32,000 nt of DNA from an uncultured archaeon (GTDB taxonomy: Archaea; Asgardarchaeota; Thorarchaeia; Thorarchaeales; CAZPUN01): NCBI GenBank assembly GCA_964589775.1, contig CAZPUN010000017.1:69266-101265 (forward strand), given 5' to 3'. The position numbers and the translations under genes were made by a program. The notes under the pieces are model-generated. The model made no database searches. It was not told the origin of the DNA and was given only the letters and a program-made list of their open reading frames with translations. Of the stretch, positions 1-32,000 are shown piece after piece (positions within the stretch are counted from its first letter, which is position 1; every line of letters begins with the position of its first letter).

Positions 1-1
1 T

Positions 2-88
2 TATGAAGACTTATCAAAATACTTACAGATTCCTAGGGCAATGGCAAAAGTAATATTATTAGAAATTAAATCCGAAAATGAGGAATAA
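2..88 (+). CDS. 3' end of a CDS truncated by the window edge (YEDLSKYLQIPRAMAKVILLEIKSENEE*), possibly a C-terminal helix-hairpin-helix-like segment
   Basis: Open frame from position 2 to TAA at 86-88, ending 2 nt before the hypD ATG. The amphipathic pattern loosely resembles HhH tails of UvrC/XPF-type nucleases but is too short to assign. Confidence 0.45.
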   Translation, partial: YEDLSKYLQIPRAMAKVILLEIKSENEE

Positions 89-90
89 GG

Positions 91-1188
91 ATGACAATTT
101 TGAATGAAATAGAAAAAGGTCTCAGAGACCCAAATAAGACAAAAGAGATCATTCAGCAGATTAGGCAAAAATCGGAAGGCTTGAAAATTAACATAGTTCA
201 TGTATGTGGAACCCATGAATATACGATAAGTCATTACGGATTAAGGTCTATATTACCAAAAAATATACGATTAATAGCAGGACCAGGTTGTCCGGTATGT
301 GTTTGTGCAGCAAAAGATATAGATGAAGCAATATATCTTGCAAAAAATGGCGTTACTTTGACAACCTTTGGAGACATGATTAGAGTTCCATCAACTAATG
401 AAACATTAAGTGAGGTACGAAGTAAAGGTGGAAAAGTAGTTGTAGTGTATAGTATTCATGATGCAGTAGAATACGCAAAATCACATCCGGATGAAGACGT
501 TGTATTTTTTGCAGCAGGATTTGAGACGACTGCACCAAGCATTGCTTATGAGGTTGTAAGTAATCCGCCAAGTAATTTCTCAGTTCTTACATCTCTAAAA
601 GTTGTGCCACCAGCAATGAAAATTATGCTTGATATTAAAGATATTAATGTAAGTGGGTTCATATGTCCAGGTCATGTATCCGCGATAATTGGTTCAGATG
701 CTTACAAAGAATTTCCAGAAAAATACAATATACCAACAGTTGTGGCAGGATTTGAACCGATAGATGTATTATATGCAATTTTACTGATTGTTGAGCAAGT
801 ACGAAATGGCGAGGCAAAAAATATCAATGAATATTTTAGGGTTGTTAGACCAGAAGGTAATATACAAGCGAAAAAGATCATGAATGATGCATTTACAATA
901 ATTGATACACAATGGCGGGGATTAGGCACAATAAAAAACTCGGGATTAGAAATTTCAGAAAAATATTCAGAATACAATGCTAGAAAGAAATATGATATCA
1001 AAATTGGAAAATCAGTAGATATTATTCCTGGATGCATCTGCCATTTAGTCATCGTAGGACTTGCAGAACCCGAAGAATGCCCATTCTTTGGAACAAAATG
1101 CACTCCACAAATGCCATATGGACCATGTATGGTTTCATATGAAGGCACATGTAGAATTCGATATGAGACAGGAGAAATCGAATTATAG
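91..1188 (+). CDS. hypD: [NiFe]-hydrogenase maturation protein HypD
   Basis: Motifs HVCGTH, GPGCPVC, GFETT, PGHVS and the C-terminal FeS region CIC...CPFFG..CTP..PYGPCMVS.EGTC. Confidence 0.97.
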   Translation: MTILNEIEKGLRDPNKTKEIIQQIRQKSEGLKINIVHVCGTHEYTISHYGLRSILPKNIRLIAGPGCPVCVCAAKDIDEAIYLAKNGVTLTTFGDMIRVPSTNETLSEVRSKGGKVVVVYSIHDAVEYAKSHPDEDVVFFAAGFETTAPSIAYEVVSNPPSNFSVLTSLKVVPPAMKIMLDIKDINVSGFICPGHVSAIIGSDAYKEFPEKYNIPTVVAGFEPIDVLYAILLIVEQVRNGEAKNINEYFRVVRPEGNIQAKKIMNDAFTIIDTQWRGLGTIKNSGLEISEKYSEYNARKKYDIKIGKSVDIIPGCICHLVIVGLAEPEECPFFGTKCTPQMPYGPCMVSYEGTCRIRYETGEIEL

Positions 1189-1818
1189 ATTTCTCTTCTT
1201 TAATATGTTTGTAATTTTTGAAAGATCTGCACGTGTATTAATATTCATAAACGAATACAGATTAGGATCTATTTGACGAAAAACTTCTGTAGAAACATAT
1301 AATACATTACGTAGTTCATCAATTATTTTATGAACGCGATACTCTTTATTATCTAACAGATCATGAACAATTTCTCGGGTAGAATTTGTATGATAAACTG
1401 AATGGAGGGGTTCGATATATCCAGAAGGCCATCTTGGAATTACTGCACCATGAGATGGTGCAAATGATAAAATAAAGTGTACAAATTCCGGAGAAATTAA
1501 GGGGGTATCTACGGGCAATACAAGTACATAATCTGTATTGATGTTTTTTAATCCAGTATATAATCCAACAAGTGGTGCAAAAATATTGGAGTTGTCTGGA
1601 ATTATATTTATATTAAAATTGGACAATAGAGACTCGTAATTATTTTTTTGTGATTCAGTCTTTACTACTACAACAATATCAGAAACAATTTGAGAAACCG
1701 TAGAAATTATAAAATAAGATAAAGGCTTTCCATTGATTAGGAATAATCCTTTATCTTCTGAGAATCGCTTTGATTGACCACCTGCTAAAACAATTACACC
1801 AAAAGATACATCATGCAT
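1183..1818 (-). CDS. mobA: Molybdenum cofactor guanylyltransferase (MobA-like NTP transferase)
   Basis: VLAGGQSKRF..DKG, PLVGLYTGL, LPVDTP, EPLHSVY and C-terminal FMNINT..DL motifs. Confidence 0.9.
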   Translation of the reverse strand: MHDVSFGVIVLAGGQSKRFSEDKGLFLINGKPLSYFIISTVSQIVSDIVVVVKTESQKNNYESLLSNFNINIIPDNSNIFAPLVGLYTGLKNINTDYVLVLPVDTPLISPEFVHFILSFAPSHGAVIPRWPSGYIEPLHSVYHTNSTREIVHDLLDNKEYRVHKIIDELRNVLYVSTEVFRQIDPNLYSFMNINTRADLSKITNILKKRNL

Positions 1819-1821
1819 AAC

Positions 1822-2373
1822 TTAACCTTCCTGATCTTGAATAAATTCAGATCCGATTTGTAATGCTTTCTTATTAAGATCTGCAAATCTGGGCCATCTA
1901 ACTTCAACGGCCTTTTCTGCGGAATCTAATGAGATAATTTTTGTAACTTCTATGAGTGATCCTAACATAACCATATTTGCAACTTGACGACGATATAACT
2001 TTGTTTCAGCAAGCTTTGTAGCGGGAACTGAAAACATTTTGACACCAGCAGGTAGTTTTCTATTCTTATCGACTGATACAAGATCAGACTCCACGAGAAT
2101 TACACCATTTTCACGAATTTGCGAACCATATTCAACGTATGAACCTTGGTTAAAGCAAATTAAGGCATCAGGCTCCAAGACAAGAGGATAATCAATTTCT
2201 TCATTTGAAATAACAACTTCACCTCTACTTGATCCCCCTCGTGCCTCAGGGCCATAACTCTGAGTTTGTACAACATTTTTTCCTTCAAACATTGATGCAG
2301 CATATCCTAAAATATATGCGGCAGCCACAATTCCTTGGCCACCAAATCCTGCGAATCGGACTTCATATCGCAT
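1822..2373 (-). CDS. korC: 2-oxoacid:ferredoxin oxidoreductase gamma subunit (KorC-like)
   Basis: RFAGFGGQG, QSYGPEARGG, ANMVMLG motifs; last gene of the four-subunit operon. Substrate specificity cannot be determined. Confidence 0.92.
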   Translation of the reverse strand: MRYEVRFAGFGGQGIVAAAYILGYAASMFEGKNVVQTQSYGPEARGGSSRGEVVISNEEIDYPLVLEPDALICFNQGSYVEYGSQIRENGVILVESDLVSVDKNRKLPAGVKMFSVPATKLAETKLYRRQVANMVMLGSLIEVTKIISLDSAEKAVEVRWPRFADLNKKALQIGSEFIQDQEG

Positions 2374-3209
2374 TATTTATTTTCCTCCTTAACAGAAAGG
2401 ATTAGTTTATCATATAATTCAGTCAACTCAGGCTTTGTAGTATCTACAAATTCTCCACAAACTAGAATTTCATTAAAATCAAAATCTGCTTCTTCAGGAG
2501 GTACATTTTTCTTGACTTCAATCTTCTTAAGATGCTCAAGCATTTCTGGGGCATCACCAAGACGATTGTAACGCCCATAGGCAGTAGGGCATATACCAAC
2601 GAATTCTATAAATGAGAAACCTTTGTGTAAAATTGCTTTCTTTATACTTTTTACGCCTTTAAATACGTCTAGGGGGGTCCATCTAGCAACATAAGTAGCT
2701 CCCGCAGATGCAGCCAGCTTAGATAAATTGAATGGCTGCTCAATTGTACCATAGGGTGATGTCTGGGTTCTACTTTTCAGTGGTGTAGTCGGACCATACT
2801 GACCCCCGGTCATGCCATAATTAAAATTATTAATAGCTATGACAGTTATGTCTATGTTTCTACGTGCTGCATGAATTAGATGATTCCCGCCAATAGAAGC
2901 AAGATCACCATCACCACTAATTACGATTACATTTAGTTCAGGATTTGCTAATTTTACACCAGTTGCAAATGGGATTGCTCGACCATGTGTGGTGTGAAAT
3001 GCACATGCATTAAAATAACCACTTGCACGTCCAGTACAACCAATACCTGAGACAACCACAGTTTTTGTTAAATCAAGATTTAATTCTTTCATAGCACGAG
3101 CAACCATACCAATTATAGTCCCAATACTACAACCAGGACAAAAGATAAAAGGCAGTCTATCGGTCCGTATATAATCTGCAAGAGGATGTGGGGATACTTT
3201 TTGTGCCAA
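2373..3209 (-). CDS. korB: 2-oxoacid:ferredoxin oxidoreductase beta subunit (TPP-binding)
   Basis: FCPGC, VSGIGC, HTTHGRA, GDGD...GGNH, NN..YGMTGGQ motifs; TTG start preceded by a GGAGGT SD. Confidence 0.94.
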   Translation of the reverse strand: MAQKVSPHPLADYIRTDRLPFIFCPGCSIGTIIGMVARAMKELNLDLTKTVVVSGIGCTGRASGYFNACAFHTTHGRAIPFATGVKLANPELNVIVISGDGDLASIGGNHLIHAARRNIDITVIAINNFNYGMTGGQYGPTTPLKSRTQTSPYGTIEQPFNLSKLAASAGATYVARWTPLDVFKGVKSIKKAILHKGFSFIEFVGICPTAYGRYNRLGDAPEMLEHLKKIEVKKNVPPEEADFDFNEILVCGEFVDTTKPELTELYDKLILSVKEENK

Positions 3210-3212
3210 TGT

Positions 3213-4361
3213 TTATACCTCCATAACAACATCCAAGATCTCCTTAGGCAATGGAATATTTCCTGTTAATTTAGAAAATGGAATTACAGGAACAGTACCA
3301 GTAAATCGTTCAACTTCTCTAACAATCTGACCATAATTCATTTCAGGTACGACAAATGCCTTTGCGGTCTTGCTTAATTCTTTTACTTTTTTACCCGGAA
3401 ATGGCCAAATTGTAATTAAACGTAACAAACCAACTTTAATGCCCTTTTTTCTACCATCAATAACAGCTCGTTTAGCACTTCTAGCAGTAGAGCCATATGC
3501 AATAAGAACGATTTCTGCATCATCTAACATAAATTCTTCATATTTTATAATTTTATCAGCATTTTTACGAATCTTATCACATAATCGCTTCACAAGAGAT
3601 TCATAAACCTTGGGATCATTATCGGGATAACCCATTTCATTATGAGTTAGACCCGTAGCATAAAATCTATAGCCACTTCCAAACGTTGCCATGGGAGGAA
3701 CAAGAGATTCATCAACTTTAAACGGCTTGTATTCCTCAGGCTTACATGTGGGCTTTTTGCGATTTACAATTTTGATCTCAGACTTTTTAGGAATTACTAA
3801 TTTTTCACGCATGTGGCCCAAGATACCATCAGCTAGAACAAATACGGGAACACGATATTCCTCAGATAGGTTAAACGCTTCAATTGTAAGTGAATACATT
3901 TCCTGAACAGTAGATGGTGCGAGCGCAATTATTTCGTAGTCACCATGGCTTCCCCATTTAGCTTGCATAATGTCGCCTTGCCCAGCATTAGTAGGAGATC
4001 CAGTACTGGGCCCACATCGCATAACATTAATAATAACTAGAGGCGCCTCGACCATAGCTGCCAATCCAATATTTTCGAGCATAAGACTAATACCCGGGCC
4101 AGCTGTCGCAGTCATTGCCTTGACACCAGTATATGATGCACCAATAGCTGCTATTATAGAAGCTATCTCATCTTCCATCTGAATATACTTTCCACCGACC
4201 ATCGGTAATCGCTTTGCCATGATTTCCGCAATTTCAGTAGCGGGTGTAATTGGATAACCTGCAAAAAATCGGCATCCAGCGGAAATAGCACCTTCCGCAC
4301 AGGCAAGATCACCCATTGTGAAATGTTCACCAGTTAATACATCTTTATCATTATTTGACAT
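3213..4361 (-). CDS. korA: 2-oxoacid:ferredoxin oxidoreductase alpha subunit
   Basis: FAGYPITPATE, QMEDE, TATAGPG, GPSTG.PT, PEMNYGQ motifs. Confidence 0.94.
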   Translation of the reverse strand: MSNNDKDVLTGEHFTMGDLACAEGAISAGCRFFAGYPITPATEIAEIMAKRLPMVGGKYIQMEDEIASIIAAIGASYTGVKAMTATAGPGISLMLENIGLAAMVEAPLVIINVMRCGPSTGSPTNAGQGDIMQAKWGSHGDYEIIALAPSTVQEMYSLTIEAFNLSEEYRVPVFVLADGILGHMREKLVIPKKSEIKIVNRKKPTCKPEEYKPFKVDESLVPPMATFGSGYRFYATGLTHNEMGYPDNDPKVYESLVKRLCDKIRKNADKIIKYEEFMLDDAEIVLIAYGSTARSAKRAVIDGRKKGIKVGLLRLITIWPFPGKKVKELSKTAKAFVVPEMNYGQIVREVERFTGTVPVIPFSKLTGNIPLPKEILDVVMEV

Positions 4362-4367
4362 TAAAAA

Positions 4368-4649
4368 TTACGCCTCCTGTTTTGCGCGCTCCTTTTTTTG
4401 CTCCCATTCGAGATAAATTGCAAAATCAGGACAATTATATTCACATAGTAAACATCCAATACAATCATCAGGCTTTGACAAAGTTGCGGGATAATATCCC
4501 TTTGAGTTGAAGTATTTAGCAAAATCTAAACATTTTCGAGGGCATACCATTATACAAATGCCACACCCTTTACAATAATCCTCATTAATTACAACTCGCC
4601 ATGTTCGACCACGCGAGGATATAGGTTTTGATACTACATGAGAGGACAT
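4368..4649 (-). CDS. korD: 2[4Fe-4S] ferredoxin, delta subunit of the oxidoreductase
   Basis: CKGCGICIMVCP and CIGCLLCEYNCPDFAI motifs; first gene of the operon. Confidence 0.92.
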   Translation of the reverse strand: MSSHVVSKPISSRGRTWRVVINEDYCKGCGICIMVCPRKCLDFAKYFNSKGYYPATLSKPDDCIGCLLCEYNCPDFAIYLEWEQKKERAKQEA

Positions 4650-4773
4650 TGTTGGATCTCCCAGATTATTTTTTTAAAGTTTTATGTATAAATGTAATGA
4701 TATTGAATTATGATTGTGGCAAAACACGATATGAACGATATAAATGTTCCTTAATGAACATTGAGGAGAAGGT

Positions 4774-5514
4774 ATGAACTTGAAAAGATGGCATAAATGT
4801 GATGTTGCAAGGATTAACAAAATTCTTTATGAGATTTATAATATCAAAGCAAAGTCTATTGAAAATATTGGTGGGAAAAAAAATATTGTGTGCAAAGTGA
4901 CTATGGAAAATAAAGAATTTGTTATAAAAATATACAAAGTAGGCGATATGAAACAAGAATTGAAACTTCTTCAAATTTGTACTACACTAAGTATTACAGT
5001 TCCAAAGGTCGAACATGTGGGAACCGATTATATAATTTTAGAATATATTAATGGCATAAATATGGGTGATTTACTAGAAAATAATTTTTCAGAGATACAT
5101 ATTAAAAAATTATCACAATGGATCTTTGAGTTCCATACAAAATTAAAAAATCAAATGGGCATAGACTGGATCAAGGGAGATTCTAGAATAACAAACTATA
5201 TTTTCTCAAATAATAGAGTATATGGTATAGATTTTGAAGAATCAAATAATGGTCCGTGGCAAAAAGATATTGCTGAAATCGCAACATCCATCTTAGACTT
5301 AGATCCAATGTTTACTGATACAAAGATAAAAATCGCTAGAGAATTCATAAAACAATATTTAATTTTGAGAAAAAATATTAGTAAAAAAGAAATAGAAGTC
5401 CTACAAAAATTTATAATTAACACACTACAGGATACATCTAAGCGTCGCGGAAATATAGTTGAGATTAACAATTTTGTAGAACAAATAAAACAAGATAAAA
5501 TAAAATTAATCTAG
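4774..5514 (+). CDS. Atypical kinase of the protein-kinase-like fold (APH/RIO/Bud32-like)
   Basis: FVIKIY (ATP Lys), helix-C Glu (QELKLL), VPKV, ILEYING hinge, catalytic loop KGDSRITN, IDFEES, DIAE; GAGGAG SD upstream. Confidence 0.75.
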   Translation: MNLKRWHKCDVARINKILYEIYNIKAKSIENIGGKKNIVCKVTMENKEFVIKIYKVGDMKQELKLLQICTTLSITVPKVEHVGTDYIILEYINGINMGDLLENNFSEIHIKKLSQWIFEFHTKLKNQMGIDWIKGDSRITNYIFSNNRVYGIDFEESNNGPWQKDIAEIATSILDLDPMFTDTKIKIAREFIKQYLILRKNISKKEIEVLQKFIINTLQDTSKRRGNIVEINNFVEQIKQDKIKLI

Positions 5515-6063
5515 AATTACCAAATCTGCGATACCATTCTTTATTAGTATTTTTGCATTTAATGAGGGAAGAATGACAATATCACCCTTTGAAAAAGGAC
5601 CATATGAAATCATATCTGCACCCATTATAGCAGGATAATCCTTGTGAAATAAAACAAGCATTTTTTCAGGTTCAGCCACAGTTTCTTTCTCAACAGAAGG
5701 TTCAAGTGTAGTTCCAGAAGAAATATTATTAACAAAGTCAAAATAGTCAGAATATGCACGCTTCATTCGTTCAAAATATTGAGATTCATCAAGTGTAATA
5801 AGAGATAAATCAATATCAGTATTTGAGAAAACATAATTCATAATTTTTGATAAACGAACATCTAACAAATCTTGTAACATATATTCCATATTTTTCAATT
5901 TTTGTTCAATTAGTCGTTCAGTAATTCTATCTGTAGATTTGGCTAAAACAACTCTTGTCTCACTGATTTCACGTGCAATATCGTTTAGAAATGCATCTGA
6001 TAACGAAGATAAAGACGAATCGGATATTTCTTGTAGCCATTTTTCATATAATTTTTTATACAT
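5506..6063 (-). CDS. GINS subunit, Gins15/Gins51 type (A domain followed by B domain)
   Basis: MYKKLYEKW start, helical A domain with R..KI, C-terminal PAIMGADM.SYGPF.KGDIV.LP..NA.IL...G. The ATG at 6061-6063 overlaps the priS stop and is preferred over the track start at 6081. Confidence 0.88.
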   Translation of the reverse strand: MYKKLYEKWLQEISDSSLSSLSDAFLNDIAREISETRVVLAKSTDRITERLIEQKLKNMEYMLQDLLDVRLSKIMNYVFSNTDIDLSLITLDESQYFERMKRAYSDYFDFVNNISSGTTLEPSVEKETVAEPEKMLVLFHKDYPAIMGADMISYGPFSKGDIVILPSLNAKILIKNGIADLVILD

Positions 6064-7264
6064 CGAGTTCAAGAGTTGCAACCCCTTTGCAAAGCATGAA
6101 TACTGCTACCGACATAGGAACTTCAACAGTTACATTGTTATATGGTCCATAATACTCATTACCAATTCTAATCTTGGGCGATTCTTTAATATGAATTGTT
6201 AATTCACCTCTAAAGAAAATTGCGTCACTAAATGGATCATATGATTCTAAATCATTAAATGAAATATTCATCACTTTAAATCCAGTTCCACCATGTAATG
6301 AACCAGGCAAGCGTATTAATCTTTTTGTATCATATGCAACAGGTTCGTCAATTTTAGCGCTATAATGATGTGCTACAAATTTTCCAATTTCTTGCCATGT
6401 AGATTCACTAATTCGAGGTATTACACCAAGATTTGGATTTGGCGATTGTAGTGCTTTGATAAACACCTCTTTGTTTTTATTCAATATATTTGCCCAACGA
6501 AAATTCAGTGAATCAAGATCATTTGAAAGAGATACTAAATACCTAATAAGACGCCCCTTCCATCCGGGAGATTTTAAAGATGGCGCAGGATTTCCCATAA
6601 GCCTACCAAACCCGAAATATTTAGGAACAATACCCACTCCAGTCAAATAATCAACGATCTCTCGACGTGCGCGTTGGTTTAATTCTTTTACAAAATCTGA
6701 TAGGACATGTACATGATAACCTCTATGTCCGGAAAAGACTATGCTTAATTCATGCTTACTAATGCCAAAGTCAGGTATTAAAAAATCTTCTATTATTTTA
6801 TAAACCTCATTTTTTGCAGTGTCTAAACATTGTTCACATAGCCATTTCTTCACTTTTAATTTATCAGAACCACATTTAGGACATTTCTCGGGAGGAACAC
6901 CTTTTCCTTTCATTCCACATTTTAGACATGTCCAAGTATCATGTTCTTTCTTACATGGTGTATTAAGGTGGTCCGCATCAATATCAAAAACCAATTCGGC
7001 ACCCAACCAACCTTTTTCAGCCATAATTGATGCGCCAGGATTGTCATAATATGCTGTCGAATAAAAAGCATGTTTGGGGGCATATGTTGTGAGATATTTA
7101 ATTAAAGCATCAGGACTTTGAAAACTTAAATGCCTACGCATAGAAGGAATATCAAAATGAAAGAATCCAAATTCGCGTTGTGAAATTTTTTCGGGAATCG
7201 AAATAATTGACTTTGATTCATTATAATATTGGCGGAATTTATTTCTTAGAAACGTTTGACTTAT
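6056..7264 (-). CDS. priS: DNA primase catalytic subunit PriS; start uncertain, extended to a putative ATA
   Basis: ELVFDIDAD, FSGHRGYH, IDEPV..D..RLIRLPGSLH motifs. The frame stays open upstream of the track ATG (7141) and encodes the conserved F.QYY...P..I..REFGF segment, with no ATG/GTG/TTG before the in-frame TGA at 7280-7282. Confidence 0.93.
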   Translation of the reverse strand: MSQTFLRNKFRQYYNESKSIISIPEKISQREFGFFHFDIPSMRRHLSFQSPDALIKYLTTYAPKHAFYSTAYYDNPGASIMAEKGWLGAELVFDIDADHLNTPCKKEHDTWTCLKCGMKGKGVPPEKCPKCGSDKLKVKKWLCEQCLDTAKNEVYKIIEDFLIPDFGISKHELSIVFSGHRGYHVHVLSDFVKELNQRARREIVDYLTGVGIVPKYFGFGRLMGNPAPSLKSPGWKGRLIRYLVSLSNDLDSLNFRWANILNKNKEVFIKALQSPNPNLGVIPRISESTWQEIGKFVAHHYSAKIDEPVAYDTKRLIRLPGSLHGGTGFKVMNISFNDLESYDPFSDAIFFRGELTIHIKESPKIRIGNEYYGPYNNVTVEVPMSVAVFMLCKGVATLELDV

Positions 7265-8297
7265 CTTTTTTGCCCCCTTTCAGAATTCTTAATTTTCTCT
7301 TGTAATAATTAAGAGGATGTGATACACGCTCACATAATTTTTCTTCAGGAAAACATAAACCTATTGTGCGTAAATAAGAACACGATGGAGGAGTATAAGG
7401 AGTCCTCGACCCGCGAAGGCCCGCAATATGTTCTATTTGATACCTTGCAATTTCTGGATCAAAATCAGGCGATGCAGAAAATAAGTTTAGTATATCATCG
7501 ATTTGCATTCCAATTTTTAGTAGAAATGCAGTCATTGCAAACCTTGCTTGATGCGGAAGACCATGTCCACTTTTAGTTTCAGAGATCATATATTTTATGC
7601 ATGGGGGAAATGCTTCCTCATTAATCTGCGACAGATCAACATCAGAATATTTCGCAATCTGACGATTCAGAACAATTTTTACGCGCGAAACAACTTGCTC
7701 TAATGCCTCTGGAATTTTTCGGGGAAGTACATGATGTGATGTGATAATTCGAAACTTTACTTTTTCAGAGATAAGTCGGACAAGTTCATCTTTATTTAAA
7801 TATACATAACCTTTGATTAAAAAACGATTTACTAGTTTCCACGTATCAGAAAAGTAAACTGATGCATCTAGAAATGATGAGAAATGCATTTTAAATTCAA
7901 TTATTCTAGAACCAAACAGTGGCTCTGTTTCATCAAAAGAAGTTAATAATACATCCCAGTTTAAAGTTGTTTTAGCAATATGAACTATTTTTTTAAGAGG
8001 CTCATCCTTTAACAATACTTCGATACGTTTTGATTCTGCAGTCGCAAAACGATGCAATAAATATTCATTTCGAATGTAGGCAATGATAAATCTGATTAAT
8101 GGATAAATAAATATATTTGAATATTGATTTATTCTTCCGGTCAGTATAACTTCTTTTAAAATAAGCTCGGATTCGCTAAGAACTTTTGAATATTCCGAGC
8201 TAGCAAGGTCTGAAAGTGAGATAGGATGACTTTTCATATATTCTTCAAATTCTATTGTAAATGGATATTTTAGTAGATCGAGCTTAGATAATTGCAT
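7239..8297 (-). CDS. priL: DNA primase large subunit PriL (with FeS domain)
   Basis: KYPF, WKLVNR.L.KGYV, FPPCI, LPHQARF, SPDFD..IARYQIEHIAG, Y.PPSC..L...GLC motifs; ATG at 8295-8297 has a GGAGT SD. Confidence 0.95.
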   Translation of the reverse strand: MQLSKLDLLKYPFTIEFEEYMKSHPISLSDLASSEYSKVLSESELILKEVILTGRINQYSNIFIYPLIRFIIAYIRNEYLLHRFATAESKRIEVLLKDEPLKKIVHIAKTTLNWDVLLTSFDETEPLFGSRIIEFKMHFSSFLDASVYFSDTWKLVNRFLIKGYVYLNKDELVRLISEKVKFRIITSHHVLPRKIPEALEQVVSRVKIVLNRQIAKYSDVDLSQINEEAFPPCIKYMISETKSGHGLPHQARFAMTAFLLKIGMQIDDILNLFSASPDFDPEIARYQIEHIAGLRGSRTPYTPPSCSYLRTIGLCFPEEKLCERVSHPLNYYKRKLRILKGGKKDKSNVSKK

Positions 8298-8321
8298 TTC
8301 AGATACTCCAAATTTAAGCAC

Positions 8322-9074
8322 TTAAACTCGTTCAACACGAGGCGCGATAATATAGGATATACGACCACCACCAGGAAGGCCAAAATCCATCTGTAATGGG
8401 CGTTCAGAAGCAAATTGCAAGCGGACGGTATCTGAAGCACTTATTGCTTTGATCATATCTGAAAGATAGCTTAATGCATACATTGCACGAGAAGGCGCAG
8501 AAATCTCCATAGAGAGAACGGCTTCGTTTTCACGTTCAACAATAACAGACACTTCACCAGCATCTCCAGTACCTTTAATTTCGAATGCTTTTTCGCTTGC
8601 TTCAAATATAACTTGACTCGCAACAACTTGAGCATCTCTAATTGCTTGCTTTAATAATTCACCATTCATTTCAATCTTAGTTGTTGATTTGAGATTGGGT
8701 TTCTTTGGAATGGGTTCTGTTGAATCGAGTAGAGGTAATGAGAACACTCGTTTTGCACGACCAACTAACGTAATTTGAAGACGCTCACGTTCGGGTTGAA
8801 GACTTAATTGAACAAGATCATCACCCTGAACACGCTTAGTAACTTTTACGAGATCATCCATACTTACTGATATTTCATATCGTTCATCACAATGATATTC
8901 ATCGAATGATGCGTTAGGTATGTACAGGTCTACCATAGCAGCTTTTGATGGGTCGAGCGCCCTGAGAAATAATGCTTCAGGTTCAGCAACAAATCTTGCC
9001 TCATTAATTAAAGTAGATATAGCATCAATGATTTGCTTCCAGAGTTTTCCGCTAGAAAGAACTGCATTAAACAT
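8322..9074 (-). CDS. pcn: DNA sliding clamp PCNA
   Basis: 250 aa; LRALDPSKAAMVDL, FDEY.C, Y.L.YL..M.K, C-terminal Y.IAPR; GGGAGG SD. Confidence 0.96.
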   Translation of the reverse strand: MFNAVLSSGKLWKQIIDAISTLINEARFVAEPEALFLRALDPSKAAMVDLYIPNASFDEYHCDERYEISVSMDDLVKVTKRVQGDDLVQLSLQPERERLQITLVGRAKRVFSLPLLDSTEPIPKKPNLKSTTKIEMNGELLKQAIRDAQVVASQVIFEASEKAFEIKGTGDAGEVSVIVERENEAVLSMEISAPSRAMYALSYLSDMIKAISASDTVRLQFASERPLQMDFGLPGGGRISYIIAPRVERV

Positions 9075-9088
9075 TTAATATAACCTCC

Positions 9089-9442
9089 CTATGAATATAA
9101 TAGCTCAATTTTTTTCTCCAAATCAATAACTTCTTTGTACAAATTCACATCGAAATTCTTAATTTCCGATATAGCATCTGCAATAATAATAATTTCATTA
9201 TTTTGCAATACAACATTACCTATAACAATTACTTTAGAACCAATATCAATGTTTTTATCAGTAATTATAGTTACACTAGACGTACCATCATCAACAAGCA
9301 AAGAACCAGCATGACTGTCAACTACAGTTCCGATTATTCGAACCTTAGTAACATCAGGGGATATTTCAATAATTTCCATATATTTTCCAGAAGGTATGTG
9401 ATACCTTTCACTTTTTGCAGAATCATCACTCAATTTATACAT
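9089..9442 (-). CDS. Single OB-fold protein, RPA14/Rpa3-like small subunit of replication protein A
   Basis: I.EI...TKVRIIG.V, L.VDDGTS, G..V.VIG, I.AD.I....D.NLY.EV..LEKK: an OB fold plus C-terminal trimerisation-type helix, matching my recollection of Thermococcales RPA14. Confidence 0.72.
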   Translation of the reverse strand: MYKLSDDSAKSERYHIPSGKYMEIIEISPDVTKVRIIGTVVDSHAGSLLVDDGTSSVTIITDKNIDIGSKVIVIGNVVLQNNEIIIIADAISEIKNFDVNLYKEVIDLEKKIELLYS

Positions 9443-9524
9443 CCCACTTTTTTAATACTACTACTAAAAAAGTCAAAAAAGTATAAAAATTTATACTAAT
9501 AAAATAAGTTCAAATAGTAGTGGA

Positions 9525-9863
9525 TTAATAACCACCATAATTTCGCCAAGTATGACCACATTTGGTACATTTATAAAATTCAGTCATTGCTTCATCTGCA
9601 CTACGAGTCTGTAATTGCCAATAGTAAGCTTCATTATTTCCGCATTTGGGACAGGTTACTTTTACTTTTGGCATAGGTGCACTATCATCCTCAACAACGA
9701 TAATTTCATCTTTTGGATCTTTTTTGATTTTTTGTGAAATCACATAATCATCTTTTGATTTAATAGGTTTTTCAAAACCACATTGGCGACATTTTAAAAC
9801 TAATTCACCACGTTCATTCCGTGCAGGAACCATCAATGCGCCACATTCATCACAAAATTCCAA
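9525..9863 (-). CDS. tfs: Transcription factor S (TFS/RpoM family)
   Basis: Two Zn ribbons (FCDECG...CRQCG; CPKCGN...CTKCGH.W) and the acidic hairpin QTRSADE. TTG at 9861-9863 follows a GGTGAGG SD, giving MEFC. Confidence 0.95.
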   Translation of the reverse strand: MEFCDECGALMVPARNERGELVLKCRQCGFEKPIKSKDDYVISQKIKKDPKDEIIVVEDDSAPMPKVKVTCPKCGNNEAYYWQLQTRSADEAMTEFYKCTKCGHTWRNYGGY

Positions 9864-9920
9864 GTGCCTCACCAGAACTTTTTAATAAATATTCACAAAT
9901 TTTGTTTTTAAAAATAGTGA

Positions 9921-10367
9921 CTAAGGCACAAGTGATACATTTACATTTACAAGTAATGTAAAAATATGGTCCAATAAAAATTGGAATGCATTAATTGATT
10001 TTACATTTAATTCTGAGCGATCATTTATATCAATATCGATAAGTTTTGTTTCTAAAATGCTCTTGCACTTTTCAACATCTAAAAAGTCTCCAAGAATTGA
10101 AAAACAAATTAAGGCTTCTGAAAAATCTGCCAATGTATGTAGATCTGAACGTACATGTACATATTTACCAAAATTAGAACGCCTAAAGGCATTTCCAAGT
10201 ATTGCTGCTGAAACTTTTTTACTAGTTATATGTTTCATAGAAGCACTAATAGCAAGAGAATAAATCAAATTTGCAAAGACATCACCCAATTTAGCGAGAG
10301 CATGATCGTTAATTATATCAAAAATTGTTTTATATTTCTCTTTATTAAAAAAAGGTAGAATGACCAA
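9921..10367 (-). CDS. Archaeal stand-alone ribonuclease III-like domain protein
   Basis: LAKLGD.FANLIYSLA and H.LADFSEALI match the two halves of the RNase III signature; no dsRBD. Confidence 0.75.
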   Translation of the reverse strand: MVILPFFNKEKYKTIFDIINDHALAKLGDVFANLIYSLAISASMKHITSKKVSAAILGNAFRRSNFGKYVHVRSDLHTLADFSEALICFSILGDFLDVEKCKSILETKLIDIDINDRSELNVKSINAFQFLLDHIFTLLVNVNVSLVP

Positions 10368-10369
10368 AG

Positions 10370-11296
10370 TTAATCATCCCACTGATTTTCGGTTATTCCA
10401 CTTTCAATAGATTCATCCTTTGGTACATATTCTCTAATATCAGTAACTGTATGAACTTCCAGAACGGGTAATTTTAACGTATCAATAAGCCAACTTCTAA
10501 AGTAATGTACAGATCTTCGACGAAATAGTTTAACATATAATAATGTATTAATTAGTACAACAGAGAATAAGCTCCCAAATGCTATAATAAATATTAACAA
10601 TAACCAAGTAATACCAATAAATTGTAAAATCAAAAACATTACAGCTACAAGATTAATTATATTTAATCCTGCAAATCCTTTAAGGAATCCTTCGAACCAT
10701 ATACCTATATTAAATACAGAACGTAATGTTTCACCAGATTCGGAAATAAAAGAGAGACCAGCTTCTTTAGATATCCACGGAGCAAAAAATGCAATAGCTA
10801 AAATAAAAGGTAACAAGAACGTTTCTATGACTACCAATATTTGCGAGTGATACGTTAATAAAGATATAGCAGCCTCACGCAAAGTTGGGTCTGAGCCAGC
10901 TCGAGCTACGTTAACAACATCACCAAGAAGTAATATTAAGGTTATTCCTAAAAATAAGAGCGCACCATACATAGCACGAGAAGCAGATTCTTTCAGCCCC
11001 ATATGGGGAATTTCAACATCACCTTCTACAAAAAAGCGACCATTTTTCGATTTAAACACACGAGATACAAAAGCATAAGGAATCATCAAAACGGATCTCT
11101 TTTTTAATAGAAGAAAATAAGTAATACCACTAACAACCAAGATAATGACTAATGAACCACCTGTAACAGCAAGTTCAGATAATAAAGGATCATTAAAAAA
11201 TATTGGATTCCCAACCAAGTATAAAATGATATGATTAGAAATTATAAATAAAAATACTGCAAATAATATTCCAAGTTTATGGGACTCCATTTTCAT
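10370..11296 (-). CDS. Hypothetical integral membrane protein (about 6 TM helices)
   Basis: 308-aa ORF with about six hydrophobic stretches, tightly packed between rpoL and the RNase III-like gene; AGGTG SD. Confidence 0.8.
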   Translation of the reverse strand: MKMESHKLGILFAVFLFIISNHIILYLVGNPIFFNDPLLSELAVTGGSLVIILVVSGITYFLLLKKRSVLMIPYAFVSRVFKSKNGRFFVEGDVEIPHMGLKESASRAMYGALLFLGITLILLLGDVVNVARAGSDPTLREAAISLLTYHSQILVVIETFLLPFILAIAFFAPWISKEAGLSFISESGETLRSVFNIGIWFEGFLKGFAGLNIINLVAVMFLILQFIGITWLLLIFIIAFGSLFSVVLINTLLYVKLFRRRSVHYFRSWLIDTLKLPVLEVHTVTDIREYVPKDESIESGITENQWDD

Positions 11297-11309
11297 TTAT
11301 ATGCACCTA

Positions 11310-11600
11310 CTAAAATGGTTCGAAGTTTTGAACACTTTCATCAAATTTAATTGCAAATTCATTAGATCTAGCAATAAGTTTCTCAAGAGCTTCTTTTAAA
11401 GCTTCTTTAGCGGGTTTATCTTGCGTTCTTACAGACATAATAGGGTTGGAAAGGAGTGGATGCTCAAGGGAATAGCCTGCAAATACGACATAAGGATCTT
11501 CAATAAGAATCCTACGTAATACATTACAAAATCCGTGACTTTCACCAATTACTTCAAACTTCATAAATTCAGGTTTATCTTCAATCATACGAATGGTCAT
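11310..11600 (-). CDS. rpoL: RNA polymerase subunit L (Rpo11)
   Basis: GESHGFCN.LR..L..DP.V.FAGY.LEHPL; GAGGTGA SD; follows csl4. Confidence 0.95.
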   Translation of the reverse strand: MTIRMIEDKPEFMKFEVIGESHGFCNVLRRILIEDPYVVFAGYSLEHPLLSNPIMSVRTQDKPAKEALKEALEKLIARSNEFAIKFDESVQNFEPF

Positions 11601-12207
11601 GAATTTTCACCTCACGTTTAGTTCTATTAGAAATCCCAAACATAACACCATAATCTTTTGCAATTGCACGACGCTCACGATTACGACACGAAGGGCATAT
11701 TAATGTATTTCCTTTTAATATTCGCAAATAATCACCACAATTTACACATGTAGCTCGAATAACTCCAAGACTACTACCCATAATAGATAGACTCACAGGT
11801 AAAACATGAGTTGAAATTACTTTCGCGCGTACAATATCACCAATCGTAAGAGCGTCCCGCATGGTTTTCAAATATCTTGTTGTAACATTAGATATGTGAA
11901 TCTCACCTGTTATGGGTACAAGTAAATCTTTATTGTTTATGCGGACAATAGACACTTCCGCACGTTGTTCGAATACATTTTCAACTAAACCAATAATTAT
12001 ATCGCCTTTTTTAGGCAAAGAAAGACTATTATTTTTCATAGGCATGACTGAAATTGATTTTTCATCATGGTCGATCCGAACAATACCTGCAATTGATGCG
12101 TAAATTTTTCCATCATCTTCATATGTTCCGTTTTTTGGTATAAATTCTTCAATTACTCCCAATTTTTCACCGAGGATTACAAAATCCCCATCTTTAACTT
12201 TTACCAA
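11581..12207 (-). CDS. csl4: Exosome RNA-binding subunit Csl4
   Basis: GEKLGVIEEF, GTYE..G.IYAS..G, S1 domain (IHIS, GDIVRAKV), LGVIRA.C..CG and C..C..RERR.IA..YG Zn ribbon; TTG start with GAGGT SD. Confidence 0.95.
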   Translation of the reverse strand: MVKVKDGDFVILGEKLGVIEEFIPKNGTYEDDGKIYASIAGIVRIDHDEKSISVMPMKNNSLSLPKKGDIIIGLVENVFEQRAEVSIVRINNKDLLVPITGEIHISNVTTRYLKTMRDALTIGDIVRAKVISTHVLPVSLSIMGSSLGVIRATCVNCGDYLRILKGNTLICPSCRNRERRAIAKDYGVMFGISNRTKREVKIHDHSYD

Positions 12208-12213
12208 TGTAAT

Positions 12214-12831
12214 TTACCTCGTAATAATTCTATAAATATCAACGTCAAATACATATTTTTCATGTTTATGAAATGGATATAATGCGCGTATTGGAAATTG
12301 CTTAGTCCAAATATCACTTATTTTACCATTATGAGATTCTATAAATTTTTTTAAATAACGATAATTACCACTTTTGTGTATTGTATATATAACTTTACTT
12401 ATTTCTAATGCAAATTCTAAAAATTTTATATCTGCACCACGCCTATGGATACCAAATGGAGGGTTCTGAAACACTGTATCGACCGTAGAATCAAGTGGCA
12501 TGAAAAATACATCAGAAAATATCCATGCAGTATTGTTTAAGTTTAGCTTCATTGAGTTTCTCTTTGAAATTGAAATTGCACGCCAAGATTTATCAATACC
12601 CAAACTCAATTTTGCGCCCATTAATGCACTACCAATTGCAAAAAATCCAGAACCACAGCCCAGATCTACTACGATTTTATTAGAGATATCGTGAAACCTA
12701 GACTCTGCAATAAATAAGATTTCTGAGACAAGCTGGATTGGGGTTGGATATTGTTCCAATGAAATATCTTCAGATGGCGCTATATCAAGAGATTGTAGAA
12801 TAATTTCTAAATTTCTTTTCTTAATTTGCAT
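12214..12831 (-). CDS. METTL5-family SAM-dependent (rRNA m6A-type) methyltransferase
   Basis: LEQYPTP, VDLGCGSG, QNPPFG, AD..FL, Y.IHK, Y.FH motifs; start reassigned to MQIKKRNLE (ATG 12829-12831). Confidence 0.9.
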   Translation of the reverse strand: MQIKKRNLEIILQSLDIAPSEDISLEQYPTPIQLVSEILFIAESRFHDISNKIVVDLGCGSGFFAIGSALMGAKLSLGIDKSWRAISISKRNSMKLNLNNTAWIFSDVFFMPLDSTVDTVFQNPPFGIHRRGADIKFLEFALEISKVIYTIHKSGNYRYLKKFIESHNGKISDIWTKQFPIRALYPFHKHEKYVFDVDIYRIITR

Positions 12832-12893
12832 AATAAATACATAACATTGTAAATATATATAAAATATATTAAGAATCCATAAGGCGAAATGCA

Positions 12894-14078
12894 ATGATTA
12901 ATCCCGAAGATGTTAGAAAGGAGATTACATTATTAAGAGAAAATAAAATTGCATATTTTGATTCAGCAACCGCGTCATTAATGCCAGATTTTATTATTGA
13001 TAAAATTTCAGAAGGATATAGGCACTTTGCATTTCCACCAAATCAGGGCAATAATTCATTAATTAGAAAATCAAAAATAATTATTGAAGAAACTAGAGAA
13101 TCATTTGAAAAATTTATCGGTGCTGAAGAACAAACTATATTTTTTGCTCCGAATATAATGTATGGATTATCGAACATCCTTTGGAGCCTTATTCAGAACA
13201 AAAAAGGCCGCATTATAATATCACCATTATTACATACATCGATATTAGGCCCCATCATCAAATTATCAATGATTAATGGTAATAAAATCCAGATAATACA
13301 AATTGATGAAAATAATAGACTAGACATTAATTATATAACAAGCATATTGGACAAAGATGTAATTGCGATAATTACAGATGATGTATCCTCAATCTATGGA
13401 GTACAACAACCGACAAAAGAGATTGCACAACTTTCTAAAGAATATAATATTCCACATATTGTTGATGCAACAAAAAGTATAGGTCATGATCATTTTTCAA
13501 TTAAGGAGAAAAAAGTAGACATCGCAATTATGGAAGGAAACATAGGATTAATGGGACCGAGTGTATCTATGATTCATGTATCTCGGGAAAATTTAGAGAA
13601 CAGAGAACCAATGCTCTTAGGCGGAGGTACAATTGAAAAACTTAGTATAGAAAAACTCAAACCTATAAGAAATATCACAAAATATGAAGGCGATTTTATT
13701 GATGTTGCAAAAATATACGGATTAAAATATGCAATTGAGTATATTCAAAAGATTGGTATTGAAAATATTAGAATTCAAGAGCTAAAAATAATAAGGAAGA
13801 TTCGAAAAATATTAGAAAACTATGGATTATTAATTCATTCCACTGAGCAAAGCCAAAACATTATAAGTTTTAGTTCGGAGACCCTTGGCGCACATGATAT
13901 AGGGATGTTTCTGGATGAAGATGAAATATATATAAGAACTGGAAAAATTTGTACATATTTAGCTCCAATCTTTAGGAAAATATCTAACGTATGTCAAATA
14001 TCGATCCATTATTATAACACAATTACTGATGTAAAAAGATTAGAAGACGGCTTGGAGTCCTTGTTTACGATGATATAA
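12894..14078 (+). CDS. Aminotransferase class V / SufS-like protein with degenerate PLP site
   Basis: YFDSATAS, E.TRE...KFIGA, VDATKSIGH, P.LLGGGT, AHDIG..LDE..I.IRTG..C all fit SufS; SGHK is replaced by EGNI. Confidence 0.85.
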   Translation: MINPEDVRKEITLLRENKIAYFDSATASLMPDFIIDKISEGYRHFAFPPNQGNNSLIRKSKIIIEETRESFEKFIGAEEQTIFFAPNIMYGLSNILWSLIQNKKGRIIISPLLHTSILGPIIKLSMINGNKIQIIQIDENNRLDINYITSILDKDVIAIITDDVSSIYGVQQPTKEIAQLSKEYNIPHIVDATKSIGHDHFSIKEKKVDIAIMEGNIGLMGPSVSMIHVSRENLENREPMLLGGGTIEKLSIEKLKPIRNITKYEGDFIDVAKIYGLKYAIEYIQKIGIENIRIQELKIIRKIRKILENYGLLIHSTEQSQNIISFSSETLGAHDIGMFLDEDEIYIRTGKICTYLAPIFRKISNVCQISIHYYNTITDVKRLEDGLESLFTMI

Positions 14079-14307
14079 AACTAGGCGGATACATTGTAAA
14101 ATAATGCAAAACTATTAATAATATAATTCCGCCAACAATCATTGATTTTGATTTACGAGAATCATACTCAGTCAACCATAAAATTAGACCTACTGCAATA
14201 CTTACATAAGCACTAAATTGACCTATTGCAATTATAAAATTCCATATATCACTAAAATAACCATATAAAAATTCAAGCAAATTACTAAGGTCAATCAAAT
14301 AGATCAT
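14065..14307 (-). CDS. Small two-TM membrane protein (80 aa)
   Basis: ATG 14305-14307 with AGGTGA SD; two hydrophobic helices separated by a charged EYDSRKSK loop. Confidence 0.75.
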   Translation of the reverse strand: MIYLIDLSNLLEFLYGYFSDIWNFIIAIGQFSAYVSIAVGLILWLTEYDSRKSKSMIVGGIILLIVLHYFTMYPPSFISS

Positions 14308-14353
14308 TATTAAATCACCTATAAAATATAAATTAAAAAAAAGATATAAACTC

Positions 14354-16177
14354 CTACAAAACTGTGACACTTTTTGCAAGATTTCTAGGTTTATCTGGGT
14401 CTAAACCTTTTCGAGTAGCCATATAATAGCTGAATAATTGTAATGGAACAATATATCCAATAGGACTAAAATCAATTGGAAAATCAGAAGGAATATGAAA
14501 TGAAAATTTCGATATTGATTCTATTTCACTATCATTGTCAGATATTACAGAGATTATTTTTGCATTTCTGGCTTTCATCTCCATTATATTTCCAATGGTT
14601 CGCTCTCGCGTTTCATCAGGAGGTACAACAAAAACAACTGGAAAATCATGTTCAACCAACGCTATAGGGCCATGCTTAGATTCGCCTGCAGAATATGCTT
14701 CGGCATGATTATATGCAATTTCTTTTAATTTTAAGGCACCTTCCATAGCTGTAGTTATAGATATTCCTCTGCCCAGATAATAAAAACTCTGCTTAGTATA
14801 TAATTCGTTAGATATAAAGCGCGCAGATTTTTCTTCACTATTAACTATATTTGATATAAATCCAGGAATTCTAAGCAAATCTGATGAATATGCGGCATAT
14901 TCACTATTATTTAGTAAGCCCGTTAATTTACCTAATTCGATAGATAAACGAGATAAAGTAATTAATTGCACTAGAAATGTCTTTGTAGCTGCAACACCGA
15001 TCTCAGGCCCAGCTTGAGTAAGAATTGTATAATCTGAATATGAAGTTATAGAACTACCGATTACATTCGTAATTGATAAGATCTTTGCGCCGTGTCTTTT
15101 TGCAAATTTTACTGCATTTATAGTATCCAAAGTTTCACCGGATTGTGTGATTGCAATAACAATAGATTCCTCACTTAAATTATTATTAATTATATATTCA
15201 AATTCACTCGAATTTTCCATAAATGATGACAAGCCACTAATCTTTGAGAACAAATATCGCCCAGCGAGACCAGCGTGACCCGAAGTCCCTGCGGCAACAA
15301 AAAATATTTCTTTAGAATCATGAATTAATTTAGCAGCATTAGATATTATATCTTGCTTGACATGCAGAGTGTCGCGTAAGGCTTGTGGTTGCTCATGGAT
15401 TTCTTTTAGCATAAAGTGTGGGAATCCACCTTTTTCAGCCATATCTGCAGTCCATGTAATATGAATTTTATCGCGTTTAATTTTATGCCCATCAAAGAGT
15501 GATTCAATAGATATGCCATCAAGCGAAACAATAGCAAATTCACCATCATGTAACAATAATACATCCTTTGTCATTTGAAGAAATGCAGGAATATCAGAAG
15601 CACAATAATACGATTCTGCAGATATACCCAAAACAAGAGGATTGCCATTTCTAATGCAAAATATTTTGTTAGGTTCATATGTAGATATAATAACTATTGC
15701 AAAAGTTCCTTCTAAATCCATAGCAGTCTTTCGAATAGATTCTTTCAAAGAATTACCTTCAGAAACATATTTTTCGATCAAATGGGGAATTACTTCTGTA
15801 TCGGTCTCGGATTTGAAAACATGACCTTCAGCAACCAAATTACGTTTTAATGATTCAAAATTATCGATTACACCATTATGAACAACAGCGATAGAGTTTG
15901 TACAATCTAAATGGGGATGTGAATTTTCCTTTGAAGGAACACCATGGGTAGCCCAACGAGTATGCCCAATTCCAATAGAACCAGGTAAATCATCGAGATT
16001 TAGATAGGCATGCACTTTATCGATTTTACCAACACCCTTCTTAAGGTATATTTGATTATTGAAAATAGTAGCAATACCAACTGAATCATAACCGCGATAT
16101 TCTAGTCTCTTTAAGGCACGATGCAAAAATGGTGCAACTTGACCATGATTAAATATAGCTGCTGAAATTCCGCACAT
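14354..16177 (-). CDS. glmS: Glutamine--fructose-6-phosphate aminotransferase
   Basis: N-terminal MCGI (ATG 16175-16177), LEYRGYDS, GHTRWATHG, TQSGETLDT, ATKT, EGALKLKE, KHGP, C-terminal DPDKPRNLAKSVT. Confidence 0.98.
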   Translation of the reverse strand: MCGISAAIFNHGQVAPFLHRALKRLEYRGYDSVGIATIFNNQIYLKKGVGKIDKVHAYLNLDDLPGSIGIGHTRWATHGVPSKENSHPHLDCTNSIAVVHNGVIDNFESLKRNLVAEGHVFKSETDTEVIPHLIEKYVSEGNSLKESIRKTAMDLEGTFAIVIISTYEPNKIFCIRNGNPLVLGISAESYYCASDIPAFLQMTKDVLLLHDGEFAIVSLDGISIESLFDGHKIKRDKIHITWTADMAEKGGFPHFMLKEIHEQPQALRDTLHVKQDIISNAAKLIHDSKEIFFVAAGTSGHAGLAGRYLFSKISGLSSFMENSSEFEYIINNNLSEESIVIAITQSGETLDTINAVKFAKRHGAKILSITNVIGSSITSYSDYTILTQAGPEIGVAATKTFLVQLITLSRLSIELGKLTGLLNNSEYAAYSSDLLRIPGFISNIVNSEEKSARFISNELYTKQSFYYLGRGISITTAMEGALKLKEIAYNHAEAYSAGESKHGPIALVEHDFPVVFVVPPDETRERTIGNIMEMKARNAKIISVISDNDSEIESISKFSFHIPSDFPIDFSPIGYIVPLQLFSYYMATRKGLDPDKPRNLAKSVTVL

Positions 16178-16255
16178 ATTAAATTCACTCACTGATTTTT
16201 AATATATCCTTTAAATAATTAATAAATAAATATAATTATGATATATTAAACAATT

Positions 16256-18274
16256 TTACGAATCCTGACGCGAACGGCGATATTCTTCAATAATATCAAG
16301 GATTCGTTTTTCATTGCGCTTTTTATGCTCATTTTCAATAAAATGCAAGGATCGTTCCAATTGCTCTTCAAATATATTTCGATCAATATATGCAATATTG
16401 TTAATAATTTCATAAGAAATATCTGAAGAAAAAATAAACGGAATACGAAGCTCAATTAGACGCTCAAACGATAAATGTGTTGGATTACCATTTAATATTA
16501 CGGCACGAATTTTCTTATTATACAAATAATCTACAGTAGAAACACCACCACCGCTTGCATCATTAAAGAATAATATGTCACCACGTCGTATTCCAATTAA
16601 ATCTTCAATTTTTAATATTGCATCCTTAGTAAAGGATGAAACAATTTTGGCAGGAAGTACATCCCCACGAATATATGAATTTTCAATCCGTTTTAGTTGC
16701 TCAAGAGAACCTCTTAATTGTGCATTTTCACCTTCTAATTCATGCAAGGATTCCTCTAAGGCTCTAATTTTATGATTTAATTTTGTGATTAGACGATCCT
16801 TTCGAATATTCCGATACGTTTTTGTTTGGGAATATTTTATGTAATCTTCTAATTCTGAAATTTTAAACTTCAAATAACGATTCTCAGATAATACTTGTTC
16901 AAATTTTTCAGATAATTCATTAAATTCGTTGCGTAATTGTTGCATTTTTTTAAGTAATTTATCAATATCAATAGTAGATTCTTTAGTTTCATGAGAAGAA
17001 ACTGCTTCAGGTATTTTTGGCAATACCTTTTTAATGGCTTCGTTTATGTTAAGTCCACGAAGAACTAAAGCTTTAACTAAGTTTCCATCAATATAATGTG
17101 GAAGTTCCATTATTTTTTGCTCAACTTGCGTGATTTTTGCCTTATAATGGTTAAACGCTTTAATTGCCGCGGCTAAAGCATCACGCTCATGTGAATCATT
17201 AATGGATACATTGGGAGGAAGAGAACGCATTAAATGCTGCTTTTCTGAAATTGAATAAGGATGTTCTGGTAAATATAATCGAGCATTATAAATGGAGGAT
17301 ATTTTTTTAACAATCTGTGGGGGACTAGGAACATCAGAAGTTACAACTACAGGGGTCCCAAATTCTAACAAAATCTTTAGTAAATCACTTCTAGAAAGAT
17401 TTTTTGCACTATTTATATAAATAATTTCACCATCTAAATTAATCATTGCAATTCCGATATTTGTTCCAGCATCAAGCCCTAATATATAAAAATCAGCATT
17501 TGAGGACAAAAGATTAGATTCAATAGATAAAGGTACGAATGATATTTGCTTTCGTACCGGATATACATTAACACGTATATCAGAAGTTCTGAATGGATGA
17601 ATAATTGATCTAACATCAGAATATGCGCCAAAAACAGTTATCGTAGCGGAACTCAAACCTGAATCGGATATTCTCGTATTTACTTCGAATTTAAAATTGT
17701 GATCTTTTAATTTTGATGTTACCTCGTTAAAATATTCTTTAATTAAAGTATGTAATCGTCTACGATATCTATTTGCGCTTTGACCACCTTTTCCAATAGA
17801 ACGTCCTCTAGAAATTTTAATAATTGTTTCAGATTCGAATACATGTAGAAACGACCCAATGCCCATAGCAGCTAATCTGGCAGAAATTTCAGCAGTCTCA
17901 ATAGCTGTAAGTTTTCTACTAAAATGATACCCAATTCGACGAGCTAAAACTTTTAATGAAATCATTCTTGGAGGGGACCCAGTTACTTGAACTATTTTTG
18001 TATAAGTTGGAATTTTCGCCAAAATTGTATAAACACCCTTAATATTAGGAAATATTTCAAATATATTATCAGTCGCAACGATTGATACTTTATTTTTTTT
18101 AATAATTGAAATTACTTCATTCAACGAAATAAGATTATATTTTTCTTGGATACTATCATCTTTGAGTAATACAGCAGAAAATTTAGCACCCGAATGAGAT
18201 AAGGGACTTCCAGATGCAATATCAAGCCCTAAAATAACTTCGTTTCTTAATTCCATTTTATCATCAGTATCCAC
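16256..18274 (-). CDS. DUF460-domain protein (RNase H-like fold plus coiled coil)
   Basis: GLDI, ATDNIFE, VQVTG, SRGRS.GKGGQS.NRY.RR, GLDAGT..GIA, H.RDALAAA, long coiled coil, DASGGG. Confidence 0.85.
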   Translation of the reverse strand: MDTDDKMELRNEVILGLDIASGSPLSHSGAKFSAVLLKDDSIQEKYNLISLNEVISIIKKNKVSIVATDNIFEIFPNIKGVYTILAKIPTYTKIVQVTGSPPRMISLKVLARRIGYHFSRKLTAIETAEISARLAAMGIGSFLHVFESETIIKISRGRSIGKGGQSANRYRRRLHTLIKEYFNEVTSKLKDHNFKFEVNTRISDSGLSSATITVFGAYSDVRSIIHPFRTSDIRVNVYPVRKQISFVPLSIESNLLSSNADFYILGLDAGTNIGIAMINLDGEIIYINSAKNLSRSDLLKILLEFGTPVVVTSDVPSPPQIVKKISSIYNARLYLPEHPYSISEKQHLMRSLPPNVSINDSHERDALAAAIKAFNHYKAKITQVEQKIMELPHYIDGNLVKALVLRGLNINEAIKKVLPKIPEAVSSHETKESTIDIDKLLKKMQQLRNEFNELSEKFEQVLSENRYLKFKISELEDYIKYSQTKTYRNIRKDRLITKLNHKIRALEESLHELEGENAQLRGSLEQLKRIENSYIRGDVLPAKIVSSFTKDAILKIEDLIGIRRGDILFFNDASGGGVSTVDYLYNKKIRAVILNGNPTHLSFERLIELRIPFIFSSDISYEIINNIAYIDRNIFEEQLERSLHFIENEHKKRNEKRILDIIEEYRRSRQDS

Positions 18275-18328
18275 TATTTTCCTTCAATTATTATTTTAAT
18301 AAAGAATTATATGAGATTTCCGAAATAA

Positions 18329-19195
18329 TCATAATATTTTATTAAGTATATCCTTATGAGATATAGAATAACCCAATTCAGTAAAGAATGTAGAAATATT
18401 GAACAGATCACGCTCTAAAAATTTCATTCCATATTTTGATGTTAGGGGAACTGCTTGCCCCCAATCGATAATGAAGGGCTTTAAATCACTAAGGCGAATT
18501 ATTATATTATATGCACTTAAATCGCCATGAACAAGATGTGCATTTTTTGAAATTCGTATGACATTTTCTAAAATTAAATCTACCATGTCTTCACTTATTA
18601 ATTCTTTGTCGATCTCAGATAATAGAATACCATCAATATACTCAAGTAATACAACATTATTTGCAATAGACTTTGGCATAGGTACACTGACTTTTGATTC
18701 CCACGCTTTTATTAAATTATTAAATTCTCTTTTTGCAGAGTCTTTTGAAAGAATAAACCAGTTTACATCAATAGGGCTTATATTTCTAGAACGAACTACA
18801 GATTTAAAACTTGGAAAACCTAGCCTAAAGATTTTAACAGCCAAAATTTCATTTATAGGAGATATACCTTTCAGAACATAGGATTCTTTACCGACACCAA
18901 TATTTCCTAACAAGCCACTTATTTGATTCTTAACCTTAAGATAGTGTAAAGAAATCAAATCAAGTCCATACGGTTCAAGAGCAACACCAAAATAAGGCGA
19001 TTTCTTAACTTTTATTAATCCATATCCTTTTAAATATTTCAAAATGTTTTCAACTGCTTCTTCTGAAGTTTTTAATTTTTTAGACAATAATTTTACTGGA
19101 ACAAATTTATATTTATTCAAATTATGTTCAAGGAATGTTAAGATTTCAATATCAATATCTCGGAGGATACTTAGTGCTTTGTATAATTGATACAT
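18329..19195 (-). CDS. rio2: RIO2-type serine kinase (SSU biogenesis) with N-terminal winged helix
   Basis: wHTH N-terminus, IGVGKES.V, AVKIFRLG..SF, SAKREF, VP.P, HGDLS.YNI, IIDW.Q. Confidence 0.9.
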   Translation of the reverse strand: MYQLYKALSILRDIDIEILTFLEHNLNKYKFVPVKLLSKKLKTSEEAVENILKYLKGYGLIKVKKSPYFGVALEPYGLDLISLHYLKVKNQISGLLGNIGVGKESYVLKGISPINEILAVKIFRLGFPSFKSVVRSRNISPIDVNWFILSKDSAKREFNNLIKAWESKVSVPMPKSIANNVVLLEYIDGILLSEIDKELISEDMVDLILENVIRISKNAHLVHGDLSAYNIIIRLSDLKPFIIDWGQAVPLTSKYGMKFLERDLFNISTFFTELGYSISHKDILNKIL

Positions 19196-19309
19196 AATTT
19201 TTAGAAGTTGTTTTTTAATTAAAAATTCTTTGATTTAAAACTTAATTTATAAATTTAAATATCTATAGAAATTAGTAAAAATACAAAATATAGTAAAATC
19301 GTGATTAAT

Positions 19310-19594
19310 ATGACAGATAAAAAAACATACGCAATTCAATTAAACGATAACGAACAAGATTTAGAAATTTTAAAAGTAATAATCTCGTCATGGAATGTAT
19401 TAAAAGTCCTAAAACAAGGAAAACAGGATATAACAACAATTGCAAAAGAAATTAATCAAACAGAAGCAAATATCAGTATGAAAATAAAAAAATTACAAAA
19501 ATTGGGTATTGTAAAATGTTTCTTTGAACCAGCAGAACATGGCGTAAGAAAAATTTGCGAGATTCAACCAACGGAAATAAAAATAGTTCTATGA
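19310..19594 (+). CDS. ArsR-like winged-helix transcriptional regulator
   Basis: DITTIAKEINQTEANISMKIKKLQKLGIV HTH plus wing (P..HGVRKIC); start either GTG 19301 or ATG 19310. Confidence 0.8.
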   Translation: MTDKKTYAIQLNDNEQDLEILKVIISSWNVLKVLKQGKQDITTIAKEINQTEANISMKIKKLQKLGIVKCFFEPAEHGVRKICEIQPTEIKIVL

Positions 19595-20044
19595 GCCAGA
19601 TAAGATTTTTCGCCATTTTTCAATATTTGAGATTATATAATCTTTTTGATCATCAGATAAAAGGGGAACACTCCATTTTGTCACCTCATCACACAAAGAT
19701 TCAACTTCACGACGTATTGTTGTAAATTCGGAATCGCCAATAAGTCTCAATAATGATTGTCGAATTATTTCTGCAATATCAAAAGAAGACAACGAACTCG
19801 TTTTAATTTCATTTATTAATGGATCAATTACACGAGAAACCTTAGATGGCGGAATGGCAGGAATACTTTTTGATGTAGATTCTTTGATTTTTGAACCCTC
19901 GATAGAACGAGTAGATGAGGAAAAATCAATTCGATTTAGAGTGTCTTTAATTTCAATAATTTTATTTGAAAGAATTCGTAAAACAGTTTGCATCTCTTCA
20001 AGGTCGCTAAGAATCTTTTCTATCTCCGGAGATTTTTCAGACAT
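19589..20044 (-). CDS. Hypothetical all-helical protein (coiled coil, Ser/Pro linker, helical bundle)
   Basis: About 150-aa ORF filling the gap between two regulators; start either ATG 20042-20044 or GTG 20051-20053. Confidence 0.7.
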   Translation of the reverse strand: MSEKSPEIEKILSDLEEMQTVLRILSNKIIEIKDTLNRIDFSSSTRSIEGSKIKESTSKSIPAIPPSKVSRVIDPLINEIKTSSLSSFDIAEIIRQSLLRLIGDSEFTTIRREVESLCDEVTKWSVPLLSDDQKDYIISNIEKWRKILSGS

Positions 20045-20092
20045 TTTAAACACAAATTGTATAATAGCCCAAAAGGAATAAAAAGTTTATTA

Positions 20093-21034
20093 CTAAAGAC
20101 GTTCATTAATTAAATCATTCAACTCGTGAAAACTTTCTAAATCTTTTAAGATTTTAACCTCCAATAAAACGACCCCATCGATATTATCGGTTTCAGCTTT
20201 CTCATTTATGAACATTACAGCAGGTTCGTTAAATATATTTGAAAAGCTAGAAATAAGAGATATTTTTTTCTTAATTCTATGTGTATTCATTTTTGCAATT
20301 CCGGATATTAATCGATATTTTTCTTTTGTAATAAAATTAAATGGAGAACGCCTAGTCCATATAGGCTCCAATCCAATTCTACGGATATATAGATCAATCA
20401 CTTGCTCTATCGCAGCCTCAGGCATCCAACTAGGCTCTTCAGGAGGCTCAAATCGTTCGGAAAACGAAATAGGTTCAATAAGATCAATATCTAATATCTC
20501 TTCTAATGCAATAGCTATATCTAAAGATACGGAGATTTCACCACCCTCATATGCAAATAAAGCTCGGGGAGTTATATTCAAAAGAGTTGATAATTCACGA
20601 ACGGAGATATTCTTTGCTTTTCTTGCATTTTTTAAAGCCTCAGCATTAATTTTTACAAATCTACCTCCGCGTTGAACAAAAATATAAGGTAATGTTCTAT
20701 TAACAAGAAATGCTAAGAAAGTTTCGACACTTACAGCAGGAACACCATATCTCTCATAAATCATATCTTTTTCTAGAATAGTACGACGATTGCGATATCC
20801 AATTATGATTGGTGTAGCTCTTAGAATCTTGGCTAAATATGATAATTCCTCAGCATCTTCCGATTTAAATGCATCTACATTATATAATATCTTAATTAAT
20901 AATATTTCATAGTCTTTTCGAGCAACGATATCAAAACAGCTAGGTCTAAGATCGCAAAAGGTGGATACTACATAGCCATTATCTTCTAATGCATTTTGTA
21001 TAAGAGATATGATTTCTTTTCGTGTGTTAGACAT
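20093..21034 (-). CDS. Conserved archaeal HTH transcriptional regulator (COG1395/MJ1164-like, XRE-type HTH)
   Basis: SCFDIVAR, IKIL.NVD, P.IIG, YERYGVP, RGG.FV.I, central HTH with YE.G, RSPF; ATG 21032-21034 with GGTGG SD. Confidence 0.85.
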   Translation of the reverse strand: MSNTRKEIISLIQNALEDNGYVVSTFCDLRPSCFDIVARKDYEILLIKILYNVDAFKSEDAEELSYLAKILRATPIIIGYRNRRTILEKDMIYERYGVPAVSVETFLAFLVNRTLPYIFVQRGGRFVKINAEALKNARKAKNISVRELSTLLNITPRALFAYEGGEISVSLDIAIALEEILDIDLIEPISFSERFEPPEEPSWMPEAAIEQVIDLYIRRIGLEPIWTRRSPFNFITKEKYRLISGIAKMNTHRIKKKISLISSFSNIFNEPAVMFINEKAETDNIDGVVLLEVKILKDLESFHELNDLINERL

Positions 21035-21124
21035 TCGTATCCACCAAGTATATATTTTATATCTATTCAATTTATAAGAATTAAGATATTACAAAAAATA
21101 AATTATATGTTTTTTACATAAAAA

Positions 21125-21565
21125 TCATTTAACACTAAATGCGATAATACTAAGGGTGCGAAACATTTTTCGAAATTGCATAATATGAGGCTTATATAGG
21201 ACAAAAGAACTACTATCAATTTTTTTAAGATATTCGGAATAGTTTTCTGTAGAAATCTCGCCTAACACAATTTTTACAGATAAAACATTGTATTTTGAAC
21301 CACTAACAGTATATGCACCACTACCAAGATCAATACGCCTCAAAAATACAATAGGTAATGAAACATATCTGTAAAATTTATCAGGAATTAATGAAATAAA
21401 CTCTTTAAATTCTGATTCTGAAATATAATGATATGATGAATCTTTTAATTTGAAATGAAATAATTTATTCTTTAAGATAGTCTCAATGTTTCGAAATTCG
21501 ACAGGAACATGATCATTCAAATGCGATAGTTCATTCTCAATGACTTTATCAATAAATTTAAACAT
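21125..21565 (-). CDS. DUF61/UPF0216 family protein
   Basis: LNDHVP, LKD.S.H.I...E, LPI, LYKP.I...RK.FRT motifs; directly downstream of fibrillarin; ATG 21563-21565 with GAGG SD. Confidence 0.75.
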   Translation of the reverse strand: MFKFIDKVIENELSHLNDHVPVEFRNIETILKNKLFHFKLKDSSYHYISESEFKEFISLIPDKFYRYVSLPIVFLRRIDLGSGAYTVSGSKYNVLSVKIVLGEISTENYSEYLKKIDSSSFVLYKPHIMQFRKMFRTLSIIAFSVK

Positions 21566-21581
21566 TTTGAGATCCTCGGAA

Positions 21582-22268
21582 TTACTTATATTTTGCAAGG
21601 ATCATTATATGGTCTTTTTCAAGAGGATCAAGATTTATTTGTTCAAGAATTTCAATACCATGGTCTATGAGATATTTTATTTCATTTTTGTAAATAGACT
21701 TAGGGTCTTTTGTTACATCAATACTTCTAGCTTTTATTGCTAATAAGATATACGAATTGTTTTTCGCATAAAATTCTGCATTTTTAACAACAATTTCTGA
21801 TTGAAATGGTTGTGCAATATCCTGATAAAGAACATCTACAGTATTAACAAAATGAGAATACATGTCGGGCTTTCTAGCATCAGCAACAATAGGTGCAATA
21901 TTCTTACGGGATCTAGCTAAGACCACTAAAGACCTTGAAACATGAGGGGCGAATTCAACAGCATATATCATACCACGATCTAAGACAATGTCAGAAATAT
22001 GACTTACTGTGGTACCTGAAGCCGCGCCCAAATATAAAACAGTACTCCCAGGAACAACAGGAAGTTTATTCAGACCACTTAATATAGCTGCAGACAATTT
22101 TGAACGATAGGGTGACCAAATTCGAAATTCTTCTGATTTGAAATTAACTAAACGCTCACCATAAACAGACTTACCCGGCGTTAAATTTTTCGTTGCAAGT
22201 TTAGTAGTATTAACTTGTTTAACATAGTACACACCAGAAAATTTAGGATGCGGTTCCACAATATTCAT
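21582..22268 (-). CDS. flpA: Fibrillarin, box C/D 2'-O-methyltransferase
   Basis: LATKNL.PG.SVYGE, W.PYRSKL.AAI, VLYLGAASGTTVSH.SD, AVEF, DARKP, KARSIDVT, L.P.EKDH. Confidence 0.97.
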   Translation of the reverse strand: MNIVEPHPKFSGVYYVKQVNTTKLATKNLTPGKSVYGERLVNFKSEEFRIWSPYRSKLSAAILSGLNKLPVVPGSTVLYLGAASGTTVSHISDIVLDRGMIYAVEFAPHVSRSLVVLARSRKNIAPIVADARKPDMYSHFVNTVDVLYQDIAQPFQSEIVVKNAEFYAKNNSYILLAIKARSIDVTKDPKSIYKNEIKYLIDHGIEILEQINLDPLEKDHIMILAKYK

Positions 22269-22269
22269 T

Positions 22270-23499
22270 TTAATTTCGTCTCCGTTTAGATTTCTTACCT
22301 TTCGATTTATTTTTCCGCTTACTTGATTTTACTTTACGTGAAGATTTCTTAGGAGCTACAGGATATTTTCGCCTAATTTCATCCAATCTCTTTTGAAAAC
22401 GTAGTTGAAGATATTCTGAAATATTTCTTCGCGATATTGAATCAACTTTTGCAGCTATAGAAATTAACCCAGACAGCATACGTGCAATTTTTCCACGTTG
22501 CCAATAGGGTGCCAGACCAATAGCAGGATGCTGAAAGATTATTCCATGTTTTGGAGGATTTGCACCACTTTTTAATGATCTAAATAAAGCTTTTTCTGCA
22601 CCCAATACTTGAATTGTACTTGATGGCTTAGATGCAAGGACTTCAAGACCCCCGGCGAGACTTATCAATCTTGCACCTAATAAGGCACCAACTAAAGATG
22701 TAATGTTTGGTGCAATCTTATTCATTTTAGTTTCAATGTATTTTACTAGCTCATCTCTAAATTTTATGAGTTGCAAAATTTGTTCAGATAATCTTACAAC
22801 AGGTAATATATCAGATTGTGGAAATTTTGCGCCCATAGGATCCTTCGCAATATTAATGATTTCTTCAATTTTTTCATCCGGAATATTCAGATCATGAAGT
22901 GCATCAAATGTGAATTTTTCTTTACTACCCAATGAAAATATTATGGAAGTATATAGATCGGGGTCATTTACAATTTTATCAAGCATTGGAAAATATAAAC
23001 CATACCATTCTCTTAATCTAGATTGCAATCCGTTAATTATTTTATCTAAATCATCTACAGTATTAATTGCTTGAATAATTAAGCGATCATCTTTTTCTTC
23101 AGACGTTCGTATTATATACTCAGAAAATTTGATAGATTCACGTCGAATTGCTTCTTTATAACTATTATAATCAATTTTTAATCCGGTGTATTCGAGATAT
23201 TTTAATGGTGATGAACGAAAAATAAGACCACCAACACTTGGAGATTCATATATAATTGGGCCTTTATTAATATCTAAATTATCAAAAATATACTTATTTT
23301 CAACGACTATTTTTTCAACACCCATTTCAATTAAATCATTAATTAAATCAATAACAATAGAGGTATCTTGCCCAGTAGCTAATTTTATTAAAGGAGATAT
23401 ATCATCAGATACCGAATCAAATATACGATAACTCAGCAAATTACCATCATTGTCTAATGCAAATATGCCATATATTGATGAAACAATGTTCGCAATCAT
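22270..23499 (-). CDS. nop5: Nop5 (Nop56/58) box C/D RNP scaffold
   Basis: IIQAI, RLREWYG.YFP, IAPN...LVG.LLGARLI..AG, STIQVLGAEKALF, PPKHGIIFQ, RGKIAR; basic tail. Confidence 0.97.
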   Translation of the reverse strand: MIANIVSSIYGIFALDNDGNLLSYRIFDSVSDDISPLIKLATGQDTSIVIDLINDLIEMGVEKIVVENKYIFDNLDINKGPIIYESPSVGGLIFRSSPLKYLEYTGLKIDYNSYKEAIRRESIKFSEYIIRTSEEKDDRLIIQAINTVDDLDKIINGLQSRLREWYGLYFPMLDKIVNDPDLYTSIIFSLGSKEKFTFDALHDLNIPDEKIEEIINIAKDPMGAKFPQSDILPVVRLSEQILQLIKFRDELVKYIETKMNKIAPNITSLVGALLGARLISLAGGLEVLASKPSSTIQVLGAEKALFRSLKSGANPPKHGIIFQHPAIGLAPYWQRGKIARMLSGLISIAAKVDSISRRNISEYLQLRFQKRLDEIRRKYPVAPKKSSRKVKSSKRKNKSKGKKSKRRRN

Positions 23500-23585
23500 A
23501 TTTGAACACAGCCATATATCATTATTACATCACTACTATAAAGTTTAATTATATAAATAAAAATAAACTATAAAGGTGCAAAATT

Positions 23586-24455
23586 TTGAAAATTAAGGGA
23601 TTGTGGTTAGCAGCTGGAATTTTGGGTGTTTCAGGCGCCATATTAAAAAGAGTTGCAGAAGCCGGAGCGGATGCAGTTATTACAAAATCCTTAGGCATGA
23701 TCCCAAGAGAAGGATATCCTACACCGATCATAGCATCATTTGATAATTCTCTAATTAATGCTGTAGGGCTCACAAATCCAGGAATTCACAACTTTATTGG
23801 TGAAATAAAAATAGCAAAAGAGGGGCAAAAACCGGTAATTGTAAGTATCTTTGGTTCTGATGAGGAAGAGTTTGCGAAAATTGCGAAGATTGCAGAAAAT
23901 GCGGGCGCAGATGCAATAGAATTAAATGTATCATGCCCACATGCAAAAGTTTCTCAAATTGGTCAAAGTGCGGAATTAACATATGAAGTAACAAAAGCCG
24001 TAAAGTCAAAAATACAAATTCCAGTAATTGTCAAGCTGACACCAAATGTAACTGATATCGTTGAAATTGCTCAAGCGGCCGAAGAAGCAGGTGCAGATGC
24101 TATTACAGCAATAAATACAATTAAAGCTATTGCTATTGATATATATCTAAAAAAGCCAATACTTGGAAATAAATTTGGAGGATTATCTGGACCTGCTATT
24201 TTTCCAATTGCTTTAAGGAATGTATATGATATTTATGAAAATATAAATATTCCAATAATTGGAAGTGGAGGTGTAACAGATTGGAAAACAGCAATTGCAA
24301 TGCATTTAGCAGGGGCATCTGCAATTCAAATTGGTACAGCTTTACTTGACGGATTAGACATTTTTGAAAGAATAAAATCGGGAATCAAAGAATATCTGTC
24401 AAAAGAAGGGTTTAGAGATGTTTCAGAAATAGTGGGATTGGCTCATAAAAAATAG
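23586..24455 (+). CDS. pyrD: Dihydroorotate dehydrogenase 1B catalytic subunit
   Basis: LAAG, TKS, NAVGL.NPG, ELNVSCPH, VKLTPN, AINT, GGLSG, GSGG, QIGT; TTG start with AGGTG SD. Confidence 0.96.
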   Translation: MKIKGLWLAAGILGVSGAILKRVAEAGADAVITKSLGMIPREGYPTPIIASFDNSLINAVGLTNPGIHNFIGEIKIAKEGQKPVIVSIFGSDEEEFAKIAKIAENAGADAIELNVSCPHAKVSQIGQSAELTYEVTKAVKSKIQIPVIVKLTPNVTDIVEIAQAAEEAGADAITAINTIKAIAIDIYLKKPILGNKFGGLSGPAIFPIALRNVYDIYENINIPIIGSGGVTDWKTAIAMHLAGASAIQIGTALLDGLDIFERIKSGIKEYLSKEGFRDVSEIVGLAHKK

Positions 24456-24469
24456 ATGGGTGAAAATAA

Positions 24470-25282
24470 GTGCAAGTTAACATAGGTAATTATAGAATCC
24501 GAAAAGTATCAAACATAATTCAAGAAACACCAAATATTGTTTCAATTGAAATAAATGATGAATTTACAAATAATATAAAACCTGGACAATTTGTAATGCT
24601 ATCAATTCCCGGTTATGAGGAAATACCTATGAGTATTTCAGGTATTTTTAAGAATTCAATAAGATTATCAGTCGCTAAAAGAGGAAAAACAACAGAGCGT
24701 ATCCATAAATTAGTACAGGGAGAAATGATAGGGATAAGAGGCCCCTTTGGTAATGGTTTTTCATTACAATCAAATAAGCCAATAATTGTGGGGGGCGGAA
24801 TTGGACTCGCTCCATTAATGCCATTGATACACTATTTTGAATCAAATAAAAATCTGAAAATAATAGTAGGCTCAAGAACGAAAAGTGAAATACCTTTCAA
24901 AAAATATTTGGATAAATTAAGCGAACAAATTGAAATTATCTATTATACAGATGATGGCACATATGGAAATAAGGGAACTGCGGTTGATGGATTATTAAGA
25001 ACAAAACTGAGCAAATATGACAAAATTTATACATGCGGTCCAGAATTAATGATGAAATCAATATTTGATATCGCAATTAAAAACCAAATAGATCTTGAAG
25101 CTAGTTTAGAAAGATACATGAAATGTGGAGTTGGAATTTGTGGACATTGTGCAATGGATCCTATTGGATGGAGAGTATGTAAAGATGGTCCAGTTGCAAA
25201 CAAAGATATACTACGGCAATTATCAGAATTTGGAAAATACTATAGAGATAAATTTGGATTGAAAATTATTTATAAAAATTAG
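24470..25282 (+). CDS. pyrK: Dihydroorotate dehydrogenase electron transfer subunit
   Basis: PGQFVM, EIPMS, RGPFGNGF, GGGIGLAPL, TDDG.YG, CGPE.MM, SLERYMKCGVGICGHC, VCKDGPV. Confidence 0.95.
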   Translation: MQVNIGNYRIRKVSNIIQETPNIVSIEINDEFTNNIKPGQFVMLSIPGYEEIPMSISGIFKNSIRLSVAKRGKTTERIHKLVQGEMIGIRGPFGNGFSLQSNKPIIVGGGIGLAPLMPLIHYFESNKNLKIIVGSRTKSEIPFKKYLDKLSEQIEIIYYTDDGTYGNKGTAVDGLLRTKLSKYDKIYTCGPELMMKSIFDIAIKNQIDLEASLERYMKCGVGICGHCAMDPIGWRVCKDGPVANKDILRQLSEFGKYYRDKFGLKIIYKN

Positions 25283-25290
25283 ATTTGAGA

Positions 25291-25314
25291 TGTTGGTAGA
25301 ATTATCTACCAACA
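25291..25314. repeat. Perfect 10-bp inverted repeat with 4-nt spacer at the pyrK/rps30e convergence (possible terminator or 3'-end hairpin)
   Basis: TGTTGGTAGA-ATTA-TCTACCAACA read directly from the sequence; function is inferred. Confidence 0.55.
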
Positions 25315-25457
25315 GTTCGACCTTTTACAAATCGTTTTATATAATTTCGCTTATTTCTTACACGTGGTATTGGCGTATGACGCTCTCTTGCAGGAACCTT
25401 TGGAGTCTTTTCACGAACCCTACCTGCTTTTGTTAATGAACCATGAGAACCTGGCAT
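25302..25457 (-). CDS. rps30e: 30S ribosomal protein S30e (51 aa; not in the ORF track)
   Basis: Manual translation MPGSHGSLTKAGRVREKTPKVPARERHTPIPRVRNKRNYIKRFVKGRTVGR*; HGSL.KAG.VR..TPK is the S30e signature; GAGGT SD. Confidence 0.96.
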   Translation of the reverse strand: MPGSHGSLTKAGRVREKTPKVPARERHTPIPRVRNKRNYIKRFVKGRTVGR

Positions 25458-25578
25458 AATAATTACCTCATTAATATCTAATTAAACACATTAGATTACC
25501 ACTATTTTCTACATATAAGGATTTCTTTATATATCCAAGCATATAAAATAAAATAGTTTTTTACAGGGTGATAAATAA

Positions 25579-27183
25579 ATGGATATGGTAAGTTCAGAAA
25601 CAGAATATAAGGCATGCCGCGAAATAATTGAGTACTTGTTAAAGAATCCTACAACAGATAGACGCATCATAAATAGATACAAGAATAAAATATCTGCAAA
25701 ATATCATCTTAATAAGATCCCAACGAACGCAACGGTTTTATCGCATGCCACAGAAGAAGAGTATGAAATCTTACGACCAATGTTACAAAAAAGACCTGTT
25801 AGAACAATATCAGGTGTGGCAATAGTTGCAGTAATGACTAAACCATTTCCATGCCCACATGGACGGTGCGTATATTGTCCGGGGGGACCTCAGCAAGGTG
25901 TACCTCAAAGTTATACAGGTTATGAACCAGCAACTATGCGAGGATTACAAAATGAGTTTGACCCTAGAAAACAAGTAGAAAACAGATTAAGACAGCTATC
26001 AGAAATCGGGCATAATATAGAAAAAACAGAACTAATAATAATGGGAGGCACTTTCCCAGCAACCCCTAGAAAATATCAAGAGTGGTTTGTAACTGAGTGC
26101 TTAAATGGCATGACCGGAAAAAATGCAACAACAATTGAAGAAGCACAAAAATATGCGGAAACCTCAAAAATACGAAATGTTGCAATAACAATTGAAACAA
26201 GACCGGATTACTCAAAACAGAAACACATTGATTTCATGTTGCATTTAGGTGCAACACGTGTCGAAATAGGGGTTCAATCAGTTTATGAAGAACAATTACT
26301 TTTAGTAAAACGAGGACATACAGTAAAAGATACAATTGAAGCAACACGTTTGCTAAAAGATTCAGGATTAAAGGTTACATATCACATTATGCCAGGTCTT
26401 CCAGGATATACTTATGAGAAAGATCTAGAAATGTTCAAAATAATTTTTTCTAATCCAGATTTTATGCCGGATATGATGAAAATATATCCAACTTTAGTAA
26501 TAAAAGGTACTGAACTATATGATATGTGGATGCGTGGAGAGTATGAACCATACACGAACGAAGAAATAGTTAATTTAATTACTGATGCTTTTCAGTACTT
26601 CCCAAAATGGCTAAGGATTCAAAGAATGCAACGAGACATCCCAGCATATAAAATAGATGCAGGACCAAATAAAGGAAATCTAAGAGAATTAATATTTTCG
26701 AATTTAGCAAAACGTGGAAGAAAATGTCACACTTTGAGATGCAGAGAAATTGGTCACAAAATAATAAGAGGCGAGATACCCGTACAAGATGAAAAACCAA
26801 TATTAAGAGTTACAGAATATGATGCATCTCATGGAATAGAGTATTTTATGGAATATGTTTTTGAGAGTATAGATGGTGTAATTGGTTATCTCAGATTGAG
26901 AGATCCCAGCGAGTTATCACAAAGGAAAGAAATTGCAAATTATGATTCAATGATCATCAGAGAACTAAAGGTAGTGGGTGAATCAATACCTATTGGAAAA
27001 CACGATATGAAAGGATGGCAACATAAAGGAATAGGAAGAAAATTAATTGAACATGCAGAGGAAATTGCAATTCAAAAGGGCAAAGAAAAAATGCTCATAA
27101 TGAGTGCTATAGGAACTAGAGAATATTACAGAAAATTTGGATACAAGAGAGATGGCCCATATATGTCAAAACACCTAAGATGA
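25579..27183 (+). CDS. elp3: tRNA uridine(34) acetyltransferase Elp3 (radical SAM plus KAT)
   Basis: RTISGVA.VAVM, CPHGRCVYCPGG, QSYTG.EPA, GGTF, ETRPD, E.GVQ, KIYPTLV, R.QRDIP, CRE, WQHKGIG, G.R.YY.K.GY...GPYMSK. Confidence 0.97.
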   Translation: MDMVSSETEYKACREIIEYLLKNPTTDRRIINRYKNKISAKYHLNKIPTNATVLSHATEEEYEILRPMLQKRPVRTISGVAIVAVMTKPFPCPHGRCVYCPGGPQQGVPQSYTGYEPATMRGLQNEFDPRKQVENRLRQLSEIGHNIEKTELIIMGGTFPATPRKYQEWFVTECLNGMTGKNATTIEEAQKYAETSKIRNVAITIETRPDYSKQKHIDFMLHLGATRVEIGVQSVYEEQLLLVKRGHTVKDTIEATRLLKDSGLKVTYHIMPGLPGYTYEKDLEMFKIIFSNPDFMPDMMKIYPTLVIKGTELYDMWMRGEYEPYTNEEIVNLITDAFQYFPKWLRIQRMQRDIPAYKIDAGPNKGNLRELIFSNLAKRGRKCHTLRCREIGHKIIRGEIPVQDEKPILRVTEYDASHGIEYFMEYVFESIDGVIGYLRLRDPSELSQRKEIANYDSMIIRELKVVGESIPIGKHDMKGWQHKGIGRKLIEHAEEIAIQKGKEKMLIMSAIGTREYYRKFGYKRDGPYMSKHLR

Positions 27184-27210
27184 GAAATTGAATAAGAACA
27201 ATGATAGTTC

Positions 27211-27459
27211 TTATTCGCTCTCAATCATTTGAATATATAGGATATTATTTCCACGGATAAAAACAGGACCATACTTTGTAGAAACTGAATCGCCATCCAT
27301 AAGTTCTGCATCATCTAATGTTAAATTCATAAATGTATCCACTCGACTCAAGCGGCCTTTAAATTTCCGTCCATCTTTTAAACGGATCGCAACAATCTCA
27401 TTCAGAGCTTTTGCAAGCATTTTGGTAGGTATTAAGGATTCCAAAGCTAACGCCTCCAT
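27211..27459 (-). CDS. Sm-like archaeal protein (SmAP2-type / Lsm)
   Basis: Sm1 (LKDG..F.G.L..VD.FMNL.L) and Sm2 (KYG.VFIRGNNILYI) motifs. Confidence 0.92.
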   Translation of the reverse strand: MEALALESLIPTKMLAKALNEIVAIRLKDGRKFKGRLSRVDTFMNLTLDDAELMDGDSVSTKYGPVFIRGNNILYIQMIESE

Positions 27460-27608
27460 ATCAAATCAATATTCCATAGTTTTAAAGTTTACTAAATATA
27501 CGTGACTACGCAATTCTTTAACCAAATACGTATTTAACTTTGATGATTAATTGCAAATAAATAAATTAAAAAACAATTTGAACAATAAATTTTGTAGAGG
27601 AATAAGAT

Positions 27609-27941
27609 ATGAAACGATCAGATGTATACATTATATGGCCAGCATATATTGATTCAACAAAATCAAGAAAACAAGGACGAAAAATCTCAATAAATCTATG
27701 TGTAAAAAAACCTTCATTAAAAGAGATAATAGAAGCCGCAAACAGAGCTGGAATTTCAATAGAAATAGAGCAAGGTAAAGCATACCCAAGAATGTGGTGG
27801 TCAGATAAAGGATATATCATGATTCCTAAAAGTAAATTTTCGTCTAAATTATTAGCAATTAAAACTATTGCAAAACAGTTAAGAAGAATTAGAGCTGAAG
27901 CGATGAAAGCGCCCCAGAAAAAGAAAAAACGTAAAAAATGA
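27609..27941 (+). CDS. srp19: Signal recognition particle 19 kDa protein
   Basis: IIWPAYIDS.KSR..GRKI, V..P.L.EI..AA, K.YPR.WW...G.I, K...I..IA. Confidence 0.95.
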   Translation: MKRSDVYIIWPAYIDSTKSRKQGRKISINLCVKKPSLKEIIEAANRAGISIEIEQGKAYPRMWWSDKGYIMIPKSKFSSKLLAIKTIAKQLRRIRAEAMKAPQKKKKRKK

Positions 27942-28027
27942 TATGTTTGATGATAATTTTTCCAGAATATTTATATAGTTTTTATCGTTTTTTGTAATAG
28001 AATAAACAATTCTTGAGCAAATAGGAG

Positions 28028-28291
28028 TTGGAGCATCTGAAAAGAATAGGAATTGTCATCCAAACAACAAAAAGCGGAACAATACTTGTAAAATCAAAAT
28101 TTACACCAAAGGAAGGGGCATGGGCTGTTGATCCATCTCTAAGAAAAGTCGGAAAAATCATAGACATTTTCGGACCTGTTAAGGCACCATATGTTGCAAT
28201 AAAGCCATTAGATACAAAAGACCTCAAAAATCTGATAGGAAAACCACTATATCTGCTCGAGAAAAAGAAAAGGGGGCGTATTAAGAGATGA
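28028..28291 (+). CDS. gar1: H/ACA RNP component Gar1
   Basis: [21 protein letters not shown]; overlaps tfb by ATGA. Start is TTG 28028 or possibly CTG 28037. Confidence 0.9.
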
Positions 28292-29220
28292 CAGCAATTA
28301 AAGAATCAGATAACTATAAAGTTTGTCCCGAGTGCGGGAGCACGAATTTTGTTCAAGATTATGTGAGAGGCGAATTAGTTTGCAGTAATTGTGGACTTGT
28401 TATAACCGAACAGATTGTAGATAATCGAGCAGAATGGAGAGCGTTTGATAAGTCACAAAGCGATAAACGTTCACGAGTAGGCATGCCAATGACATATACA
28501 ATCCATGATAAAGGATTGTCAACTCTTATTGATTATCGAAATAAAGACGCAAAAGGAAAAGACATCAAAGGAAAACAAAGAGAACGCCTATATAGATTAA
28601 GAAAATGGCACCGAAGACTTAGAATTACGGACGCTACACAAAGAAACTTAGCATTTGCACTATCTGAAATCGATAGAATGGCGTCACAATTAGGATTACC
28701 TAAGAACGTTCGGGAACGAGCTTCATTGTTTTATAGAAAAATTGTAGAAATGAAGCTAATAAGAGGTAGATCAATGGAAAGTGTAGCTGCCGCAGCTTTG
28801 TATGCAGCTTGCAGAATTTCAAATATTCCACGAACTTTACCTGAAATAGCAAGTGTATCAAAAGTTAACAAAAAAGAAACTGCACGAATTTATAGATTTA
28901 TGATTAGACAATTAGACATTAGAATTAAACCAACTAGCCCCGCAGAATTTGTTTCAAGACTTTCATCAAAACTAAATATACCAACAGACGTTGAAGTATT
29001 AGCGATTGACATAATAAAACAAGCAAAGAAAAATGGTTTAACATCTGGAAGAGGGCCTACAGGAATTGCAGCTGCAGCATTATATATTGCAAGCATTCTT
29101 AAAAATGCACAGCTAACTCAGAAAAAAATTGCAGAGATTGCACAAGTAACTGAAGTAACAGTTAGAAATAGATACAAAGAATTAGTAAATAAGCTTAATC
29201 TAATCCCGCAACTAAATTAA
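28288..29220 (+). CDS. tfb: Transcription initiation factor B
   Basis: Zn ribbon CPECG...[59 protein letters not shown]. Confidence 0.98.
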
Positions 29221-29221
29221 A

Positions 29222-29244
29222 TCTCTCTTTTTTCTATTTATTTT
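29222..29244 (+). terminator. Oligo-T/pyrimidine tract after tfb, candidate archaeal terminator
   Basis: TCTCTCTTTTTTCTATTTATTTT immediately after the tfb stop, at a convergent junction. Confidence 0.45.
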
Positions 29245-29256
29245 AATTATTGTAAA

Positions 29257-29631
29257 CTATACATTATCCTTTTCAATATTAGAGGTTATCCAAAAAGTTA
29301 ATTCAGAACAGGTATATGGAGAATGAGGCTGACGCGCACCACATTGATACAAATATGGACAATGAAAACAAGGACACCCGTTTAGATCGGAAAGATCTTC
29401 TTCAAAAGTAAAAATGTCGCGATAAAACAGCCGGTAATCAATATGGTCACTATTCCGCTCAGCGACCCTAATAAAAATACCTTCCGCAACAAGAGATTCA
29501 ACAACTTCAAAAACAGAATTTTTGTTAAATTCAATAGTTTGAACTAGTTCATGTTCCAAAATGCCTAATTTTCCTGTTGATTTTACAGTTTGAATTAGGC
29601 GCTCGATTGAGGGATCATTCATGTCAATCAT
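29257..29631 (-). CDS. TFE-beta / RNA polymerase III C34(RPC39)-like protein (winged helix plus FeS domain); start uncertain (29622, 29631 or 29667)
   Basis: GI.EHEL...V..LV.EG...R winged helix and C-terminal CPCFHC.....C......P..C..L..W; convergent with tfb, a known context for this family. Confidence 0.82.
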   Translation of the reverse strand: MIDMNDPSIERLIQTVKSTGKLGILEHELVQTIEFNKNSVFEVVESLVAEGIFIRVAERNSDHIDYRLFYRDIFTFEEDLSDLNGCPCFHCPYLYQCGARQPHSPYTCSELTFWITSNIEKDNV

Positions 29632-29776
29632 TGAATTTTGATTTTGTATAATATTTCGCGTCAACATAACACAGCCCGTTAGAATTTGATGATTCAATAG
29701 GTAAATATTAGTTAATTTTGATGGCACTTATAGTTAAGCACATAATATAATATAAACATAGTCAACTCTGCATATA

Positions 29777-30394
29777 TTATATATCTACATTACAATTTTT
29801 AAACCCTTTTGCCACAAAATAAATCTCTGCACTCGACTTTCTAGATGCTGGAGGCTTTTCAATTTTGAAAAATTCAAAACATGGTTTTATTAAATTAATA
29901 AGTTCATCAAGTAAATCTCCTTGAAATACTTTCATTACCAAAGATCCACCTTTAACAAGTAATCGTAATGCATATTTAAAGGAATATTCTGCAAGAAATA
30001 TTTGCCGTGCATGATCTGTAGACCAAATACCAGAGACTTTAGGAGAGCAATCCGAAACGATTAAGTCTGCTTTTCCATTTAAAATTTCGTAAACTTTTTC
30101 AAAAACGGATTCAGACGTAATATCTCCTTTTATGAAAGTAATGTGAGGATTTGTCAAGCTCATATTTACTAAATCAATGGAAACCAAAGTAACATCTGGT
30201 ATTTCTTCAATAATGACTTGACTCCAACTCCCAGGGCTGCAGCATAAATCAACAACCCTAGAAACGCCCTTAAATATATTGTATTTCTTATTTATTTGCT
30301 TTAATTTATAGGACGCACGACTCTTATAGCCTTCTTTCTTCGCTAATTTAAAATAATAATCTTTACGATTTTCCATTCTACGTTTTCGAGGCAT
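29777..30394 (-). CDS. rlmE: RlmE/FtsJ 23S rRNA 2'-O-methyltransferase
   Basis: D.Y..LAK.EGY.SRA.YKL, VVDLC.SPG.WSQ, GDIT, SD.SP..SG....DH, KVFQG, KP.ASR..S.E.Y. Confidence 0.95.
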   Translation of the reverse strand: MPRKRRMENRKDYYFKLAKKEGYKSRASYKLKQINKKYNIFKGVSRVVDLCCSPGSWSQVIIEEIPDVTLVSIDLVNMSLTNPHITFIKGDITSESVFEKVYEILNGKADLIVSDCSPKVSGIWSTDHARQIFLAEYSFKYALRLLVKGGSLVMKVFQGDLLDELINLIKPCFEFFKIEKPPASRKSSAEIYFVAKGFKNCNVDI

Positions 30395-31577
30395 ATTTCT
30401 CACTACTTGATATAATAATTGATTTTATAATTGAAATTGGTGCATTCGAACGTATTGAATTTGGATTAAAATGTGTTCTGGTTGCTATATATCCAAGATT
30501 TAATAGTTCATTAATAACAGTTTCATTTGAAACTACAGATACATTTGATAATTTAGATAATAAATGTACATTATAGTAAAAAGGTATATTATTTTTTGAT
30601 TCTAAATCCATTAAAGTTAATACTTTTAAAACACGATGGTTCTTATCACGTACAGATTTAAGAGCTTTATTAATGAAACTCTGATCAAAGATAGGACCAA
30701 TCCAAAGAGGCCCCCCCACAATTAACTCACCTTTACAATTAGGGCAGCTATTGTCTTTTATTTTAGAAATAGGCAAAACTTCACGATACATGCATTTAGG
30801 ACAATATACAACATACCCGAAATTATTAATCAATTTATTAGCGCTATTTCTACCTTTAATGACTTTTATCCAAATGCGCATATAATGATCAGTACTAAGA
30901 GAAGCTAATGGAACAATAACATAATCATGTCGCATGGCAACTTTTGCGATACTATAAATAAGCAAACGTATCCCAATTTCATGACAAAATTCATTATTTA
31001 TTGAAATACCGCCATATTTTCGAAACGCAACATTTGGATATACCCCACATAAAACAGCAGTATCTGTAGCAGTAATTGATAATAAACCAGGTTTAGAAAT
31101 TGTCTCTAACGCATAATCGTAAAACTGAACAGGAGAACCAAACGGATCAATATCAATGTTAATAGGAGATATATCATTTATCCATAACATGTGTAATAAA
31201 TGATTCGCATCAAAATTATGAACTTCTATTTTTGAAGAAAGAAAATTTAGTTCAATATTTCGCTTAATAAAATAAGTAGATAAAGGGTTAATATCATTTG
31301 CAATGATTTTTTTATTGTGTGTTAGTTCCAAGCCATAGCGAATGGCACGAACACCAGTTCCCGCCAAAGCATCGACGATTAAATTATTTGATTTAAATAA
31401 GTCCATAAATGTATTAAGCATTATTATTGAAATGTCACGATTGAATTTCATCTTTGGATTATAAAATACAGGAAGCTTAGTTTCAATGTGATGCTTATCA
31501 GAACCAAGAAGAGATTGCGGAACTAATATAATCGCTTTTCCTTCGGTAATTGGAGATACAGTAAATTCATTAACCAT
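30378..31577 (-). CDS. trm1: tRNA (guanine26-N2)-dimethyltransferase Trm1
   Basis: TEG, PVFYNP.M.FNRD, DALAGTG.R.IR, NDIN, DAN, IDIDPFGSP, TATD, HE.G.R, CxxC/CxxC, GPLW.G, RTHF. Start reassigned to ATG 31575-31577 (GGTGAG SD). Confidence 0.95.
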   Translation of the reverse strand: MVNEFTVSPITEGKAIILVPQSLLGSDKHHIETKLPVFYNPKMKFNRDISIIMLNTFMDLFKSNNLIVDALAGTGVRAIRYGLELTHNKKIIANDINPLSTYFIKRNIELNFLSSKIEVHNFDANHLLHMLWINDISPINIDIDPFGSPVQFYDYALETISKPGLLSITATDTAVLCGVYPNVAFRKYGGISINNEFCHEIGIRLLIYSIAKVAMRHDYVIVPLASLSTDHYMRIWIKVIKGRNSANKLINNFGYVVYCPKCMYREVLPISKIKDNSCPNCKGELIVGGPLWIGPIFDQSFINKALKSVRDKNHRVLKVLTLMDLESKNNIPFYYNVHLLSKLSNVSVVSNETVINELLNLGYIATRTHFNPNSIRSNAPISIIKSIIISSSEKYASKT

Positions 31578-31617
31578 AAGCTCACCACATATAAAATATA
31601 GGAGAGTATAGATTAAC
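31578..31617. promoter_or_regulatory. 40-bp divergent trm1/rnhB intergenic region with AT-rich TATA-like core and SD-like motifs on both strands
   Basis: CTCACC (GGTGAG on minus), ATATAAAATATA, then GGAGAG on plus. Confidence 0.45.
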
Positions 31618-32000
31618 TTGACGATTAATACCATAAGTGGAATTGATGAAGCTGGTCGAGGAGCCGTATTAGGGCCATTAATCATTGCTGGAGTTACAAT
31701 AAGAAAGGAAGATACTAAAAAATTAGAAGAATTAGGAATAAAAGATTCAAAACTCCTAACTAAAAAAAGACGCGAAATACTAAATAACGAAATAAAAAGC
31801 ATTGCAACACAAATAATTATTGAGAAAATTGAACCAATAGTAATTGATAATGCAATATATAATGGAAAATCTTTGAACACACTCGAGTTAGAATATTTTG
31901 CAAGAATAGTACGTAAATTAGATACAAATATAATTTATGTTGATGCGCCAGATGTGAATTTAGTACGCGTTCATCAAATATTAAAAAATTCCACAAGGAA
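31618..32000 (+). CDS. rnhB: Ribonuclease HII, 5' part (runs off the window; not in the ORF track)
   Basis: TTG 31618, then TINTISGIDEAGRGAVLGPLIIAG...LGIKDSKLL...RRE...LN.LE...YVDA; all RNase HII motifs. Confidence 0.96.
   Translation, partial: MTINTISGIDEAGRGAVLGPLIIAGVTIRKEDTKKLEELGIKDSKLLTKKRREILNNEIKSIATQIIIEKIEPIVIDNAIYNGKSLNTLELEYFARIVRKLDTNIIYVDAPDVNLVRVHQILKNSTR

Follow-up and report, generated by a model that had tools for sequence, protein, structure and literature searches.

Our analysis of the window (the whole stretch of 32,000 nucleotides) indicates that priS is most likely translated from an ATA codon at 7264-7262 on the minus strand, as a separate gene that overlaps priL and is led by a Shine-Dalgarno (SD) sequence. 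Downstream of a TGA at 7282-7280, the priS frame on this strand reads AAG GGG GCA AAA AAG ATA AGT CAA ACG TTT and onwards to an ATG at 7141-7139, and the 46 sense codons ahead of that ATG (7279-7142) contain zero ATG, GTG or TTG, in agreement with the coordinates and the open frame given in an initial annotation of this DNA. No start of priS can lie 5' of the TGA (7280-7282), which occupies the same column in an 80%-identical relative. The ATG (7139-7141) is the start chosen by the public annotation, whose 361-aa product (P0003) begins at what would be Met-42, an internal residue, of the protein proposed here; no SD was found in the 25 nt upstream of this ATG.

As proposed, priS (6056-7264, minus strand; TIGR00335 and PF01896) comprises 402 codons plus a stop and shares 26 nt (7264-7239) with priL, the gene for the primase large subunit, which is recognized by PF04104 and the NCBIfam PriL models. 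The priL frame lies one base back from that of priS; it is open from a GTG at 8321 (7239-8321, minus strand), likely starts at the ATG at 8297 with GGAG 8 nt upstream, and ends at a TAA (7241-7239) within the proposed priS gene, which bears out the earlier remark that the unannotated segment runs into the priL 3' end. PriL matches PF04104 (DNA_primase_lrg) at 2.4e-36 over residues 142-323, and its tail after HPLNYY (the HPLxYY motif) counts 17 residues, the same as in relatives. The next gene of the operon, gins51 (5506-6063, minus strand), overlaps the end of priS and is identified by a Gins51_C match in the relatives' orthologous gene.

The feature out of the ordinary in this PriS is its start codon alone. 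The protein scores 192.5 bits against TIGR00335 (cut-off 143.5) and 66.8 against PF01896 (cut-off 26.8), is modelled by AF2 at pLDDT 94 and pTM 0.90, and carries the catalytic DIDADH motif in alignment with 1zt2_A, while residues D94, D96, D98 and H99 as well as the Zn-binding C113, C116, C128 and C131 are invariant across a 37-sequence PriS alignment. The pair resembles the heterodimeric PriSL of S. solfataricus (1zt2), in that PriS aligns to it from residue 13 on, over a range that takes in N-terminal helix, REF strand and DIDADH, and PriL carries PF04104. Same-order relatives possess an extra Zn-ribbon insertion after REFG, which the PriS of the window lacks.

The 40 codons omitted by the public annotation (7142-7261, minus strand) encode the conserved PriS N-terminus, namely helix alpha-1 and the REFGF strand. 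In alignment, this segment corresponds to S. solfataricus PriS residues 13-50, and it matches the NCBIfam PriS model from position 12 on. It was found in 29 of 29 same-order relatives whose loci were read, as well as in some 20 relatives from metagenomes. Its Y14, R30, E31 and F34 are invariant in the 37-sequence alignment, its dN/dS is 0.15 vs 0.17 for the next 100 codons, with neither stop nor indel, and the predicted structure places a helix (2-16) and a strand (32-35) there at pLDDT 92-96. The claim that F..YY...P...REFGF is a conserved structural part of PriS is borne out by structural alignment, invariant residues, dN/dS and fold model alike. By the same evidence the 46-codon stretch is truly coding and did not stay open by chance, and PriS needs the segment, which selection maintains. 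Since no canonical start lies upstream of it, translation of the segment requires a non-canonical start. Among relatives, conservation in the priS frame runs from the ATA codon onward, as (I/M)(S/T)Q(T/V)FL(R/Q)NKF, and the residues before that codon are unrelated (KGAKK, KEVNL, LYQK).

The position of the ATA codon fits a strong SD. The 16S rRNA of this genome ends in GGATCACCTCCT (that is, in CCTCCT), and GGGGG (7273-7277, minus strand), located inside the priL tail 8 nt before the ATA, pairs with CCUCC of this end with one G-U pair. Genome-wide, 25 of the 27 GGGGG motifs within 25 nt upstream of starts sit 7-10 nt before the start, GGAGG likewise peaks at 7-10 nt in the genome-wide spacing table, and the density of SD motifs within genes is 0.47 per kb. 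Nine codons are available in the stretch, and among them the ATA is the sole near-cognate at SD spacing: the others are an AAG at 5 nt and an ACG at 17 nt, counted from the SD, besides a first AAG that overlaps the SD. The A6 run between SD and ATA (7266-7271, minus strand), which had been proposed as a site of +1 slippage or of an indel, would here serve as SD-to-start spacer and encodes two PriL lysines. The same AGGGGGC had been said to precede the tfb ATG; it is indeed present (28271-28277, ATG at 28288), but at a spacing of 11 nt, not 8 nt. Counting against initiation at the ATA, GGGGG also encodes Lys-Gly-Gly of PriL, and its conservation could partly stem from the PriL frame.

Comparison with relatives points to the same codon. 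A 76%-identical relative reads ATG AGT CAA GTA TTT, with its ATG exactly at the ATA codon, which is the outcome that the initial annotation had named as favouring ATA initiation when it proposed a junction alignment. The 80%-identical relative, a different species represented by four assemblies, reads ATA ACA CAA GTG TTT, with GGAGG 8 nt before its ATA, the spacing also seen for its PCNA ATG and POR-B TTG, while its called GTG start lies 17 nt from GGAGG. In all relatives priL and priS are separate, overlapping genes, and a stop closes the priS frame upstream. Two observations count against the model. The ATG of the 76% relative is without a well-placed SD, its GGGG being 12 nt away. In the sister lineage (the 80% relative), each of the two loci checked has kept a canonical codon close by, a GTG at priS and an ATG at rad50, and for this reason its own use of a near-cognate codon is not certain.

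We therefore favour, with the initial annotation, initiation at ATA behind GGGGG, which is supported by SD spacing, by the ATG or ATA of relatives, by identical junctions in three assemblies (see below) and by dN/dS. In this model, the GGGGG in the priL tail would place the 30S subunit on the ATA 8 nt downstream, where the initiator tRNA would pair with the near-cognate AUA and read it as Met, giving a 402-residue PriS that starts M-S-Q-T-F-L-R-N-K-F. The 76% relative probably preserves the ancestral codon, ATG, and the change to ATA would predate the split of the window's lineage from the 80% relative. We infer that initiation truly takes place at AUA and that such a weak codon would lower PriS output relative to PriL. 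Against this speaks that ATA initiates poorly where measured, in E. coli at 0.02-3% of AUG (bioRxiv 10.1101/063800), and that a review of archaeal initiation lists AUG, GUG and UUG only as start codons (PMC7531240).

A sequencing or assembly error, either a one-base homopolymer slip hiding a genomic fusion or an ATG miscalled as ATA, could be suspected, as the genome is a metagenome-assembled one in 64 contigs and the site holds runs of G5 and A6. We regard it as hardly credible, as the junction is identical base for base over 171 nt in the window's contig, ENA k141_83529 and JGI Ga0256914_1019167; the JGI contig differs by 3 SNPs elsewhere, with no indel, and hence does not represent the same consensus, while the k141-style name of the ENA contig is typical of short-read assemblers. 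Moreover, four assemblies of another species likewise carry ATA at this codon, and the other near-cognate starts of this genome would require G>A, A>C, T>C and G>T changes aimed at start codons, unlike random error. The in-frame fusion in relatives that was predicted for a hidden indel was not seen, as all relatives have two stop-separated genes. A start elsewhere in the frame is unlikely, though less so than the other alternatives. The ACG at 7255-7253, a codon that in the 80% relative is the called GTG and in the 76% relative GTA, gains some plausibility from ACG starts at other genes of the genome, but it sits 17 nt from the SD, a distance for which the genome-wide spacing table holds no example with either GGAGG or GGGGG. 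Alternatively, the start could have been lost recently, leaving translation from ATG 7141 only, the single canonical codon and the choice of gene callers, and a truncated, probably inactive PriS. That ATG has no SD in front, as stated above, and would cost the protein a helix and a core strand modelled with high confidence, in a segment whose low dN/dS and freedom from stops and indels do not suggest decay. Furthermore, as there is only one PriS match in the genome, loss of priS function would deprive the cell of the catalytic subunit of its replicative primase.

More far-reaching is the proposal that a programmed +1 frameshift, or transcriptional slippage, on AAA-AAA-G yields a single-chain PriL-PriS primase with the junction peptide ...LKGGKKISQTFLR. 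Some features speak for it: going from the priL to the priS frame takes a +1 shift, a slip would leave both codons coding for Lys, and the GGGGG just upstream resembles the SD-like stimulator that lies upstream of the slip site in the +1 shift of prfB. The likeness to prfB ends with this G-rich element, as the A site here holds neither a stop nor a rare codon (GAT occurs 41 times per 1000 codons, rank 4 of 61, and would not stall the ribosome), the spacing is another one, and the site is not conserved. The nearest relative (80%) lacks the slippery run and reads AAA TCT AAT instead, contrary to the conserved A6G with +1 offset that this proposal had predicted; in the 76% relative an ordinary ATG start occupies the site, and all relatives keep two genes with the priS frame closed upstream. 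An A6 run is short for transcriptional slippage, and the eight other genes with the same start problem (see below), for instance rad50, have no upstream frame to fuse with. No single continuous open reading frame covers both primase domains, the frames being split by the TGA at 7282-7280 and the TAA at 7241-7239, and no PriL-PriS fusion protein of 714-2035 aa was found at E <= 1e-10 in a set of 5.8 billion proteins, a weak result as long proteins crowd the candidate list. We thus consider a frameshifted product very improbable, and a single-chain primase of reversed order is not supported, since relatives keep two genes and the A6 is not conserved.

Known single-chain primases differ from this locus as well. 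In the Nanoarchaeum equitans primase (PMC10250227) and in PolpTN2 of pTN2 (PMC3973330), PriS-like and PriL-like domains are joined in one chain, PriS then PriL and each encoded by one continuous ORF, whereas here priL precedes priS in two frames with stops; the priL-priS locus is not a member of this group. The closest parallel to SD-led ATA initiation at priS is infC, likewise an essential gene without AUG, GUG or UUG, with a one-base AUG variant at normal SD spacing and canonical codons at that place in relatives. It differs in that the host here is archaeal, with start selection by aIF1, aIF1A and aIF2, and the codon is AUA; in that autoregulation is known for infC with no evidence of such for priS; and in that about 18-28 genes are concerned in the window's genome, where ACG, absent from table 11, is also used. 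In Haloferax volcanii, ribosome profiling found about 30% of putative alternative initiation sites to be near-cognate, sites that the authors set aside to limit false positives (PMC7261190). Both cases would have in common archaeal ribosomes able to initiate at near-cognates of AUG, but those of H. volcanii are alternative sites, whereas in the window's genome the main frame of core genes offers no start other than the near-cognate.

The genome was scanned for codons that are in frame, sit at SD spacing and precede the first canonical start by 6 codons or more. Near-cognates (CTG, ATA, ACG, ATT) occurred there 28 times against 10.1 expected (p = 7e-8), while controls with shifted spacings and with the other two frames gave 6-14 observed vs 7-10 expected. 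In eight genes (those for Rad50, aIF2-gamma, a debranching enzyme, RNase Z, a ParA/MinD ATPase, an HTH_11 protein, TrmB and ScpB), Pfam domains start 2-25 residues past the near-cognate codon. The layout of SD, 8 nt and near-cognate occurs at rad50 in both lineages, with ATA here, 1 nt past the mre11 stop, and ATT in the sister. The signal emerges only when counting is confined to codons in frame that precede the first canonical start; unconditioned triplet counts after every GG[AG]GG in the genome show an ATG peak and no visible ATA or CTG peak, since background swamps a few dozen sites. Most likely, at least eight other genes share the priS type of start and are all shortened by standard annotation, and the scan suggests that roughly 1% of the genes in this genome (about 18-28) start at CTG, ATA, ACG or ATT behind a strong SD.

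Termination-reinitiation was considered as a general reason for the tolerance of weak codons and rejected, as 5 of 25 near-cognate starts adjoin the end of an upstream gene vs 122 of 388 canonical SD-led starts; at priS, the priL stop lies 23 nt beyond the ATA. The gene for aIF1 (SUI1) is present, and by eye, against 10 same-order relatives, no obvious stringency-lowering change was found in it, RKWGR and ACGG..K.GHIELQGDHR being intact. Aragorn, run with and without intron mode, returned just 20-25 tRNAs including one CAU tRNA, too incomplete a set for conclusions on the initiator tRNA. As to taxonomy, the next-best matches of Rad50 are from Thorarchaeota (35%) and Heimdallarchaeota (30%), whereas aIF2-gamma gave a vague pointer to Nitrososphaerota and a scan of genome contigs yielded two distant relatives only, one Thermoprotei and one Bathyarchaeia MAG. 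We give an even chance to the broader proposition that the window's species and its 80% sister, probably Asgard archaea, share a heritably relaxed start-codon requirement on SD-led mRNAs, with CUG, AUA, ACG and AUU as sole starts of about 1% of genes, including priS, rad50, scpB, RNase Z and aIF2-gamma.

The public PriS annotation, starting at Met-42, deprives the catalytic domain of one helix and one strand, and the same shortening drops the Walker A of Rad50, the G1 motif of aIF2-gamma and the P-loop of the ParA/MinD ATPase, such that the shortened models would mislead phylogeny, structure prediction and gene-content inference. If the genome-wide pattern is true, it makes a case for admitting SD-anchored near-cognate starts in annotation pipelines for uncultured archaea, and offers a natural system for how a eukaryote-like archaeal initiation machinery sets start-codon stringency. 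If the start-codon requirement is indeed relaxed, these lineages would provide an archaeal counterpart of eukaryotic near-cognate initiation, one that current gene callers systematically miss.

A replication operon lies on the minus strand of the window, its genes being, in order, an RPA3-like gene, PCNA (9074-8322), priL (8321 or 8297 to 7239), priS and gins51 (6063-5506). As the initial annotation correctly described, the priS frame is open for 46 sense codons between an upstream TGA (7282-7280) and the ATG at 7141, without a single ATG, GTG or TTG; after the TGA it reads AAG GGG GCA AAA AAG ATA AGT CAA ACG TTT CTA AGA AAT AAA TTC and onwards to that ATG. The priL frame lies one base back from priS and terminates at TAA 7241-7239. 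The start of priL itself is ambiguous (window 8297-8321, minus strand), with a GTG at 8321 immediately after the PCNA stop and an ATG at 8297 preceded 8 nt upstream by GGAG, and gene callers likewise differ in the sister species (378 aa vs 353 aa).

Both sequence comparison and structure prediction indicate that these 46 codons belong to PriS. The encoded segment aligns with residues 13-50 of chain 1zt2_A, the crystal structure of Sulfolobus solfataricus PriS, and, from model position 12 onwards, with NCBIfam NF001641, a PriS model. The FLxLxFQxYY...P...REFG segment, which had been proposed to be a conserved part of the protein, is encoded at the loci of 29/29 same-order relatives and in about 20 metagenomic relatives, in nearly all of which an ATG, GTG or TTG of their own precedes the segment by 4-15 codons, and Y14, R30, E31 and F34 are invariant in an alignment of 37 sequences. 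Furthermore, between the window and its 80% identical relative, dN/dS is 0.15 for codons 10-41, where priS no longer overlaps priL, and 0.17 for the next 100 codons. When read from the ATA, PriS gave an AlphaFold2 model with a pLDDT of 94 and a pTM of 0.90, in which residues 1-41 scored 92-96 (pLDDT) and fold into a helix (2-16) followed by a strand (32-35); the public 361-aa PriS (P0003), begun at ATG 7141, would be without both. Most PriS proteins of same-order relatives (L003-L030) additionally carry a CPxCG zinc-ribbon insertion of ~45-60 residues between REFG and W.RH.GF, which is absent from the window PriS, both close relatives (P0004, P0005) and G001. In relatives with the insertion, no priL lies within 1.5 kb of priS, in contrast to the arrangement in the window's family and in many other archaea.

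With regard to where translation begins, we consider it highly probable that priS is a separate gene, most likely initiating at ATA 7264-7262 behind a GGGGG Shine-Dalgarno (SD) motif (7277-7273, minus strand), from which it is separated by 8 nt. The 3' end of the genome's 16S rRNA is GGATCACCTCCT, and among 1814 crudely defined ORFs of this genome GGAGG lies 7, 8, 9 or 10 nt ahead of the start in 59, 50, 34 and 23 cases, and GGGGG in 11, 4, 7 and 3, so that 25 of the 27 GGGGG motifs located no more than 25 nt ahead of a start fall in this range; within genes, the combined density of both motifs is only 0.47 per kb. Among the nine available priS codons, other near-cognates (one-base variants of ATG) fit poorly, as the first AAG overlaps the SD, the second follows 5 nt after it and ACG 17 nt after it, while no SD was found within 25 nt upstream of the annotated ATG 7141. 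The predicted PriS would thus comprise 402 residues, leaving the public model most likely 41 residues short. A proposed likeness to tfb held only in part: AGGGGGC does precede the tfb ATG (28288, plus strand), but at a spacing of 11 nt instead of 8 nt. This spacing (window 28271-28290) is at the far limit of the SD range seen in this genome.

Two close relatives were found, namely P0004 (80% identical), present in four assemblies of the sister species (L031-L034, including GCA_053940065.1 and GCA_053994715.1), and P0005 (76% identical; L035), and at these loci priL lies directly upstream, overlapping priS as in the window. From the proposed start the junction reads ATA AGT CAA ACG TTT CTA in the window, ATA ACA CAA GTG TTT CTT in L032 and ATG AGT CAA GTA TTT CTA in L035. 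The homologous codon is thus ATA in the former relative and ATG in the latter, an outcome that, together with a spacing inside the genome's SD range, favours the ATA initiation put forward in the initial annotation. In L032, GGAGG lies 8 nt ahead of the ATA, which matches the distance found for its PCNA ATG and POR-B TTG, and 17 nt from the GTG picked by the gene caller. Conservation of the priS-frame protein starts at the ATA/ATG codon, and the residues upstream are unrelated (KGAKK, KEVNL, LYQK).

Two other explanations had been offered for the missing start, both joining PriL to PriS in a single chain: a +1 slip on AAA-AAA-G, or a one-base homopolymer error hiding a genomic fusion. An error at the junction is not supported, as 171 nt around it are identical in three assemblies, i.e. 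the window contig, an ENA contig (101,133 bp) with a k141-style name, and a JGI contig (3,760 bp) that differs from the window by three SNPs elsewhere and has no indel; moreover, the ATA is common to a different species. Neither is a fusion, slipped or hidden, supported: the nearest relative has AAATCT in place of the A6 run, an ordinary ATG stands at this position in L035, and GAT, which would occupy the A-site during a slip, is the fourth commonest codon. In addition, at all 11 more remote loci where priL immediately precedes priS, the two remain separate genes, priS having a canonical start and, shortly ahead of it in the same frame, a stop. No PriS-matching protein of at least 714 aa was found, which is weak evidence. 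Known single-chain primases are one continuous ORF (PMC10250227, PMC3973330), whereas priL and priS of the window occupy two frames in the reverse order, as had been noted previously.

The proposed ATA start of priS has company in this genome. Every in-frame codon that follows the preceding stop and lies at least six codons ahead of the first canonical start was checked for a strong SD at proper spacing; 60 qualified, of which 28 were near-cognates against 10.1 expected (binomial p = 7e-8), including CTG (8 observed, 0.34 expected), ATA (8, 2.9), ACG (4, 0.35) and ATT (6, 3.6). Controls with SD spacing shifted by -4 to +12 nt, or using the other two frames, gave 6-14 observed vs 7-10 expected. 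In eight further genes (L058-L066), an essential N-terminal domain (Pfam) starts 2-25 residues after a near-cognate located 7-9 nt behind GGAGG or GGGGG, and would be truncated if translation began at the first canonical codon: rad50 (ATA; C23:136104-138194, minus), which would lose its Walker A motif, aIF2-gamma (CTG; C35:32-1297, plus), its G1 motif, and a ParA/MinD ATPase (ACG; C20:16548-17456, plus), its P-loop, as well as a glycogen debranching enzyme (CTG; C39:54820-56832, plus), RNase Z (ATA; C35:11098-12021, minus), an HTH_11 protein (CTG; C30:3811-5217, minus), TrmB (ATT; C21:108085-110295, plus) and scpB (ATT; C57:47154-47720, plus). Because near-cognate starts are not enriched beside upstream gene ends (5/25 vs 122/388), SD-led de novo initiation explains them better than termination-reinitiation.

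A review of initiation lists AUG, GUG and UUG as archaeal start codons (PMC7531240). In Haloferax volcanii, ribosome profiling found ~30% of putative alternative sites to be near-cognate, which the authors set aside (PMC7261190), and E. coli initiates at AUA, AUU, AUC and CUG at ~0.02-3% of AUG (bioRxiv 10.1101/063800). Given these data, an ATA start as such is a known kind of thing; what is unusual is that a primase gene of an archaeon would have no other start, and that a single genome contains so many genes of this sort. The aIF2-gamma start, CTG behind GGAGG in the window's genome, is GTG in at least 8 of 11 same-order relatives examined, typically behind GGAAGTGA (L069-L080). The initiation factor gene aIF1 (SUI1; C23:32460-32675, L068) itself appears to begin with GTG, and its product is missing the C-terminal ...GRR tail found in 10 same-order relatives. 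For rad50, the arrangement GGGGG, 8 nt, ATA recurs in the sister species (GCA_053994715.1, L097:1200-1220) as GGGGG, 8 nt, ATT, where the ATT shares bases with the mre11 stop (ATTAA) and the gene caller chose an ATG that lies five codons further upstream and overlaps the SD. It may be that near-cognate starts characterise the family as a whole.
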